The notes under the pieces were generated by a model. It had not been told where the DNA came from. It did not search any database and saw nothing but the letters and a program-made list of their open reading frames with translations. This document shows, in pieces, positions 1-64,000 of a stretch of 64,000 nucleotides of DNA (within the stretch, counting starts at the first letter, position 1; every line of letters starts with the position of its first letter). This DNA is from a virus: the IMG/VR virus record IMGVR_UViG_3300009593_000010, positions 1-64,000 of that record. One strand, written 5' to 3'. The translations under genes and the position numbers were made by a program.

Positions 1-861
1 GTCCTACATGACCCAGACTTTGAACCCAAACCAATTCTTGGTGGAAAATCAGCACACCAAAAGATCACATCATATATCGATGAAGTAGTTGTTAAGATTC
101 AAAAGAAAATAGACAAGAAAGAAAAGAAGAAAGATGCAAAACCTGTTGTCACTATTCAACAGAGAATTCAAAACAAAGCAGATGAACTTAGTAGTGAGAT
201 TGATTTTGCTATAGATAACTTTATAGATAAAAACGAAAAGGATTTTAATGTATTTGAATATCTGAACAATGAAAATGTCTCAGGCCCTGTTGCATTAAAG
301 ATTGCAGATATTTTTAGACCTACTCATGAAGAATTAGTAGAAGCAATAGAAGGATCAGACCCACAACTCAAAGAAGGATATTCATTCCTTACTAAACCAA
401 AACTTAAAAAGTATTCTGAGTTTGTATCAAACATCATAGGTTCTATCGAGAAATATGCAGAGGGCAAATCGAAGAGAAAACCTAGAAGGAAAAAGATTTA
501 TTCTGCACAAGAACAAATTAAGAATCTAAAGTACAACATTGTGGATACAGAGTACCACTTAACATCAATCTATGCAGAAGAAATTGTTGGTGCTATGGAA
601 CTCTGGACATTCAATACCAAGACAAAAGAAATCACTAGATTCATTGCATTGGATAGAGGTGGTCTTTCTGTTAAAGGAACCACATTAAAGAATTTTAAAG
701 GAACCACTAAGAAGATAGGAAATAAGACAAAATATTTCCTTGACAAAATCCAGAATGGTGGTAAAATAGTATTAAGTCGAGTAATTGATGAAATTAATAC
801 AAAATCATCAATACCAACTGGAAGAATTAATCAAAACATGGTACTACTAAAAGTTATATAA
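1..861 (+). CDS. Conserved T4-like hypothetical protein upstream of rnh (5' partial)
   Basis: Frame 1 is open from base 1 (VLHDPDFEPKP...KRKPRRKKIYSAQEQIKNLKY...) to the TAA at 859-861. The ORF-track start at 541 is an internal GTG. Confidence 0.75.
   Translation, partial: VLHDPDFEPKPILGGKSAHQKITSYIDEVVVKIQKKIDKKEKKKDAKPVVTIQQRIQNKADELSSEIDFAIDNFIDKNEKDFNVFEYLNNENVSGPVALKIADIFRPTHEELVEAIEGSDPQLKEGYSFLTKPKLKKYSEFVSNIIGSIEKYAEGKSKRKPRRKKIYSAQEQIKNLKYNIVDTEYHLTSIYAEEIVGAMELWTFNTKTKEITRFIALDRGGLSVKGTTLKNFKGTTKKIGNKTKYFLDKIQNGGKIVLSRVIDEINTKSSIPTGRINQNMVLLKVI
740..767 (+). promoter_or_regulatory. sigma70-type promoter upstream of rnh
   Basis: TTGACA (740-745), 16 nt spacer, TAAAAT (762-767) with an extended -10 TG. 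Confidence 0.55.
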
Positions 862-1703
862 TGATATTAATAGATTTAAGTCAAGTGATGATTGCATCAC
901 TAATGGCACAAACGAGGGGCGGTAAAGACCCTATCTCAGAAGAACTAGTAAGACACATATGTCTTTCATCAATTGCAAAATATAGGAAACAATACCATAG
1001 AAAATTTGGTGAAGTAGTTCTATGCGTTGATTCAATGCATTACTGGAGAAAGGATTTCTTTCCTCAGTATAAAGGTTTAAGGAAGAAAGGTAGGGATGAT
1101 TCAGATATGGATTGGAACCTTATCTTTGAATGTCTTAATAAGGTCAGAGACGAGTTAAGAGACAACTTCCCATACAAGTTTATTAATGTATATGGATGTG
1201 AAGCAGATGATGTTATAGGTGTCTTATGTGAAACCTATACAGATGAAAAGATTATGATTATTAGTGGTGATAAGGACTTTCAACAACTACAAAAGTATAA
1301 GAATGTTTCACAATACTCACCAATAACTCGTAAGACAATCACACTAAATACTAATGAAGCAAAAGAATATCTTGCAAACCACATTATAAGTGGGGACAAA
1401 GGGGATGGAATTCCTAATGTTTTAAGTCAAGATGATTGCATAATGGAAGGTATAAGACAAAGACCAGTATCAAAGAAAAAGAGGGCAAATTTATTAGACC
1501 CTTTAGTTTTTCATGATAATGAGGTTGAAAGAAATTTCCAGAGGAATAGAACCCTCATAGATTTGACCTATATACCTACTGAATATAAAGAAGCAGTCCT
1601 TGAAGAATATGAGAATGTGAAAGTTTCTCCTAGAAGTGGATTATTAAACTACTTCATTAAGAACAGACTCATGGACTTGCAAACCCATATTGGAGATTTT
1701 TAG
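861..1703 (+). CDS. rnh: T4-type RNase H (5'-3' exonuclease, FEN/PIN family)
   Basis: Motifs ILIDLSQV, WRKDFFPQYKG, GCEADDVIG, ISGDKDFQQL and GDKGDGIPN. Confidence 0.95.
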   Translation: MILIDLSQVMIASLMAQTRGGKDPISEELVRHICLSSIAKYRKQYHRKFGEVVLCVDSMHYWRKDFFPQYKGLRKKGRDDSDMDWNLIFECLNKVRDELRDNFPYKFINVYGCEADDVIGVLCETYTDEKIMIISGDKDFQQLQKYKNVSQYSPITRKTITLNTNEAKEYLANHIISGDKGDGIPNVLSQDDCIMEGIRQRPVSKKKRANLLDPLVFHDNEVERNFQRNRTLIDLTYIPTEYKEAVLEEYENVKVSPRSGLLNYFIKNRLMDLQTHIGDF

Positions 1704-1705
1704 TT

Positions 1706-2521
1706 ATGGCAGATACAGAGAAGAAAAGAGGTCGAGGCAGACCAGCTGGTGCAAAGAATAAAAAGACTATTGCACAAGAAAAGAAAGTTGAAGAGATCAA
1801 AGAAATGTTGAAAGGAACTAATGGTATTAGTGACGAGGACATGAAACGAGCTGCTGATCTTGTTATTGAAGAAGAAGGTATTCCAGCAAATACTGTTGTT
1901 GATGATGAAAGGGATGAATACTCCAGATCATTTGAACCAGTAGGGACTGAAAAACGAGACGATAGTGCAACTTTCAAACCAGTTGAAAAAGGTTCAGTTA
2001 AAGAGAAAGTTTTAGATGGGCCTGACTATGTTAAGAAAACAGGTAGACCAGTCACTGCTTGGAGTAAACCAAATTTACCAAGAACACCAAGTATTATAGA
2101 GATACTTGAATCAGTCGATAAAGCACCTAAGACAAAAAGAGTTGAATTACTCTCAGAGTATAACAAAAGACAAGATGTTATCTATTGTCTAAAGGCTGCA
2201 TTTGATGAAAGAGTCCAATTTACTTTACCAGATGGTTTACCAGATAACTTTGTTATCGGAGACGACACTACACCAGATCGTGCATACGATATGGCACCAG
2301 AAAGACTTATAAGAGTGTATAAAAGAATGCAGTATTGGGTTGAGGGTGGTAGTGGCCAAGCAAAACCTCAGAAGAGAGAAGAAATTTTCTTGGATACTCT
2401 TAGATCATTAGAGAAAACAGAAGCAACCTTCTTAAACGAAATTCGTATGAAGAAGATGCCATTTAAGAACATCACTAAGGAACTATGTGAGGAAGCAGGA
2501 TTCGTTCTAAGTCCTCAGTAG
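1706..2521 (+). CDS. Hypothetical protein with an N-terminal AT-hook-like motif and a conserved T4-like C-terminal domain
   Basis: KKRGRGRPAGAKNKK at the N terminus. The C-terminal half (IIEILESVDK...FTLPDG...RLIRVYKRMQYWV...KREEIFLDTL) resembles a common T4-like hypothetical. Confidence 0.65.
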   Translation: MADTEKKRGRGRPAGAKNKKTIAQEKKVEEIKEMLKGTNGISDEDMKRAADLVIEEEGIPANTVVDDERDEYSRSFEPVGTEKRDDSATFKPVEKGSVKEKVLDGPDYVKKTGRPVTAWSKPNLPRTPSIIEILESVDKAPKTKRVELLSEYNKRQDVIYCLKAAFDERVQFTLPDGLPDNFVIGDDTTPDRAYDMAPERLIRVYKRMQYWVEGGSGQAKPQKREEIFLDTLRSLEKTEATFLNEIRMKKMPFKNITKELCEEAGFVLSPQ

Positions 2522-2529
2522 TATAAATA
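2522..2529 (+). promoter_or_regulatory. T4 late promoter
   Basis: TATAAATA, 6 nt before the ATG at 2535. Confidence 0.75.
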
Positions 2530-2534
2530 GAAGT

Positions 2535-2837
2535 ATGGGTGCAACAAACAAATTAGGACTAACGGACATTGAACGAAGTGTATTTTACACTCGTAATGGT
2601 GTTAATTGCATCGCAGAAATTAGACATTATGATCCAGTAATGGGTCTTATGAAATTACTTGATCCTACTAGGGATGAAGTAATTGAGTTCCTATATAATA
2701 GGAGTTCATCTACTTGGACAGTTCCAGGCTTAGATTACACTTGTAATGTAGACTGGGAAGTTCCAGTAGTTAAGAAAACGGATACTGGGAGTACGGCTCC
2801 CAATCCAGTAAGTAGATTTCCTTCAAGTCCTTTATAG
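2535..2837 (+). CDS. Hypothetical protein
   Basis: 100-aa ORF directly after a late promoter. Confidence 0.7.
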   Translation: MGATNKLGLTDIERSVFYTRNGVNCIAEIRHYDPVMGLMKLLDPTRDEVIEFLYNRSSSTWTVPGLDYTCNVDWEVPVVKKTDTGSTAPNPVSRFPSSPL

Positions 2838-2855
2838 GATATGAGGGATTAAATT

Positions 2856-2996
2856 ATGAATGAAGTGATTTTTCAACAAACCAATAAGGGGGTGATCCAA
2901 CATTTGATTATGGGGTTTTATCCATTAACTGTTTGGGTTGGTAAGGAGAAGTCAAATTTTTCAAAGGTAGGAACGCCAGTCCACCTACCACTTTAA
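2856..2996 (+). CDS. Possible 46-aa small ORF (region may instead be a structured RNA leader)
   Basis: MNEVIFQQTNKGVIQHLIMGFYPLTVWVGKEKSNFSKVGTPVHLPL, preceded by GAGGGA; read manually, not in the ORF track. Confidence 0.35.
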   Translation: MNEVIFQQTNKGVIQHLIMGFYPLTVWVGKEKSNFSKVGTPVHLPL

Positions 2997-3011
2997 TATT
3001 ATGGAGTTATT

Positions 3012-3323
3012 ATGGCAAATGAACAAGTAGAACAACCAGCAATCCAATTGAGGTTTATATCCTTACAGGATTTAACATCACTGATTGCAGTTATAGATAC
3101 TGTTGCACAAAGAAGTGCATTTAAGGGTGAAGAGTTTTCAACAGTAGGTAGATTAAGAGACTTATTGATTGCAGAGACCCAAGAACAGGGTAGAATTCTT
3201 CAAGAAGCAAAGGGTGAATTCGGTGGAGCATCGATGGAACCTTCTGCACCAAACTTAGAAGACATCTCTGAATCTGATACAGATGAAGAAGATGTTCCAA
3301 AAGCAAACAGGAAAAAGAAATAA
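3012..3323 (+). CDS. Hypothetical protein, acidic C terminus with basic tip
   Basis: GGAG SD before the ATG; 103 aa. Confidence 0.75.
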   Translation: MANEQVEQPAIQLRFISLQDLTSLIAVIDTVAQRSAFKGEEFSTVGRLRDLLIAETQEQGRILQEAKGEFGGASMEPSAPNLEDISESDTDEEDVPKANRKKK

Positions 3324-3326
3324 GAA

Positions 3327-3749
3327 ATGGCAAAAGAAACATTAGATTTCGGTTTTACCGCGGTTGATCAAGATGAACTTGTAACCAAGACTGGAGAGTC
3401 TGCAGCTCTCAATGAGAAGATTGCAGATGATCTAAAAAAGGTTGCAGAGAGTTCTGCTGGATCAGTTAGAGGTGAACAGATAGAAGTGTTAGATGGTAAG
3501 ATCGATGTATTAACTAAGGTCGTATCAAATGCACTGGATGAATTGGAAGAAGCAAAAGTATCTTCTGGTTCTTCTACTGATGTTGCAGTTTCTAAACTAA
3601 AGTCCTCTCTTGCAGAGGCAGAAGAACTTATCCTACCACTTCTCTACAAACTAATGGAGAATGAGGATAAGGAATACATCTATTGGCCAAATCGTACTGC
3701 AATAATTACAGGTCATATAGAAAGAGTCAAAAAGGTAACAAGGGGTTAA
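3327..3749 (+). CDS. Conserved T4-like hypothetical coiled-coil protein
   Basis: DFGFTAVD N terminus and LILPLLYKL...KEYIYWPNR C terminus. Confidence 0.7.
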   Translation: MAKETLDFGFTAVDQDELVTKTGESAALNEKIADDLKKVAESSAGSVRGEQIEVLDGKIDVLTKVVSNALDELEEAKVSSGSSTDVAVSKLKSSLAEAEELILPLLYKLMENEDKEYIYWPNRTAIITGHIERVKKVTRG

Positions 3750-3755
3750 CAGACA

Positions 3756-4391
3756 ATGGGTATATCGTCAGCACCATCATGGGAAGGCACAGGAGAGGTA
3801 AAATACTCCAAACACATAAAATTACAGAGTGGTTCAGACTACACTGTATTAGATAAGTTTATGAACAAGAGAGCAGCCGATGATGCAAAAGCACCAGGCG
3901 GAACATATCATACTGATGCAAATGCAGATGATGAAATAACACTTACAGACACTAGAAAAGATTCATCTGATCCAGACTACACGCAAACATTTAAAGATGA
4001 TCTTATTAGTGCCGTCAACTGGTCTCAAAGGAAGGGTGTTGAATTATCATATGTGACTTATGATAAACAAGGTGATGGATCATGGTTATGCACTGCTGAG
4101 TGGGAAAAATCATTAGACTACCTAACAGAATTTGAAGGTGGTATATTAACTAGAGATCAATCATGTACTGATGGGTGGTTAATAGGAGTATTTGGTATGC
4201 AAATCAAATACGAAATGTTAAGGGGTGAGAATGACCCTAATGTAATCAAACTGGAAAAATTCTGGGATAGGGAAGACTTTGGACACCTAAAAAGAAATGG
4301 ACAATGGAACTCAACAGTCTATACTACTAGACAGGATGGAAAAGTTCCTGGCTCTACAGAATATCCAGCAGGTCATCCACTTGCAAGTTAA
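3756..4391 (+). CDS. Hypothetical protein
   Basis: 211-aa ORF; TAATG coupling to the next gene. Confidence 0.7.
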   Translation: MGISSAPSWEGTGEVKYSKHIKLQSGSDYTVLDKFMNKRAADDAKAPGGTYHTDANADDEITLTDTRKDSSDPDYTQTFKDDLISAVNWSQRKGVELSYVTYDKQGDGSWLCTAEWEKSLDYLTEFEGGILTRDQSCTDGWLIGVFGMQIKYEMLRGENDPNVIKLEKFWDREDFGHLKRNGQWNSTVYTTRQDGKVPGSTEYPAGHPLAS

Positions 4392-4822
4392 TGACAGATA
4401 AACCAGAACACTTATTAAAAATGGACGAGGGTGATATTGCTCTTGTCATCAACCAAGACAAAGGTTGGTTCAAGAAAGTATCTATTGCATTTGCAGAGAA
4501 CCCAAACATAGACCCAACAACTGTTGATTTAAATTGGTTGGGGTTATATCGTGCATGTACACACTTATCATTAATAGCAGACACATATTTAAGAACAAGA
4601 CAAGGAATCATTCAAGAAAATGGAGAAGACATCCTTAAAGAAGGATGGTATGATGCATCTTCTGATTACGGAATAACCGATCCAGAAGAAATTAAAGATG
4701 TATTATTGTCGATGGGTTATCCAGTCCCAGCAGAATTAGAAGAAGACTTAGAAGAAATTGAAAAGGCTGAAAAAGCAATAAAAGGAAATGTTATAGACTT
4801 TCCTTTGAATCTTATCAATTGA
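4391..4822 (+). CDS. Hypothetical acidic protein
   Basis: 143-aa ORF, translationally coupled. Confidence 0.7.
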   Translation: MTDKPEHLLKMDEGDIALVINQDKGWFKKVSIAFAENPNIDPTTVDLNWLGLYRACTHLSLIADTYLRTRQGIIQENGEDILKEGWYDASSDYGITDPEEIKDVLLSMGYPVPAELEEDLEEIEKAEKAIKGNVIDFPLNLIN

Positions 4823-4848
4823 CACTAGGGTACATCTTTGTGTATAAT
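4819..4848 (+). promoter_or_regulatory. Early sigma70-type promoter with a GGGTACAT box in the spacer
   Basis: TTGACA (4819-4824), 18 nt spacer ctagggtacatctttgtg, TATAAT (4843-4848). Confidence 0.8.
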
Positions 4849-4886
4849 GTACACTAAGATTTTTATAATTAAAACAAGGATAAAAA

Positions 4887-5231
4887 ATGGGTTATTATGA
4901 TATAAGTGAAGGTGAGTTAAAACTTGCTGAAATTGGAAGAGAATTATCTGCATTCGCAGAAGATCACAAGACCAAATCGTTGAGGTTTAGTCGTAAGTTA
5001 TTTGAAAAAGACAGGAAGGGATGTCCAGAGGATGATGTCTGGAATAACATGATGTCTGCTTCTGATAAACTTACAAGGTTTGGTACTTTATGGGGGCCTA
5101 AGACTATTGATGTATTCTCTGAGAAAGAAAAAGTTCTTATCAAAGCAATACTCAGACATAGAGAAAAACGACATGAAAGAGAGCAAAAGCATCTCAATGC
5201 AAAGGGAACGGGCGAAAAGAAGACAGCCTAA
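4887..5231 (+). CDS. Early hypothetical protein
   Basis: 114 aa; AAGGA SD; first gene after the early promoter. Confidence 0.75.
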   Translation: MGYYDISEGELKLAEIGRELSAFAEDHKTKSLRFSRKLFEKDRKGCPEDDVWNNMMSASDKLTRFGTLWGPKTIDVFSEKEKVLIKAILRHREKRHEREQKHLNAKGTGEKKTA

Positions 5232-5355
5232 TTTGGAATCTGAGATAACTCAATTGAAACAAAATGTATATGATTTACAATTACAGAATAGAGACTTGAT
5301 GATTCGAGTTGGTCAATTAGTAAATGAGAATGCACAATTGAAAATACTTACTTAG
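5173..5355 (+). CDS. Small basic leucine-zipper-like protein (start 5173 or 5197)
   Basis: RERAKRR followed by six Leu at exact heptad spacing. Confidence 0.55.
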   Translation: MKESKSISMQRERAKRRQPNLESEITQLKQNVYDLQLQNRDLMIRVGQLVNENAQLKILT

Positions 5356-5387
5356 AATTAATTATTATATTATGAGAAAATTACAAA

Positions 5388-6334
5388 ATGACTAAAGGTG
5401 GTGTCCATCCGATGTTTGGTACGCCTCTATATGAAGGTGAATTTGAATATACAGATTCCGATAGAGATTTTGTTGAGTCAGTTCAATTTACTCTTAATAA
5501 AGATCAAGCAAAAGAACATATGCCTACCTTAAAGGATGCAAAAGGTTCACTTAGATACGAGGGTAGTTACAAGGAAGCGGGAGCAGATACAATAAAAGGG
5601 GTAGTGAATCCTGCTACTGATGAACAATCCTATAGTGATTTTGTCATGACTCATAAACTCATGAACATCCTTGCAAACAATCCACAACTTTCCCACCTAA
5701 AAAAGATTGCATTAGAACATGCAAGATCATTTATACTTAATCATATTGAATATGATATGCCAGATCACACTGATTTAGTTATATCAGATTCTTGGGCGGG
5801 AATGAGTTTAAACAATGCACCACAGGCAATCATGCAACATGATCATAATATTGTATGTTATCTGGTATATTCTATTTTTCTGATGGAAATCCATTAAGAC
5901 TTTCTGCAAAGGAAGCTTGGGATTCAAGAACACCATTCATCTGGCCACATAGTAGTCCAAATATGTATAATCAAAGTGACTTTATTATTTTTCCCAAGAA
6001 AGGAATGATATTATTATGGCCTGCACATGTCACTCATGAAGTGATAGAGAGTGATGATAAGTTTGAAGATGAATTTAGAACTACATTAGTATTTAATGTT
6101 ATGCCCAGTGGATTGATGACTAGGAAAACAGGTTCATACGGAAAATGGGATGTTAAAGAAGGTGAGGAGAATGAACTTGATTATGTTCTTGCTTCCCATG
6201 AATTTGGAAAATGGGATGTTGAAGAAGATGTATCAAAAGAAGATTACGAAAAAACCGATGGTGGACATATATCTGCTGATGGAACAGAAGGAAAAGGGGC
6301 ATATCTAAAGATAAATGTCCAAGAGAAAGATTAA
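5388..6334 (+). pseudogene. 2OG-Fe(II) oxygenase (TIGR02466-like) split by a 1-nt frameshift near 5849
   Basis: Adding one A to cat gat cat aat (a)at tgt atg tta tct ggt restores HDHNNCMLSGIFY and joins ORFs 5388-5897 and 5855-6334 (LWPAHVTHEV, RTTLVFNV). Confidence 0.75.
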
Positions 6335-6489
6335 TGAGAAAATTTAGCCATACAGGTGGAAGAAAAGGAAGAAGAGAAAGAGCATTAGAAAGACTTTTAA
6401 AAGTTAAGGAACCTAATGCACGACAACTTAACGAGATTTCTAATTTAAAAGGTAATACTGTTACTGTAACAGATTTAATGAAGGACTAA
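6334..6489 (+). CDS. Small basic protein (51 aa)
   Basis: MRKFSHTGGRKGRRERALERLLK...; TAATG overlap with the upstream stop; read manually. Confidence 0.55.
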   Translation: MRKFSHTGGRKGRRERALERLLKVKEPNARQLNEISNLKGNTVTVTDLMKD

Positions 6490-6498
6490 GGGTAAATA

Positions 6499-6579
6499 AT
6501 GAACATAGAACGACTTCCTATCATTAGAACTATCTGGATACTCTTCTGGAGTATATTCAGTAAAGAGGATAGAGACTAA
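6499..6579 (+). CDS. Micro-ORF (26 aa), hydrophobic centre
   Basis: MNIERLPIIRTIWILFWSIFSKEDRD; TAATG coupling to 6579. Confidence 0.4.
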   Translation: MNIERLPIIRTIWILFWSIFSKEDRD

Positions 6580-6887
6580 TGCCAACATATGAATTTGAAA
6601 ATACCGAGACTGGAGAACAATTTGAAATATTTTGTTCTTGGAAAGAACGAGAAGGATTTCTTAAAGACAATCCTCATGTTAGAGGAGTCATCATTACTGC
6701 ACCTACAAAAGTATCCACTGTTGGAGAAAGAACTGGTTTAGGTAATAGTGGTGGGTTTAATGAAGTATTAAGTAAGGTAGGAGAGAAGTTTCCCAACTCT
6801 CCATTAGATCGTCAAACGAGAAGACGAACTGCCACAGAAGTAAAAAGGGATAATGTGATCAAGAAACATGGACTTGATAAACTTTAA
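6579..6887 (+). CDS. FmdB-like small protein common in T4-like phages
   Basis: MPTYEF-N-ETGE-FE N terminus; the zinc-ribbon Cys pairs are not retained. Confidence 0.6.
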   Translation: MPTYEFENTETGEQFEIFCSWKEREGFLKDNPHVRGVIITAPTKVSTVGERTGLGNSGGFNEVLSKVGEKFPNSPLDRQTRRRTATEVKRDNVIKKHGLDKL

Positions 6888-6889
6888 TT

Positions 6890-7222
6890 ATGAAATTTGG
6901 AACACACCACTATCGTCCATTAACAGATGGACTCACTATCGATCACTCTGAAATTAATGGACTGGGACTATTTGCAACAACCGATTTTAAAGCAGGAATC
7001 TATCTTGGTGAATCTCACATATGGGAAGCAAAAAGATGGGACTGGATTAGAACCCCTCTTGGTGGTTTTATAAACCATTCAGACAACCCAAACTGTTTTA
7101 TCAATACGAATATACATTACCATGAAGGACAACAAAGGGAATTGTATACAATTAAACCAATTAAATCTGGAGAAGAAATAACAGTATTCTACACTGTAGG
7201 ATACGATGATATAGACCTATGA
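6890..7222 (+). CDS. SET-domain protein (putative lysine methyltransferase)
   Basis: GLGLFAT (motif I), FINHSDNPNC (NHSxxPN) and IKSGEEITVFY (EELxxxY). Confidence 0.9.
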   Translation: MKFGTHHYRPLTDGLTIDHSEINGLGLFATTDFKAGIYLGESHIWEAKRWDWIRTPLGGFINHSDNPNCFINTNIHYHEGQQRELYTIKPIKSGEEITVFYTVGYDDIDL

Positions 7223-7911
7223 ACAATTTAAAAGAAGTAAAAGAATTTACAATACTCGAAGATACCTTTGATAAACTACCAACAACTAACATTGATGGTA
7301 AGAGATATTATACGACTCCAGACGGAAATAACTATCCATCTGTTACCTCAGTGACAGGTCTTGCAAGTAAGAAAGGTATTGTGGAATGGAGAAAACGAGT
7401 AGGTGAGAAGACGGCCAATAAGATATCCACTCAAGCAAGTGGACATGGGACTAAGGTTCACCATTTAATAGAAGATTATATCAATAACGATGACTTCAAT
7501 TCAAAGTATATTAAGTCAATGCCTACTACTCAGTATGCATTTAATACCATCCGACCATTACTCAACCAGATAGGAACTGTTCATGCATTAGAGGCATCAC
7601 TCTATAGTGATGAACTACAACTTGCTGGTAGGGTAGACTGTATTGCAGACTGGCATGGTAAACTTGCAGTCATCGATTTTAAGACAAGTGCAAAACCTAA
7701 GAAACCAGAATACATAACAAATTACTTTATGCAGACAACTGCATATGCAAAGATGTTTGAAGAGCGCACAGGGAAACCTGTAGATCAAGTGGTTATCTTG
7801 ATTGCAGTAGCGGATGGGAATTCTCAGTTGTTTATTGAAACACCTAATGAAAAATGGGTGCAGAAATTACAATCTTATAGACAAGAATATCGAGAATTAT
7901 ATGGTAAATAG
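7219..7911 (+). CDS. PD-(D/E)xK exonuclease (T4-like phage family)
   Basis: YPSVTSV, G..VH and AGRVDCIADWHGKLAVIDFKTS. Confidence 0.85.
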   Translation: MNNLKEVKEFTILEDTFDKLPTTNIDGKRYYTTPDGNNYPSVTSVTGLASKKGIVEWRKRVGEKTANKISTQASGHGTKVHHLIEDYINNDDFNSKYIKSMPTTQYAFNTIRPLLNQIGTVHALEASLYSDELQLAGRVDCIADWHGKLAVIDFKTSAKPKKPEYITNYFMQTTAYAKMFEERTGKPVDQVVILIAVADGNSQLFIETPNEKWVQKLQSYRQEYRELYGK

Positions 7912-7914
7912 TTG

Positions 7915-8043
7915 TTAGCTAAACATTATGACGAATACTGGGAATGCTAAAGGTGCAGTTAAAAAAAATATAAACTCTGCAACATCAATAATCTTATCTA
8001 TCTCGTTTTCATGTTGGGCCACCAGTTGTTTAAGGTGACTCAT
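7915..8043 (-). CDS. 42-aa single-TM peptide, antisense to its neighbours
   Basis: MSHLKQLVAQHENEIDKIIDVAEFIFFLTAPLAFPVFVIMFS; AGGAG SD; own late promoter; read manually. Confidence 0.7.
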   Translation of the reverse strand: MSHLKQLVAQHENEIDKIIDVAEFIFFLTAPLAFPVFVIMFS

Positions 8044-8131
8044 TTTATTATTCTCCTAAATAATAGTAGGTTAAACATCAAATTGAATAAAAATTCAATC
8101 ATAAATGATATCAATGGATTTGTATCACTCT

Positions 8132-8139
8132 TATTTATA
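8132..8139 (-). promoter_or_regulatory. T4 late promoter on the minus strand (overlaps a TATAAGTA variant on plus)
   Basis: tatttata at 8132-8139 is TATAAATA on minus. Confidence 0.6.
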
Positions 8140-8158
8140 AGTAATAATTCTTTGACTG

Positions 8159-8587
8159 ATGGCATATAGTAAACAAGTAGTAGAAAGATTCGAGGATGTC
8201 TTAAACAATCCAGTTAAACATGGAGTAGGACGATTCGACCCTAATGACCCTAATGTGGTTAGTGGTATGGTAGGAGCTCCATCTTGTGGTGATGTCATGA
8301 AACTTGATCTAAAACTAACAGATGAAAATGTTATCGAAGATGTTAAGTTTAAAACTTACGGATGTGGTTCAGCAATTGCATCATCCAGTTTGTTTGTAGA
8401 TATGTTAATAGGTAAAACTATTCAAGAAGCAAAAGAGATAACAGATAAACAAATTGCAACTGTATTAGAACTACCACCTATCAAGATACATTGTAGTGTG
8501 CTTGCAGAAGAAGCCATTGTAAAGGCAATTCAAGAGTGGGATGATAGAATACATCAAAGAAATCAAAATAAAACACTTGACAGATGA
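8159..8587 (+). CDS. iscU: Fe-S cluster scaffold protein IscU/NifU-N
   Basis: GAPSCGDVMKL, FKTYGCGSAIASSS and LPPIKIHCS; all three Cys plus the His are present. Confidence 0.95.
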   Translation: MAYSKQVVERFEDVLNNPVKHGVGRFDPNDPNVVSGMVGAPSCGDVMKLDLKLTDENVIEDVKFKTYGCGSAIASSSLFVDMLIGKTIQEAKEITDKQIATVLELPPIKIHCSVLAEEAIVKAIQEWDDRIHQRNQNKTLDR

Positions 8588-8604
8588 GGATTCTGTAGTA
8601 TACT
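8577..8604 (+). promoter_or_regulatory. sigma70-type promoter upstream of gene 33
   Basis: TTGACA, 16 nt spacer, TATACT. Confidence 0.55.
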
Positions 8605-8634
8605 AGTATAGTAAGTTTAAAAAATAGTGATAGA

Positions 8635-8862
8635 ATGATACTAACCAAAAAACGATTCTCTACTGCAATAGAAGAGATGGTTCTCGACAAAAATATGAAT
8701 TACATAGATGCTATAGTTGCATTTTGTGAGAAACAACATTTAGACCCAGAGTCAGTCAAACACTTAATCACTCCACCTCTCAAGGCAAAGATTGAGGCAG
8801 ACGCACTAGACTTAAACTTCATTAAGAATAACAAAAAAGGTAAGGGGAAACTACCAGTATAA
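8635..8862 (+). CDS. gp33: Late transcription coactivator gp33
   Basis: FSTAIEEMV...NYIDAIVAFCE...LKAKIEADALDLNFI; syntenic with 59 and 32. Confidence 0.85.
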   Translation: MILTKKRFSTAIEEMVLDKNMNYIDAIVAFCEKQHLDPESVKHLITPPLKAKIEADALDLNFIKNNKKGKGKLPV

Positions 8863-8865
8863 GAA

Positions 8866-8994
8866 ATGGCAATAACACACAAAAGATTCAATAAAGATTT
8901 TAAAAAGAAAAGAATACATCATTCTAATCACATTAAAAGAATGGAAGCAATGAAGAATAATTCATTATACATTCAACAGAAGGAGTCAAACTAA
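8866..8994 (+). CDS. Small basic peptide (42 aa)
   Basis: MAITHKRFNKDFKKKRIHHSNHIKRM...; TAATG coupling; read manually. Confidence 0.5.
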   Translation: MAITHKRFNKDFKKKRIHHSNHIKRMEAMKNNSLYIQQKESN

Positions 8995-9152
8995 TGAAGA
9001 GAAGTGGATTTGGATTTACTGCAATTTCTCCAACCAAGAAATCTTCATCAATTGGTCAAGGTGGAAGAGGTAGAAAAGTTAAGATTGCAACTTCCAGCAT
9101 GAACAAGAACAAAAAAAGATCACATAAGCCATATCGCGGACAAGGAAGATAA
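8994..9152 (+). CDS. Small basic peptide (52 aa) ending [13 protein letters not shown]
   Basis: AGGAG SD; TAATG coupling on both sides; read manually. Confidence 0.7.
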
Positions 9153-9445
9153 TGAAACCTAATAGAAGACCCCAACAACAAAAAGGATACGACAGGAATA
9201 AGAACTTTAAGAAGAAGAAGTTCGATAAACCAAAAGGCCCACCACCTTTTGATGTATTACTTAGACAATTCAAAAAGAAAGTAGAAAGAGCTGGAACCAT
9301 CCAAGAGGTTCGTGATCGTCAATATTATATTAAACCTTCTGAGAAAAGACAAAAGAAGATTAATGCAAGAAAAAGATTAAATGAAAGAAGAATAAGATTG
9401 GAGAAAGAAGTTTGGGAGGCTAGGAAAAGGTCATCCCATTGGTAG
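9152..9445 (+). CDS. rpsU: Ribosomal protein bS21 with a basic N-terminal extension
   Basis: [37 protein letters not shown] matches the S21 pattern (ALRRFKR...E.R.RE.Y.KPS). Confidence 0.9.
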
Positions 9446-10029
9446 ACTCAAGAACAGGTTATAATGCATTTGAATTATATCTAGGATTGAAACTACACTT
9501 TAATTCTGATTACGACTTCGTAAAATATAATGGTAAGGTTAAAACAAATTTTGATTCATATCTCAAGAGATCAGACAAGTTCCATTTTGGAAAACTTGCA
9601 AAGAATCATGGTAAGGAACTCAAAGATTTTCTTATTGCAAACTTTATCATTGAAGACTATTGGGCTGGAGACCTATTAACACAAGATTGTGAAAATAACT
9701 ACACTACTTACAAAAAATATATGCAATCCCTTTCATATTCTTTTGAACAAGATTGCAGAACTTTACAAGCATCTACAGATGTTTTGGATAATTTATTTTG
9801 CACTGATAATACTACTCATCCCATTATTGTCAGCAATCTTTTATCCAGAACTATTAATCCCATCACATTTGGAATCATTGAATCAAGACTTAAATTTATT
9901 GATGGGGTTTCTATAAAAGAAACTTATGTCTGGCCAGAAGTGAAGAATAGAATGAAAAAATTAATACCATTTTTACCTTATGATGAAAAGAAGATTACGG
10001 ATATATTATTAAAGGTTTGGAGTGAATAG
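9439..10029 (+). CDS. gp59: Helicase loader gp59
   Basis: [24 protein letters not shown]...F.KRSDK; position before gene 32; TTG start. Confidence 0.9.
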
Positions 10030-10252
10030 AAGGCAGAAACAGGCAATGAGGGAAACTCTTATAACTGTTCTAAGTGGAACATTTGTCAACTGGCCTGTAT
10101 CACTTGCATTTCTTTATATATGTTTAGACCTATTAGAATTATCCACATTCTGGACATCGATAGTAGTGACTGGTGCAGTGATGATGGTATCTTTAGTAAG
10201 AGTTTTTACAATTAGAATGTACTATATTAAAGAAGAAGAAAGAAGATTATGA
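10022..10252 (+). CDS. Small two-TM membrane protein
   Basis: Two hydrophobic segments; GTG start overlapping the gene 59 stop. Confidence 0.6.
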   Translation: MNRRQKQAMRETLITVLSGTFVNWPVSLAFLYICLDLLELSTFWTSIVVTGAVMMVSLVRVFTIRMYYIKEEERRL

Positions 10253-11058
10253 TGTTTGAAGGAACTGCAACAGAAATATTGAATAGAAATTTCCCATCTA
10301 GTTCATACCTATCATTAGATGGAACTAGAACTGCATATATCATAGGCAATGGTCAGTCTAGGATAGGATTAGATTTAAATGTCCTTGGCGGGGACATATG
10401 GGGTTGTAATGCACTGTTTAGAGACTATGAACCAGACTACTTAACCATCCTAGATGTATCTATCATGTCTGAATGTATCATGACTGATTACCCAATATAT
10501 CATCAATGTTATTTTAGTGGATGGAGTCAAGGGATAGTTAGAGAGATGTATGAACTTCATTTAAAACCATCACTAGAACAAGAGAATGAAGTAAAAGAAT
10601 TTATAAATGATGGTCACACACATGTGACTGTTCATGGTGGTCATGGAATTATCAGTGCGATAGGAACCAGACCAGAATATAGAATTAAGAGTATAACTGG
10701 AACAGATGATGAACCAGATTTATTCACCAATTTCTTCTGTGGAACCAGTGCAGCTGCAATGGCTTCAAAGACGAATGAGTATGATAATATAGTTTTTGTT
10801 GGGTTTGACTCAATCTGGAATTATGATCGTACTAAATATAATAACATCTATGCTGGAAGTGAATGTTATGATGATGTTGATGCACCAGAGAACGAAAGAT
10901 TGAAGGGAGACCCAATGGTGAATCCCAACGATAATTTTAAAGGTAATCAAACTGCACAACTGAAATTATTACTTGACACATTCCAAAACATAGATTATTA
11001 TATAATGAAGGATGAACTTAGTGTGAGTCCTTTAACTTATGATGTAATAAACGATTAA
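10249..11058 (+). CDS. MAF/DUF115-like (glycosyltransferase-type fold) hypothetical protein
   Basis: AYIIGNGQSR...GCNALFRDYEPDYL...G.SA...FVGFD pattern. Confidence 0.5.
   Translation: MMFEGTATEILNRNFPSSSYLSLDGTRTAYIIGNGQSRIGLDLNVLGGDIWGCNALFRDYEPDYLTILDVSIMSECIMTDYPIYHQCYFSGWSQGIVREMYELHLKPSLEQENEVKEFINDGHTHVTVHGGHGIISAIGTRPEYRIKSITGTDDEPDLFTNFFCGTSAAAMASKTNEYDNIVFVGFDSIWNYDRTKYNNIYAGSECYDDVDAPENERLKGDPMVNPNDNFKGNQTAQLKLLLDTFQNIDYYIMKDELSVSPLTYDVIND
10973..11001 (+). promoter_or_regulatory. sigma70-type promoter upstream of gene 32
   Basis: TTGACA, 17 nt spacer, TATTAT. Confidence 0.6.
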
Positions 11059-11091
11059 TACATTTAACACGATAAATACGAGGAAAATATT

Positions 11092-11988
11092 ATGTCTTTT
11101 CAAGACTTAAAAAGAAACCGCAGTGGGTTCGATACACTGCAAAAATCACTAGAAACCTCTAGTGGAAATAATACCCAAAAATCATTTGCTGATGATCGTT
11201 TCTGGAAAATAGAAATGGATAAATCTGGTAATGGATATGCAGAACTAAGGTTCTTGCCTGCACCTAATGGTGAAGACATGCCTTGGGTTCAGTATTGGGA
11301 TCATGGATTTCAAGGGCCAGGTGGTTGGTATATTGAAAAGAGTTTAACGACTCTTGGAAATTCCGACCCAGTTTCAGATTACAACTCTGAACTATGGAAC
11401 TCTGGAATCGAAGCAAATAAAGATATTGCAAGGAAACAGAAACGAAGATTACATTATGTATCTAATGTTTATGTTGTCTCAGACCCAGCACATCCAGAGA
11501 ACGAAGGTAAAGTTATGCTTTATCGTTTCGGTAAGAAAATCTTTGAGATGTTAAAGGATAAAATGCAACCTCAGTTTGAGGATGAACAAGCAGTTAATCC
11601 TTTTGACTTATGGGAAGGTGCAAACTTTAAAGTTAAGGTAAGGAAAGTAGATGGATTCTGGAACTATGATAAGTCTGAATTCACTGCACCAAGACCTTTG
11701 TTTGATGATGATGAAAAATTGGAAGCAACTTGGAATTCTCAACACTCTCTTGCTGGTGTAATTGCACCAGATCAATTCAAATCTTTTGATGAATTGAAAG
11801 AGAAGTTGGATAGAGTTCTAGGACTTGCTGTTGGATCCGCAACTGCACAATCAGTTAGTCAAGACAACTCTGATGTTGCACATCCATCACCAATGCCTGT
11901 TGCATCTGAACCAGTGACACCAGTAGTTAACGACTCGGCCGAGACAGAATCAATGTCTTACTTTGAGAAGTTAGCAAATGATGTTTAA
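11092..11988 (+). CDS. gp32: Single-stranded DNA-binding protein gp32
   Basis: DDRFWK...GNGYAELRFLPAP, HGFQGPGGWYIE, RYGKKIF-like RFGKKIF, FDLWEGANFK; acidic tail ending YFEKLAND. Confidence 0.97.
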   Translation: MSFQDLKRNRSGFDTLQKSLETSSGNNTQKSFADDRFWKIEMDKSGNGYAELRFLPAPNGEDMPWVQYWDHGFQGPGGWYIEKSLTTLGNSDPVSDYNSELWNSGIEANKDIARKQKRRLHYVSNVYVVSDPAHPENEGKVMLYRFGKKIFEMLKDKMQPQFEDEQAVNPFDLWEGANFKVKVRKVDGFWNYDKSEFTAPRPLFDDDEKLEATWNSQHSLAGVIAPDQFKSFDELKEKLDRVLGLAVGSATAQSVSQDNSDVAHPSPMPVASEPVTPVVNDSAETESMSYFEKLANDV

Positions 11989-12020
11989 GATTCTTTAGAC
12001 AAGTTTGTAAATGTGAATTT

Positions 12021-12028
12021 TATAAATA
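12021..12028 (+). promoter_or_regulatory. T4 late promoter with no downstream protein gene on plus
   Basis: TATAAATA about 20 nt before the structured GC-rich element. Confidence 0.7.
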
Positions 12029-12048
12029 TATAATGCACAAACACTAAA

Positions 12049-12181
12049 GAAGTAGGGGACTAGTTTTCGAGTGCTAGTCAGATTGAGGACAGACGGATGG
12101 GGTCACTCAATTCGAGGAAAGATATCAAGCGGCAGAGGATATCGGATTAACGGCGGGAGAAGGGGCCAGTTCAATCACTTC
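12049..12181 (+). ncRNA. Candidate structured ncRNA (terminal helix closing four hairpins, GGA-rich)
   Basis: About 50% GC by my count (67/133), well above the AT-rich flanks. Stems: GAAGT/ACTTC, GACTAG/CTAGTC, ATTGAG-GAC/GTC-CTCAAT, GATATC/GATATC and GATT-AAC-GGC/GCC-GTT-AATC. Confidence 0.6.
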
Positions 12182-12563
12182 AAAATTTTCTATACCAATA
12201 GATTCCATTATGCATAACGACTACTCCTTGAACTCCATTTAACCATCTGAGTGCTTTCTCTCTATCGTTCACTTGTTCATCAAGTATATTATAGATAAGA
12301 ATATTACCAAAAAGTTTTAGAGTAACCAGTTGACCCTTTGTAGGTCTCTCTCCTAATATTGGGTTCCTTTCAACGATAGGACAATATGGTTGTTTCTGAC
12401 AATCTATCATTGAAAATGTTTGGTATGTATCAAGAACAGAAAGTGCTACATAAGACTTCCAGAGTTTTTGTTCCTTCTCAGACCAATCTGAGGGTTTTGC
12501 TTGCAAAGGTTCGCAACTACCCGCTGCAGATATGAGAAGTATAATTGTAAATATCCATTTCAC
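12180..12563 (-). CDS. Exported/membrane hypothetical protein
   Basis: N-terminal signal (possible lipobox AAGSC); DTYQT...ERNPILG motif. Confidence 0.65.
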   Translation of the reverse strand: MKWIFTIILLISAAGSCEPLQAKPSDWSEKEQKLWKSYVALSVLDTYQTFSMIDCQKQPYCPIVERNPILGERPTKGQLVTLKLFGNILIYNILDEQVNDREKALRWLNGVQGVVVMHNGIYWYRKF

Positions 12564-12587
12564 TCACTCACACGCCTCCATCACGCA

Positions 12588-14726
12588 CTATAGTTGTTGG
12601 GAAACTCCCTTCTCTTCGTTTAATGCTTCAACTATCTGAATATTCTTAGTTATATTATTAACTGGATTAGTTGAAGATAATACTTGGTTTATATTTGCAC
12701 CACCACCTTGTTGCATTGATCTACCATCTGCAATCGTTCTTGCAGATTCAGTTAGTGTTGAACCAGATGTTGAAGGAACTATAACTGTTCCCATTGTTGC
12801 AACATTCATTGATGGTGTAATAACAAGACCATCTATTGAACCCAAAGTCTCTAGTCCAGACCTAAAGTTTGCAAGTGCATCCTTATCAAATCCGTCTAAT
12901 GATTTCTTGAGTATATCAAAACTATCTGCAACTGCCTTAACTGAATTTGCCTTACCTTCAAAGTTATCTGGAAGATCACCAACTTCTCTTAATAGGTCAA
13001 TTGGTGAATTACCTGTTAGATTATCCCACCAACCTATATCTGCACCTTTTATCCCAGAGAACATACCAAATCCTTTTGCAACACTTTCAATTGCAGGGCC
13101 CATTTTTACTAATTTTTCACTCTTAATATCTTGTAATCTAATTAGATTATCAACCATACCATCTAATGGAGAATGTCTATCAAAGAATGTTGTTGGAACA
13201 GAGGAGACTAGTTTTGTTATTTCTGCACTGACACCAGCAAGATTTTTGATATTGTTCTTTATTATATCGGTGTCTAATTCTGCAAAGGGTTTAACATCCT
13301 TTGCAAATCTACCTAAAGATGCACCTAATGCTAACAACATAACAGATAATGTTGCAATCCCAGCAGCTGCAACCAATGCTCCTACACCACTAGAAACTAA
13401 CATCCCAACTACAGCTACTAGTGCAGTTAGTCCTGTCATTGATGCAAGTATATCCAACATGGGTAAGTCTGCAAATGATTGCATTCCATCGAATGCTCCC
13501 ATTTTTTCACCAAGTGCAAATGCACCAAAGATTGCAAGGAGACCTAATCCGAGTGCAGCTCCACCAGCAATAATACCTATTGCACCTCTCGTCATTGCAG
13601 CGGAAAATGCAACTAGACCTTTTGCTGCAACCATAAGTCCTGCCCCAGCAGGCCCTGCAGAGACGGCTGCAACACCTAAGAATGCAGCTATACCCAACAA
13701 TCCTTTTTCTTTGATTGTTAGATCACTATCTTCATCAACTTCTAAAGATTTACCTTCTTCCTTCTTCCTACCTTCTTTTAATTTTGACCTAGCATTCTTC
13801 TCTCTCTGAGATGCATCTGCCTTTAACTTCTTCTTATCTAAAACATTTCCTTCTTTTTGAAGTTTTGCCATTGTGTCGAGAGCTCTCTTTTGAGCTCTTG
13901 CACCTTTCAATCTTACATATGTTTCTGCAATAAACTTTTTCAATAAGTTTCCAACAAAACTAGATATAGTACCAAGAAATGGTATGTTATTAACAACCAT
14001 ACCTATACCACCAGAGATTCTCATCATGTCTCCTTTAAGACCAGATGCTAAATCTGATCCTATGGAACCCATTGTTATATCTTTTTGCCAACCTTCAATT
14101 GTCCCACCTAGTTTTTCCATGTATGCTGTAAAATTTTTATAAGAGGGTGTCATATCTCTCAATATCTCTTTCATAGGTTTATGATACTGTTTACCAGTTA
14201 ATACTTCCTGTTGAAGTACCTTCTCTCTTAACAAGAGGTCTTTGAAGTTTGAATCTTCGATCTTACCACCAGTGACCTCAAGATTTTCAGAAATTAATTT
14301 TATAGCATCTTGAGTCTCAACTAATGCAAATTTACTCTCTCTTTGGATTGCTCTTTCTTCGTCAGTTTTACCATCAAGTTTATTGATTAGATCGGTGACT
14401 CTTGCTTTTTCTCCCTCTTCGGTTAAGTGACTTCCACCAGTAAATCTACCTTTTTTATCACGATTCATCTTGCTGTTATTAATATCCATTCCAGATCGTG
14501 TTTTAGCAGACTCCTCACTATTGTCTTTAATAATCTTACCCAACTCAGCAAAGTTTTGTGCAGTTGCAAGTTTCTTTTGAAGTGCAAGGTCTTCTTTATC
14601 AAGTGCTAACCTTTCCTTCTGAACAATTAAATCTTCATTGGACTGTTGTTGTTCTAGTTTTTGATATTTACTATCTGCTGCAGCCTGTTTCTTCTGTTGG
14701 TCTTTAATGTGTTGGTCAGATGACAT
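12588..14726 (-). CDS. Tail tape measure / baseplate hub protein (gp29-like)
   Basis: 712 aa; coiled-coil N terminus, central Ala/Gly-rich hydrophobic stretch; downstream of gp26/gp51 chaperones. Confidence 0.6.
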   Translation of the reverse strand: MSSDQHIKDQQKKQAAADSKYQKLEQQQSNEDLIVQKERLALDKEDLALQKKLATAQNFAELGKIIKDNSEESAKTRSGMDINNSKMNRDKKGRFTGGSHLTEEGEKARVTDLINKLDGKTDEERAIQRESKFALVETQDAIKLISENLEVTGGKIEDSNFKDLLLREKVLQQEVLTGKQYHKPMKEILRDMTPSYKNFTAYMEKLGGTIEGWQKDITMGSIGSDLASGLKGDMMRISGGIGMVVNNIPFLGTISSFVGNLLKKFIAETYVRLKGARAQKRALDTMAKLQKEGNVLDKKKLKADASQREKNARSKLKEGRKKEEGKSLEVDEDSDLTIKEKGLLGIAAFLGVAAVSAGPAGAGLMVAAKGLVAFSAAMTRGAIGIIAGGAALGLGLLAIFGAFALGEKMGAFDGMQSFADLPMLDILASMTGLTALVAVVGMLVSSGVGALVAAAGIATLSVMLLALGASLGRFAKDVKPFAELDTDIIKNNIKNLAGVSAEITKLVSSVPTTFFDRHSPLDGMVDNLIRLQDIKSEKLVKMGPAIESVAKGFGMFSGIKGADIGWWDNLTGNSPIDLLREVGDLPDNFEGKANSVKAVADSFDILKKSLDGFDKDALANFRSGLETLGSIDGLVITPSMNVATMGTVIVPSTSGSTLTESARTIADGRSMQQGGGANINQVLSSTNPVNNITKNIQIVEALNEEKGVSQQL

Positions 14727-14736
14727 TTCTTATTTC

Positions 14737-15123
14737 CTAATTTGGGTTGTTGTCGCCGTGTTCTTTTGCAGCCGAGTTGACATAAAGTCCAAACCATGCA
14801 GCTCCAGCACCTACCAATATGGATATCAGTCCAGATTGTTCTAATGTAGGGGCCTCTAATTCCATGAACCAGAATGTTGAAAAATAGAGTAGGTACATAT
14901 ATACACCTAAGAATAATCTTGGTATGATTCTCCATGCATCCATAGTCTTAGCTGCATGAATCCACTTCTGCCATGGATTTCTTTTATCCTCTAATTCTGG
15001 GTCTGTTGCTTCCCTTAGTTTATCTTTTAAGTCAGATATCTCTGCTGACATGCTCATGAACTTATCCAGATCAATCTGGACTTCGTTTCTAGTCATGTCT
15101 CCTACAATTCTATCATCACTCAT
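14737..15123 (-). CDS. Two-TM membrane protein with an N-terminal coiled coil (holin-like)
   Basis: DAWRIIPRLFLGVYMYLLY and QSGLISILVGAGAAWFGLYV TM segments. Confidence 0.5.
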   Translation of the reverse strand: MSDDRIVGDMTRNEVQIDLDKFMSMSAEISDLKDKLREATDPELEDKRNPWQKWIHAAKTMDAWRIIPRLFLGVYMYLLYFSTFWFMELEAPTLEQSGLISILVGAGAAWFGLYVNSAAKEHGDNNPN

Positions 15124-15155
15124 AATACTCTCCTATTATAATCTATGAATGGAGT

Positions 15156-15311
15156 TTATCTCGCATTCTTCTGTTGTTTGAGTCTCATCTCTTCCTCTTC
15201 TAACCATTGAGTGAGAAGAGTTATGTATAACTCCCTTTCCCAAGGCTCCATTCCTTCTAATTCATTCAGACTGTATTTGTGATGTTGTATCATCGCAAAG
15301 TTTGTCTGCAT
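15156..15311 (-). CDS. gp51: Short gp51-like baseplate hub assembly protein
   Basis: MQTNFAMIQHHKYSLNELEGMEPWERELYITLL; read manually; frame stays open upstream into the gp26 3' end. Confidence 0.85.
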   Translation of the reverse strand: MQTNFAMIQHHKYSLNELEGMEPWERELYITLLTQWLEEEEMRLKQQKNAR

Positions 15312-15340
15312 ATAATTAGCTAATGTTTCATGAGAAAGGG

Positions 15341-16051
15341 TTATCCGAAAAAATTTTGAAGTCCCTCAACCTCTATGCTATTTTCGTATCCACACTTCTC
15401 GTCTTTACAAACAAATTTAATATCATATCCAAGTCTGGGTAAATTTTCAAAGAATTTTGACATCTTCTCAAATTGTTCCCCAGTTAACCCATCCATGAAT
15501 TGACCTAACTCTTCAATATCAAAATCATCTCTTGTATGAACCTCTTCTTTATCGAAGATATTAACAATACACATTTCAACCATTTTAAATAGTATCTCAG
15601 TATTCAACTCTGGGGATACTTCCATCAGAGATTCAACTGCACCAAAGACTGGTGGTTGCATTGTCACACCAATGTCATCAGTTAATTGGACAACTGTTTG
15701 TCCATTACCTTCTGCATTCTTCATAACAACTTCTTCTAGGTTAACTGTCACTGCATTGGGTGTTTCACAAATATCACATGGATAACTGATAACACTCGTC
15801 TCACCAACAGACTTCATTCTTATCTGTATAAACAGATATTCTACATCAGGGCCTGGCAGAAATTTTATATCAACATCTGAACAAGACTGTGTAATATTAA
15901 ACAATGAACTTGCAATAACTTTTGCACTTCCATCCTCTAATGCTTGTAATAGAACCTTTTGTTCTTTTACTGTAAAGGGATGGATTTTAACCTTCTCTTT
16001 ACTTACTGGTAGTTCAACTTCATATTGAACTTTGTTTACTTGTGGTAACAT
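15341..16051 (-). CDS. gp26: Baseplate hub assembly chaperone gp26
   Basis: YEVELPVSK...PFTVKEQKVLL, DVEYLFIQIRMKSVGE, CDIC...C..C, GLQNFFG. Confidence 0.9.
   Translation of the reverse strand: MLPQVNKVQYEVELPVSKEKVKIHPFTVKEQKVLLQALEDGSAKVIASSLFNITQSCSDVDIKFLPGPDVEYLFIQIRMKSVGETSVISYPCDICETPNAVTVNLEEVVMKNAEGNGQTVVQLTDDIGVTMQPPVFGAVESLMEVSPELNTEILFKMVEMCIVNIFDKEEVHTRDDFDIEELGQFMDGLTGEQFEKMSKFFENLPRLGYDIKFVCKDEKCGYENSIEVEGLQNFFG
15347..15353 (-). promoter_or_regulatory. Predicted -1 ribosomal slippery site U-UUU-UUC
   Basis: gp26 codons AAU-UUU-UUC-GGA-UAA; the -1 frame is the gp51 frame. Confidence 0.6.
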
Positions 16052-16084
16052 CTTTTCATTTCTCCATCATATAGTTGGTTGTTA

Positions 16085-16693
16085 CTAACCAAACAATTCG
16101 TTATTTAATTTCTCTTGAACTTTTCTTCCAAGTTTCTTTCCTACTTTACTAAGGAATCCACCAATAAGACTACTAGAGCCTGCATTGGGGTATTCTGAAT
16201 AGAAGTTTCTATACATAAATTGACAACTAACTTTTTGAATAGAACTATCATCTTGACTGAATGCCATTGAACTTATTTGCATAGGAAATGCCTCAACCAT
16301 TACAGTTCTCATAATACATTGACCATAATGGTCTAGTTGTTCTAAATATATTGTACCTTGATAATCATCATGGTATCTATTCATAAATTCTGGGAATGGA
16401 CTAAATATTTGTTCTTGCCAAAGATCAATTATCCTTCTATCTTCCATTCTATTATCTAATCTAAAGACACAATCAAATGGATCATACTGAGGTGCAAGGG
16501 GAACTGTTCTTCTTGGGCCATGATCTGCTGGTGTTGCAGTCATAAATCCACGGCCTGGATGAGATGCACTCTCACATCTAATTCCTCTTAATTTTAGTCC
16601 CTTTACCTTATTTCCAACACCAAAGATTGCAACATTAAACCTGTTAGGTCTTGCCATCGAGTCATATTGTGATTTAAATTGGTCTATCTTCAT
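16085..16693 (-). CDS. gp54: Baseplate tail-tube initiator gp54 (gp19-like fold)
   Basis: MARPNRF...CESASHPGR...EAFP..I....FS....C.F.YR; synteny. Confidence 0.8.
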   Translation of the reverse strand: MKIDQFKSQYDSMARPNRFNVAIFGVGNKVKGLKLRGIRCESASHPGRGFMTATPADHGPRRTVPLAPQYDPFDCVFRLDNRMEDRRIIDLWQEQIFSPFPEFMNRYHDDYQGTIYLEQLDHYGQCIMRTVMVEAFPMQISSMAFSQDDSSIQKVSCQFMYRNFYSEYPNAGSSSLIGGFLSKVGKKLGRKVQEKLNNELFG

Positions 16694-17274
16694 CTCATTG
16701 CTTTCCTACTATCTGAGTATACTTGTTTAATACCAGCTTTCTTAAATTGTTCTACTGGTAAGAATATTGCAATTTCCCAGTCTGCTGAATCGACTAGTGC
16801 AATCTTACTTCTTATATGTTTAGTAAGATAATGTTTTACAGTTGCTTTATAGAAAGGTTTTTGTGCAACGGACTTAATAAGGTTGTAGTTTATCATCATC
16901 TTAGTTGTATCATCATATTTGGTATTATTAACAGTATCATACAATGCATCTAGGAATTGTGCCCTCATTGTGTGTGGTAGATAGTGTAGATTCATCCCTA
17001 AGAACCCATCTTTTGCCTTCTGGAAAGGAATCACTAATGGAAACCTATCGTAATAAGGTAATGTCTTCTTATGTTTTGGATCATAAAACATCATTGCCAT
17101 ACTACCAAAAATTGGTGTTGCTCTTTGTCGTTGATCTGTAATCAGACCTTTACGACTAGGAGTCCTCATCTGAGACACACGAGTTCTGAACCATTGCATA
17201 GACTTCTTCGTCCTTGCAGTGATACCACCACGAAATGCCTCTCGTTCTAACCTGTCAAATAGTTTACCTGCCAT
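16690..17274 (-). CDS. gp2: DNA end protector gp2
   Basis: YDPKHKKTLPYYDRFPLV, GMNLHYLP, VKHYL, DWEIAIFLP. Confidence 0.9.
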   Translation of the reverse strand: MAGKLFDRLEREAFRGGITARTKKSMQWFRTRVSQMRTPSRKGLITDQRQRATPIFGSMAMMFYDPKHKKTLPYYDRFPLVIPFQKAKDGFLGMNLHYLPHTMRAQFLDALYDTVNNTKYDDTTKMMINYNLIKSVAQKPFYKATVKHYLTKHIRSKIALVDSADWEIAIFLPVEQFKKAGIKQVYSDSRKAMR

Positions 17275-17279
17275 ACATG

Positions 17280-17287
17280 TATTTATG
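17280..17287 (-). promoter_or_regulatory. Late promoter variant CATAAATA for gene 2
   Basis: tatttatg on plus, 6 nt before the gene 2 start. Confidence 0.55.
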
Positions 17288-17719
17288 TCATTTGACTAAG
17301 TGATCTTCTGTTAATATACGAAATTTATATCCACGATCTAAACAATATTCACGAGCTGCATCCCATTTGAGTTCATTGATTGCATATCTTTTTCCCTCTG
17401 CAATGAAACGACCAGTAGATTTACGACCTTTCTTGGGTGGTGAACATTGTGCTTTAGGTTTAACCTCTATTATCTCTTGGATGACTTGACCAGATGTATT
17501 CTGGTATTTTATCCAGAAATCTGGGAAATAACGATGTACTTTACCATCTATACTACGATATGGTATCATTATCTCTTCACTATTCCACTCAAGTATCTGA
17601 GATGTTCTATCACAATACTTCATAAAGGTTAATTCCCATAGAGAACGATAGATGATCTTTGTTGAATCACCTTTATACTTTTTATAGTTAATTGGTTTGA
17701 ACCTACCCTTATAACTCAT
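17288..17719 (-). CDS. gp4: Head completion nuclease gp4
   Basis: MSYKGRFKP.N..KYKGD, IIYRSLWE, EWNSEE, HRYFPDF, IEVKP, N..KW.AA. Confidence 0.93.
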   Translation of the reverse strand: MSYKGRFKPINYKKYKGDSTKIIYRSLWELTFMKYCDRTSQILEWNSEEIMIPYRSIDGKVHRYFPDFWIKYQNTSGQVIQEIIEVKPKAQCSPPKKGRKSTGRFIAEGKRYAINELKWDAAREYCLDRGYKFRILTEDHLVK

Positions 17720-17767
17720 ATAAATACTCTATAGAAACTAATAACATTCACTTAACAGGTATTTATG
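17719..17767. promoter_or_regulatory. Face-to-face late promoter pair (TATAAATA on plus 17719-17726; CATAAATA on minus 17760-17767)
   Basis: Each promoter overlaps the start codon of the gene on the other strand. Confidence 0.65.
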
Positions 17768-19282
17768 TCACTATTCAGTAAACTAAAAAGTTCCCTAATG
17801 GGGTCAATCAAGGCAGATTTAAATTCTGCACTTAGTGGGCATCGTGCTCTATTCAATTCTAATATTGCAAATTCATTAGATGATTTAGTTGCATCTGCAA
17901 CAGGTATAAAGTTATCCAATGTTCCAAAAGAGATTCAATCACATGCAGCCCAAATGAAAGCAACTGCAAGTGCAGCCGAAAAGAAAGCAGAAAGAAAGGC
18001 AGACGGAAAAGAAACACCACCAAAGAAAGCTGAACAACTACAATTCCCTTCTGATGCGATGAAAGGACTTGTCAAAAATTGGATAAGTTTAAAAACTATA
18101 GAAGACCCAAACTTAGACGACCCAGTAAACATATGGCTTCCTATGCCTAAATATACAGATGATGTTTCAATTGGATATTCAACTAAAGAGGTTGGTCTGG
18201 CAAACGAAGAGATCAACAGGATTTTAGAGGGTGATTGGAGCAGTCTTGGTGGATCACTTGCAAAAGGACTTGATGAGGGGTGGACTCAAGCAAAAGAAGG
18301 AATGACTTCTGGATTACAAGCATTAGCACATGGTGCAGTAATAAACCCAGTTAAATTCCAACTATTTGAGGGTGTTTCCTTTAGAACACATAGTTATACA
18401 TGGGACTTACATCCATTCAACGCAAAAGATTCTGCAAATATAGAAAAAATAATATATTTGTTGAAGATGGCATCTCTTCCAAAAGTTGAACCAGGCGATC
18501 TCAGAACATATAAACTACCTGCTGCCTTTATGATTGATTTTCATAATCCAGATGGTGCTGACATGAGTACCTATGAAGAACCTTTATTATCCTGTTTAAC
18601 TAAAGTTGCAGTTGATTATTCTGGTGGACATGATATGGGATTTATCAAGATAGATGAAGAAAAAGATGACGATTATGTAGCTGGTGCGTCTACTCCAGAA
18701 GGCGAATCATTAAATCGTCAGTTGGATTCTGAACAACAAAAAGGTAAAGTGACAGTAGCTTCAAAAATATATCCTAATGGAGTTCAATTATCATTAGAAT
18801 TTACTGAAATATCAACTCTGGATAGAGTAAGATACAAGAACCAAGTTAGTTATACAGCATACCAGAAAAATTTAATCAAAACTGGAACTCTTGCTGGTGG
18901 TGGAACACTGACTATGGCGGGTCAGGTATTAGATGTTGACTTAGAGCATATAGGTGAAGATAATCCCAATGTCTCTAAAGTAGCTACCGATGATATGGGC
19001 CCACCTCGGCCAGACCAGAACACAACAGTTGAACAGGCCTTCCCACATGGAATGGTATCGACACGAGGAGAAGATGGTGAGTGGGTCATCTCAGAGGGAA
19101 CCGCAGATAGACCAATAGAAATGCATCCAGCACCAATGACTTGGAACCAAATGAGTTGGAAACAAAGAATAGGAAAAATAGGACTACAGATGCAAGGGTA
19201 TCATCAAAACTCAAGTGGAGAATGGTTCTCACCACAGGGACAATCAGTCGGACGACTAGATGACTTTGGAGATGACGGATAA
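17765..19282 (+). CDS. gp48: Baseplate tail-tube cap gp48 with N- and C-terminal extensions
   Basis: IWLPMP, INP....FEGVSFRTHSYTW...P....S..I..II, LT.V.VDYS, LSLEFTE. Confidence 0.85.
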   Translation: MSLFSKLKSSLMGSIKADLNSALSGHRALFNSNIANSLDDLVASATGIKLSNVPKEIQSHAAQMKATASAAEKKAERKADGKETPPKKAEQLQFPSDAMKGLVKNWISLKTIEDPNLDDPVNIWLPMPKYTDDVSIGYSTKEVGLANEEINRILEGDWSSLGGSLAKGLDEGWTQAKEGMTSGLQALAHGAVINPVKFQLFEGVSFRTHSYTWDLHPFNAKDSANIEKIIYLLKMASLPKVEPGDLRTYKLPAAFMIDFHNPDGADMSTYEEPLLSCLTKVAVDYSGGHDMGFIKIDEEKDDDYVAGASTPEGESLNRQLDSEQQKGKVTVASKIYPNGVQLSLEFTEISTLDRVRYKNQVSYTAYQKNLIKTGTLAGGGTLTMAGQVLDVDLEHIGEDNPNVSKVATDDMGPPRPDQNTTVEQAFPHGMVSTRGEDGEWVISEGTADRPIEMHPAPMTWNQMSWKQRIGKIGLQMQGYHQNSSGEWFSPQGQSVGRLDDFGDDG

Positions 19283-20016
19283 TGGCATTAACTAAATATT
19301 TTAAACACTTTCCTAATATTGATTACGACATCAAGAATGATGGTAATCTAGTAAAGGCAAAAGATATATTCAGACAAATAAGAGTATTCGATGATGCAGA
19401 CGAAGGTATCACTGGATATAATTATATGCACATTGAAGATACTGATAGACCAGATGTACTTGCAACTAAAATGTATGGAGATTCAACTCTTTATTGGTTA
19501 TTCTGGTTGGTTAATGATGAATTAACTGTCCATGCAGATTGGCCAAAGAGCACTTCACTCATGGAAAAATACATTAATCGTAAGTATGCTGGAAAGTCAT
19601 TAGTTGCAGACTTATCTACATCTATAGTGTCATCTGCAAGTAGTAAGTTCACTATGGGTGAAAAAGTTATAGGTGGAACATCTGGTGCATTCGGATATGC
19701 GATTAATATTGATCCAACATTTGACCATATCGTAGTTAACGATGTTGTAGGAGTGTTCCAAGTAAACGAAACAGTCACAGGGTCTAAGTCTGGTAAGGCA
19801 TTTAATGTCACATCAGTAGTAGACTATAAAGATAGACCACATCATTATATTGATGATGATGGTAATAAAACAACACAATATAATGAAACATATACAGTCA
19901 AAACTAATGCAGAACATGAAAGGGAACAAAATGATGCACGAAGATTCATTAGGTATATTCCAAAAGGATACGCACATCAAGTAGTTAAAGAATTTAAAGA
20001 CTTAATAAGAGATTAA
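19282..20016 (+). CDS. gp53: Baseplate wedge gp53 (LysM-like)
   Basis: YFKHFPNIDY, IEDTDRPDVLATKMYGDSTLYWLF.LVN. Confidence 0.9.
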   Translation: MALTKYFKHFPNIDYDIKNDGNLVKAKDIFRQIRVFDDADEGITGYNYMHIEDTDRPDVLATKMYGDSTLYWLFWLVNDELTVHADWPKSTSLMEKYINRKYAGKSLVADLSTSIVSSASSKFTMGEKVIGGTSGAFGYAINIDPTFDHIVVNDVVGVFQVNETVTGSKSGKAFNVTSVVDYKDRPHHYIDDDGNKTTQYNETYTVKTNAEHEREQNDARRFIRYIPKGYAHQVVKEFKDLIRD

Positions 20017-20022
20017 TATATT

Positions 20023-21645
20023 ATGATAGCATTTGGTCAAAATACCCCAAATAGATACTTCATCAACGCACTAACCATCTCCAATTCTCAAGGATTGCAG
20101 AGAGATGTCACTGGTATCTTTAACGAATTTCAAATAACAGAATCTATCTATAACAATTTCCTTACTGGAACCATACAGATTGCTGATGGTGTTAACTTGT
20201 TTGAGCAAATGGGTTTTTCTGGACAAGAGTTTATTCGTATCAGTTTTTCTGGTACAAAGCTTGAAGATGAGCAAGAAGATTATGATCATTATATTGACCA
20301 AATATTTAGAATATACAAGATAAGTGATGTGGTTGTAAGAGGTAGTATACAAACATATACATTACATTTCTGTTCACAAGAGTGGTTAGAGTCAAAAAGA
20401 AAAAGAGTTTCACGAGCTTATCAAGGGTCTTTATCTGATATTTTAGTCAAAGTATGTGAAGAGTATTTAAAACTGGACTATGAGGCAGAGAAAAATGACT
20501 CTGGAAAATATTGGACTGTTAGACTACAATCAAAACCAGAAAACTATTCAGTAGTCATTCCCAATTGGACTGTTCAAGACACCATACGATGGTTGACTAG
20601 TAAAATGTCAGCCGGTGAAGGTGAAGAAGGATCAAGTGTGTCCTCAACACCTAATTCATACTATTTCTATCAGACTGCAAGAGGTGGATACTTTTTGAAT
20701 ACCATAAGTGATATGTATAATGTGAAGTATGATAAAGAGGGTAAATTAAAATGGAGTAAACCTCTGTCTGGAACTGGTGCAGTATTACCATCAGAACATT
20801 ATGATTATATGCCAAAACCACAAGAATCCCCTACAATGGAAATTGTCACAAGAGATGGGGTGATGGACAGACAAGGGCCTGGATATGACATCTATGAATC
20901 AAAGAAACCTGTACTATTTGATATTTCAGAAGCAACCTCAAAGGGAGTATATTCTGGTAAAAGAATTACATTTAATAATGTATCCCAAATATATACAGAA
21001 TTAAATTATAGACTGATCGATGATAGCAACTGGGATATTGATCCAAAAACTGGTAAGTATAAGAAACAAAACATGCATTTATCTGAGGGACTACCTATTA
21101 GAACAGCACCAGAGGCAGTAATGAAGGTATCATCAGATGGTAATGCAGTTGGGCCCGAAGGGTTTAAGGTAGCAGGCCCATTAGAGACATTGGAAAGTAT
21201 TCATGACTATACAGATGCAGTAATAGATTTTGGATATGAATCCCCTCTACATATAAATGGAATAAATGACACCACTACTAATGTTCACCATAATACTAAA
21301 TTATCTAATTTTCATAGAGATAAGGTAAGAAATATATTAGATGCAAACACGATGAGGGTGATAGTCTCTGGACGAACTAATATTAATTGTGGTTTAGTAG
21401 TAGAGACAGATATAAAAATTCCAATGGCACAATCTGGTGATGTAGAGGTAGTGGAAGAATCAATGATTAATGGAAAATTCCTAGTCACTAAATGTACATT
21501 TATAGGTGATAAGAAGGGATTAACCTGTCAATTAGACTTAGCAAAAGATGGTAGACATAAAGGTTCTCCAGATAACTTTGAATATTATGAACCATCATGG
21601 ACGATAGAAAACCCAGACGAGCCAGCAACACCAGCAGAGGAATAA
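20023..21645 (+). CDS. Baseplate hub protein (gp27-like)
   Basis: ITESIYNNFLTG.I.I.D, G.E.I.I.F, VIPNW, YYFYQT; sits between 53 and 5. Confidence 0.65.
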   Translation: MIAFGQNTPNRYFINALTISNSQGLQRDVTGIFNEFQITESIYNNFLTGTIQIADGVNLFEQMGFSGQEFIRISFSGTKLEDEQEDYDHYIDQIFRIYKISDVVVRGSIQTYTLHFCSQEWLESKRKRVSRAYQGSLSDILVKVCEEYLKLDYEAEKNDSGKYWTVRLQSKPENYSVVIPNWTVQDTIRWLTSKMSAGEGEEGSSVSSTPNSYYFYQTARGGYFLNTISDMYNVKYDKEGKLKWSKPLSGTGAVLPSEHYDYMPKPQESPTMEIVTRDGVMDRQGPGYDIYESKKPVLFDISEATSKGVYSGKRITFNNVSQIYTELNYRLIDDSNWDIDPKTGKYKKQNMHLSEGLPIRTAPEAVMKVSSDGNAVGPEGFKVAGPLETLESIHDYTDAVIDFGYESPLHINGINDTTTNVHHNTKLSNFHRDKVRNILDANTMRVIVSGRTNINCGLVVETDIKIPMAQSGDVEVVEESMINGKFLVTKCTFIGDKKGLTCQLDLAKDGRHKGSPDNFEYYEPSWTIENPDEPATPAEE

Positions 21646-21646
21646 C

Positions 21647-21862
21647 ATGAAACAACTAAATGAAGAACTATTAAACCTAAATCACGATGGAGAATTCTCC
21701 AGAGAAGAACTATTTACTCAATATAAGAGACGAATGTGGTTGGATAATTGTGATGAGAATAAAGACCCTCTAGCAACTACCTATACTTACGAAGAATATA
21801 CCAGTAGATATAATAATTGGTTAAGAGAACAGTTTAATAAACAACAACTGTTAACGGAATAA
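21647..21862 (+). CDS. Small hypothetical protein
   Basis: 71 aa, RMWLDNCDEN motif. Confidence 0.65.
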   Translation: MKQLNEELLNLNHDGEFSREELFTQYKRRMWLDNCDENKDPLATTYTYEEYTSRYNNWLREQFNKQQLLTE

Positions 21863-21865
21863 AAC

Positions 21866-22972
21866 ATGATCAAATTTGAAGGTAAAAACAATTATATCTT
21901 CTTTACAGGAGTAATAGAAGATAGATTTGACCCAGCAACACTAGGAAGAGTGAGAGTTAGGTGTTATGGGGTGCATACTGATAATAAAGAACATATTGCA
22001 ACACCAGATTTACCTTGGGCCCAAGTATTAATGCCTACAACCTCATCTGCAACTAGTGGATTAGGACAATCACCACATGGACTAGTAGAAGGTGCTACTG
22101 TAATGGGTTTCTTTAGGGATGGAAACGACATGCAAGACCCAGTTGTAATAGGGTCATTATTTGGACAACCCACAAAACACTATAAAATAGATCAATCAGA
22201 CGATAAATTAATTGAAAGAAAACCTACTCTGGGATTCAATGACCCTAGAAGGGAGTCATATGACGAGTATGATGGTAAGAATCCACAAGAAAATAGTTCA
22301 AGAACACATGGATTGACAAATAAACTATCAGATGCCCCTTCTCCACCAGAGTCAGTAGAGATGAAATTGGATGGTTCTGGTACTAAAATAGGTGATAGAA
22401 AACCAGTCAATTACCCTAAAGAGAAGTATTTTGAACAGTCAGATGTTAACCCATCTGCAAGGGGAGACTATAAGCAATATCCTAATGACATGATTGAAGT
22501 TCATGAGGGGAGTATTGTAAAGGAACCACCAAGAGAACGAGAGACATTCGTTAATAATACAATTGGGTATTATAACCCAACCTACCCATATAATCATGTA
22601 TTTGAGAGTGAATCTGGACACTTAGTAGAGATAGATGATACTCCAGATGCAGAAAGAATGCATCTATATCATCGATCTGGTAGTAGAATAGAGATCACAC
22701 CAGTAGGTGATAGAGTCACCAAGATAGTCAACGATGACTACGAGATTATATTAAAAGACAAGAAAATCCTCATAGCAGGGAGTGCCGATATTGAATTAAA
22801 TAACGGAAACTACAACTTATCGACCAAAGGAACGACCAATATAACTGCAACAGACAGTATCAATATCACCTCTACTGAGGGAGATATAAATATGACTGCA
22901 AAGGGAAATGTTAATTTATCTGGAGATAAAGTTAATTTAAATTCAACAGGTAGTATATTTGACATATTTTAA
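21866..22972 (+). CDS. gp5: Baseplate central spike gp5 (OB-fold plus short beta-helix, no lysozyme domain)
   Basis: GVIEDRFDP..LGRVRVRCYG, LPWA, V.GFF.DG...Q.P, YPYNHVFESESGH..E.DDTP. Confidence 0.92.
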   Translation: MIKFEGKNNYIFFTGVIEDRFDPATLGRVRVRCYGVHTDNKEHIATPDLPWAQVLMPTTSSATSGLGQSPHGLVEGATVMGFFRDGNDMQDPVVIGSLFGQPTKHYKIDQSDDKLIERKPTLGFNDPRRESYDEYDGKNPQENSSRTHGLTNKLSDAPSPPESVEMKLDGSGTKIGDRKPVNYPKEKYFEQSDVNPSARGDYKQYPNDMIEVHEGSIVKEPPRERETFVNNTIGYYNPTYPYNHVFESESGHLVEIDDTPDAERMHLYHRSGSRIEITPVGDRVTKIVNDDYEIILKDKKILIAGSADIELNNGNYNLSTKGTTNITATDSINITSTEGDINMTAKGNVNLSGDKVNLNSTGSIFDIF

Positions 22973-22980
22973 TTAAATGA

Positions 22981-23217
22981 TTGAGGAATAAAATGAAAGA
23001 CCAAGTAATCAATGTAATCGCAAGGGGAATTGGAATAGATTCAAGCGATATAACTGAAAAGCATTCAATAATGAATGACTTAGGGGCAGATTCTCTAACA
23101 ATAGTAGAGATTGTCCTAGAACTAGAGGATGAATTTGAGGTAGATATACCAGATGAGGATGCAGAAAACTTCAAAACTATAGGTGATGTAGTCAAATTCA
23201 TAGAAGATAATGCATAA
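22981..23217 (+). CDS. acpP: Acyl carrier protein
   Basis: DLGADSLTIVEIVLELEDEFEVDIPDEDAE, with the phosphopantetheine Ser in DSL. Confidence 0.92.
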   Translation: MRNKMKDQVINVIARGIGIDSSDITEKHSIMNDLGADSLTIVEIVLELEDEFEVDIPDEDAENFKTIGDVVKFIEDNA

Positions 23218-23374
23218 ATTGTGGTGGATGATGTATAGACACCATGTAGGAATGGGTTCATTTGCAGTGCTTATGCTCCTATTCAACTGGCATACAGTCC
23301 TATTTGGACTACTTTCATGTGGTTTCGTATACAATCTAGTGATGTGGATGAAGGGATTAGGAGACTACAAATAG
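23210..23374 (+). CDS. 54-aa membrane peptide
   Basis: MHKLWWMMYRHHVGMGSFAVLMLLFNWHTVLFGLLSCGFVYNLVMWMKGLGDYK; read manually. Confidence 0.5.
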   Translation: MHKLWWMMYRHHVGMGSFAVLMLLFNWHTVLFGLLSCGFVYNLVMWMKGLGDYK

Positions 23375-23383
23375 GACAAGATA

Positions 23384-23677
23384 GTGAAGACTCTAACATT
23401 AATCATGATACTACTCATCATCTCTGCATGTTCATCCATAGAGATACTCGATGGACTTTGCTACAACGACCACGAGGGGACACATATTTGTCCGAAGGAC
23501 TCTGACTCGGATTTTTTTCCAGAGGGAGAAGAGGACGGAATTAATATAGACCCTATTCCCAACCCATCACCACATAAAGAACTATGGGATAGTTGCTCAG
23601 AATGGATGACCTTTGACCAAGAGGCATGGATAAACTGTATTACTAGACCTATGGATCACGATGAGAGGATTGCTTAG
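23384..23677 (+). CDS. Predicted lipoprotein
   Basis: MKTLTLIMILLIISAC signal and lipobox; four more Cys; Pro-rich segment. Confidence 0.7.
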   Translation: MKTLTLIMILLIISACSSIEILDGLCYNDHEGTHICPKDSDSDFFPEGEEDGINIDPIPNPSPHKELWDSCSEWMTFDQEAWINCITRPMDHDERIA

Positions 23678-23730
23678 CATGATGATAAAAGAATATTTAG
23701 ACTATATTGGACTACAACTGAGGTGGTATT

Positions 23731-23937
23731 ATGGGTAAAAAATGGTATCATATACTCTGGGGTAGTCCAGAAGAGACAGAAGAACTGGTAGAAGCAACTC
23801 CAGACCCTGCTGAATTAACAATAGAGAATGCATATAAGACACGATGGATATGGTATCACACGATACTCGCAGGTCTAATGTTCCTTGTATGCATCATACA
23901 AATAGGTATATTCATACTACTTGCAGTAAAACTATGA
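23731..23937 (+). CDS. Small single-TM protein
   Basis: C-terminal TILAGLMFLVCIIQIGIFILLAV. Confidence 0.7.
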   Translation: MGKKWYHILWGSPEETEELVEATPDPAELTIENAYKTRWIWYHTILAGLMFLVCIIQIGIFILLAVKL

Positions 23938-24068
23938 TAGAATGGCATGAACAACTAGCAATGAGGTTTAAGACCCATTATGGACTCTCTGAGTACACCA
24001 TGTATTGGATATCATGGGTAGAAGGGGTAGTGTTCGGAATCGTCTTAGGGGTGTGCTTATGGACTTAG
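23934..24068 (+). CDS. 44-aa single-TM peptide
   Basis: MIEWHEQLAM...WVEGVVFGIVLGVCLWT; ATGA coupling. Confidence 0.6.
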   Translation: MIEWHEQLAMRFKTHYGLSEYTMYWISWVEGVVFGIVLGVCLWT

Positions 24069-24304
24069 CAGTGGTATTAAGAGGTCTTACAGACCTTACC
24101 TATAAAGGGATACGGAATATACTCGGATTTATATTGGTGTGTATTTGTGGACTTTTGTGGTACAATGTGTACTATTTGGAAGGACAAAATAAAACTGAAA
24201 ACATCGTGATAGAGAGGAGAGGTATGATGACGGATGAGGAGAGTCTCGGAGACTGTTCAAAGAGTTATCATGGACATCTAATATGCACTGAGGTGGTAGA
24301 ATGA
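24059..24304 (+). CDS. Small single-TM protein
   Basis: ILGFILVCICGLLWYNVYYL; ATGA coupling to 24301. Confidence 0.55.
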   Translation: MDLAVVLRGLTDLTYKGIRNILGFILVCICGLLWYNVYYLEGQNKTENIVIERRGMMTDEESLGDCSKSYHGHLICTEVVE

Positions 24305-25479
24305 GTACCATAGTGTTAGATTGTCCAGCAACTTTGTTGCCTACTCCGAAGCAACTCTCAGAAATGTTGGGTCAACTGGCTGCAGTACCCGGCGAACTTG
24401 CAAGACAAGCCAAATTAGAACTAAGTGGAGAGCTCGCAGAGATTGCTGGTACTGTTCAAGAGGTAGTAGACCTTATTCCGAAGGTATTAGGGAACTTTCC
24501 TATGGGTTATATACCAGATGGGAGTGTAAAGATACCAGAATGGGCCTTTCAGAGGTTAGGACAGTCGATTCATAACGAATGGAAGTTCATTACCCAGATA
24601 AAAATTGCAGATATCATCACAAAGGTCATTCCATTGGAGTTAGAGATACCTACTCCTATAGGAATTAGTATAGATGTGGTTAAATTGTTCAAAGACCCAG
24701 AGTATAAGGCCGAGTTAATTGCAGAAATCACTAAGATGTGGCAAGATGAGAAGGAAGCACTCATGGCGATGTTGCCCCCATCACTTACTGAGGTGTGGGA
24801 GAACATGGGAATTGGTCATGATGAGATGAATATTGCAAAACTATGGCAATGGTTAGTCAATAAACTCTCTAATGCGATGAATGAGATCATCAATATGGCC
24901 CTAGAGGCAGCTGCAAAGTTGATTAAACTCGCATCTCTTGGTACTGTTGACATAGCAGCACTCCTAACACTGGACATAGAAGCCCTGCTCACAGGTGCTA
25001 TAGAGAGTGCTAAGGAACAAGCAAAGACTTTAGGTACTGATGTTGCAACTATGGTTAAAGATCAACTGCTAAGCATCTCTATCTTTGGGTTTACTATAGA
25101 GGATATCATGGGTGGTGCTATACAAGAGAAGGTAAAGGCATCATGGAAAGATGTAGAGGTAATGATGGAGAACATGAGAACCTTTGCTGTTAATTGGCCA
25201 ATGTATAATATAGAATTAATAATAGAAAAGATCATGTCTCTACTAGAGAAGGTAGGTATATCATTACCATTCATACCATTTACATTCTGTGATTGTCTCA
25301 AGCTTATCGGCATGCCACTGAGTATCCCTCTTCCTGCTGGATGTCCGCCCGATCTGGTTGATGGTATAATAGAGAACGCTGCAAAGGCAGGTGGTAGTTT
25401 AGACAAGGTAGTTGCAGAGAAGGTTGCAGATGGCACTGCCCAGACCCAGAGTGTTAGTACGACGCCCCCAGAAGAGTAG
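24301..25479 (+). CDS. Large amphipathic helical hypothetical protein
   Basis: 392 aa; Leu/Ile/Ala-rich helices; CPATLLPTP N terminus; FTFCDCL near the C terminus. Confidence 0.7.
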   Translation: MSTIVLDCPATLLPTPKQLSEMLGQLAAVPGELARQAKLELSGELAEIAGTVQEVVDLIPKVLGNFPMGYIPDGSVKIPEWAFQRLGQSIHNEWKFITQIKIADIITKVIPLELEIPTPIGISIDVVKLFKDPEYKAELIAEITKMWQDEKEALMAMLPPSLTEVWENMGIGHDEMNIAKLWQWLVNKLSNAMNEIINMALEAAAKLIKLASLGTVDIAALLTLDIEALLTGAIESAKEQAKTLGTDVATMVKDQLLSISIFGFTIEDIMGGAIQEKVKASWKDVEVMMENMRTFAVNWPMYNIELIIEKIMSLLEKVGISLPFIPFTFCDCLKLIGMPLSIPLPAGCPPDLVDGIIENAAKAGGSLDKVVAEKVADGTAQTQSVSTTPPEE

Positions 25480-25598
25480 CCCCGTTTTACTATTTTGGGA
25501 CTCCAAGAGAAAGGGTAAAGGGGTATGGATACCTTATCGATTTAATATATCTTGGTAATAAATTTTTTTTTTGGGGTAAAAAAACCTAAATACCCTTT

Positions 25599-25874
25599 AT
25601 GTCAAACGAAGTTGGATGCCCAGAAGATAATATATGTTTCACTGAACAACAGTGGAATGATTTTCTTGTTGAATATGAATTAGATATAGTCAATGAAGTT
25701 GGTAGTATATCAACTACTCAAGGTGATGTAGAAGCTGCATCAAACTTTGTCTGGGAAATACTCTTTCTGTCTCCAGTAGAACTCTTCTACATTGGCATAA
25801 CCATGACAGTTCTTGCGACCTATGGTCTATCTATATACTATATGTTTAAGAAGATAGGGAAGAAATTCCAATGA
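25599..25874 (+). CDS. Small membrane protein
   Basis: C-terminal WEILFLSPVELFYIGITMTVLATYGLSIYYMF. Confidence 0.7.
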   Translation: MSNEVGCPEDNICFTEQQWNDFLVEYELDIVNEVGSISTTQGDVEAASNFVWEILFLSPVELFYIGITMTVLATYGLSIYYMFKKIGKKFQ

Positions 25875-25945
25875 ATCTCAGAGCAAAATTAATAAGGGTT
25901 CTTGAATACCTTTTAATTAAATTAACCAACCAACGAAAGAAATGA
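25871..25945 (+). CDS. 24-aa micro-ORF
   Basis: MNLRAKLIRVLEYLLIKLTNQRKK; ATGA overlap at both ends. Confidence 0.45.
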   Translation: MNLRAKLIRVLEYLLIKLTNQRKK

Positions 25946-26028
25946 ATAAAATCCCAATGTGGTTAATATCACTAGCAGTTTATACGATTGGTGGTGGTCT
26001 TATGTTTTTAATATTATTCTATGGATAA
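25942..26028 (+). CDS. 28-aa single-TM micro-protein
   Basis: MNKIPMWLISLAVYTIGGGLMFLILFYG. Confidence 0.5.
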   Translation: MNKIPMWLISLAVYTIGGGLMFLILFYG

Positions 26029-26188
26029 GATAGCAGAGTGGACTGCACAACCTGCTATGTTTATCTTTGATATAACTTTTGTCTTTCTGTTTATCTGCCT
26101 TGCAGTATACTGGAAAGAACAAAGATTGGGACTCCTATCTGTATCTGCACTCTATCTAACCTTTTCTCTTCTTTGGCATTTATTATAA
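26021..26188 (+). CDS. 55-aa two-TM micro-protein
   Basis: MDKIAEWTAQPAMFIFDITFVFLFICLAVYWKEQRLGLLSVSALYLTFSLLWHLL; TAATG coupling. Confidence 0.55.
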   Translation: MDKIAEWTAQPAMFIFDITFVFLFICLAVYWKEQRLGLLSVSALYLTFSLLWHLL

Positions 26189-26412
26189 TGATACCTTTAT
26201 ACATTAAAATAATACTTGCATTCTTTTTGATATGTGGTACACTTCTTTTGTATTCTGCATCTTCGTCAGAATTTCTAAATAGAGATTATGAAAAAATCCT
26301 AAAATCGTCTCCTTCGGAATATGCGTCTGGGTGTCCCTATGGGAAGAGTTCAATTGAATTGGGATTATGTCTGGATAAAAAAAAGTCCCTTAAACGAAGG
26401 GACTCATTCTAA
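26188..26412 (+). CDS. Small exported/TM protein
   Basis: MIPLYIKIILAFFLICGTLLLYSASS; start at the TAATG at 26188. Confidence 0.5.
   Translation: MIPLYIKIILAFFLICGTLLLYSASSSEFLNRDYEKILKSSPSEYASGCPYGKSSIELGLCLDKKKSLKRRDSF
26377..26404 (-). terminator. Intrinsic terminator for the minus-strand cassette
   Basis: Minus strand reads GTCCCTT-CGTTT-AAGGGAC followed by T8. Confidence 0.75.
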
Positions 26413-26462
26413 CCCATCCTATACGGCGTGGGTATACTAATTGTGATTACCAGTTCTTCATA

Positions 26463-26696
26463 CTATACTCCTCTCTGTTTATCTAATGCCTTAAGAAGGT
26501 CTCTCATCTGTGGCATATACCAATGACCTTTACAATCTCCGCCTGGATTACAAGTCCACTTTGTATGAGCCCATCTGCATTTTGGTAGGTAGACTTTATA
26601 ATCTATCATTGCTTGAGCCCAATCCCATGCTTTAATATTATATCCATTAACCGAAGAAATTTTATAAATTACTTGATCGTCAGTCAATCTAGCCAT
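26463..26696 (-). CDS. Early hypothetical protein
   Basis: 77 aa, second gene of the antisense cassette. Confidence 0.65.
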   Translation of the reverse strand: MARLTDDQVIYKISSVNGYNIKAWDWAQAMIDYKVYLPKCRWAHTKWTCNPGGDCKGHWYMPQMRDLLKALDKQRGV

Positions 26697-26697
26697 C

Positions 26698-26928
26698 TTA
26701 TGTTATTCCATCTGGAAATGCACCACCAATTGTATCGTGGAACATTTGATCAATTAAAACTGTTCTGGCAAAGTCTATGATGTTTGCACCATGTGCTTTG
26801 TCTCCTGTGAATTTTGAAACCATTGTCATGTTGACTGGATTCAGTGCTTTAACAACATCGATGTCAGACATGTTCATTACATCTGTTGTGATGTTATCAG
26901 CAATTATATCGTTTGAAGGGTGACTCAT
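26698..26928 (-). CDS. Early hypothetical protein
   Basis: 76 aa; AAGGAG SD; directly after the early promoter. Confidence 0.75.
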   Translation of the reverse strand: MSHPSNDIIADNITTDVMNMSDIDVVKALNPVNMTMVSKFTGDKAHGANIIDFARTVLIDQMFHDTIGGAFPDGIT

Positions 26929-26966
26929 TTCTTTCTCCTTATTTTTATTATTACTCCCATGTACCT

Positions 26967-26996
26967 ATTATACACTTTTATGTACCCTTATGTCAA
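26967..26996 (-). promoter_or_regulatory. Early sigma70-type promoter with a GGGTACAT box
   Basis: Minus strand reads TTGACA-taagggtacataaaagtg-TATAAT (18 nt spacer). Confidence 0.8.
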
Positions 26997-27014
26997 TTCC
27001 TTATAAGTTTGGTG

Positions 27015-27022
27015 CATAAATA
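27015..27022 (+). promoter_or_regulatory. Late promoter variant CATAAATA
   Basis: 6 nt upstream of the gene 25 ATG. Confidence 0.6.
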
Positions 27023-27027
27023 ATAGT

Positions 27028-27450
27028 ATGGCACAAATGAATGTAACACCGAATAAGGGTAAAAATGTAGCACGAAAGTGGTATACTGATATCGATATTA
27101 ATTTAACTCCGCATCCATCTAATAATGACTTAGTATTAAAGTACGATAAAGAAGCAGTTAAACGATCCCTTAAAAACATACTACTAACTAATCATTACGA
27201 GAGACCCTTTAAACCTTCTTTGGGTGCAAACCTACAAGGAAGATTATTCCAGATGGACGATGAGTTTACTCGACAGGATATTGGTGATGACATTGCTAAG
27301 ACTATTCAGAAGTTTGAACCTCGTGTTAGATTATTTGAAATAGCATTTGGAGAAGTTGGAAGAAACGATTTAAATATTACTATTCATTATGAAGTTCAAG
27401 GAACTCCACAACCACAAGAATTAACAGTCCTATTAAAAAGAGTGAGATAA
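27028..27450 (+). CDS. gp25: Baseplate wedge gp25
   Basis: YTDID.NLTPHP, AVKRSLKNILLTNHYERPFKP, FEPRV. Confidence 0.92.
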   Translation: MAQMNVTPNKGKNVARKWYTDIDINLTPHPSNNDLVLKYDKEAVKRSLKNILLTNHYERPFKPSLGANLQGRLFQMDDEFTRQDIGDDIAKTIQKFEPRVRLFEIAFGEVGRNDLNITIHYEVQGTPQPQELTVLLKRVR

Positions 27451-27454
27451 TCAA

Positions 27455-29320
27455 ATGGCAATTAAAAGTAATCAAGTAAATATTACCGAATTAGATTTCG
27501 ATAATATATCAGCAAACCTTAAAGAATATCTTAAAGGACAAACTACATTAAAAGACTACGACTTTGAAGGAAGTAATCTAAGTATGTTATTAGACCTTCT
27601 AGCATACTCTTCACACCAATCAGCATTTAATGCTAACATGGTTGCATCCGAAATGTTTTTGGATACTGCACAAATCAGAAAGAATGTAGTTTCTCGTGCA
27701 AAGGAAATAGGGTATGTTCCGACCAGTGCATCTGCTAGTACAGCAGTCATTGATCTGCAAGTTAATAGTCCAAGTATAGGTGGGTCAACTCCTACCTCTT
27801 TAACTCTAAGTAGGGGTCATAAATTTACTACTAGTTTTGATGGAATCACATATCCATTTGTTGTATTAGACACACAAACAATCGGCCCTTCTAATGGAAT
27901 ATTTAAGTTCTCTAACCTAGAGATTCATCAAGGGTCTATGAACACCGATCTCTATAAGTACAATTCTCAGATACAGAACCAAAGATTTCCGATGACTGAG
28001 AGTGGTGTGGATACCACATCCGTCTCGATTACTGTGACTTCTGGGGAGAAGACTACTGCGTGGACTCAATCAAAAGACCTCAGTTCAGTTAACTCTAAGT
28101 CTACAGTTTGGTATGCCCAAGAAAATGATGAAGGATTCTTTGAAGTATATTTTGGAGATGGTAATGTCAGTGCAGAACCTTTAGATGGAGATACGATTAC
28201 TATATCATATTTGGTCACTAACGATAGTCATGCAAATGGTGCTAAGACCTTTTCCATGTCCGATAATATTTCTGGTAATTCAGATGTCACTATTACAGTA
28301 GGAATACCATCTACTGGTGGAAAGGGAAAGGAATCAATCGAGTCAATTAAATTTGCAGCCTCTAAGTTTTATACTTCTCAAAATAGATTAGTGACTGTAG
28401 ATGATTATAAAGCAAAACTCCAAACATTATATCCTGGCGCAGATTCAATTGCAGTCTGGGGTGGAGAAGATAATAATCCACCACAATATGGAAAGGTGTA
28501 TATTTCCATTAAACCTTCTCAGACAGTAAACACATTAACAACTACTGAGAAACAGAATTTAAAAACTGGTCTTAAAGCATTAAACATGTTAACAGTTAGA
28601 CCAGAGATTATAGATGCAGAGGTTATTGACATTGTAGTTAATTGTACATTTAAGTACAACCCTCGTGCAACTACTAAAACAAAAGGTGAATTAGAAACCA
28701 TTGCAAAGGCTGCTATTATTAATCACGATAGTACCTATTTGTCTGGGTTCGATTCAATATTCAGAATGTCTGTATTGCAATACGATATAGATAACTCTGA
28801 ATCAAGTATACTAAGTAATATAACAAACACCAAGTTAAGGAAATCCTTAACTCCAACATTGGGTACTTCTAAAGGGTACACAATAGAGTATGGTTCTGGT
28901 AATGGGTTCTACAATCCAAATACAGGATACAATAAAGATGGTGGTGGTATATTAGTCACTACAGGATTTGTCAACTCTGGAGATGCTTATACATCTTACT
29001 TTGATGATGATGGTAGTGGAAACCTCAGACGATATTATATGTCTGGGTCAACAAGAATTTATGCTGATTCCGAAGCAGGAACAGTTGACTACAGTAATGG
29101 TAAGATATCATTAAATGGTATCAATGTTGTAAGTACGGAAAATACTAACAACACAATTTACTTTACAGTAGTTCCGAATTCATATGATGCAGTTGCATTT
29201 AGAAGAAACCTTCTGGATATAAACACATCATTGATAAGTGTGACTGGAGTTTCAGACTCCATCGCATCTGGTGATACGAGTGCTGGAGTTGGGTACACCT
29301 CAACAAGTAGTCACTCCTAA
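27455..29320 (+). CDS. gp6: Baseplate wedge gp6
   Basis: ELDFDNI..NLK.YLK.Q...DYDFEGS, FLDTAQIR.NVVS.AK.IGY.P, QNRLVT..DY, WGGEDNNPPQYGKVYISIKP. Confidence 0.96.
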   Translation: MAIKSNQVNITELDFDNISANLKEYLKGQTTLKDYDFEGSNLSMLLDLLAYSSHQSAFNANMVASEMFLDTAQIRKNVVSRAKEIGYVPTSASASTAVIDLQVNSPSIGGSTPTSLTLSRGHKFTTSFDGITYPFVVLDTQTIGPSNGIFKFSNLEIHQGSMNTDLYKYNSQIQNQRFPMTESGVDTTSVSITVTSGEKTTAWTQSKDLSSVNSKSTVWYAQENDEGFFEVYFGDGNVSAEPLDGDTITISYLVTNDSHANGAKTFSMSDNISGNSDVTITVGIPSTGGKGKESIESIKFAASKFYTSQNRLVTVDDYKAKLQTLYPGADSIAVWGGEDNNPPQYGKVYISIKPSQTVNTLTTTEKQNLKTGLKALNMLTVRPEIIDAEVIDIVVNCTFKYNPRATTKTKGELETIAKAAIINHDSTYLSGFDSIFRMSVLQYDIDNSESSILSNITNTKLRKSLTPTLGTSKGYTIEYGSGNGFYNPNTGYNKDGGGILVTTGFVNSGDAYTSYFDDDGSGNLRRYYMSGSTRIYADSEAGTVDYSNGKISLNGINVVSTENTNNTIYFTVVPNSYDAVAFRRNLLDINTSLISVTGVSDSIASGDTSAGVGYTSTSSHS

Positions 29321-29399
29321 ACTATGATTCATGTATATGCATGAAGTAAAATTCCCTTTACAGGGTTTATATTAATGTCAATTTAGAGAGGACAAAAAA

Positions 29400-29870
29400 A
29401 TGGCAGATAAAAAAGTAACCGCCCTAACGGATTTAGGAACAGGGGTAGCGGGTGAAGACCTTCTACATGTAATAGACGACCCTTCTGGAACTCCAGTAAA
29501 CAAGAAAGTATCTATGAGTAATGTTTTAAATAATCTTCCAGATTATTTGGGTTTTAGTGCTAGTGCAGAAGCAGTTTCATTCACATCGAATGCAGCTACT
29601 GCTACAGCAGGTAAGTTTGCACACTATTTAACAATCAGTGGCTCAGGTACTGATGTGTTAACACTTCCAAATGGATCAACAGGACAAGTTAAGTTCATCG
29701 TTGTTGCAGTTGATGGTGGTGGTACAGGTGTTGAAGTAACACCTAATGGTACATTCACTGGTGGATCAAAGATCACATTTGCTGATGCTGGTGATTCATG
29801 TATAATGTTATACACTGGTGCAACTTATGGTTGGGTAGTATTATCTAACAATGGTGGAACAATCGCTTAA
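29400..29870 (+). CDS. Small virion structural protein between genes 6 and 7
   Basis: MADKKVTALTDL N terminus; beta-rich; GAGAGG SD. Confidence 0.7.
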   Translation: MADKKVTALTDLGTGVAGEDLLHVIDDPSGTPVNKKVSMSNVLNNLPDYLGFSASAEAVSFTSNAATATAGKFAHYLTISGSGTDVLTLPNGSTGQVKFIVVAVDGGGTGVEVTPNGTFTGGSKITFADAGDSCIMLYTGATYGWVVLSNNGGTIA

Positions 29871-29872
29871 TT

Positions 29873-32800
29873 ATGCCAATTCTTCACGACAGGATTAAAG
29901 ACCAACTACAGGAATTACTGCCAAACTTTATGGCAGAGGATGGTAGTGGGTTTACCACTTTCATGGAAGCCTATTTTGACTTCCTTGAAAAAGGTATTCT
30001 TGTCTATAAGGATGGTACAGTTTTAGAGACTGTTGGACTAGAGACTGGTGAGGGAAGTGTTATCCAAGAGGAAGGCACTTACTCACCTTCTCCAGTCGTC
30101 ACTACAAAATTCGTTTTAGAACGAAACTCTTCTACCGACATTGCTCAGACTGGTTCATTCGAGCCTGGGGAATATGTCGTTGGAAATACATCTGGTTCGA
30201 CTGCAAGAATCGATGTTATAGGAAATAATAATTCTAAACTCTACATTGAGTTATTTACTGAAGCACATTTCCTTCCAGATGAAACAGTTGTTGGTCAGAA
30301 CAGTGGATACACTGCAAAGGTTGACAACTTTAAGGGTAATGCCCTTATGGCTGCAAACAATCTACTCTCATATGCAGATGTAGATAAGACAACAGGATCA
30401 TTCTTAGATTTCTTTAGAGAGGACTTTATGCCCTCTATCGATTCTACAGTCCTTGCAGATAAAAGAATTCTTGCAAAACACATAAACGAGATATACTCTA
30501 CTAAAGGTAATCTCGCATCTTATTCTTTTCTTTTCCGAATACTATACGGAGAAGATATTACAATTGCATATCCAAGAGATAATGTAATTACTTCTTCTAA
30601 TTCTGGATGGAGTGAAACCGAACTTATACATTTATATTCTACTAAGAATCTATTGGATTATCCATTAGGTAGAGTCATAAAAAGAAATACAGCTTCCGAA
30701 ATAGTTACTGATATTCAAGTAGATAAAATGACTGGGGTGGACTCTGGTGAAGGAACAAATGTTTATGCCATTAGAATAGAGACTCCTTTTATTGGAACAC
30801 TATCCATAGGGGATGAAGTTGAAGTTCAATCAAGAGAGAATCCAGCAAAGTTCCACCTTGCAACAGTTCGTGGTGTTGTTGGAGATATCGATACATCTGA
30901 GGGTTCACTTTATATTAAACAAGAAAGTGGAACAGATGTTATTGCATCTGAGTCAGATAACACCGAAGGATTCTTATTAGAATCTGGTTCTCAATCAAGT
31001 AATAGAACAGACAACATATTATTACTAGAAGAAGGAACACAATCAAACAATACCATAAACGAAGTTCATGGTAAGACTCCAATTATGGTTAGGGAAACAG
31101 TCAACACTGTTAATACTGAAGCTGTAGTTGGTGGTGGTATGTATACAGAGGATGTAGATAAAGGTTCTTTGTATTCAGTATCAGATCAAGTCACAATTAA
31201 TTTACCATCCTCAGAACTTGGGGTTGGACTTCGTTCCAAAGCATTAGTTGGTTCCATAGAAGATGGTTCTTTAGATCAAATAATAGTTGATCCTTCTAAT
31301 AGAGGAGTGGGGTATTCTAATGGAGACCTTATTGTATTCGACAATAGAGATACAGGTGGTACTCTTGCATATGGTCATATAACATCTACCTCTGGTAATG
31401 TTATGTTAGAGGCTGGAACTACTTTTGGTGCATTGGAATATGTTGCAACTGCTGGTCAAGTAATATTTGATGGAGTAGATAGACATAACCATATGATGGT
31501 TTACGATCCAGAGAAGGTACAAGTATTTGTTAAACGATCAGACCAAACCGATTCAAACAATGGTGAAGTTTTCTCTTACTTTGAGGAAGTCACTGGACAA
31601 AATAATATTATACTTACTGGAACCAAAGTAACCTTTACAGGAACCTATGCACAAAGTGGACATGCAAATTATGTTGGTGGTGCTGGAACTGTAGTTCATA
31701 TCTATGCACAACCAGATGAAACCAATCTTACATTAGAAGATGGTGGTGCATTAATTTATGATCAATCTGGTGCTGATCCAACAGGTGCAATTGCAAAAGC
31801 AACAATATTCTCTGGTGGTGTTGGATATACAAGTCTACCTAAAGCATATGTTGGTGGAGAGATATTCTATACTGGGACTGCAACTACTCCAGACTTTCTT
31901 GTTGGGGAAAGTTTAGTAAATGCTGGTGGTGGAACTATTTGGGGTACTATCCTAGACCATGATGTAGAAGTTAGAAAACTAGTCGTTGCAAAAGAATCAA
32001 CCTCTTCTGTTAACACACAACCTTCTGTTGGTGACACAATTAAAGTAGTAAGGTCAACAGGTGATATAACTGCGATAGTTAAAAACTCAAATCTTACATT
32101 AGGTACATCTGCACAGGTAATGTCATTTGGTAAAGACATTGGAACCATTGGTAAGTTAAGAGTACAGGAAGAAGGAAACCACTTTAATAAATCTGGTGGT
32201 ATTCCAGACTATCCACATAAGATGATTATCTCTGCACCGAGTTCATCTCTAGTTGTTGCAACAACAGTGACAGGTGCTTTCTCTGGTGCAACAGGAACAA
32301 TCAAATCATACGATGGTGATCGACATCTACTAACACTAACAGGTGTTGTGGGTATGTTTAAAGAGGGAGAAATAGTAACAACCTCAGACAATAAAACCTA
32401 TACAGTATTAAGATCAAATCCAGCAACTGCAAGAGCAACTAATGTAGTTGTTGCAAAACTAGATGGAAACTATACAGACGATAAGGGATTCCCTTCTGTA
32501 ACATCTCAAAGAATTCATGACTCTCACTACTACCAAGACTTCTCATATGTCATTAAGGTAGGTGAGAGTATAAACAAATATCGTTCAATTGTCAAACAGT
32601 TATTGAACCCAGCAGGAACAATCTTCTTTGGAGAAGTGGCAGTTACTGCTAATATAGATTCTCGTGCAGACATCTATAATGCAAACTTTGACGGAACAAA
32701 AACTACAAGATCATTTATTCCAATTTTATATATTGGTTCTAAGATTGACCCAGTTAAAATTATACTGGAAGATGCAACAATAGATGGAAGTGCAGAAGAT

Positions 32801-34894
32801 ACATTCTATGGAACAAGTGATAATCTTGTTTTGGAGAATGGAGAAGGTATAATAACTTCTGAAAGATTCCTTGTTAATGATAGAATGAAATTAACATTAG
32901 AATTAGATTCAATGAGTCCTGCTGGTGCAAGAGATTTCACTATAGGTGAAACAGTATACCAGAATCAATTTAAAACTGAAAGTGGTGATTTAAGTACATT
33001 GAAGATGAAGGTTGTAGATAGAGAAAGAGATGGTGGTGGTAATTTAATTGCAGACCCATCATTTATAATTGTTGAAAACTTAATAACAGACAACACTGCA
33101 ATCAAACAATACTTATCAGAAGACCCAGTTAATCATTTATATCTTGATGGTAGTTATAATCATTATTCTGGTTGGGGTCTTCCAGTACCAAGTAAAGAGG
33201 CATGGCAGTCTAACCAAACATCTGAAAATGCATTACACTTGCCTTGGGGTATCGTAGGAGAATCTTCTGGTAAGAAAGCAGAGGTTAACTCAGTTGTAGC
33301 TGAAAATACTAAAACAGATCAAGGTTCTGGTCAAGGATTTATTGCTGGAACAGATGTTGTTGAGAGTGATGTAGGATTATACGACAGAATCATTCGTGCA
33401 AATGTGCAAGCAGGTGGACATAAGGTCTACAAACATTTAGATATCATGCCACACTATGCACACCATAGATTATATTATACCACATTAGATAATGCTTTGT
33501 CCATAGGAACATATGTAACTGGTGGAACTACGAATGTAACTGGTAGGGTAATGGAACATAATACCACTTCCAAGTATTTTGTGTTGTATACTGGTGACGA
33601 TAAGACAAGAGGTCAGGCAGGACTATTTACAACAGAAGCAATAAAGGTTGGTTCTACAACTCATTTCACTGCAACAAAAGTAGAAAGTCATTATCCATTT
33701 GAAGAAGACCCAATAGAAAGAGTACAAACCTCTGAACCAACTGCCGTTTCTGGTGCAACTGCATCCGAAGGTGGTGGTCAGACATTCTTACATGCAAATG
33801 TAATAGGTGGGTTTCATGGTAGAGGTAAAACATTATCTACTGCCGAAGGTAATGAGTTCTACGACACTGCAACAAAACAAAGAACTAAGAATGTTATTGT
33901 GACTCAAACCTTTGCAAGTGCAAACACTAAATCTGGTAGAACTTTGCTACCAGTCCCATCAAGTAAAGAAGATACAAACCAACAAGGGTTAAGAGGGCAG
34001 AGTGCATTCACAACCCTTCTAAGAACAGGTGGTTTGGAATGGGGTGAAACAATAAAGAGTGCTGGTAGAGATTCTATTATAAACAATCATAATGTTGATT
34101 CGTTTAGAAGTGTTTCAGATAATAGTAATTGGAACAGTTATGACCATCATGGTTTACAATCTGGAATAGGACATTTACCAATTCCATCTGATGCGAAAAG
34201 GATTAACTCTGTCATCATAGGGAAAGAAGAAACTTTGATTGCAGAAAATGGGGATAGGTTGGTTATGGAACCAGATCAAGGATACTTGATGATAGAACCA
34301 CAACCAGAACAATACAACTCAACCATAACAACCGATGGAAAACAATATTGGGGTAATGGTTGGACTGTAGACCCAACAGAAGAATTAACAATGGAAGATG
34401 GAAGTAAAATCCATCTTGAGGATGCTACAGAGGCGGAAGTCGTTGGAGTATTCGTGACAGAAAGAACACCGAACTTTGCATCTATGTTTATCAACCATGA
34501 AGATCATGGTAGGATAATATATGAAGATGGTAGTTCATTAGTACAGGAAGAAGCTGAAAGTGTAGTAGGTGTAGAACATCAAGGTCTAGGCACAACACTT
34601 GGAGACCTTTCTAAAATAGGATTTTCTTCAACTTTACAGTTTGAAGAAAGGATAAGACAAGAATCTGGAAATGCAGCTAGTTATACAGGTGGTATTAATA
34701 CTGAATCTGGTAAGGGTGATAATATCCTTATGGAACATGTTGCTGGCAGACTCTTGGAAGAGGCTCCATATAATGGGGTCTCAATTAGTGATATAAGTAA
34801 TCTATATGGTAGTTTACCTATATCTGAATTAGATAAAATGAGTGGTATTCAAACGAACTTAACTTTTTCTGCGTCAATTCAATCTGGTGCATAG
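29873..34894 (+). CDS. gp7: Baseplate wedge initiator gp7
   Basis: QLPNF...F..FMEAYFDFLE, IY.TKG..ASY.FLFRILYGE, RIHDSHYYQDFSYVIK, LLNPAG. Confidence 0.88.
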   Translation: MPILHDRIKDQLQELLPNFMAEDGSGFTTFMEAYFDFLEKGILVYKDGTVLETVGLETGEGSVIQEEGTYSPSPVVTTKFVLERNSSTDIAQTGSFEPGEYVVGNTSGSTARIDVIGNNNSKLYIELFTEAHFLPDETVVGQNSGYTAKVDNFKGNALMAANNLLSYADVDKTTGSFLDFFREDFMPSIDSTVLADKRILAKHINEIYSTKGNLASYSFLFRILYGEDITIAYPRDNVITSSNSGWSETELIHLYSTKNLLDYPLGRVIKRNTASEIVTDIQVDKMTGVDSGEGTNVYAIRIETPFIGTLSIGDEVEVQSRENPAKFHLATVRGVVGDIDTSEGSLYIKQESGTDVIASESDNTEGFLLESGSQSSNRTDNILLLEEGTQSNNTINEVHGKTPIMVRETVNTVNTEAVVGGGMYTEDVDKGSLYSVSDQVTINLPSSELGVGLRSKALVGSIEDGSLDQIIVDPSNRGVGYSNGDLIVFDNRDTGGTLAYGHITSTSGNVMLEAGTTFGALEYVATAGQVIFDGVDRHNHMMVYDPEKVQVFVKRSDQTDSNNGEVFSYFEEVTGQNNIILTGTKVTFTGTYAQSGHANYVGGAGTVVHIYAQPDETNLTLEDGGALIYDQSGADPTGAIAKATIFSGGVGYTSLPKAYVGGEIFYTGTATTPDFLVGESLVNAGGGTIWGTILDHDVEVRKLVVAKESTSSVNTQPSVGDTIKVVRSTGDITAIVKNSNLTLGTSAQVMSFGKDIGTIGKLRVQEEGNHFNKSGGIPDYPHKMIISAPSSSLVVATTVTGAFSGATGTIKSYDGDRHLLTLTGVVGMFKEGEIVTTSDNKTYTVLRSNPATARATNVVVAKLDGNYTDDKGFPSVTSQRIHDSHYYQDFSYVIKVGESINKYRSIVKQLLNPAGTIFFGEVAVTANIDSRADIYNANFDGTKTTRSFIPILYIGSKIDPVKIILEDATIDGSAEDTFYGTSDNLVLENGEGIITSERFLVNDRMKLTLELDSMSPAGARDFTIGETVYQNQFKTESGDLSTLKMKVVDRERDGGGNLIADPSFIIVENLITDNTAIKQYLSEDPVNHLYLDGSYNHYSGWGLPVPSKEAWQSNQTSENALHLPWGIVGESSGKKAEVNSVVAENTKTDQGSGQGFIAGTDVVESDVGLYDRIIRANVQAGGHKVYKHLDIMPHYAHHRLYYTTLDNALSIGTYVTGGTTNVTGRVMEHNTTSKYFVLYTGDDKTRGQAGLFTTEAIKVGSTTHFTATKVESHYPFEEDPIERVQTSEPTAVSGATASEGGGQTFLHANVIGGFHGRGKTLSTAEGNEFYDTATKQRTKNVIVTQTFASANTKSGRTLLPVPSSKEDTNQQGLRGQSAFTTLLRTGGLEWGETIKSAGRDSIINNHNVDSFRSVSDNSNWNSYDHHGLQSGIGHLPIPSDAKRINSVIIGKEETLIAENGDRLVMEPDQGYLMIEPQPEQYNSTITTDGKQYWGNGWTVDPTEELTMEDGSKIHLEDATEAEVVGVFVTERTPNFASMFINHEDHGRIIYEDGSSLVQEEAESVVGVEHQGLGTTLGDLSKIGFSSTLQFEERIRQESGNAASYTGGINTESGKGDNILMEHVAGRLLEEAPYNGVSISDISNLYGSLPISELDKMSGIQTNLTFSASIQSGA

Positions 34895-34900
34895 AAGTCG

Positions 34901-34908
34901 TATAAATA
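34901..34908 (+). promoter_or_regulatory. T4 late promoter
   Basis: TATAAATA upstream of gene 8. Confidence 0.75.
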
Positions 34909-34956
34909 CTATTAGAGTAAATTAAAATAACCAATTTTATAACGAGGAATTAAAAA

Positions 34957-36393
34957 ATGGCAGCGATTATTACAGAAAAATTTCGTTTGCACAATGCAAA
35001 GCAATTTCGTGAAGTTGCTGGGGATGCTGGGGAAGACATGTACATGTTCATTGGTAGACCATCTGCATGGACAGACGACACAAACCCAGACACACCAGTC
35101 GATTCGTTAAAGGACGAATACGATGCATATGCGAACATGGTAGCTCTCAAAAAGATTGCGAGTACCGATGTAAGTCATGCCATAGTCAGACGAGACTGGA
35201 CAAGTGGAACAGTATATGATGAGTATAGACATAATTATACTTCATCTAACACATCTAATAGTGGTGCATCAACTTTATGGGCATCTACTTTCTATGTGTT
35301 AACAGACGACTATAATGTCTATAAGTGTATATCAAATAACAATGGTGGTACATCTACACAGAAACCAACTCACACTACAGTTGCAATAGTAACTGAATCA
35401 GATTCATACAAGTGGAAATACATGTATTCTATATCTGCATCAGAAGTTATTAAATTTGTAACATCAGATTTTATCCCAGTAAAAACACTAGGTGCTTTAG
35501 AAGCAGTTGCTGGTGACTTGGGTGGTTTGACTGTAGCAGGTGCTGACGACAACTCTGCACAATGGGATGTTGAAGCAGGTGCAGTACATGGAAGAATTGA
35601 ACATATCAGAATGACTGCTGGTGGTTCTGGATATTCAACTCCTGGCTCATACACAGTTGCAATAGGTGGAGACGGAAGTAGTGCAACAGCAACTATAGTA
35701 GTATCTGGTGGTGCAGTAACTTCTGCAACACTACTTGCACAAGGAACTGGATATACTACTGGTGCAATTGACAATACAGTATTACAAGCACAGGCAGGAA
35801 GTGGAACAGGTGCAACATTTGATGTTGTAATAAGTCCTATGAATGGACATGGTGCAGACCCAGTTGAAGAACTAGGTGGAAACTATATTATAGTAAACTC
35901 AAGACTTGAGTATGCTGAAGGTTCTGGTGACTTCCCAACTGATAACGATTTTAGGCAAATAGGTCTTATTGTAAACCCAACAAATAAAGGAACTAACACT
36001 TTATCATCTGCAGCCACATTGAGTGCAACAAATGCGTTCACAATGGCAAGTGGTGCAACTATGCCTGCAATAGATGATAAGATTAGAAACACTGCATCTC
36101 TAACAGCAAGTTCTGCTGCTGGAATAGTAGTTTCTGTAGACTCAACAAACAGAATAATCTCTTACCTACCATCAACTGGTAGTACAGGACTTTATGCTGA
36201 TTTTGCAAATGCAGATACAATCAGAAGTTCAGCTGGAACATCGTTAGGAACTATTACTGCTGGTACAGGGATTGATACTACTAGACCAGAGGTTGCTAGA
36301 AATTCTGGGGATATTGTTTACCTAGAAAATCGTGGTGCAGTTGCTAGGGCAGCTGACCAGATCGAGGATATCAAATTAATCATAGAAATGTAG
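34957..36393 (+). CDS. gp8: Baseplate wedge gp8
   Basis: MAAIITEKFR..NA..F, YMFIGRP.AW, RRDW.SG, VYKCI.N, YKWKYMY, GHGADPVEELG, DFRQIGLI.NP, EDIKLIIE. Confidence 0.93.
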   Translation: MAAIITEKFRLHNAKQFREVAGDAGEDMYMFIGRPSAWTDDTNPDTPVDSLKDEYDAYANMVALKKIASTDVSHAIVRRDWTSGTVYDEYRHNYTSSNTSNSGASTLWASTFYVLTDDYNVYKCISNNNGGTSTQKPTHTTVAIVTESDSYKWKYMYSISASEVIKFVTSDFIPVKTLGALEAVAGDLGGLTVAGADDNSAQWDVEAGAVHGRIEHIRMTAGGSGYSTPGSYTVAIGGDGSSATATIVVSGGAVTSATLLAQGTGYTTGAIDNTVLQAQAGSGTGATFDVVISPMNGHGADPVEELGGNYIIVNSRLEYAEGSGDFPTDNDFRQIGLIVNPTNKGTNTLSSAATLSATNAFTMASGATMPAIDDKIRNTASLTASSAAGIVVSVDSTNRIISYLPSTGSTGLYADFANADTIRSSAGTSLGTITAGTGIDTTRPEVARNSGDIVYLENRGAVARAADQIEDIKLIIEM

Positions 36394-36404
36394 GATAACT
36401 AACA

Positions 36405-39400
36405 GTGGCTCAGAAAACAGACCTAAATGTTAGTCCTTATTATGATGACTTTACGGAGAGCAAGAACTTTCATCGTGTTCTCTTTAAACCATCAGTTGCC
36501 ATACAGGCGAGGGAACTAACACAATTACAATCGATACTGCAAAACCAGATTGAGAGATTTGGTAATCACATCTTTAAAGAAGGTTCTCTTGTACTAGGTG
36601 CAAGAACTAACTTTGATAATCAATACTTTGCAGTAAAGGTTACGGACACAAATCCAAATGGGAGTGGTACAACTGCCACTGAGTCTTTTCGTGCAGATGC
36701 ATTAGATAAGTTTTATCAAGGTGAAACTTCTGGGGTAGTTGCAAAGGTAATTAATACTACTGCAAAGACATCCGATGATCCACTAACACTACATATTAAA
36801 TATCAGGCAACTGGTAATTCTGGTTCAACCTATTATAACGAGTTTATTGATGGAGAGGAAATCCATCGAGTAACTCAAAATTCAAATGGTACATGGACAG
36901 ATGCATCTGATAACAATGAGTTTAAAGTATTCTCTCAAACAGGTGTTTCTGATGTAGGTTCTGTTCAAGGTTCAGCTGCAAGTATATCCGAAGGTGTTAT
37001 ATACACTCGTGGTAATTTTGTCAAGGTTGCAAAACAAACAGTCATCCTAGAAAAATATTCTTCAACTCCATCCTACAAGATAGGACTAGATGTTGGAGAG
37101 ACACTTATATCCTCAACAGAAGATGATAGTCTATTAGATAATGCGTCTGGTTCAACAAACGAAAATGCTCCAGGCTCTGATAGATTAAAAATATCTCTAA
37201 CTCTAGCAAAGAAATCTCTTACTGCAACAGACTCAACTAACTTCATCGAATTGATGAGAGTTGAGGCAGGTGTTGTAACTAAGAGAGTAGAGATAACAGA
37301 ATACTCAAGAATTCAAGACACTCTTGCAAGACGAACATATGACGAGAGTGGAGACTATATGTTGCAGCCCTTTACTGTGTCATTTCGAGAACATAAGAAT
37401 GACTTAAATAACAATGGGGTATACAAGTCAACAGACACACCAGTAGGGGACACAAGTAAATTTATTGCTGTTATTTCTGCTGGTAAAGCATATGTAAGAG
37501 GTTATGAAGTTGATAGACAAACCAACACCTTCCTTACACTGGATAAAGCAAGAGAAGTAAACTCTGTAAGTAATGCTTCTTCACCATTTAGAATAGGGAA
37601 CTATGTTAAATGTAAATTCATGTATGGAACTCCAGACATTGGAGATGAAGGAACAATTGCACCATTCTCAACAGTAGCAATTTACGATACTGCAAAAGGA
37701 AGTTCTGCAAGTGATACTGCAAGTGGTACACAAATTGGTACTGCAAGAGTTCGTGCTATAGAGTATGACTCAACTGGAGTTTATCAAGTATACCTTTTTG
37801 ATATGCAGATGTATACTAATTTAACAGTAGCATCTGGTGCAATCAACAGGGGTCAAAAATATAAAGGTGTGACTTCTGGTGCGACAGGTATTTCCGATAC
37901 TAACGGAACAGTCACCTCAGTTAACTTAATCAATGTCACTGGAACATTCCAAACTGGTGAGACACTTAGACCAATAGAAGATTCAACTGGTGGTGTAGCA
38001 ATTGGTTCAAGTAATGGTGATGTAAGAACATACAATGCTAGACGAGCAAGACGACTTCATCAATCTGGTGGAAGTGGTGTTAACTTTGCAGCTGACTTGG
38101 TACTAGAAGATAACTTTACATTAACTGGAACAGGTTATGTTGATATAAGTGCAGATGCAGATTTAGTAAATGGTGTTGCATCTAAGTATAGTTCTGAAAT
38201 AGAACTAGGGGATCAACTCTTATTCCCAAATGGATCAACAGGAATTGTTGATGTAGTAACAAGTGATACTAGTATTTCAGTTGCAACCGATTTAACTGCG
38301 GATACTAATGGTAAGATAATAAGACAAAGAGCAAAAGTTTATAAAGGAGACCAAACAGTCGCAATCTCTGGACTACCACATGATGGTATTAAGACCATTA
38401 CAGTAGACAGTGAAGTAGTAAGACGACAACAATTGGTTACTGTTGCAAGTAACAGAATAACAATGAGTGCTGGAAGTGGAGAAAGTTTCGATGCATATAG
38501 TGCTGATAATTATGTTGCATCAAACGAATCAACTGGTGCAGCGATAGATTTATCTACTGCAACTTTTGTTGGTGCGGGAACGACAACAGCATATTTCACT
38601 GGTGGTAATGTACCAGCAAATGGTGTAGTGGTTAAAATAACTTCTACTATTACAAGAGGTTCTACAACTGCAGCTACCAAAACGATTACTAAATCTGCTG
38701 CAGCCACAGTTGATGACGCAAACCCAACAATATATGGAGTAGGATATCAACATCAAGACATCACACTAGGTGTTCCAGATGTTTATAAAGTTCGTGCAGT
38801 TTATGAGGGTGGAAACTCGATTACATATGGTGCGTCTGATACAGTAACAACAAACCCTATGCCACCTTCATTTGTTTATACTGCCGACTCTGGAAACTCA
38901 GTTGCAATCTCAGATGCTGGAACACTTATAACAGGTAGTGTTTCTAATGCAAGAGGATTCTTAATAGAAAATGATAGTGGAAACTGTCATGTCTATTACG
39001 GAAAAGGAAGTCCTCAGTTTTCAAATAATGAAGCAGTCACAACAGAAGCGGGTGCATCTGGTGTAATCACAAAACTTACACATGGTTCACAAGACATTAC
39101 AGAAAGATATATTTTAGATGATGGACAAAGAGATGGATATTATGGTCTTGGAAAAATAACAAGGAAAGCAGGGACACCTGTACCAGTAGGAAAATTATTA
39201 GTAATATTTGATTACTTCTCACATGGTTCTGGAAACTATTTTACCTCTGCATCTTATCCAATAGAATATACAGAAATTAAAAATTATGTTGCAGACAGGG
39301 TAGATGTTGCTGCAACTATGGAACCAGATGGAAGTTTCGAGTTAGGAGACTCTATCGATTACAGACCATCTGTTGCAGACCTATGGGGAACTGCACCAAG

Positions 39401-42400
39401 TAATGATATAACAAGTGGAACTCCAGTAGATATATCTGATATATCTTCTTACCCTTTCTCATATGCATCTAGTTCATTTGGAACTGGAGCTCATACTTGT
39501 GATGTTCCGAAAATAGGTTCTAACATTACAGTAGATTACGATCATTATCTTGGAAGAAAAGATAGACTATACCTTACTAGTAAAGGACAATTTGAAATTG
39601 TTAAAGGTGAGAGTTCACTAAACCCAATTGCTGGTAATACAATACAGAATGCAATTGAGATTGGTACAATAGATATACCACCTTATACTACTAATGCATC
39701 AGAAGTTTCTATAAAACTATTATCACATAGACGATATACAATGAAAGACTTGGAGAAAATGGGTAAGAGGTTACAGAACCTTGAGACCGCAGTTTCTCTT
39801 TCTATGTTAGAAACAACTGCTGAAGGAATGCAGATTTTAGATGATGATGGATTTGATAAATATAAATCTGGATTCGTAGTAGATTCATTTAGAGGTCACT
39901 CTATTGCTGATGTTTTACATCCAGACTATGGGATTGCAATAGATCAGGCAACTCAACTTGCACGACCAGACCATCATACTGATTTCTTTGACATAGGTAT
40001 GAATAGTGATAAATCTTCTAATGTTACTAAATCTGGTAATGCAGAAATTGGTTATGTAGTCACTTTACCATTCTCCGAAGAGGTGTTCTTATCGGCTGAT
40101 AAAGCATCAAGAGAATTGAATGTAAACCCATACGACATTGCAACCTTTATAGGTAGACTTGATTTAAGTCCAGATAGAGATTTGTGGCATGATAGAGAAG
40201 CACTACCTAATATTTCAACCAGTTCAGAAGGAAACTTCGATGCAATTGTTGCTGGATTACCAAATGGTGTAGGAACTGTTTGGAACGAGTGGCAACAAAC
40301 TTGGGCGGGTGAACCAGATATAACTTCAACCAGTTCAACAGTTTTTGATCCAATCGTGACTCAAACCCAAAGGGGGTTTGGTGGTAGACAAAATAGAGGT
40401 TGGGATGAGGCAGTCGGAAACTTATGGAACAGAGGAAATAGAGGAAACTGGAGAGGAGAAAGAGCAAGGGATTGGGATGTGCCAGCTGCAATTGCTGGAA
40501 CTGCATCCAGTACCACAACAACAGTATCGAGAAGTGTAACTCCTACAAGAGAAGGTAGAAGTGGTATTCAAACATCAGTTGTTGAAGATATTGTAAACAC
40601 AACTAATGACAGAGTAGTTAGTGTTAATGCTATACCTTTCATGAGAAGTATTCCAGTAACAATCTCTGGATCATTACTTAAACCAAACACAAGTTTGAAT
40701 GTATTCTTTGATGGTATTGATGTTACATCACATTGTAGTCCAACACCAGTCACAACTAGTCAAGGAAAACTATCCACAGTATTCACAATACCAAACACTG
40801 ATACACTAAGATTCCCAACAGGTGTTAGAACACTTAAAGTTACTAATGCATCAACTGTAAACGGAACTAGTCAGACAAGTGCAATTGCAAACTTCATGGC
40901 AAATGGTTCTCTTACTACCACACAATCAGAAACTATATCTACAAGAAATGGTAGAATAGTTCAAACTAATGTTTCTGGACAAAGGCCAGGTGAACTTGTA
41001 ACTACAGATGAGTCAATAGAATTTACGCCAGGAACACCTAGAGTTATTTGGGAAGACCCACTTGCACAATCGTTTCTTGCATCATCCGAAGAAGGTGCAT
41101 TCATTAGTTCAGTAGAAGTATATCTATCTACTAAAGATTCTGGTGGACTTCCAATTACAGCTTCTATCCGAGAAATGAGTAATGGATATCCAACACAACA
41201 GATTTTACCTAGTGCAGAAGCAGACATGTATCCAAGTGATATAACAACATCAAGTGATGGTTCTGTTGCAACTAAATTTACATTCCCACATCCAATATAT
41301 GTAAGACCATTTAGAGAATATTGTATTGTGTTGATGTCTAACTCTAATGCATACAATGTGTGGGTTGGTCAGATGGGTGACTTTGATGTTAAAACAAAAG
41401 AACCTATAGACAAACAACCATTTGCTGGGGTATTATTTAAGTCTCAGAATAGTTCTACATGGACTACTGAACAAATGCAAGACATGAAGTTCAAGATTAA
41501 TCGTGCTAAGTTTACAGAACTTACAGGTAAGTTGACAATGGAAAATATTCAGCACGACATGAATAAGAAACTAACTACTAACCCAATAGAAATTATTGGA
41601 ACAGGTGCAGCTGCTAAATTCAAAGTTTATCAAAGATCACATGGAATGTATGACACCGATTCAAATGTAACGATTGCTGGTGTCACAGGAAACCGAACAA
41701 ATTCAATATTATCATTAGAGACACCATCTGTAAGTGGAACAGGTGGAATAGGATCGTATACCGATGTTCAATTATTCTCTTCTGGTACTAGTGCAAACTA
41801 TGCTGCTGGTGCAAATACAGGTGCAACTTGTAATGTAAGTTTAAGTGGTACTGGTACTGTTAGTGCAATTACAGTTAACAATCCTGGCTCTGCATTTGCA
41901 ACTACCGATACTTTATTAATTAAACAGAATGAAGTTGGTGGTACTGGTGCTACAACATTTGCCACAATAGGAGTTGGAACTGTAGGTGACACATTAGGTG
42001 GTATTTCGATTGCACAAATTAATAAAACACATACTAATATTGCATCTTACGATCTGGACTCATATGAGATCAGCACAACTATTACTGGAACAGAGGGTGG
42101 AATAGAAAATATTAGGGGTGGTGGAATTAGCACTAAACAGAGTGGGCCGACAGCAACCAAGAACTTATACTTTGATTTAATACATACTCTAATTCCAAAT
42201 ACACAACTACCTAATACTGGAATATTACCATCAGTTATAACTACAAGTACAAATACTCCACAAGGTATAACTCAGTCATATACTAGAGAAACAGTTAGTC
42301 AAACTATCGCGTTGAATGATAACAACACATTAAACCAATCTGGTATTGTTGCATCTTCAATTAACGAAACAAATGAGATGTCTAATGTAAGATCATTCCA

Positions 42401-42947
42401 AATTGATATGCAAATGACTTCTAATAATGATTGGGTCAGTCCAGTAATTGATATAGGTAATGGTGAGTCTCAAATGGGGGTATTAAACCCAACTCTTGGT
42501 GTCATTGGAATTATGAATAGAATTAATGATGTTGATTCGGCAAGTGATATTGCAGATAACTCAACATATGTCACATCTACCGAAGCAGATGGTGATAGTA
42601 ATAATTGTATTTACTTTACTAAGAAGATAGACATAGAGAATCCAGCATCAGAATTAAGAGTTCTATTTGAAGGATATAAACCTACTGCACCTCTTGGTGA
42701 TACTAAAATAGAAACATATTATAAGATACAAAAACAAGATGACAACACACCATTTGAAGAAAAGGGATGGACTCAATTCTCAACTACAAACGAACCAGAT
42801 GCAGATGCAACTAGATTTAGAACTTATGATTATACTGCATCGAACTTGGATGAGTTTGTAGGATTTGCAGTTAAGATTGTGATGAAATCTAAAGATACTG
42901 GGATAGTTCCTGCTATCAAAGCATTTAGAGGACTAGCACTTGCGTAA
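36405..42947 (+). CDS. VrlC-like (DUF4815-type) large baseplate/structural protein
   Basis: TDLNVSPYYDDF...F.RVLFKP...QARELTQLQSILQNQIERFG.HIFKEGS, ARRTYDESGDY, KSGFVVDSF; 2180 aa; GTG start. Confidence 0.85.
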   Translation: MAQKTDLNVSPYYDDFTESKNFHRVLFKPSVAIQARELTQLQSILQNQIERFGNHIFKEGSLVLGARTNFDNQYFAVKVTDTNPNGSGTTATESFRADALDKFYQGETSGVVAKVINTTAKTSDDPLTLHIKYQATGNSGSTYYNEFIDGEEIHRVTQNSNGTWTDASDNNEFKVFSQTGVSDVGSVQGSAASISEGVIYTRGNFVKVAKQTVILEKYSSTPSYKIGLDVGETLISSTEDDSLLDNASGSTNENAPGSDRLKISLTLAKKSLTATDSTNFIELMRVEAGVVTKRVEITEYSRIQDTLARRTYDESGDYMLQPFTVSFREHKNDLNNNGVYKSTDTPVGDTSKFIAVISAGKAYVRGYEVDRQTNTFLTLDKAREVNSVSNASSPFRIGNYVKCKFMYGTPDIGDEGTIAPFSTVAIYDTAKGSSASDTASGTQIGTARVRAIEYDSTGVYQVYLFDMQMYTNLTVASGAINRGQKYKGVTSGATGISDTNGTVTSVNLINVTGTFQTGETLRPIEDSTGGVAIGSSNGDVRTYNARRARRLHQSGGSGVNFAADLVLEDNFTLTGTGYVDISADADLVNGVASKYSSEIELGDQLLFPNGSTGIVDVVTSDTSISVATDLTADTNGKIIRQRAKVYKGDQTVAISGLPHDGIKTITVDSEVVRRQQLVTVASNRITMSAGSGESFDAYSADNYVASNESTGAAIDLSTATFVGAGTTTAYFTGGNVPANGVVVKITSTITRGSTTAATKTITKSAAATVDDANPTIYGVGYQHQDITLGVPDVYKVRAVYEGGNSITYGASDTVTTNPMPPSFVYTADSGNSVAISDAGTLITGSVSNARGFLIENDSGNCHVYYGKGSPQFSNNEAVTTEAGASGVITKLTHGSQDITERYILDDGQRDGYYGLGKITRKAGTPVPVGKLLVIFDYFSHGSGNYFTSASYPIEYTEIKNYVADRVDVAATMEPDGSFELGDSIDYRPSVADLWGTAPSNDITSGTPVDISDISSYPFSYASSSFGTGAHTCDVPKIGSNITVDYDHYLGRKDRLYLTSKGQFEIVKGESSLNPIAGNTIQNAIEIGTIDIPPYTTNASEVSIKLLSHRRYTMKDLEKMGKRLQNLETAVSLSMLETTAEGMQILDDDGFDKYKSGFVVDSFRGHSIADVLHPDYGIAIDQATQLARPDHHTDFFDIGMNSDKSSNVTKSGNAEIGYVVTLPFSEEVFLSADKASRELNVNPYDIATFIGRLDLSPDRDLWHDREALPNISTSSEGNFDAIVAGLPNGVGTVWNEWQQTWAGEPDITSTSSTVFDPIVTQTQRGFGGRQNRGWDEAVGNLWNRGNRGNWRGERARDWDVPAAIAGTASSTTTTVSRSVTPTREGRSGIQTSVVEDIVNTTNDRVVSVNAIPFMRSIPVTISGSLLKPNTSLNVFFDGIDVTSHCSPTPVTTSQGKLSTVFTIPNTDTLRFPTGVRTLKVTNASTVNGTSQTSAIANFMANGSLTTTQSETISTRNGRIVQTNVSGQRPGELVTTDESIEFTPGTPRVIWEDPLAQSFLASSEEGAFISSVEVYLSTKDSGGLPITASIREMSNGYPTQQILPSAEADMYPSDITTSSDGSVATKFTFPHPIYVRPFREYCIVLMSNSNAYNVWVGQMGDFDVKTKEPIDKQPFAGVLFKSQNSSTWTTEQMQDMKFKINRAKFTELTGKLTMENIQHDMNKKLTTNPIEIIGTGAAAKFKVYQRSHGMYDTDSNVTIAGVTGNRTNSILSLETPSVSGTGGIGSYTDVQLFSSGTSANYAAGANTGATCNVSLSGTGTVSAITVNNPGSAFATTDTLLIKQNEVGGTGATTFATIGVGTVGDTLGGISIAQINKTHTNIASYDLDSYEISTTITGTEGGIENIRGGGISTKQSGPTATKNLYFDLIHTLIPNTQLPNTGILPSVITTSTNTPQGITQSYTRETVSQTIALNDNNTLNQSGIVASSINETNEMSNVRSFQIDMQMTSNNDWVSPVIDIGNGESQMGVLNPTLGVIGIMNRINDVDSASDIADNSTYVTSTEADGDSNNCIYFTKKIDIENPASELRVLFEGYKPTAPLGDTKIETYYKIQKQDDNTPFEEKGWTQFSTTNEPDADATRFRTYDYTASNLDEFVGFAVKIVMKSKDTGIVPAIKAFRGLALA

Positions 42948-43143
42948 TAAAGTAGAAGGTAAAGATCACCTTATCAAAGATGAGGTTACTGGTGCAGTTA
43001 TAAATACTGATAGGAGTGGATATGTTGCTGTTAAAAGGAGAAGAGCAATATCCAGAGAACAGACAGTAGAAATACAAACTCTTAAAAGTGAAGTATTAGA
43101 ATTGAAAAGCATGGTAACAGAATTAATAGGGAATAGAAACTAA
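42940..43143 (+). CDS. Small conserved coiled-coil protein
   Basis: KVEG..HLIKDE.TGAVINTD motif; TTG start. Confidence 0.7.
   Translation: MRNKVEGKDHLIKDEVTGAVINTDRSGYVAVKRRRAISREQTVEIQTLKSEVLELKSMVTELIGNRN
42999..43006 (+). promoter_or_regulatory. Internal T4 late promoter
   Basis: TATAAATA upstream of the fibre gene at 43145. Confidence 0.5.
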
Positions 43144-43144
43144 A

Positions 43145-45697
43145 ATGGCACTAACAGTAAGTAATAACCAAACACTAGAAGATTTACGAGTCAGTCATAA
43201 TGACCTCGTAGATGATGTTGGTGGTATTGGAAGTTTAAGAACAGGTCAAAAATCATCAGTTGTAGATGCTGTTAATTCAATTATTGATGAATACTTTTAT
43301 TTCCAAGACTATGAGTTTACTGCATCTGGTGGAAGTAACGAAACTTTCTCTGGTAATGATAGCAGTGGAAACCCATTAGTCTATTCAAAGTCAAGAGTAT
43401 TAGTATTTAAGAATGGTTCTCTATTACGAAACGGAACACAATACTCTGCAACAAACGGAACATCTGTTCAGATGGTTGGTTCTACTTCTTCTGGTGACAT
43501 TATTAGAATAACTTCTTTTACAGGGTCATATGAAGGAACTGCAGCTGCAACTCAACAAACAACTTATTGGTCTCCATCTGGTGGTTCGATTTATAACACG
43601 AACACTGATGGGATCGTCATAAACTCAAATGATACAAGTGTAGTTACAAGTCCAGCAAGTGGATATGGAATGCAACTTGAAGCAAGTGGTGACGATATTT
43701 ATGTTAACACTGGTGGAAGTAATAAAGTACAATTTACTGGTAATATAGATGTCGATGGTACATCTACATTAGATGGTGCTGTAACTGGTGGGGTGAGTGT
43801 CACTGCACCATTAATCGAAGCATCAACCTCAGTACAAACTCCTTTAATAGAATATAGTGATGGTGATGATGCAATCACAATTGCAGATGGTGGTGGTGTA
43901 ACCTTTGGTTCAACTATCAATGCAAGTGCAGCTCATGTATCGACTTCTACAATTCAAGGAACAACAATAACTGCAACAACAGGATTTACTGGAGATGTTA
44001 CTGGAACAGTTTCAGATATCTCTAATCATAATACAGGGGCCCTAACAGAAGGGTCAAATCTATATTATACAAATGCAAGAGCAGATGCAAGAATTGCTGC
44101 TGCAAGTATCGATGATGTATCTGATGTAACAATCACTTCACCAGCAACTGGACATCATTTAACATGGAGTGGTTCTGCATGGACTAACTCAGCTGCTGAA
44201 TCTTCTGATGGTATCACCGAAGGTTCATCAAACTTATTCCATACTACAGAAAGAGTACAGGATGTCGTTGGTGCATTTGTAAGTGGTACTGGATCAACAA
44301 GTGTCACTTATGATGATGCTGCTGGTACACTGGTTATATCTTCTGCTGGTAAAACACAAGAAGAAATAGAAGACATTGTAGGAGCAATGGTAACTGGAAA
44401 TACCGAAACTGGTATTGGAGTTACCTATGAAGACTCTACAGGAACTTTAGACTTCGTTCTTAACGACAACTATCTCCAAGATAAAGTTGGAGAGATGGTA
44501 GCAGGAAACACTGAAACGAATATGACAGTGACTTATGATACTTCCGATAATACCATTGACTTCTCAGTTGCAGATGCTACAACCTCTGCAAAGGGTGTTG
44601 CACAATTTAGTTCAGATAACTTTGGAGTATCATCTGGTGTAGTATCTATTAAAAACGATGGTGTCACATTAGGAACAGAAACAACAGGAAACTATGTTGC
44701 AACACTTAGTGGTGGAACTGGTATAACTGCTAGTGGTTCTAGTGAAGGTTCAACACCTACAATTTCGATTACTAATACTGCTGTTACAGCAGGTACATAT
44801 GGATCAGCAACGGCAATACCAGCAGTAACAGTTAATGCACAAGGTCAAATAACATCTGCAACTACACATGCCATATCTGGATATTCTGGATTTACTTGGG
44901 GAATAGTTGGTGGTTCTAGTGCTGGAGTAATAGGTAGTGGTGAAACAGTTAGACTTGATGCTGGAACAGGTATATCTTTAACATTAAGTGGTAACGATAT
45001 TGAAGTTGCTTCCTCACTCTCAGTAGGAGATGGTGGACTAACACAAAAGAATTTTACAACAGCATTAAATACTAAATTAACTGGAATAGAAGCTAGTGCT
45101 ACAGCAGACCAGACAAATGCAGAAATAAGAGCAGCTGTTGAAGCAGCTACTGATTCAAATGTATTTAATGACGCAGACCATACTAAATTAAATGGTATTG
45201 CGGCCGGTGCAACAACAAATACTGGTACAGTTACTTCTGTTTCTGCTTCAAATGGGTTGGTTATTAGTGGTACAGCATCTACTACACCAACAGTAAGTCT
45301 AAACACAGTTACAGGTGGTCAAATCCATAGTTTGGGTGTAAACACTGCAACCTCTGGTACTGCTGGTGAGATTCGTGCAACAAGTAATATTACTGCATAC
45401 TACTCAGATGAAAGATTAAAAGATTTTGATGGTACTATTGAAAATGCACTTGATAAAGTGTGTTCATTAGGTGGTTATTACTTCCATGAGAATGCCCTTG
45501 CAAAAGAACTTGGTTATGAAAATGAACGAAGACAGGTTGGTGTATCTGCACAGGAAATTCAAAAAGTTCTTCCAGAGGTCGTTACAACAGCACCAATCGA
45601 TGATCAATACCTAACTGTATGGTATGAAAAACTAATTCCACTCCTAATTGAGTCCATAAAAGAACTCAAATCTCAAGTAGACGAATTAAAAAAATAA
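43145..45697 (+). CDS. Tail fibre with a C-terminal peptidase-S74 intramolecular chaperone
   Basis: Thr/Gly/Ser-rich shaft; YYSDERLK...ALDKV..L.G..F...VGVSAQEIQKVLPEVV...LTVWYEKLIPLLIESIKEL. Confidence 0.85.
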   Translation: MALTVSNNQTLEDLRVSHNDLVDDVGGIGSLRTGQKSSVVDAVNSIIDEYFYFQDYEFTASGGSNETFSGNDSSGNPLVYSKSRVLVFKNGSLLRNGTQYSATNGTSVQMVGSTSSGDIIRITSFTGSYEGTAAATQQTTYWSPSGGSIYNTNTDGIVINSNDTSVVTSPASGYGMQLEASGDDIYVNTGGSNKVQFTGNIDVDGTSTLDGAVTGGVSVTAPLIEASTSVQTPLIEYSDGDDAITIADGGGVTFGSTINASAAHVSTSTIQGTTITATTGFTGDVTGTVSDISNHNTGALTEGSNLYYTNARADARIAAASIDDVSDVTITSPATGHHLTWSGSAWTNSAAESSDGITEGSSNLFHTTERVQDVVGAFVSGTGSTSVTYDDAAGTLVISSAGKTQEEIEDIVGAMVTGNTETGIGVTYEDSTGTLDFVLNDNYLQDKVGEMVAGNTETNMTVTYDTSDNTIDFSVADATTSAKGVAQFSSDNFGVSSGVVSIKNDGVTLGTETTGNYVATLSGGTGITASGSSEGSTPTISITNTAVTAGTYGSATAIPAVTVNAQGQITSATTHAISGYSGFTWGIVGGSSAGVIGSGETVRLDAGTGISLTLSGNDIEVASSLSVGDGGLTQKNFTTALNTKLTGIEASATADQTNAEIRAAVEAATDSNVFNDADHTKLNGIAAGATTNTGTVTSVSASNGLVISGTASTTPTVSLNTVTGGQIHSLGVNTATSGTAGEIRATSNITAYYSDERLKDFDGTIENALDKVCSLGGYYFHENALAKELGYENERRQVGVSAQEIQKVLPEVVTTAPIDDQYLTVWYEKLIPLLIESIKELKSQVDELKK

Positions 45698-45722
45698 AAT
45701 AACGATTCAAAATCCTTAATAG

Positions 45723-45730
45723 TATAAATA
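45723..45730 (+). promoter_or_regulatory. T4 late promoter
   Basis: TATAAATA upstream of 45766. Confidence 0.75.
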
Positions 45731-45765
45731 CTACTTGATAACAATAACATTAGGTAGTAATTACT

Positions 45766-46101
45766 ATGGCAGCGATAAGTAACCTTTATATCGATCAAGG
45801 AGCAGATTTTTCAATAGCTGTTACCATGACCGATGCAACAGGTAATGCATTAAATTTGACAGGTGCTTCTTTCTTAGGACAATTAAGAAAGACTCATGCA
45901 AGTTCTAGTTTAAAAGCAACTTTTGGAACGACACATGATAGTGCTGGTGGAACCCTTACTCTTACATTAACTGATACCATAACCGCTGCATTAGACAGTG
46001 GAAGGTATGTGTATGATGTGGTGATGACAGGTTCCGATGCATCTAAGACAAGAGTATTAGAGGGTCAAGCAGTAATTACACCAGGCGTGAGTAGAAGTTA
46101 A
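45766..46101 (+). CDS. Small Ig-like virion protein (BppU-N-like)
   Basis: NLYIDQGADFS...LNLTG.....Q.RK...GRYVYDV......K.RVLEG...ITPGV. Confidence 0.65.
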   Translation: MAAISNLYIDQGADFSIAVTMTDATGNALNLTGASFLGQLRKTHASSSLKATFGTTHDSAGGTLTLTLTDTITAALDSGRYVYDVVMTGSDASKTRVLEGQAVITPGVSRS

Positions 46102-46115
46102 TTTAAGGAGAAGAT

Positions 46116-46328
46116 ATGGCAGATATCAAGGTACAGATTGCAAATCCAACAGCCAGACAGGTTAAACAGATTTCAGTAGGTAAACTAGATGCATCAACCA
46201 CATCAATTAATGGACTTATGGATGTAGATACCACTACTGCAACTTTGCAGAATGGAACTACTCTAGTATATGATGCAAGTGCAAACAAGTTTGAAGCAAC
46301 CAACGCAATAGATGGTGGCACTTACTAA
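46116..46328 (+). CDS. Small fibre-associated protein ending IDGGTY
   Basis: AGGAG SD; L.DVD....NG..LVYD.....F module. Confidence 0.7.
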   Translation: MADIKVQIANPTARQVKQISVGKLDASTTSINGLMDVDTTTATLQNGTTLVYDASANKFEATNAIDGGTY

Positions 46329-46356
46329 TTAGTTTATTTAATAGGAGAGGACAAAA

Positions 46357-47808
46357 ATGTCAACAGTAATTCAGATTAAGCGGTCTACAGGTTCCGCTGC
46401 CCCTACAACTTCTGAACTGGCTCAAGGTGAATTAGCATATTCAATGGATGCTTCCAATTCTGGAAGTGGTGCCATATTATATGTCGAATCTCAAGACAGT
46501 GGTGGTAGTGCGGTCATACAAAAACTTGGTGGAAAATATTATACAGAAATTCTCGATGGTTCAACACCTACCCCAGCAAATCTAATCGTAGGGAACGGAG
46601 CAACTGCTGGTGCAAGTATTCAACTAAGAGAAGACTCAGACAATGGTTCCAATTATACTGCATTAAAAGCTGCAGATACAATTGCAGCCAATGTAACATA
46701 CACATTACCAGCTGCGGATGGTTCTAGTGGTCAGTTCTTAAAAACTGATGGTTCTGGAGCATTATCATTTGGAACAGTAGTATCAACATTATCTCTTGCA
46801 GCGGACAGTGGTTCAAATGACTCACTATCTACTGGAGAGACAATTACATTCACAGGTGGTGAAGGTATCGATACAACAGTAGGTGATAATGTTATTACAG
46901 TTGCAGCTGAAGATGCTACATCAGCAAACAAAGGTGTTGCATCATTTAGTTCTTCACACTTTGATGTTTCCAGTGGTGCAGTCAGTCTTGCTGCTGCATT
47001 CATGGTCACAGAAGGTGAAGGAATTGGTTCTAACGATAACGACACAACTATTCCAACATCAGCTGCAGTAAAAGACTATGTAGATACAAATGTAACTGCA
47101 CAAGACTTAGATACTGCTGGTGATTCTGGAACAGGTGCAATAGATTTAGATTCTCAATCTCTAACAATTGCTGGTACGGCAAATGAGATTGAAACGGCTG
47201 CAAGTGGTCAAACAATAACAGTTGGATTACCATCTAATGTAACAGTAGGGAACAACCTTACAGTTACAGGTAACTTAACAGTTAATGGTACACAAACTAC
47301 AGTCAATAGTACAACAGTAACAGTAGATGACCCAATCTTTACAGTAGGTGGAGACAGTGCTCCAGGCTCTGATGACAACCTTGATAGAGGTATGGAATTC
47401 AGATGGCATAATGGAAGTGCTGCAAAATTAGGGTTCTTTGGTTATGATGACTCTACTGGTAAATTTACTTTTATTCCAGATGCAACAGACACAGGTGGTG
47501 TCATCACTGGTACTAAAGGTAACTTAGACATTGGTGGATTAGACCTTGCTGGTTCAATCACGAGTGTTGATGGTTCTGCACCAACTGCTGGTCAATTATT
47601 AATTGGTCATGGTGGTAATGGAGACATGGTTCTTGCAACTTTGTCTACTGGAGAGGGTGTAGATGTAACAAATGCAAATGGTAGTATTACCATTTCTGGT
47701 GAAGATGCAAGTACGAGCAATAAAGGTATTGCATCGTTTAACTCTAGTGAGTTTACTGTCTCATCTGGTGCAGTATCAATTACTGCGATAGATGGTGGTT
47801 CTTACTAA
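46357..47808 (+). CDS. Tail fibre protein (IQIKR N-terminal domain, IDGGSY C terminus)
   Basis: MSTVIQIKRSTGSAAP...L..GELAY; GNLTVTGNLTVNGTQTTVNST shaft motif. Confidence 0.8.
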   Translation: MSTVIQIKRSTGSAAPTTSELAQGELAYSMDASNSGSGAILYVESQDSGGSAVIQKLGGKYYTEILDGSTPTPANLIVGNGATAGASIQLREDSDNGSNYTALKAADTIAANVTYTLPAADGSSGQFLKTDGSGALSFGTVVSTLSLAADSGSNDSLSTGETITFTGGEGIDTTVGDNVITVAAEDATSANKGVASFSSSHFDVSSGAVSLAAAFMVTEGEGIGSNDNDTTIPTSAAVKDYVDTNVTAQDLDTAGDSGTGAIDLDSQSLTIAGTANEIETAASGQTITVGLPSNVTVGNNLTVTGNLTVNGTQTTVNSTTVTVDDPIFTVGGDSAPGSDDNLDRGMEFRWHNGSAAKLGFFGYDDSTGKFTFIPDATDTGGVITGTKGNLDIGGLDLAGSITSVDGSAPTAGQLLIGHGGNGDMVLATLSTGEGVDVTNANGSITISGEDASTSNKGIASFNSSEFTVSSGAVSITAIDGGSY

Positions 47809-47823
47809 GGGTAGGATAAAATT

Positions 47824-48237
47824 ATGGCATATTATGATGGAGAAGTCAATTACAATGTCGATGAGAATTCAGTTGTAATAGATAGGGACTTCACTCTACA
47901 GATTCCGCCAGAAGTGTTGGATGATCTCTATATGGGGACGACAGCAACATGGTGGGTAGGAAAAACAGGTGATGAGGTTAGAGTAGAAATAGTAAATACT
48001 AGTGGATACTCTCAAATCTCATCAAATGAATTCCGAAAGGAACCGAAGCTTGCACATAAAAGAGCTGAGGGGACTTATAATGTCGGCAAAGAAACTTATA
48101 TCCATAGGGGTGCAAGTTTAAGAGTTGGCAAGGATATTATTAATGCATTAAGTATTAATAGTCCAGAAACAAACAATGTCAGATGGACAGTAGATACTAC
48201 CAACTGGCGTTGTGTACTAACAACAGTCGTTAAATAA
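47824..48237 (+). CDS. Hypothetical protein in the fibre cluster
   Basis: 137-aa ORF, GGAT SD. Confidence 0.65.
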   Translation: MAYYDGEVNYNVDENSVVIDRDFTLQIPPEVLDDLYMGTTATWWVGKTGDEVRVEIVNTSGYSQISSNEFRKEPKLAHKRAEGTYNVGKETYIHRGASLRVGKDIINALSINSPETNNVRWTVDTTNWRCVLTTVVK

Positions 48238-48286
48238 CGATAAAATTTTGGGTATATACCCAATGGATAAAGTGAGTTAATAAAAT

Positions 48287-49603
48287 ATGACACAAACAGT
48301 TCAACTCAGAAGGAGTTCGACTGATGGTGCTAAGCCTACAACTGCTCAGTTAGAACTGGGTGAAATGGCAATCAATACTTACGATGGTAAAGTTTACATT
48401 AAGAAAAGTGTAAGCGGAGTCGAGAGTATCGTTCAAGTTGGAGAAGCATCAACCAGTCAATTTACTTCATATCAACATTGCAAGTTCTCAAACGCAGGTG
48501 GGACACTTTCTGCTGGTCAGACATCTTTTAGTGGAACAGATGATAATTCTGCTTCATTAGGATACACTGCTGGAAACTTAATTGTTTTCTTAAATGGTGT
48601 TGCACTAGACCCAGATGATTTTACTGCAACAAATGGAACAACAATAGTATTAGACAATGCAGTTGCTGGTTCTGATACATTAGAAACAGTTTCAATGGGT
48701 GGGGATAGTGGTTCTGCATTAACCTCAGTTGCAATATATGAATACACTGCAACAGCAAACCAAACTGCATTTACAGGTGCAGATGATAACTCAAGAACTT
48801 TATCTTATGACTCTGGAGAAGAATTAGTATTCTTAAATGGGGTTCTATTAGACCCTAGAACGAGTCAAGATTATACAAGAACATCAAGTTCTACCATAAC
48901 ACTTAATGCTGGTGCTCAAGTAAATGACACTCTAGTCATTAAGACTTATGGTGGTTCAAACCCATTTAACAGATTTACATTTGATGTCACTGCAGCTTCA
49001 ACAACTAGTATTACTGGTACAGATGCAAACTCAGTAACATTATCCTTCCATCCAGACTATTCAGAAGTTTTTGTGAATGGTATATTAATGCAAAAGGGTC
49101 AATGGACTGGGGGAGATGGAAAGACCATCTCATTTACTGATGCATTAGTAGACCCAAACTACATCATCGATGTAATTGATTACCAAATTACTGCACCTCA
49201 AGTTAGGTTGTTTAAAGATGAAGCACCATTCTTGGGTGGACATTTAAATACGAATGGTAAAGAAATTGTGGGTTCTTCTGGACAGAACATAACATTTACT
49301 CCAGCATCATCTCAATATGTAGATATAAAAGATGGGCCGTTGAGAATGGACATACTATCGAGTGATCCGTCTACTGTGACAGATCGTGCATCGTTGTATT
49401 CAAAGGAAATTTCTAGTATGGCAGAATTGTTTGTTCAAGATGAAGCGGGTAATGTCACTCAAATTTCTCCTCACCAAGATGGAGAGTGGGTGTATTATTC
49501 TGAAAATATAAAAACAGGAAAAAGATTTAAAGTGAATATGGAGAGAATGATTAGAAAACTTCAAGATATCACTGGAGAAAGATTCATCGAAATAGATGAA
49601 TAA
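48287..49603 (+). CDS. Fibre/structural protein with three tandem Ig-like repeats
   Basis: VQLRRS...L.LGEMAINTYDGK; three copies of F.G.D.N...L.Y....VFLNG.L. Confidence 0.75.
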   Translation: MTQTVQLRRSSTDGAKPTTAQLELGEMAINTYDGKVYIKKSVSGVESIVQVGEASTSQFTSYQHCKFSNAGGTLSAGQTSFSGTDDNSASLGYTAGNLIVFLNGVALDPDDFTATNGTTIVLDNAVAGSDTLETVSMGGDSGSALTSVAIYEYTATANQTAFTGADDNSRTLSYDSGEELVFLNGVLLDPRTSQDYTRTSSSTITLNAGAQVNDTLVIKTYGGSNPFNRFTFDVTAASTTSITGTDANSVTLSFHPDYSEVFVNGILMQKGQWTGGDGKTISFTDALVDPNYIIDVIDYQITAPQVRLFKDEAPFLGGHLNTNGKEIVGSSGQNITFTPASSQYVDIKDGPLRMDILSSDPSTVTDRASLYSKEISSMAELFVQDEAGNVTQISPHQDGEWVYYSENIKTGKRFKVNMERMIRKLQDITGERFIEIDE

Positions 49604-49611
49604 CATAAATA
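49604..49611 (+). promoter_or_regulatory. Late promoter variant CATAAATA
   Basis: Upstream of the gene at 49640. Confidence 0.55.
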
Positions 49612-49639
49612 CTAATATTAATTAAGGGGAATATTAAAA

Positions 49640-52600
49640 ATGGCAACAAAAGCAAGATATCTTGCAGACTTATTAAATGCATCTGGGGAGTTAGACTCTA
49701 CTGGTGCAGTTGAGAGTATTCAAGATAACATATCAACATTATTTGCAGCTGGATCACATACAGGTATAGCATTTACCTATGATGATTCAAATGCAACATT
49801 CAGTGCAGCGGTCACACAAGATGCTCAGTCTGCTGGTTTCTATCACAAAGTAACAGTAACAGTTTCTGGCGGAAACTATTTAATGGACGGAACTGCGAAC
49901 GCATCCGTTGTATTATCCCCAAGTGTAACATATAGATTCGATCTATCAGATTCTAGTTGTGCGAATCATCCCCTTAGATTCTCAACAACTTCTGATGGAA
50001 CCCACAACTCTGGTGCAGAAATTTCAGCAGGTTATACAACATACTCTAAGACTGGAACACCAGGCTCAGCAGGTGCATACACACAAGTTTGTTTTGAACA
50101 AGATCAAACAAACCCACTATACTACTATTGTTCTGCACATAGTGGAATGGGTGGAACTGCATTGTTGGGTGTTCATCCAAATACAGACACAATAACAGAA
50201 GGTTCTACAAACCAATATCATACCTCAGAAAGAGTACAAGATATCACTGGTGCCCAGTTGGCAACCAATGGTTCTCATACAGGTATCACAGCAACATATG
50301 ATGATGCTGGTGATGGTGCAATTGACCTTGCACTAGTAACCGAAAATGTAGAAGATATCGTTGGGGCAATGTTCTCATCAAATACCGAAAGCGGTATTAG
50401 TGTCACCTATGAAGATGGTGACGGAACGATTGACCTAGATGTTAATGACCCTACCATTTCCTTAACTGGAGATGTAACTGGTTCTGCAACAATGACCAAT
50501 TTAGGAAACACATCTATTGCTGCCACAATTGCAGCCAATAGTGTTGCAATGGGAACAGACACAACAGGAAATTATGTTGCAACAGTTGCTGGAACAACAA
50601 ACGAGATAACTGTCTCTGGTTCTGGTTCAGAAACTGCAGCCGTAACAGTTTCCCTACCAGATGATGTCACTATAGGTAATGACTTAACAGTAACAGGTGA
50701 GATGGGTTCTGCAACAATTGCTACATCTGGTAATGCAGTAATTGGTGGAAACTTAACAGTTAGTGGTACAACTACTACAGTTTCTTCCTCAACAGTTGCT
50801 ATTACAGATAACAACATGAAGGTTGCAAAAGATAACTCTGCCAACACAACCGACTTTGGTGTCTATGGTGTTTATAACGATGGTTCAACAAGATATGCTG
50901 GTATTAACTGGGATGGAAGTGAATCAGATAAGTTTAGACTCTATCATGGAACAACAACCGAACCAACTACAGTAGTAGACCCTACTGCAACTGGTTGGAC
51001 AAAAGGAACATTAATTGCAGACCTAGAAGGTAATTCTTCAACTGCATCTGCACTTGCAACTGCAAGAACGATAGCAGTAAGTGGGGATGTTGTAGGTTCT
51101 GCATCATTTGATGGTTCTGGTAATATAGATTTATCTACAGTTATTCAAGCAAACTCAGTTGCATTAGGAACTGATACTACTGGAAACTACATGACAGATT
51201 TATCTGCTGGTGAAGGTATAGATATAACTCACACTGCAGCGGAAGGTTCAACTGCAACAATTACAGCAGAGATTGCAACAGACTCAAATAAAGGTGTTGC
51301 CCAATTTAACACAACAGACTTTACAGTAACTTCTGGTGAAGTTGCTATAAACGCAGAAAGAATTCAAGATACTGCTGGAGCAATGTTCACTGGTAATACT
51401 GAGACAGGTATTACAGCAACATATCAAGATGGAGATGGAACTGTAGATTTAGTTGTTAGTGGAACACTTGCAACAATAGTTTCCGATGGTACTGAAGCAG
51501 TACAAGACATTGCTGGTGCAATGTTTACATCTAATACAGAAACAGGTATAACGGCCACATATGATGACAGTGATGGAACGATTGATCTAGTTGTTAGTGG
51601 AACACTTGCAACAATAGTGTCAGACGGAACCGAAGCAGTACAAGATATTGCTGGTGCTCAACTTGCAACTAATGGTTCACACACTGGTATTACTGCAACA
51701 TATGATGATTCAAATGATGGTGCAATTGATCTTGCATTAGTATCAGAAAATGTACAAGATATTGTAGGAGCAATGTTCAGTTCCAATACTGAAACTGGAA
51801 TTGCAGCCACCTATGAAGATGGTGATGGAACTATAGACCTTGTAGTTAGTGGTGCTGCAGCAACAATCGTATCAGACTTCACAGAAGCAGTTCAAGATGT
51901 AGTTGGTGCAATGGTATCATCCAACACAGAAAGTGGTATAGGAGTGACATATGAGGATGGAGATGGTACTTTAGACTTTAATGTATCAGACCCAACATTA
52001 TCTTACACAGGAGATGTAACTGGTTCTGGAACAATGACTGATTTAGGTAATACTAGTATTGCATTAACAATAGCTGCAACATCTGTAGAAAACAGTATGT
52101 TAGCAGGTTCGATTGCAAACAGTAAACTTTCAAACTCAAGTATAACAGTTTCAGATGGTTCTAACTCAACTGCAACTTCATTGGGTGGAACAATAACATT
52201 TGCTGGTACTTCAAACGAAGTAGATGTTGCAGAAAGTTCTGGAACAATTACATATGGACTACCATCTGATGTAACAATATCAAACGACTTAACAGTTAGT
52301 GGAGACTTAACAGTTACAGGTTCAACAACACAAACTGGTTCAATAGTTTCAGATTCAAACTTTACAGGTTTAACAGATGCAAACTCTGGAAATTCAACAG
52401 ACTTTGGTTTCTATGGTAAGTATGTAGAATCATCCACTACAAAATATGGTGGTATATTCTACGATGCATCAACAGATAATACATTTAGATTATTCTCAGA
52501 TACACAAACAGTACCTTCAACTACAGTAAATACAGGTGCAACAGGTTATACTGCTGCTAACTTAGTAGTTGGTACATTAACTGGTAATGTTACAGGTAAT

Positions 52601-53584
52601 GTGACAGGTTCTTTAACTGGTAATGCAACAACAGCGACAACACTTGCAACTTCAAGAAATATAAGTGGTGTAGCATTTGATGGTTCTGCAAATATTACTT
52701 TAGACACAGACGACATTGGTGAAGGTTCAAGTAACCTCTATCATACATCAGAAAGAGTTGCAGATGTTGTGGGTGCGATGGTTAGTTCAAATACCGAGAG
52801 CGGTATTTCTGTAACCTATGACGATTCAGATAATACATTAGACTTTAATGTTGCTGATCCAACAATTGCATTGACAGGAGATGTAACTGGTTCTGCAACA
52901 ATGACTGACTTAGGTAATGTTAGTATTTCCACTTCTCAAGCAGCTGATTCAGTTGATCTAGGTACTCATACAACAGGTAACTATGTTGACAATGTTACTG
53001 GTGGAACTGGTGTTACTGTAACAGGTAGTGCTGGTGAAGGATGGGAACCAGCAATTAGTATTGGACAGGCAGTTGCAACTTCAAGTAATGTGACTTTTGC
53101 AGATGTTGCTGCAACAGGAAATGTAACAATTACTGGTAATTTAACTGTTAATGGTTCTCAGACAACTGTTAACTCAAGTACCCTTTCAGTAACCGACCTA
53201 AATATAATCGTAGGAAAGGATGCATCTACATTGGCTGCAACTGATGGTGCTGGATTAACATTTGGTGCTCATGGTTCTGCACCTACATTTACTTGGGATA
53301 ATGGAAACGCTAGACTAAGTGCAAACAAACAGATTTATTCTTCTGGTGGATTTGTAGGTAATGTAACAGGTAATGCAAGTGGAACCGCTGCTACAGTAAC
53401 AGGTGCAGCTCAAACTGCAATTACAAGTGTAGGAACATTGACTGGACTAGCAGTAAGTGGTGCAGCTACAACCAGTTATACAACGATTGGTTCTAGTGCA
53501 AAAGCATTTAGAAATATCTACATGCATTCATCTGCACCGAGTGGGGGAGATGGGGCCGTAGGTGATCTCTGGATAACATATTAA
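49640..53584 (+). CDS. Long modular tail fibre with a cupredoxin-like domain
   Basis: 1314 aa; repeated QDIVGAM..SNTE.GI..TY.D.DGT.D modules; HPL...YYYCSAHSGM; C-terminal APSGGDGAVGDLW. Confidence 0.8.
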   Translation: MATKARYLADLLNASGELDSTGAVESIQDNISTLFAAGSHTGIAFTYDDSNATFSAAVTQDAQSAGFYHKVTVTVSGGNYLMDGTANASVVLSPSVTYRFDLSDSSCANHPLRFSTTSDGTHNSGAEISAGYTTYSKTGTPGSAGAYTQVCFEQDQTNPLYYYCSAHSGMGGTALLGVHPNTDTITEGSTNQYHTSERVQDITGAQLATNGSHTGITATYDDAGDGAIDLALVTENVEDIVGAMFSSNTESGISVTYEDGDGTIDLDVNDPTISLTGDVTGSATMTNLGNTSIAATIAANSVAMGTDTTGNYVATVAGTTNEITVSGSGSETAAVTVSLPDDVTIGNDLTVTGEMGSATIATSGNAVIGGNLTVSGTTTTVSSSTVAITDNNMKVAKDNSANTTDFGVYGVYNDGSTRYAGINWDGSESDKFRLYHGTTTEPTTVVDPTATGWTKGTLIADLEGNSSTASALATARTIAVSGDVVGSASFDGSGNIDLSTVIQANSVALGTDTTGNYMTDLSAGEGIDITHTAAEGSTATITAEIATDSNKGVAQFNTTDFTVTSGEVAINAERIQDTAGAMFTGNTETGITATYQDGDGTVDLVVSGTLATIVSDGTEAVQDIAGAMFTSNTETGITATYDDSDGTIDLVVSGTLATIVSDGTEAVQDIAGAQLATNGSHTGITATYDDSNDGAIDLALVSENVQDIVGAMFSSNTETGIAATYEDGDGTIDLVVSGAAATIVSDFTEAVQDVVGAMVSSNTESGIGVTYEDGDGTLDFNVSDPTLSYTGDVTGSGTMTDLGNTSIALTIAATSVENSMLAGSIANSKLSNSSITVSDGSNSTATSLGGTITFAGTSNEVDVAESSGTITYGLPSDVTISNDLTVSGDLTVTGSTTQTGSIVSDSNFTGLTDANSGNSTDFGFYGKYVESSTTKYGGIFYDASTDNTFRLFSDTQTVPSTTVNTGATGYTAANLVVGTLTGNVTGNVTGSLTGNATTATTLATSRNISGVAFDGSANITLDTDDIGEGSSNLYHTSERVADVVGAMVSSNTESGISVTYDDSDNTLDFNVADPTIALTGDVTGSATMTDLGNVSISTSQAADSVDLGTHTTGNYVDNVTGGTGVTVTGSAGEGWEPAISIGQAVATSSNVTFADVAATGNVTITGNLTVNGSQTTVNSSTLSVTDLNIIVGKDASTLAATDGAGLTFGAHGSAPTFTWDNGNARLSANKQIYSSGGFVGNVTGNASGTAATVTGAAQTAITSVGTLTGLAVSGAATTSYTTIGSSAKAFRNIYMHSSAPSGGDGAVGDLWITY
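51370..51990 (+). repeat. Tandem 33-36-aa fibre modules (DNA direct repeats of about 100-108 bp)
   Basis: For example ggaacacttgcaacaatagt occurs twice; five successive E.VQD..GA...NTETGI.ATY modules. Confidence 0.75.
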
Positions 53585-53615
53585 TTTATATAATGTATAG
53601 GAGTGGAGTGAGGAT

Positions 53616-55190
53616 ATGACTTCAAAGATAAAAACACCAAGTGGATGGGTCGATACCTATGGTATGCGTGTCAAGACGCCTGGTGGTTGGAATAAAGTAG
53701 TTGATGTAAAAAGAAAGACACCTACAGGATGGGTGTTTCAAACTGGTACTATACAGGTTACTCAACCTTATCAACAAACATATCAGCAAGGATATCAACA
53801 ACCATTTCAACAAGGATATCAACAACCTTACCAAGCACAAAATAGTAGACCTTCTAATTATGAACAAACAATTAATAGACCTTCAAGTTATGAGGTAACT
53901 ATTAATAGACCTTCTAGTTATGAGGTGACAATTAATAGACCTTCTAGTTATGAGGTGACAATTAATAGACCTAGTTCTTACGAACAAACTATACCTAGGC
54001 CTGGTTCTTATGAACAAACTATACCTAGACCTGCTAACTACGAACAAACTATACCTAGGCCTGGTTCTTATGAACAAACTATACCTAGACCCACAACCTA
54101 TCAGACACAAAATTATCGTCCACCTACTTATGAACAGACGATACCTAGACCCACAACCTATCAGACTCAAGGCACTAGACCAACATTCTATCAGACTCAA
54201 GGAACAAACTATCGTCCAGCATTCTATCAGACTCAAGGTCAGACCTTCTATCAGACTCAAGGTCAAACATTTTATCAGTCACAGGGTACTAACTATAGAC
54301 CAGCATTCTATCAAACACAGGGTACTAACTATAGACCAGCATTCTATCAGACTCAAGGACAAACATTCTACCAAACACAGGGTACTAACTATCGTCCTAC
54401 AGGTTATCAACAACAGGCTGGAAACTTCTTCTTCCAAATTGGTAAGGGTCAACCAGTCTATGTTCCGTTTTTACAAGTACCAGCAACAAGGCCAAGTATT
54501 TCTGGATTCTATCAAATACAGAATGCACAATTTTATCAGATTCAAAATTCAAGACCTACTGTTCAAGGGTTCTATCAGATTCAAAATGCAAGACCTACTG
54601 TTCAAGGGTTCTATCAAATTCAGAATGCTCAATTCTATCAGATTCAGAATGCTCAATTCTATCAGATTCAAAATTCAAGACCTACTGTACAGGGATTCTA
54701 CCAGATTCAAAATGCAAGACCTACATTCTATCAAATACAGAATTCAAGGCCTGCAAACTATGAAGTAACTATCAGTAGACCTCAGTATTATCAAACTCAG
54801 AATTCAAGGCCTGCAAACTATGAAGTAACTATTAACAGACCTACATCTTATGAGGTAACTATTAACAGACCTACATCTTATGAGGTCACAATTAACAGAC
54901 CGACTTCATATGAGGTAACTATTAATAGACCTACAAACTATGAACAAACAATTAATAGACCTACAAACTACGAACAAACAATTAATAGACCTACTAATTA
55001 TGAACAAACAATTAACAGACCGACTTCATATGAGGTAACTATTAACAGACCTACAACTTATCAGACACCTGCTACAAGACCTGCCACAAGACCTAGTACG
55101 AGACCAGCAACAAGACCTAGTACGAGACCTTCTACTAGACCAGTTGCAACATGGGATGGAGATATCAACAAACCTTGGCCTGCAGATTAG
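53616..55190 (+). CDS. Mirror-symmetric Q/T/Y/R/P repeat protein, predicted giant beta-hairpin fibre tip
   Basis: 524 aa = 49-aa head (three KTPxGW) + 212-aa arm + 32-aa turn + 216-aa arm + 15-aa tail; repeat counts match on both arms. Confidence 0.85.
   Translation: MTSKIKTPSGWVDTYGMRVKTPGGWNKVVDVKRKTPTGWVFQTGTIQVTQPYQQTYQQGYQQPFQQGYQQPYQAQNSRPSNYEQTINRPSSYEVTINRPSSYEVTINRPSSYEVTINRPSSYEQTIPRPGSYEQTIPRPANYEQTIPRPGSYEQTIPRPTTYQTQNYRPPTYEQTIPRPTTYQTQGTRPTFYQTQGTNYRPAFYQTQGQTFYQTQGQTFYQSQGTNYRPAFYQTQGTNYRPAFYQTQGQTFYQTQGTNYRPTGYQQQAGNFFFQIGKGQPVYVPFLQVPATRPSISGFYQIQNAQFYQIQNSRPTVQGFYQIQNARPTVQGFYQIQNAQFYQIQNAQFYQIQNSRPTVQGFYQIQNARPTFYQIQNSRPANYEVTISRPQYYQTQNSRPANYEVTINRPTSYEVTINRPTSYEVTINRPTSYEVTINRPTNYEQTINRPTNYEQTINRPTNYEQTINRPTSYEVTINRPTTYQTPATRPATRPSTRPATRPSTRPSTRPVATWDGDINKPWPAD
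53763..55142 (+). repeat. Coding tandem repeats (12-, 24-, 30-, 36- and 39-bp units) in mirror order
   Basis: For example aatagaccttctagttatgaggtgacaatt repeated; unit lengths are all multiples of 3; direct repeats, not inverted. Confidence 0.95.
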
Positions 55191-55247
55191 TGATTTGAGA
55201 ACTCTATATACTAATATAGAGAATTAACTTTATTATGGAGATATATT

Positions 55248-55871
55248 ATGTTATTAGTATACGATAACGACAACCAATTACATTTAATCAACAGTACAGG
55301 ATTACGATGGAATTATGAGCGTGCAGACAAACCAGACTTAGGTTTCGATTACGATTACCTATTTTATAACCCAACCGAAGATGAAACTTTTGAAATTCAA
55401 GGAAATGTATTTCCATTGAGTCAAGAGCAAATTGATAGTATTGAAGAATATATTAATCTTGCAGAACCACCAGACATCTGTAATCTACAAAATCAATTTA
55501 CAGATGATTTAAAACATCATATTTTTGAACAGTTTGAAAATGGATTCTTTGGTGACTTGGGATATAATGGATGGGGTGATCTTCTTATCACTGCGAGAGA
55601 GGGCTCTAACGACCCATATCGTGCAGAGGCAAGACGATGTTTAGAGTTTAGGGACTTTGTTATGCAATCTTATTATAGATTAAGAGAAGAGATTCTTGCA
55701 TCTGAGGATGCAGACTTACTGCCATTTGAGGATTACATAGGTAAACTACCTATAGTTCCACAGTCAGATTGGTTCTCAAGAGGTGATAGACCTATCGCAG
55801 AACGACTTCAACTACTTGCCGATAGTGATACTTTAGATATCAATGGTGGGGAAGATAGTAGGAGATTCTAA
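55248..55871 (+). CDS. Putative tail-fibre assembly chaperone
   Basis: Directly after the hairpin protein; DPYRAEARRCLEFRD resembles the A.A...WRD helix of fibre-assembly proteins (recalled similarity, not computed). Confidence 0.45.
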   Translation: MLLVYDNDNQLHLINSTGLRWNYERADKPDLGFDYDYLFYNPTEDETFEIQGNVFPLSQEQIDSIEEYINLAEPPDICNLQNQFTDDLKHHIFEQFENGFFGDLGYNGWGDLLITAREGSNDPYRAEARRCLEFRDFVMQSYYRLREEILASEDADLLPFEDYIGKLPIVPQSDWFSRGDRPIAERLQLLADSDTLDINGGEDSRRF

Positions 55872-55874
55872 ATA

Positions 55875-56789
55875 ATGGATATCCATTCATGGATGGACGA
55901 CCCTTTAGACATCGTATATCTTGACAAATCAAAACCATTAGACGAGTTACCCCACAAACAAGCTTGGGTAATCGACAATTTTCTAACTCCAGCAGAGTTC
56001 GCTGCGTGGACGGAGTGGAGAATAGTTCATTCAGACTACAAACTTTCAAATAGAGTTATGCGTGAAGGGGAGATGCAACATCTCTACTTTGGTCAGTCTT
56101 GTTATTTTGCTTATGACCAATTCTTTGAGAGACCAGATGAGGGGTTTCATGAGAGTGTCGAACAAGGAACTAAGGGACAACTTGCAAAGAGACATTGGAG
56201 AAGGATTCAACCAGACTGGAAAAAAAGAGTAATCTCAAGGCCAAATGTTGGACATTGCCACCCAATGTTAGATACTTTTGGTTGGAAACTACAACAACAG
56301 TTTAGATTTGATTGGGTAAGATTCCAGTATTGTGGATTCAATGGTCAGATAACAGGACAAGATGGAACAGTCCATGAGGATACACACAAAGATGGTAGGA
56401 GTGAAAACAACCTTACATTCTTATTCTATGATCAAGAACACTGGGAAGATGACTGGGGTGGAGATTTAATATTTTTTAATTCCGAGTTTCATAATCCAGA
56501 ATTGGGTATAGGAATACCAGAAAACGAGAAGGATTATGAGATAGGACGGATAAAATATAAACCTAATCGTCTTATAGTAGTAAATGGTATGATATCTCAT
56601 AGACATCCAGGCCCTGCAATACCATACGATAAACCAAACTTTCCCTTTAGAACAAGTATGGTCATGAGGGGTGATGAAATTAAACTATGGAAAAGGGGTC
56701 TATATAAACATATAGAATATGATAATGGTAAGTGGGAAACCCTACCAACCCTAAAGGAAGAGTATAAACTATGGACAGAAGAACAGTAA
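55875..56789 (+). CDS. 2OG-Fe(II) oxygenase (prolyl-hydroxylase-like)
   Basis: HED (HxD), W..DWGG.L.F, YKPNRLIV.NG.I.H, RTSMV. Confidence 0.88.
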   Translation: MDIHSWMDDPLDIVYLDKSKPLDELPHKQAWVIDNFLTPAEFAAWTEWRIVHSDYKLSNRVMREGEMQHLYFGQSCYFAYDQFFERPDEGFHESVEQGTKGQLAKRHWRRIQPDWKKRVISRPNVGHCHPMLDTFGWKLQQQFRFDWVRFQYCGFNGQITGQDGTVHEDTHKDGRSENNLTFLFYDQEHWEDDWGGDLIFFNSEFHNPELGIGIPENEKDYEIGRIKYKPNRLIVVNGMISHRHPGPAIPYDKPNFPFRTSMVMRGDEIKLWKRGLYKHIEYDNGKWETLPTLKEEYKLWTEEQ

Positions 56790-57574
56790 TATTAGTCATG
56801 GGATTGCCTGGCTCAGGTAAAACAACCATGTCTGAACAACTAAAGTACCACCTTGATGCAGAACATTTTGAAGCAGATGTGGTTAGAAAGGTCGAAGATG
56901 ACTGGGACTTTAGTGAAAAAGGAAGAATGAAGCAGGTAACTAGAATGAAGAAACTTGCTAAACAGAGTGAAAGTAATTATGTAATATGTGATTTTGTGTG
57001 TCCTTATGTTGAAGGAAGGAAGATTTTAAAACCAGATTACATTGTATTCATGGATACTATTGAGAAAGGAAGGTGGAAGGATACTAATAAACTGTTCCAG
57101 AGACCTAGTAAATCAGAGGTAGATTACATTGTAGAGGACTTTAATGCAGAGTTACATGCAGAAATTATATCCAGAAGTATACTTGCAGACCAGAAATTCT
57201 TTGATGAGAGAGAACCAACAGTACAAATGTTAGGTAGATTTCAACCATTTCATGATGGTCATCTTGAGTTGTTTAAAAGAGCAATCGAGAAAACTGGACA
57301 AGTAAGTATCATGGTGAGGGAAATGCATAGAGCTCAATCAGACCCTTTTGACTTTAAAACAGTCAAACAGAACATAAAAATGTTCTTATTGGGTGATGGG
57401 TACGAAGAAAACAAAGATTATATTATACAGAAAGTGCCAAATATAGTTAACATAACCTACGGAAGAAGAGTAGGGTATGATATAGAAGAAGAAAAATTTA
57501 ATCAAGAGATAGAGGAAGTAAGTTCTACAGAACTGAGAAGACAACTTGGAGTCACGAAGGAAAAGTTTATATAA
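56771..57574 (+). CDS. APS-kinase-like P-loop kinase fused to an HxGH nucleotidyltransferase
   Basis: GLPGSGKTT, AD.VR...D.DFSEKGR, DFVCP; then MLGRFQPFHDGH. Confidence 0.8.
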   Translation: MDRRTVILVMGLPGSGKTTMSEQLKYHLDAEHFEADVVRKVEDDWDFSEKGRMKQVTRMKKLAKQSESNYVICDFVCPYVEGRKILKPDYIVFMDTIEKGRWKDTNKLFQRPSKSEVDYIVEDFNAELHAEIISRSILADQKFFDEREPTVQMLGRFQPFHDGHLELFKRAIEKTGQVSIMVREMHRAQSDPFDFKTVKQNIKMFLLGDGYEENKDYIIQKVPNIVNITYGRRVGYDIEEEKFNQEIEEVSSTELRRQLGVTKEKFI

Positions 57575-57800
57575 GGCTATTACTTACAGAATTTTATCTG
57601 TAATTGCAACTGGATGTATAAGTTATGCTATAACTGGTTCAGTTCAAGTGGCTGGTGCCATAATGTATTTTGATACTATAATAAAACTCTTCTTATTTTA
57701 CTTTCACGAAAGAGCATGGGAACAAGGTATTGCCAAGAAAAGTAAAAACCCTAAAGGGCAAGAATGGAGAAAGGGAACTCTCTGGGATAAAGATTTATGA
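57546..57800 (+). CDS. DUF2061-like small membrane protein
   Basis: ESRRKSLYKAITYR...TIIKLFLFYFHERAW. Confidence 0.8.
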   Translation: MESRRKSLYKAITYRILSVIATGCISYAITGSVQVAGAIMYFDTIIKLFLFYFHERAWEQGIAKKSKNPKGQEWRKGTLWDKDL

Positions 57801-58768
57801 CTACAGAAAATAAGTGTCCAGTTGAACACAAGGTAAATAAAATAAAGTTTCGCACAGCAGACGAAGATGCCTATCGTGATGGAGTCTTTCAACCAGTTCC
57901 AGCATCCAAAGCAAAACCAGAGTGGTATAATAATTTAAGAATCTATAGAGATAACAGTGATAAAAGCTTTGGTAACATGTCTGCAAAGGCATGTCCATCT
58001 ATACATGATTGGTTTCAGAGTGGTTATATCATTAGAACAAACAAGACTATTTTAGTATTACAAGAGTTTGGCCCTCAGATTCTTGAACGAATGCATGAAG
58101 ATGAACTCGCAGAGAAGGCTAGACAGGGTGAAAAAGCAGATCAAAGGGGTTGTGCATTTGTATTAAAGGATGATATCAACACCTTTGAAGAAGCAGAAAA
58201 ATTAAAAGAAAGGTTCTTTGAAACAAAGGAGTTGACACCAAACGATAACTACGATGATTCAGAGATACATCTTCATATTAAGATAGATGCAAGATATAAT
58301 ATCACTGGTGGACATAATGGTGGTCAGTTGTTAGGTTCTCATATGGAAGATAAGATGTCCATTAAGTTTAGAACGCCGTGGACTGTATCAACACCAGAAG
58401 GATACTCTTGTTATTGGTTAGACCCATTCATGCATTATAACCCATATTTCATGACATGGCAAGGGATAATGGATACTGATAAGTGGAATCAAGTTGATAC
58501 TAACTGCATTACTATACTATATCCTAAAATAAAAGGCAACTTTATTATACCAAAAGGAACTCCAATTGTCCAGATAGTTCCTTTCCGAAGGGAACATTGG
58601 GAACATGAACTTGTTTTTGAAGAAGATGGTGTGTTAGATTATATGGACGATCCCATGATAAAAGCAATGGACAGAAGAACCAGATCAAATGAACAAATCA
58701 TTGGTACTGGAGATAACAAAGTAAACCTATATCGAAAGGAGGCTTGGACGCCCAAGAAATTTAAATAA
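57797..58768 (+). CDS. Hypothetical enzyme (DUF6065-like), common near phage oxygenases
   Basis: P.PA.K..PEWY, K.CP.I.D....GYII, KF.TPW...TP.GYS, GIMDTD, IPKGTPIVQIVPF.R..W. Confidence 0.55.
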   Translation: MTTENKCPVEHKVNKIKFRTADEDAYRDGVFQPVPASKAKPEWYNNLRIYRDNSDKSFGNMSAKACPSIHDWFQSGYIIRTNKTILVLQEFGPQILERMHEDELAEKARQGEKADQRGCAFVLKDDINTFEEAEKLKERFFETKELTPNDNYDDSEIHLHIKIDARYNITGGHNGGQLLGSHMEDKMSIKFRTPWTVSTPEGYSCYWLDPFMHYNPYFMTWQGIMDTDKWNQVDTNCITILYPKIKGNFIIPKGTPIVQIVPFRREHWEHELVFEEDGVLDYMDDPMIKAMDRRTRSNEQIIGTGDNKVNLYRKEAWTPKKFK

Positions 58769-59514
58769 TGTATCATCCCCTATTTCCAACAAACTGTTTC
58801 ACCTTTGATATGTGTGGAGACGACCCAGAAACACAAATTAATGAAGATGGTTTTGCAAACCTATCTAAAGAAATTTATAGAATGAGAAAGAAAGACCCTA
58901 TTGGTCGTGCAAGATCAAATGCAGATAGTGGGTGGCAGTCCAATGATGGTATAAAAGAAAATCCACTCTTTCAAGGAATGGTTAATCGAATAGGTAGATT
59001 CTTTGAGAGGGAGATATTTCCTTTTCATGGTGATGTGGATCACCACCTAAAAGTATTGCATGGAAATTATTGGGCAAACATTAATAACATTGGTGGGTAT
59101 AACAATACACATACACATCCAGGCTGTTGGTATTCTGGTGTTATCTATATTGATCTACCATCTAATATGAAAGGTGGTAATTTACAGTTAATAGATGGTG
59201 TTGCAAAACATTATAGTATGTTTCCTACCATGTCAAACAGATCAATGGCTTGGCAAAACTTTGAACCGAAGGTTGGTAAGTTAATATTATTTCCTTCAAC
59301 AACTTTACACTTTGTAGAACCTAATCAAACGGATGGAGATAGAATCTCAATTGCATTTAACAACTCCTTTACTGAAAGAAGAATCAATATGGAGAACCAA
59401 GATGACATGCCGTTTGGTATAGTAAATAGTCATAATGAGGATTTAGGATTCTATGATCATGGTACTCCATCCTATGAAGTAGACTCTGATGGAAATCTTC
59501 ACTTTCCTAAATAG
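58768..59514 (+). CDS. 2OG-Fe(II) oxygenase (TIGR02466-like)
   Basis: RSN..GWQS, WANIN..G.YN..HTHPGC.YSGVIY, LILFPS.TLHFV.PN....RISIAFN. Confidence 0.92.
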   Translation: MYHPLFPTNCFTFDMCGDDPETQINEDGFANLSKEIYRMRKKDPIGRARSNADSGWQSNDGIKENPLFQGMVNRIGRFFEREIFPFHGDVDHHLKVLHGNYWANINNIGGYNNTHTHPGCWYSGVIYIDLPSNMKGGNLQLIDGVAKHYSMFPTMSNRSMAWQNFEPKVGKLILFPSTTLHFVEPNQTDGDRISIAFNNSFTERRINMENQDDMPFGIVNSHNEDLGFYDHGTPSYEVDSDGNLHFPK

Positions 59515-59567
59515 TAGGATAGAGTGTCTTTCTGATACTCTTTCTCTGAAAATAATAGGATAGCAGT

Positions 59568-59819
59568 ATGGAACTGGAGATGACACATATAATTTGGAAC
59601 TTTTTATTGACGATTGGGGCTGCAGGCGTTGGTTGGTGGGTAATCAATCAGGCAAACGAACTTAAAAGAATCGAAATTCTACTAAACAGAACCAGAGAAG
59701 AAGTTGCAAGAGACTACATCCAGAAGGATGATTTAGAAAGAGCAATGAGACCAATAGTAGAATCTATCGAAAAAATTGACTCTAAATTAGACGATTTTCT
59801 AATCTCAAATCAAAAATAA
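59568..59819 (+). CDS. Single-TM coiled-coil protein
   Basis: IIWNFLLTIGAAGVGWWV followed by EILLNRTREEVARDY. Confidence 0.7.
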   Translation: MELEMTHIIWNFLLTIGAAGVGWWVINQANELKRIEILLNRTREEVARDYIQKDDLERAMRPIVESIEKIDSKLDDFLISNQK

Positions 59820-59865
59820 CCTAAATACTGTTAGACGATTATAAATTCTAACAGGGTAATATGTT

Positions 59866-60681
59866 ATGGCATCTCCAAACTCAACGGCGACACTAAAAGA
59901 ATATGCACTACGAAGACTGGGTAAACCAGTTATAGAGATTAATGTCGATGATGACCAGATTGATGATATCATTGACGATGCATTACAATACTATAAAGAG
60001 TACCACTACGATGGTACAATAAGAACCTATCTTAAACATCAAATCAATGATAATGATTTGGTTAATCAAAAGACAGATGCCTCTATGGCACAGTCTACTA
60101 CTGGAACACATATATCAAACTCTATGACCTATAAAGAGGGTCAAGGGTATATTGTTCTTCCAGAATCAGTAATGTCAGTATTAAGAATCTTCCCATTCAC
60201 TGATAAATCTGGAATGAATATGTTTGATATGAGATATCAATTGAGGTTAAACGATCTTTATGATTTATCTCACACATCAATTCTTCAATATGAGATGGTA
60301 CAAAACCAAGTGCAACTATTGGATGAATTGTTGGTAGGTGAAGTACCTATTAGATTTAACAAAGCACAAAACAGGTTATACCTAGATATGGACTGGACAA
60401 ATGCTGTCACAGCAAGTGATTGGGTTATTATTGATTGCTATCGTGCAATTAATCCTACCCAGTTTACCGATGTCTTTAATGATGTCTGGTTAAAAAAATA
60501 TGTGACTGCAAGGATCAAAGAACAATGGGGTGCAAATATGTCCAAGTTCGAGGGAATCCAATTACCAGGCGGTGTGACAATGAATGGACGACAAATATTA
60601 GAAGATGCAAAAGAAGAAATTGTGAAACTTGAGGAAGAGAGTACATTACAACAGACTGAGAATGCCATCTTCATAGGATAA
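59866..60681 (+). CDS. gp13: Neck protein gp13
   Basis: LKEYALRRLGKPVIEINVDDDQIDD, WLKKY.TA.IK.QWG.N.SKF.GIQLPGGVT.NG. Confidence 0.95.
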   Translation: MASPNSTATLKEYALRRLGKPVIEINVDDDQIDDIIDDALQYYKEYHYDGTIRTYLKHQINDNDLVNQKTDASMAQSTTGTHISNSMTYKEGQGYIVLPESVMSVLRIFPFTDKSGMNMFDMRYQLRLNDLYDLSHTSILQYEMVQNQVQLLDELLVGEVPIRFNKAQNRLYLDMDWTNAVTASDWVIIDCYRAINPTQFTDVFNDVWLKKYVTARIKEQWGANMSKFEGIQLPGGVTMNGRQILEDAKEEIVKLEEESTLQQTENAIFIG

Positions 60682-60685
60682 TAAC

Positions 60686-61597
60686 ATGCCTACGAATGTA
60701 TTCTTTAATCATGCAGTTGGGAGTGAACAAAACCTAGTAGAAGACCTAGTGGTCGAATCACTTAGACTCTACGGACATGAAGTATATTATCTTCCACGAA
60801 AAATCGTGGATGAGGATTCTTTGTTGGGTGAAGACCCATCCAGTAAGTTTGATGATGCATATATGGTTGAGATGTACATCGAAAACACCGAAGGTTTTGA
60901 AGGGGAAGGAGATTTATTAAGTAAGTTTGGTGTTGAAGTACGAGACCAATGTACTTTTGTTCTTGCAAAAAGAACATGGGATAGATTTATATCCTTAGAT
61001 CATAACCTTGTTACCACATTCAGACCACAAGAGGGAGACCTCGTTTACTTCCCATTAGGGAATCAAGTCTTTGAAATTAGATTCGTAGAGCATGAAAACC
61101 CATTCTACCAGTTGGGTAAAATCTTTGTATTTAAACTTTCATGTGAAACATTCGAGTATTCACATGAAGAGATCGATGTTGGTATTGCAGAACTTGATAA
61201 TATTGAAGATCAATTCTCATATCAAGTTCAAATGACATTGACAGATGGTGGTACTGGAACATTCCAAGTTGGAGAGACAGTTACCCAAACAGTTGCAACA
61301 GGATACACTGTAACAGGTAATGTAGTTAAATGGGAAGGAAATACAAGGAAACTATATATTAATAACATTAAATATAGTGACACTGGAGTTCCAACAACAT
61401 ATAATATGTTTAAAAAGACTGAGGGTAATGCTGGGAATGTAGTAGGTGGCACAAGTAATGCAAATTGGAGTGTGCAGATAGCACCAGACCCAATTGCAAT
61501 GACACAAGACCCTTCAGCAGATAATGCAGATTTTGAAACTGCTGGAGATAATATAATAGACTTTAGTGAGTCAAACCCATTTGGAACAGTAACATAG
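60686..61597 (+). CDS. gp14: Neck protein gp14
   Basis: EQNLVEDL..ES...YG..VYYLPR, F.G.GD.LSKFG, P.EGDLVYFP, FYQLGK, CE.FEYS.E. Confidence 0.95.
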   Translation: MPTNVFFNHAVGSEQNLVEDLVVESLRLYGHEVYYLPRKIVDEDSLLGEDPSSKFDDAYMVEMYIENTEGFEGEGDLLSKFGVEVRDQCTFVLAKRTWDRFISLDHNLVTTFRPQEGDLVYFPLGNQVFEIRFVEHENPFYQLGKIFVFKLSCETFEYSHEEIDVGIAELDNIEDQFSYQVQMTLTDGGTGTFQVGETVTQTVATGYTVTGNVVKWEGNTRKLYINNIKYSDTGVPTTYNMFKKTEGNAGNVVGGTSNANWSVQIAPDPIAMTQDPSADNADFETAGDNIIDFSESNPFGTVT

Positions 61598-61598
61598 C

Positions 61599-62417
61599 AT
61601 GTTAGGTAAATCACACTTCTATCACGAGGCAATTAAAAGATCAGTATCAGTATTTGGTACGATGTTTAATGACATATCTATTGTTAGATATGATGCAGCT
61701 GGAGCACACAATACTTTAACTGTTCCTATTGCATACGGCCCAAAACAAAAGTGGATACAGAGATTAGATTCTTATACTGGTGAGGCAGGAGCTTCAAGAG
61801 TTGCAGTCACCTTACCTAGACTTGCATTTGAAATTACTGGACTTACTTATGATGCAGAAAGAAAGTTAGGTAAGTTAAAACAATATAAACTTGCAGATGG
61901 GAGTGATACTTCTATACTTAAAACACAATTTGCACCAGTACCTTATAATATTACTTTTGATTTGGTTGCAATTGCAAAGAACACAGAAGATAATTTACAA
62001 ATAGTAGAACAAATTTTACCATTCTTTACTCCAGACTTTACTGTTACAATAACAACAGTTCCTAATACTCTGGAAAAAAGAGATGTTCCTATCATACTAG
62101 ACTCAGTGACATATGCTGATGAGTATGAAGGAGACTTCCAGTCCAGAAGGGTTATAACTTGGACGATGAGTTTTACAATGAAAACTTATCTATATGGTAG
62201 TATATCTAAATCCGAAGTCATCAGAGATGTTCGTGCAAGAACCTATATATCTGATGATGGTAAGATGGATGGTAATGCTGGTAGAACAATAGAACAGAAA
62301 ATAGTACCCAATCCTACATCAGCAAATGTTGATGCGTCTCCATTAAGTTATACTGAGACGATGAACTTTTTTGATGATGGGTCATTTACATATAGTGATG
62401 ATGACACAACAATTTAA
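61599..62417 (+). CDS. gp15: Tail sheath terminator gp15
   Basis: FYHE.I...V.VFG.MFN.I, VP..YGPKQK, LPR..FE...L.YD..RK, PVPY.I, QIVEQILPFF.P. Confidence 0.95.
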   Translation: MLGKSHFYHEAIKRSVSVFGTMFNDISIVRYDAAGAHNTLTVPIAYGPKQKWIQRLDSYTGEAGASRVAVTLPRLAFEITGLTYDAERKLGKLKQYKLADGSDTSILKTQFAPVPYNITFDLVAIAKNTEDNLQIVEQILPFFTPDFTVTITTVPNTLEKRDVPIILDSVTYADEYEGDFQSRRVITWTMSFTMKTYLYGSISKSEVIRDVRARTYISDDGKMDGNAGRTIEQKIVPNPTSANVDASPLSYTETMNFFDDGSFTYSDDDTTI

Positions 62418-62419
62418 TT

Positions 62420-62866
62420 ATGAAAACCAAAGACACAGTAGATCAGAAGTTAGATCAACTTCTTGATGTTCAGAGGGAAGCCACTCAAGTAATTGAGACA
62501 ATTCCTTCCGACAAAAAAACCACAAACCAATCATTGGTTAAAGGAAACTCAATAGTTCGTTCAGATGAACGAAACATCGATTACAAATACACTCGTAATA
62601 CCCTCTATAACCTCGTAGAACGAGGACAGGATGCAGTGGAAGGAATCTTAGACCTTGCTAAAGAGGGTGAACATCCTCGTGCCTATGAGGTTGCAGGGCA
62701 GTTAATTAAGACAGTTGCAGACACATCTGAGAAACTACTTTACATCCAACAACAAATGCAGAAGATGGATGACCACGAAGGAATAAACACAAAAACTACA
62801 AACAATCTTTTTGTTGGTAGTACAGCAGAGTTACAAAAACTACTAAAGAAATCTAATGACGGATAG
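62420..62866 (+). CDS. gp16: Terminase small subunit gp16
   Basis: DY.YTR..LY.LVERGQ.A..GIL.LA....HPRAYEVAGQLIK, NNLFVGSTAELQK. Confidence 0.93.
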   Translation: MKTKDTVDQKLDQLLDVQREATQVIETIPSDKKTTNQSLVKGNSIVRSDERNIDYKYTRNTLYNLVERGQDAVEGILDLAKEGEHPRAYEVAGQLIKTVADTSEKLLYIQQQMQKMDDHEGINTKTTNNLFVGSTAELQKLLKKSNDG

Positions 62867-64000
62867 AAGAAACGAAGGATACTTGGGGAACATTAATGTC
62901 AAGAGGGCGGGTGTTCAACAGGAGTGGTCAGAAGAAGAGGTTAAGGAATATGTTAAATGTTCCCAAGAACCTGCTTACTTCATCCAGAATTATGTTCAAA
63001 TCATATCACTAGATGAGGGGTTAGTACCCTTTGCTCTTTACAACTACCAAGAAGAATTAATAAGTCACTTTGATGAGAACAGGTTTTCTATCTGTTTAGC
63101 ATGTCGTCAAAGTGGAAAATCAATAACAGTATGTGCATACCTAGTTTGGTATCTCATGTTCCATCCAGAACAAACAGTAGCAATCCTTGCAAACAAGGGT
63201 GCAACTGCAAGAGAAATGTTAGCTCGTATAACGACAATGTTAGAACACATACCTTTTTTCCTACAGCCTGGGACTAAAGTATTAAATAAAGGGAGTATAG
63301 AGTTTGAAAACGATTCGAGAATTATTGCCAGTGCTACTTCTACCTCTTCAATTAGGGGCCTTTCTGTCAATCTTTTGTATCTTGACGAGTTTGCATTTGT
63401 CGAAAACGCAGAAGTGTTTTACACAGGAACCTATCCAGTAATTACATCTGGTTCTAAATCTAAGGTTATTGTTACCTCAACTGCAAATGGTGTAGGTAAT
63501 ATGTTCCATAAACTTTGGGAAGGTGCAACAACCGACTCAAATGAGTTTAAAAATTTCCAAGTAAACTGGTATGATGTACCAGGCCGTGACACGAAGTGGA
63601 AGAAACAGACCATTGCAAATACATCAGAGTTGCAGTTTGAACAAGAGTTTGGTAATAGTTTCTTAGGAACTGGTAGAACTTTAATTGCAGCTGACTGTCT
63701 GTTGGGTCTCACATCACTAAACCCAGAGGAGATGTATGGACAAGTTAAGGTCTACAAACGACCAGAAGAGAACCATTCCTATGTAATGACAGTCGATGTT
63801 GCAGAAGGTAAGGGGTTAGACTACTCTACCTTTAGTGTATTCGATGTCACTGATAGTGAAAGATTTGAACAGGTATGTGTTATGAGAGACAATACACTCT
63901 CTCCTATGTTACTTCCAGACATATGTTCTAAGTTTGGTAAGTTATATAATACTGCATTAATCATTGTAGAGAATAATAATCAAGGTTCTATGGTATGTAA
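62856..64000 (+). CDS. gp17: Terminase large subunit gp17 (3' partial)
   Basis: Read manually: MTDRRNEGYLGNINVKRAG..., Walker A CRQSGKS, LYLDEFAFV, STANG, FEQEF, DVAEG.G.DYS; open to the window end. Confidence 0.95.
   Translation, partial: MTDRRNEGYLGNINVKRAGVQQEWSEEEVKEYVKCSQEPAYFIQNYVQIISLDEGLVPFALYNYQEELISHFDENRFSICLACRQSGKSITVCAYLVWYLMFHPEQTVAILANKGATAREMLARITTMLEHIPFFLQPGTKVLNKGSIEFENDSRIIASATSTSSIRGLSVNLLYLDEFAFVENAEVFYTGTYPVITSGSKSKVIVTSTANGVGNMFHKLWEGATTDSNEFKNFQVNWYDVPGRDTKWKKQTIANTSELQFEQEFGNSFLGTGRTLIAADCLLGLTSLNPEEMYGQVKVYKRPEENHSYVMTVDVAEGKGLDYSTFSVFDVTDSERFEQVCVMRDNTLSPMLLPDICSKFGKLYNTALIIVENNNQGSMVC

Follow-up and report, generated by a model that had tools for sequence, protein, structure and literature searches.

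Translation of gene 32 of phage T4 is controlled by an operator consisting of a pseudoknot in the 5' leader of the mRNA and an unstructured A/U tract upstream. Genes for ribosomal proteins are often controlled via structured leaders, and bacterial small RNAs of the 3'-UTR type, e.g., DapZ and MicL, are transcribed from a promoter of their own, located at the end of the gene upstream. Orphan RNAs of phages include the stable RNA species 1 and 2 of T4 (rnaC and rnaD) and the manA and wcaG motifs of marine phages. SAR11-type bacteria are the presumed hosts of those marine T4-like phages that carry a gene for ribosomal protein S21, and these phages rank with the most abundant viruses of the sea. 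Known riboswitches were sought in a survey of pelagimyophages, and none was found (PMC7029224). For protein bS21, binding to OLE, a structured RNA that is not part of the ribosome, was described (PMC12054373). Here, we analysed a stretch of 64,000 nt (the window), representing positions 1 to 64,000 of the viral record IMGVR_UViG_3300009593_000010 (129,558 bases), and identified an RNA of an uncatalogued family, which is always located directly 3' of gene 32 and occurs in two clades of phages.

Gene 32, encoding the single-strand DNA-binding protein, was assigned to the ORF at 11092–11988 (+ strand), which revealed blastn matches to sequences annotated as ssDNA-binding protein or gp32. It is followed by a perfect copy of the T4-type late promoter TATAAATA (12021–12028, + strand) and by a G-rich stretch with a GC content of 0.47 compared to 0.36 for the genome and a GC skew of +0.40. 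Both the promoter copy and the GC-enriched island had already been recognized in a reading of the letters alone (the sequence-only reading). RNAfold reproduced the four hairpins proposed there, enclosed in the minimum-free-energy fold by a 5-bp helix (12049–53/12177–81). On the + strand, an unpaired GGGG (12055–12058), appearing as GGGG(G/A) or GGGA in alignments of relatives, leads into hairpin H1 (12058–12079; GACUAG/CUAGUC with a loop of 10 nt), which was identified from the predicted fold and from covariation. Hairpin H2 (12081–12112; GAUUGAG+GAC/GUC+CUCAAUU), seen in the predicted fold and in relatives, displays the G-rich loop AGACGGAUGGG. Next come a junction motif G.GG.AAG, here GAGGAAAG (12114–12121), with G, GG, and AA invariant and the last G kept in at least 90% of the sequences, and hairpin H3 (12121–12143; GAUAUC/GAUAUC), whose loop carries the invariant GCGGCAG (12129–12135). 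Hairpin H4 (12145–12176) is formed by GAUUAACGGC and GCCAGUUCAAUC, is bulged, and has an apex framed by the invariant blocks GCGGG (12153–12157) and GGGGC (12162–12166). The tail that follows (12177–12191), with UUUU at 12186–12189, is the probable 3' end of the RNA and overlaps the stop codon of a convergent ORF on the − strand (12180–12563). As had been predicted, ACGGAU, GAGGAAA, and GGGAGA are unpaired in the minimum-free-energy fold of the window sequence. ARAGORN detected no tRNA or tmRNA in the window. The fold itself was not more stable than expected by chance (z −1.41; 15 of 200 shuffles equally stable).

At the level of sequence, it is the comparison with relatives and not the statistics of a single sequence that settles the reality of the RNA. 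A gp32 protein search led to 80 loci on uncultured viral contigs, and the stretch 3' of gp32 was conserved in all loci that had a gp32 at least 64% identical and sufficient downstream sequence. The resulting clade comprises 57 distinct sequences including that of the window, with the other 56 derived from contigs of uncultured marine T4-like phages. DNA identity of the 3' core was 76–90%, compared to only 64–85% for the gp32 protein at the same loci, and the range for the 3' half of the stretch held even at loci whose gp32 was as little as 64–68% identical. Alignment of 30 distinct sequences revealed 23 invariant bases in a core of 73 positions, arranged in the blocks G.GG.AA, GCGGCAG, GCGGG, and GGGGC; the junction GAGGAAAG is replaced by GUGGUAAG throughout one subgroup, and GAGGCAAG and GCGGAAAG occur as further variants. 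A covariance model built from the regions 3' of gene 32 (R1) matched the conserved 3' core of the window over its full length (12110–12179, + strand; 78.6 bits, E 3e-20).

Covariation among homologues, named beforehand as a test of the RNA, was found in all four hairpins. For H3, 100% of the cells were paired, and five of six pairs had changed on both sides; for the inner stem of H4, the values were 94.8% and four of six, with apical inserts of 0–25 nt in the relatives forming an optional extra hairpin. In groups A and B, all six pairs of H1 had changed on both sides (99% of cells paired), and H2 was paired in 95% of the cells with one AU/GC swap, split 10:9. The architecture of the H2 region depends on the subgroup, since the sequence changes wholesale and group C forms two hairpins instead, though a G-rich loop at this place is common to all subgroups. 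Taken together, 13 of 16 pairs in the core and 7 of 12 in the 5' half had changed on both sides. The covariation observed in the core was reached by none of 500 shuffles, and slid controls were about four-fold lower. Analysis of mutual information showed no signal for tertiary pairs beyond the helices, only a phylogenetic one. The terminal helix 12049–53/12177–81, which the sequence-only reading had described as closing the four hairpins, is thus present in the window's own fold but is not conserved (mean z −0.28 in 55 homologues).

The conserved stretch does not code for a protein. Stop codons were found in all six frames, each in at least 55 of the 57 homologues, whose lengths range from 90 to 192 nt and differ by non-multiples of three. 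While no ORF beyond a short MHKH peptide had been noticed before, a 48-aa ORF with a GTG start (12071–12217) does run through the RNA and ends inside the terminal part of the convergent gene. No relative conserves this ORF, all frames being closed there. A 5' mini-ORF (AUG-CAC-...-stop) was detected in groups A and B and is not taken as functional, because it is absent from group C. An RNA from the minus strand was ruled out, since the G-U pairs (21 such cells in H3 alone) are compatible with the + strand only. Covariation, invariant blocks, closed frames, and G-U pairs therefore identify a structured, non-coding RNA of the + strand. That the locus is a small protein gene or a chance fold of a spacer, for which the GTG ORF and the non-significant fold of the single sequence might be quoted, is hardly conceivable against the closed frames and irregular length differences on the one hand and covariation and invariant blocks spanning two clades on the other.

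Across all 129,558 bases of the record, and hence also within the window, this core is the only place matched by R1. A pattern scan of a viral contig collection followed by R1 revealed 49 true matches, all directly 3' of gp32 with TATAAATA in between, and gp32 adjoins the RNA in every locus positive for the covariance model whose flank reaches far enough. Overall, the family counts about 100 distinct members, spread over two clades of marine T4-like phages that are uncultured and carry S21. Searches against Rfam resulted in no match, whether to an unrelated known family or otherwise, at the gathering score, at E up to 10 for 11900–12300, or at E up to 1 for five homologous loci; only chance matches outside the element were seen (snoR22, snoR8a, Histone3). 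BLASTn with four representatives of the family against 50,697 phage records, including cultured phages, gave no homologue, the sole matches being two chance matches of 22 bases (E = 6). tBLASTn with the phage S21 returned distant matches in Gram-positive phages only, and the literature searched held nothing like the RNA. A pattern scan of 185,579 species genomes led to one find, a contig of phage origin in the bin of a Synechococcus MAG, and R1 found nothing further in 61 genomes of that MAG's order. The contig in question (NYUU01000001.1, locus L198/L306) is a 30-kb T4-like group A contig in the MAG "Synechococcus sp. CPC35" and carries the genes for gp32 and for the small basic protein described below, together with the RNA; it is either mis-binned or a hint on the host.

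Loci of the sister clade were retrieved via the window's S21 and via a sister gp32 (about 60% identical). Though built from the window's clade only, R1 matched 5 of the first 15 loci derived from S21 (E 1e-4 to 1e-3). Among 51 further sister loci, 21 were matched with E values of 0.1 or lower, always at the syntenic position, which brings the total to 26 loci at E ≤ 0.1, of which 20 were at E ≤ 0.01. None of 15 outgroup gp32 loci was matched. The sister RNAs represent a diverged version in the same place after gp32. Common to both clades are a G-rich hairpin loop, GG.AA, and an H3 loop ending in GCGG, whereas the loop GCGGCAG is specific to the window's clade. In the sister version, H4 reads (G/A)CGGG...GGGG(C/U), with a swap from G-C to A-U at the pair adjacent to the loop. 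Two further differences concern the surroundings: S21 usually follows the RNA in the sister clade but lies upstream of gene 59 in the window's clade, and none of 44 sister RNAs is preceded by TATAAATA, which stands in perfect form ahead of the RNA in the window's clade.

Within that clade, the promoter copy was found in all 56 other distinct homologues with sufficient upstream sequence, which together with the four covarying hairpins upholds the view that a late promoter precedes a gene for a non-coding RNA of several hairpins. The count of TATAAATA in the 64,000-nt window was not above chance (8 compared to 7.3 expected). In the 129.6-kb record, 20 of 21 copies are on the + strand, and most are intergenic and located 6–70 nt before an ORF; the copy at 12021 is the only intergenic one in the record without an ORF behind it. 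We call it a late promoter on the basis of this genome-wide pattern and of its perfect conservation. Transcription would start at about 12034–12036 by analogy to T4, and the RNA of the window's clade would thus be a discrete late transcript from its own promoter. Independent transcription does not appear to be a feature of the whole family, since the sister clade lacks TATAAATA. The structural genes on the minus strand right of 12180 show no copy of the motif and therefore use another promoter form. Outside the window, at 74457–74522 of the record, TATAAATA is followed by a G-rich leader of 58 nt and an ORF of 71 aa, which may be a second structured leader.

A further helix, P0, was predicted between UUCUUUAG (11991–11998, + strand), upstream of the promoter, and CUAAAGAA (12045–12052, + strand) in the leader of the late RNA, with GUUUGU/ACAAAC as inner pairing, so that it spans the late promoter. 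The same design is present in groups A and B with different sequences. On the columns of group A, 83.6% of the cells were paired, compared to 11–47% in slid controls, and 6 of 10 pairs had changed on both sides. Since its 5' arm lies upstream of the promoter, P0 can form only in RNA reading through from gene 32. Its 3' arm overlaps the arm 12049–12053 of the non-conserved closing helix, with which P0 competes. In group A, the upstream arm alternatively forms a local hairpin just after the gp32 stop codon, and these two folds are mutually exclusive. At the other end, a U-run follows H4 in 23 of 30 sequences of group C and in 29 of 44 of the sister clade, where no + strand gene follows immediately, compared to only three of the 25 sequences of groups A and B, most of which have a + strand gene immediately after the RNA. 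In the window, UUUU is found 10 nt past H4, and a simple terminator scan flagged nothing at 12145–12191. Probably, H4 doubles as a terminator where one is needed, though the invariant loop bases exceed the needs of a plain terminator.

What follows the RNA differs between the groups. In the window and in group C, there is no + strand gene after it, and the next gene is convergent. Group A harbors a gene for a lysine-rich basic protein (68–75 aa after the RNA in this group, 60–75 aa overall) starting with M..WHGGKGSK..RP (e.g., L009 4120–4326 and L014 4104–4331), for which no Pfam or PHROG match was obtained. The window's genome encodes this small basic protein as well, at 74784–74966 and thus 62 kb away, with its own late promoter and without such an RNA. 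The protein could be an RNA-binding partner. As no U-run follows the RNA in group A, it may be only the 5' leader of the next gene there. In the group of L001, a minimal RNA of 85 nt (L001 2221–2318) consisting of the 3' core only precedes a gene for a CxxCH protein of 426 aa. This protein (L002 4046–5326; also in L001, L005, and L006), encoded among the closest gp32 relatives, looks secreted, carries a CxxCH haem motif, and revealed a weak match to Cytochrome_CBB3 (17 bits). In the sister clade, the RNA begins about 10–35 nt past the gp32 stop codon and is followed by S21 or an uncharacterized ORF; in most loci, the start of S21 lies about 20–100 nt after H4 and its U-run, and in several another ORF or a promoter-like sequence intervenes. 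All loci of the window's clade that reach far enough carry S21 ahead of gene 59, at a distance of 1.4–1.7 kb upstream of gp32. The window S21 (9152–9445, 97 aa; PF01165 at 44.3 bits) displays a long basic N-terminal extension and overlaps the start of gene 59, and two small basic ORFs lie ahead of it (from 8866). Since the gene after the RNA varies and the U-run tracks the absence of a following gene, the RNA appears to be a module in its own right.

The RNA is non-coding, lies on the + strand in a single copy per genome, and comprises four covarying hairpins. We consider it probable that it is an autonomous small structured RNA of the late phase whose invariant 3' domain binds a specific partner. 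According to this explanation, an RNA gene of about 150–160 nt would reach from roughly 12035 to 12190 on the + strand. In the window's clade, the late promoter would drive separate synthesis of the RNA in the late phase of infection, while read-through from gene 32 would also carry it, perhaps earlier and refolded via P0; H4 and the U-run would end the transcript where no gene follows. The invariant, purine-rich 3' domain would most likely form a specific protein-binding surface, with the phage gp32 or the phage S21 as candidate partners by gene neighbourhood, and it would act neither via GGA motifs nor via Shine-Dalgarno pairing. Our confidence in any named partner is far below that in the explanation as a whole. 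Several observations weigh against the explanation: we infer the promoter, the start site, and the 3' end alike; gene 32 as the constant neighbour fits a cis role in its mRNA equally well; the fold of the window is no better than that of shuffles; and mutual information gave no hint of tertiary pairs beyond the helices. Two modes of action were tried and rejected. The complement of the GCGGCAG loop as an antisense target occurs once in the genome, in a scaffold-like gene, without extended pairing and in about the number expected by chance. The idea that the RNA imitates the 3' end of 16S rRNA or the site recognized by bS21 in OLE (PMC12054373) was dropped, since spacing and sequence do not line up. 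A bolder version, which makes the RNA a dedicated partner to a protein from the same gene block, at its boldest S21 retuning host ribosomes or translation late in infection, or, equally bold, a new-class aptamer or ribozyme built on the four conserved G-tracts, seems distinctly doubtful.

The sequence-only reading had favoured a decoy for CsrA/RsmA acting via GGA motifs in loops, with a mimic of the Shine-Dalgarno sequence as an alternative. The window copy does contain the seven GGA triplets counted there, three or four of them predicted to be unpaired. Yet this number is not above chance (4.8 ± 1.8 expected, z 1.2) and not conserved, as homologues carry 0–8 GGA (mean 4.9 compared to 4.4 expected; mean of 0.5 for ANGGA). 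Three full-length homologues have none at all (including L179 and L198; R1 score 72.4 bits), and a loop GGA does not figure among the invariant blocks. The Csr/Rsm models of Rfam gave no match in 11900–12300 at E up to 10 or in five homologous loci at E up to 1. A CsrA gene (PF02599) was found neither in the 129.6-kb phage record nor in the 61 genomes from the same order as the Synechococcus MAG, though the true host is possibly SAR11, outside those 61, and the Caulobacter and Synechococcus control genomes of the same search revealed no CsrA either. Overall, the decoy model does not look right and is close to refuted, and the Shine-Dalgarno mimic fails because GAGG is not conserved. A riboswitch-like attenuator of a new ligand-sensing class or a self-cleaving ribozyme would be in line with the typical pattern of invariant bases in junctions and loops, covarying stems, and variable optional hairpins, and also with the terminator-like H4 and the + strand genes that follow in some groups. 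However, searches at E up to 10 matched no riboswitch or ribozyme of Rfam, the genes downstream, where there are any, are unrelated, and neither a conserved pairing alternative to H4 nor a recognizable cleavage-site signature was found. A consistent class of downstream genes together with an expression platform, as expected of a riboswitch or cis-acting leader, was not observed, and we regard this reading as improbable.

Two readings tie the RNA to a neighbouring gene. The RNA could be a cis-acting 3' UTR element of the gene 32 mRNA, serving termination, stabilisation, or gp32 autocontrol, with the late promoter being secondary. Gene 32 is the only constant neighbour in about 100 members, directly upstream and on the same strand; the sister RNAs follow its stop codon closely without any TATAAATA; H4 plus U-run resembles a terminator in many members; and P0 joins the 3' end of gene 32 to the leader of the RNA. 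On the other side, the perfect late promoter stands between gene 32 and the RNA in all 56 other members of the window's clade, so that the RNA can be made without gene 32; a plain terminator would not need invariant loop bases or an optional apical hairpin; and the known gp32 operator of T4 is unlike the phage RNA. We rate this reading as rather unlikely, yet worth keeping in view. Much the same weight is given to a link to S21, with the RNA as leader or attenuator of the phage S21 gene, or as binding partner or decoy for bS21 of either the phage or the host. It draws on the short distance from H4 and its U-run to the S21 start in most sister loci, on the S21 gene 1.4–1.7 kb upstream of gp32 in the window's clade, confirmed by PF01165 in the window, on structured leaders being common among ribosomal protein genes, and on the binding of OLE by bS21 (PMC12054373). 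In the window, S21 lies 2.6 kb upstream of the RNA, which makes control in cis impossible there, and in several sister loci another ORF or a separate promoter-like sequence stands before S21. Moreover, the RNA is almost without C-rich stretches and thus offers no duplex like that of Shine-Dalgarno and anti-Shine-Dalgarno sequences, as bound by bS21 in OLE, and a relative without the RNA still has S21.

Riboswitches, ribozymes, and protein-binding regulators have often emerged from orphan motifs of such a kind. The RNA described here provides a concrete small object for studying the control of late gene expression or the use of a phage ribosomal protein. Should it be no more than a structure at the end of the gene 32 mRNA, this classic autoregulated gene would have its first described 3' control element.

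Compared with known systems, the RNA is unlike the translational operator of T4 gene 32 in that it lies 3' of the gene. It resembles CsrB, RsmY, and RsmZ in its small size, its multiple hairpins including a terminal one, its purine-rich loops, and a promoter of its own, but differs from them in that GGA is neither enriched nor conserved, no model matches, and no CsrA was found. With OLE, it shares the nature of a structured non-ribosomal RNA genetically linked to bS21, and the order of RNA, terminator-like hairpin, and S21 in the sister clade resembles an attenuating leader of a ribosomal protein gene; in contrast to both, it has no duplex mimicking Shine-Dalgarno and anti-Shine-Dalgarno sequences and does not lie upstream of S21 in the window. 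Like rnaC and rnaD of T4 and the manA and wcaG motifs, it is a conserved, structured, phage-borne orphan RNA, though it shows no similarity to them in sequence or model and occupies a different genomic position. Compared to DapZ and MicL, it has a phage late promoter, and its invariant bases lie in structured loops instead of a single-stranded seed; like them, it adjoins the 3' end of a protein-coding gene, could be produced by read-through as well as from its own promoter, and seemingly shares one terminator hairpin between both transcripts.

What the first reader, a model, noticed from the sequence alone, without database searches (positions are those of the whole stretch)
53616..55190. A protein that reads like a nucleic-acid hairpin: mirror-ordered, complementary repeats predicting a giant beta-hairpin
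From outside in, the N arm has five 4-mers (xYQx), twelve 10-mers and RP-delimited blocks with 1, 3, 1, 2 FYQ units (12, 28, 12, 20 aa). The turn is AGNFFFQI-GKG-QPVYVPF (GKG at 54441). The C arm then has blocks with 2, 1, 3, 1 FYQ units (21, 13, 29, 13 aa), twelve 10-mers and five 4-mers (xTRP). The 10-mer types are complementary across the axis. N arm from the centre: YQ, EQ, YQ, EQx4, EVx3, EQ, YQ. C arm from the centre: YQ, EV, YQ, EVx4, EQx3, EV, YQ. So EQ always faces EV. One register, i+j=560, places every repeat Tyr/Phe opposite the Arg of an RP over residues 50-189 versus 370-509 (Y52-R508, Y72-R488, R78-Y482, Y182-R378). The DNA arms are direct repeats, not inverted, so the symmetry must be selected at protein level, and each duplication needs a matching one on the other arm. 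Inference: a two-stranded antiparallel zipper about 70-80 nm long if extended, possibly trimerised like the T4 gp37 needle. It would be anchored by three KTPxGW repeats to the preceding fibre and present an aromatic tip loop to the receptor. I know of no description of such a pairing code.
Basis: partly seen in the sequence, partly recalled or inferred. Interest (0 to 1): 0.95.

Follow-up and report, generated by a model that had tools for sequence, protein, structure and literature searches.

The report
Fold-back phage fibre with pairing code
A 524-residue tail-fibre protein of an uncultured marine T4-like phage has two repeat arms that match unit by unit in reverse order under a complementarity rule that 36 relatives keep through paired swaps, so the chain almost certainly runs out, turns and pairs with itself, a fibre design I found in no paper or solved structure.

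Summary
ORF 53616-55190 has 5 four-mers, 12 ten-mers and blocks of 12/28/12/20 aa, then a 32-aa turn, then blocks of 21/13/29/13 aa, 12 ten-mers and 5 four-mers. Every YEQ unit faces a YEV unit.

I found 43 more distinct full-length relatives in marine viral and metagenome contigs. In the 37 proteins with equal arms:
- 668 of 671 mirrored unit pairs have the same length (shuffles give 420).
- 571 are complementary (shuffles give 155; parallel order gives 120).
- Close relatives differ by 39 two-arm compensatory swaps against 20 one-arm changes.
- The tip diversifies (37% identity) while both termini stay conserved (84-88%).

A sister family encodes the two arms as two adjacent genes. Their lengths track each other (r = 0.98) and they obey their own mirror code, so the arms also pair in trans.

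The best reading is an out-and-back antiparallel fibre, like the T4 gp37 needle stem in topology but four to five times longer and modular. Covariation favours register i+j of about 558, not 560. Not established: trimer state, beta-ribbon geometry and docking.

This scan has noted the same design on other phage DNA. I found no paper describing it.

The parts
53616..55190 (+). Whole gene for the fold-back fibre protein, 524 aa plus stop
   Evidence: 43 further distinct full-length relatives
53616..53762 (+). N-terminal domain (res 1-49) with three KTPxGW repeats spaced 14 residues apart; proposed adaptor to the preceding fibre
   Evidence: Mean pairwise identity 88% across the family. The same domain heads the two-gene family and proteins with other C-terminal domains, and in 58 of 70 loci it sits directly after a gene ending ...DGAVGD[LM]W[IV]LYS.
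53766..53825 (+). Outer N arm: five xYQQ four-mers (res 51-70), facing the five xTRP four-mers
   Evidence: five C-side four-mers in all 44 relatives, and the same N-side count in each (the script's regex returns about 4)
53826..54182 (+). N arm 10-mers (res 71-189; the first unit shares Q70), pattern xxY-E/Q-x-T-I-x-R-P
   Evidence: The weak AF2 model puts 7-residue strands at 141-185.
54183..54398 (+). Inner N arm: RP-delimited blocks of 12/28/12/20 aa built from FYQTQG-type 8-mers (res 190-261)
   Evidence: these face the FYQIQN-type blocks of the C arm
54399..54494 (+). Tip or turn block (res 262-293), aromatic and Gly-Lys-Gly centre; proposed receptor-contact end
   Evidence: Tip blocks are 29-72 aa long and only 37% identical on average across the family.
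54495..54722 (+). Inner C arm: blocks of 21/13/29/13 aa built from FYQIQN-type 8-mers (res 294-369)
   Evidence: each block is one residue longer than its N-arm partner
54723..55082 (+). C arm 10-mers (res 370-489), the mirror complement of the N-arm 10-mers
   Evidence: The weak AF2 model puts strands at 383-427.
55083..55142 (+). Outer C arm: five xTRP four-mers (res 490-509)
55143..55190 (+). Conserved C-terminal tail (W-D-G-D-x-x-K-P-W) plus stop; expected to end next to the N-domain
   Evidence: 84% mean identity; a homologous tail ends gene 2 of the two-gene family
49640..53584 (+). Preceding 1314-aa fibre protein with a conserved C-terminal end; proposed docking partner
   Evidence: PHROG tail-fibre hits; C-terminal motif conserved upstream in both families
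55248..55871 (+). Conserved 207-aa neighbour of unknown function; candidate assembly factor
   Evidence: Found downstream in 48 of 50 hairpin loci and in 45 of 88 sister loci. AF2 pLDDT 78, no significant PDB fold match, no Pfam or PHROG hit.

Best explanation
This is the most distal protein of a tail fibre of an uncultured marine T4-like myovirus.

Shown: the N arm (about res 51-261) and the C arm (about res 294-509) correspond unit for unit in reverse order. Mirrored units have matched lengths and complementary types. This correspondence is maintained by selection.

Inferred mechanism:
- The chain leaves the N-terminal KTPxGW domain, which docks on the conserved C-terminal end of the preceding 1314-aa fibre.
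- It runs outward as short beta-strand segments punctuated by Arg-Pro.
- It forms a small variable tip that meets the host receptor.
- It returns antiparallel, so the conserved C-terminal tail ends beside the N-domain.
- Register is fixed by a per-unit code. At the central inward-facing position a hydrophobic V or I in one arm faces a polar Q or T in the other (YEV/YEQ, YQIQN/YQTQG). Two-residue insertions or deletions are matched at the same height.
- The non-periodic order of unit types works like a barcode, so that a slipped register is mismatched.

The rod is probably several tens of nanometres long. It may be a homotrimeric six-stranded needle like the T4 gp37 stem, but the oligomeric state is unknown.
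For: - Exact mirror anatomy in the window.
- In the 37 proteins with equal arms (the window's and 36 relatives), 668 of 671 mirrored unit pairs have equal length and 571 are complementary. Shuffles give 420+-8 and 155+-10, parallel order gives 120 complementary, and sliding by one unit gives 180-195.
- There are at least 24 different length architectures, each palindromic.
- Between nearest neighbours there are 39 swaps on both arms that keep complementarity, against 20 one-arm changes.
- Q/V switches need at least 2 nucleotide changes and carry a linked Glu codon, so types spread as copied modules.
- Residue covariation is anti-diagonal: 5-5 (Q/V), 1-8 and 8-1 (A with P, T with N). The same-index pairs 1-1, 2-2 and 8-8 show none, which argues against a lineage effect; 3-3 (Tyr/Phe) does covary and is unexplained.
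- Units of 14 aa or less: 1783 have even length and 4 odd, as expected for continuous two-faced beta strands.
- Tip identity is 37%, against 88% and 84% for the termini.
- Two-gene relatives show arm lengths with r = 0.98 over 247-585 aa and their own mirror complement. Of 1138 unit pairs, 861 have the same length (shuffles 441) and 641 are complementary (shuffles 363). Parallel order is at chance.
- AF2 places beta strands only in segments 141-185 and 383-427.
- Genomic setting: the tail-fibre block of a T4-like phage.
Against: - There is no structure. The AF2 monomer has mean pLDDT 45 and pTM 0.23, and I could not see its contacts. Foldseek found nothing.
- Seven of 44 relatives have unequal arms.
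- No read or contig spans the array.
- In the window itself the inner C-arm blocks are each one residue longer than their partners, so bulges must be assumed.
- Beta-ribbon geometry, docking, receptor binding and the trimer are all inferences.
- The window protein has no His, so gp37-type metal sites cannot stabilise it.
Confidence: 0.72

Rival explanations
1. Two-layer cross-beta (serpentine) rod. Each arm folds into its own beta-meander, with strands perpendicular to the long axis and Arg-Pro-x-x as turns. The chain goes out along one sheet and back along the other. Mirrored units therefore stack face to face, giving a rod about 10 nm long instead of a needle of tens of nanometres.
For: - The AF2 model shows 7-residue strands separated by 3-residue breaks at Arg-Pro. 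That pattern fits a meander as well as a kinked ribbon.
- Pro, Gly and Asn at unit ends are typical turn formers (own knowledge).
- This arrangement would also give mirror order and central-position complementarity.
Against: - Near-absolute length matching (668 of 671) and even-only unit lengths (1783 against 4) are needed for a continuous register but not for stacked hairpins.
- Four-residue units (5 + 5 in every member) are too short to form a strand plus a turn.
- Gene pairs of up to 585 and 540 aa keep the rule.
Confidence: 0.12
2. Intermolecular pairing. The N arm of one chain pairs with the C arm of another chain, as an antiparallel dimer or a domain-swapped assembly, rather than folding back within one chain.
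For: - Sequence covariation cannot tell cis from trans pairing.
- The sister family demonstrably supplies the two arms as separate polypeptides.
Against: - A non-repetitive, hypervariable 29-72 aa block always sits exactly between the arms, as a loop or tip would.
- The window tip resembles the end of gene 1 joined to the start of gene 2 of the split family (my reading). This suggests the same geometry with the tip closed.
- A bipolar rod with an adaptor at both ends does not suit a fibre terminus.
Confidence: 0.08
3. A disordered or polyproline-like low-complexity spacer, extensin-like and perhaps hydroxylated by the neighbouring 2OG oxygenase, with no specific arm pairing. On this reading the symmetry is incidental or an assembly artefact.
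For: - Composition-driven Pfam hits: Extensin_1 at 49.7 bits against a cut-off of 105, and Keratin_B2.
- Low AF2 confidence.
- A 2OG-Fe(II) oxygenase-like gene is conserved downstream.
Against: - The mirror complement exceeds all 2000 shuffles (z about 43) and is maintained by compensatory swaps in independent assemblies.
- Misassembly breaks the symmetry rather than creating it. L057 is L016 with its arms short-circuited.
- No DNA inverted repeat could produce the pattern.
Confidence: 0.03

Closest known systems
Needle (domains D10-D11) of the phage T4 long-tail-fibre protein gp37 (PDB 2XGF, Bartual et al. 2010, from my own knowledge; residue ranges from PMC6957217)
   Same: - It is the distal end of a T4-type fibre.
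- The chain goes out (stem 882-931), forms a small tip (932-959) and returns (960-1009).
- The arms are of equal length and both ends lie in one proximal domain.
- The tip binds the receptor.
- Some relatives of the window protein carry mirrored HxH clusters like the seven iron sites of gp37.
   Different: - There is no detectable sequence or profile similarity.
- The arms are about 210-240 aa instead of 50.
- They are built from discrete 4/8/10/12-aa modules with a type-complementarity code and compensatory covariation. The gp37 stem shows no repeats or code.
- The window protein has no His.
- No gp10/11/12-type collar was detected.
- The trimer is untested.
Streptococcal antigen I/II adhesins (SpaP, BspA; Larson et al. 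2010 as summarised in PMC7732690)
   Same: - A single chain folds back, so an N-side repeat region and a C-side repeat region intertwine into a stalk longer than 50 nm.
- The stalk presents a variable head at the fold.
- Tyr residues interlock with the proline-rich arm.
- The N- and C-terminal parts lock together.
   Different: - There the arms are an alpha-helix (Ala-rich heptads) and a polyproline-II helix with three long repeats each.
- Here both arms are related short modules that the weak AF2 model places as beta strands, 19-20 or more per arm, with a one-to-one type code.
- That protein is a cell-wall adhesin of bacteria, not a phage fibre.
SMC/Rad50-type intramolecular antiparallel coiled coils (own knowledge, not tested here)
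   Same: A long rod is made by the N- and C-terminal arms of one chain running antiparallel, with a hinge or hook at the fold. Arm lengths are kept matched in evolution.
   Different: Those rods are alpha-helical coiled coils with heptad logic. They have no discrete tandem modules and are not virion proteins.

Membership tests
T4 gp37 needle (D10-D11) | Out-and-back topology: two equal arms around a tip insertion | tested here: met
   This holds at sequence level only. Arms are mirrored unit for unit in the window and in 36 relatives with equal arms. The gp37 arms are 50 + 50 aa.
T4 gp37 needle (D10-D11) | Sequence or profile similarity to gp37 or any solved fibre | tested here: not met
   The family profile against all PDB sequences gave one chance hit at E = 1.1. 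Pfam gave only composition hits. Foldseek on the low-confidence model gave none.
T4 gp37 needle (D10-D11) | His-x-His motifs that coordinate iron on the trimer axis | tested here: not met
   The window protein has 0 His. Relatives L001, L002, L003, L011, L013 and L014 have 4-6 HxH in mirrored 51-aa blocks.
T4 gp37 needle (D10-D11) | Homotrimer with six intertwined strands | not testable with these tools
The AF2 monomer was of low confidence.
Antigen I/II fold-back stalk | Alpha-helical Ala-rich arm paired with a polyproline-II arm | tested here: not met
   The AF2 model contains no helices, only beta strands. There are no Ala-rich heptads. The description of the family comes from PMC7732690.
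Pfam Extensin_1 / Keratin_B2 | Score above the curated cut-off with a matched domain | tested here: not met
   Extensin_1 scored 49.7 bits against a cut-off of 105. Keratin_B2 scored 30.1 against 28.7, but no stretch passes on its own and the protein has no Cys. These are compositional matches.
Mirror-complementary fibre arms (the family defined here) | KTPxGW N-domain, arms with mirrored lengths and complementary types, W-D-G...W tail, position directly after the fibre gene | tested here: met

The most novel reading that the evidence does not exclude
These phages use a natural peptide pairing code. Short sequence modules recognise a specific complementary module across an antiparallel interface, with a tolerated 'wobble' (YEQ facing YEQ, 26 cases against 6 for YEV facing YEV). 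The order of modules then sets the register of a very long, thin beta needle. The code works within one chain or between two separately encoded chains, and it evolves by compensatory module swaps much as an RNA stem does.
Probability: 0.55. Interest if true: 0.95.

Novelty: new variant of a known kind. Interest (0 to 1): 0.88.

Why it matters
If the structure is confirmed, three things follow.
- This would be a protein whose long-range pairing can be read from sequence like an RNA stem. It has unit-level complementarity, compensatory changes and a wobble-like intermediate. It would be a natural template for designing register-specific beta zippers and long rigid nanofibres.
- It would define the host-recognition end of an abundant group of uncultured marine T4-like phages. 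Their nearest cultured relatives infect OM43 and SAR11 bacteria (about 40-43% identity in gp6).
- It poses a clear evolutionary problem. Two direct-repeat arrays must expand, contract and switch types in step, in one gene or across two genes.

Tried and rejected
There is therefore no test of the trimer or of arm binding.
- **AF2 monomer with a 37-sequence alignment** had low confidence (pLDDT 45). I use it only as a weak hint. Foldseek against the PDB gave nothing.
- **Word-indexed protein search** found only an N-terminal fragment fused to a peptidase M16 part on a 1.7-kb contig, probably an assembly chimera, plus two unrelated TRP-repeat proteins.
- **HMMER against 1.84 billion representatives** returned no full-length member. 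It returned only fragments, unrelated repeat proteins and the Hint-bearing sister family.
- **Cultured phages (INPHARED)** hold no homologue of the protein, of its N-domain or of the 207-aa neighbour.
- **Reads.** Only Logan contigs were on offer. They tile the array in pieces of 60-530 nt, most of them letter-perfect, but none bridges it. One contig in X2 skips 190 nt at depth 2.7. This neither confirms nor refutes the repeat count.
- **DNA palindrome as the cause** is rejected. There are no inverted repeats.
- **The 207-aa neighbour** gave a fair model (pLDDT 78) but no significant fold match. The best hit was a cyanophage Pam3 fibre chain at E = 0.41.
- **Register i+j = 560** is not favoured by covariation.
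Full report
**The observation**

The ORF at 53616..55190 (+) encodes 524 residues.
- A 49-residue N-terminal part carries three KTPxGW repeats.
- The N arm has five xYQQ four-mers. It then has twelve 10-mers in the order YQ, EQ, EVx3, EQx4, YQ, EQ, YQ, and blocks of 12/28/12/20 aa.
- The turn is 32 aa. Its Gly-Lys-Gly starts at nt 54441.
- The C arm has blocks of 21/13/29/13 aa. It then has twelve 10-mers in the order YQ, EV, YQ, EVx4, EQx3, EV, YQ, and five xTRP four-mers.
- A 15-aa tail ends the protein.

Read from the centre outward, every EQ unit faces an EV unit, and every TQG-type unit or block faces an IQN-type one. The protein has no His and no Cys.

At DNA level both arms are direct tandem arrays and there is no inverted repeat. 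The symmetry therefore exists only in the protein.

By my hand count, reordering the C arm's four blocks and twelve 10-mers within their own zones gives the observed complement in 1 of 221,760 arrangements.

**Relatives**

A scan of IMG/VR gave 9 loci and a scan of JGI/ENA metagenome contigs gave 56 more. From these I extracted 44 distinct full-length proteins of 226-604 aa, counting the window's.

I paired the RP-delimited units from the outside inward, which needs no assumption about where the centre lies. Thirty-seven proteins have arms with equal unit numbers.

| Measure, over 671 unit pairs | Observed | Control |
|---|---|---|
| Same length | 668 | 420 +- 8 in 2000 within-protein shuffles |
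| Complementary type | 571 | 155 +- 10 in shuffles; 120 in parallel order; 180-195 when slid by one unit |

The complementary classes are:
- YEQ with YEV
- YQTQG with YQIQN
- 8-mers of the xQVQN type with the xNYQT type
- 12-mers with an N-side YN insertion facing 12-mers with a C-side insertion

The family contains at least 24 different length architectures, and each one is palindromic.

Among nearest neighbours with the same architecture, 39 positions changed on both arms and were complementary before and after. Only 20 changed on one arm. Examples are L006 against L007 and L005 against L009. EQ facing EQ is the commonest mismatch (26 cases, against 6 for EV facing EV), so it looks like a tolerated intermediate.

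A Q/V switch needs at least two nucleotide changes. EQ units always carry a GAA Glu codon and most EV units carry GAG. Same-type units in the other arm are more alike in DNA (74%) than different-type units in the same arm (68%). Types are therefore copied modules, not point mutants.

**Register and geometry**

Within Glu-type 10-mer pairs, mutual information is concentrated at three position pairs:
- 5 with 5 (Q/V)
- 1 with 8
- 8 with 1 (Ala with Pro, Thr with Asn)

Positions 1-1, 2-2 and 8-8 show none. A lineage effect would raise all of them, so I read this as anti-diagonal contact information. Position 3-3 (Tyr/Phe) does covary, which I cannot explain. In the window protein the anti-diagonal signal corresponds to i+j = 557-558, not 560. 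The two registers have the same parity.

Unit lengths of 14 aa or less are even in 1783 cases and odd in 4. Two-residue insertions and deletions sit at mirrored ends of the paired units. Both facts are what a continuous two-faced beta strand needs to keep its faces and register. Neither is required if each unit were an independent strand in a stacked meander. For this reason I prefer the extended ribbon over the cross-beta rival, but this is inference.

**Structure prediction**

AF2 with the 37-sequence alignment gave mean pLDDT 45 and pTM 0.23. Its only strands, at pLDDT 60-67, are 7-residue segments at 141-185 and 383-427. If 141-147 is matched with 411-417, these segments mirror each other with a sum of 558. 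The tool does not show contacts, so this is only a hint.

Foldseek against the PDB found nothing, and a family profile finds no solved relative. The ESM Atlas holds the sequence with a similarly weak model (pLDDT 0.54) in an all-viral cluster of 65 members. The complex predictor was closed, so the trimer was not tested.

**Setting**

The window is part of a 129.6-kb IMG/VR virus record. It carries a T4-type baseplate and fibre block. Its gp6 is 40-43% identical to those of Methylophilales phage Melnitz and Pelagibacter phages Mosig and HTVC008M. This places the gene in the fibre part of what PMC7029224 calls the host recognition cluster of pelagimyophages.

Gene order is conserved. A large fibre gene ending in a conserved ...DGAVGD-W-x-x-Y motif comes first. 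The fold-back gene follows, and then a gene of about 211 aa. N-domain identity averages 88%, the C tail 84% and the tip block 37%, and tip length ranges from 29 to 72 aa. The distal turn is therefore the diversifying part, as expected for a receptor-contact site.

**A two-gene version**

The HMMER search turned up proteins of 436-446 aa. They have the same N-domain, a different repeat arm and a C-terminal Hint/intein-like domain with no +1 nucleophile. The Hint part resembles helicase inteins.

The gene directly downstream is a pure repeat arm. It ends in a tail homologous to the window protein's C tail. The gene upstream ends in the same fibre motif.

A further IMG/VR scan gave 80 loci, and many of them have the two-gene layout without any Hint domain. 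Across 35 distinct gene pairs, the arm part of gene 1 and the length of gene 2 correlate with r = 0.98 over 247-585 aa. The difference is 44-46 aa in about half of the pairs, which is the size of the N-domain.

I paired gene 1 read N-to-C with gene 2 read C-to-N, using crude Pro-delimited units.

| Measure, over 1138 unit pairs | Observed | Control |
|---|---|---|
| Same length | 861 | 441 +- 15 in shuffles; 397 in parallel order |
| Complementary (PFTY-type facing IAN/PAN-type) | 641 | 363 +- 12 in shuffles; 364 in parallel order |
| Same type | 59 | not computed |

The same principle therefore operates between two polypeptides, with a different alphabet. The window protein is the single-chain form. 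Its tip even resembles the end of gene 1 joined to the start of gene 2 (my reading).

The KTPxGW gene follows the conserved fibre end in 58 of 70 loci. These include variants with unrelated C-terminal domains. This supports, but does not prove, an adaptor role for the N-domain.

**Mechanism**

- Shown: mirrored, complementary, co-evolving arms; a variable centre; conserved ends; conserved position behind a fibre gene.
- Inferred: the chain runs out and back as an antiparallel beta structure, and its register is fixed by the order of complementary modules. The N-domain docks on the preceding fibre, and the C tail packs beside the N-domain. The tip meets the receptor.
- Length: taking roughly 210-225 residues per arm at about 3 Angstrom per residue (my estimate), the rod would be 60-70 nm long.
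- Oligomeric state: a trimeric six-stranded needle is attractive by analogy with gp37. Several relatives also carry mirrored 51-aa His-rich blocks with HxH motifs. These blocks are themselves self-complementary, with three TQG-like then three IQN-like 8-mers. The window protein has no His, and its oligomeric state is open.

**Comparison with known systems**

- The T4 gp37 needle has the same topology: stem 882-931, tip 932-959, stem 960-1009, with the collar built from both ends (PMC6957217). Its 50-aa arms show no repeats or code, and there is no sequence similarity.
- Antigen I/II adhesins are a monomeric fold-back stalk of an alpha-helix and a PPII helix with a variable head (PMC7732690). 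They share the logic but not the secondary structure or the modular code.
- SMC/Rad50 coiled coils share the matched antiparallel arms (own knowledge).

Full-text searches for related descriptions found none.

**Caveats**

- Seven of 44 relatives have unequal arms. L057 is plainly L016 with the two arms short-circuited on a 1.1-kb contig. L040 and L053 come from the same assembly project as the intact L035. Collapse of direct repeats is the likely cause, but real variants cannot be excluded.
- No read or contig bridges the window's array.
- The relatives are related to one another, so pair counts are not independent events. The compensatory-swap count and the number of architectures are the better measures.

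**Earlier notes of this scan**

After my analysis I looked up the scan's notes. The same design has been noted on other phage DNA in at least 32 genomes, including split two-protein forms and a 532-aa member of this family. Those notes agree with what I tested here. One gave me the antigen I/II comparison. Another note on this genome proposes that the downstream genes mature the protein. I only confirmed that the 207-aa, 2OG-oxygenase-like and kinase-nucleotidyltransferase genes are conserved downstream.

Noticed in passing
L069:6001-7977, L073:6001-8026, and L077-L156 (sister loci): There is a two-gene version of the fibre. Gene 1 has the KTPxGW N-domain plus a repeat arm. Gene 2 has the complementary arm plus a W-D-G...W tail. 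Lengths track each other (r = 0.98 in 35 pairs) and the units are mirror-complementary in trans.
   Followed up: yes
L069:6001-7311 (P0118); also P0121, P0142, L077-L080, L091, L100, L104, L119, L120, L147: In some two-gene forms, gene 1 ends in a Hint/intein-like domain (Gly-Gly, then Cys...His-Asn plus a short tail, with no +1 nucleophile) placed exactly at the tip end of the arm. It may cleave itself off or ligate the arm. The domain is 35-37% identical to inteins in phage helicase genes.
   Followed up: partly
window 55248-55871: A conserved 207-aa protein lies directly downstream. It is present in 48 of 50 hairpin loci and 45 of 88 sister loci. The AF2 model is fair (pLDDT 78: an N-terminal six-strand part plus helices). 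There is no Pfam, PHROG or significant PDB fold match. It is a candidate assembly factor.
   Followed up: partly
window 55875-58768: A 2OG-Fe(II) oxygenase-like gene (below the Pfam cut-off), a gene with APS-kinase-like P-loop and cytidylyltransferase-like Pfam matches, and two further ORFs are conserved downstream in about 31-40 of 50 hairpin loci. Whether they modify the Pro/Tyr/Thr-rich fibre, for example by Pro hydroxylation, is untested.
   Followed up: partly
L001:1020-2591, L002:6001-7572, L003:6001-7812, L011, L013, L014: Relatives carry two mirrored 51-aa His-rich blocks with 4-6 HxH motifs in all. Each block consists of three TQG-like then three IQN-like 8-mers, so it is self-complementary like a palindromic site. 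These are possible metal sites as in T4 gp37. The window protein has no His at all.
   Followed up: partly
window 53616-55187; L001, L002, L011, L013, L014: Six proteins with clearly different internal unit orders are all exactly 524 aa long. This suggests a constraint on total fibre length.
   Followed up: no
L057:64-741, L039, L040, L053, L036, L045, L028: Seven assemblies have unequal arms. L057 equals L016 with an internal deletion joining the N arm to the C arm. Direct repeats shared by the two arms invite assembler collapse, or real recombination.
   Followed up: partly
L133, L142-L156 (gene 1 positions): The same KTPxGW N-domain heads proteins of 454-516 aa that end in unrelated, non-repeat C-terminal domains. 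These proteins also sit behind the conserved fibre end. The N-domain looks like an exchangeable adaptor module.
   Followed up: partly
P0001 (ENA contig of 1691 nt): The N-domain and four-mers of a close relative (79% identity) are fused to a peptidase M16 part. This is probably an assembly chimera that broke inside the repeats.
   Followed up: no
window 54010-54768 (+), 53883-54266 (-), 53622-53867 (-): Long open frames lie in other frames across the array. They are by-products of the repeats, not genes.
   Followed up: no
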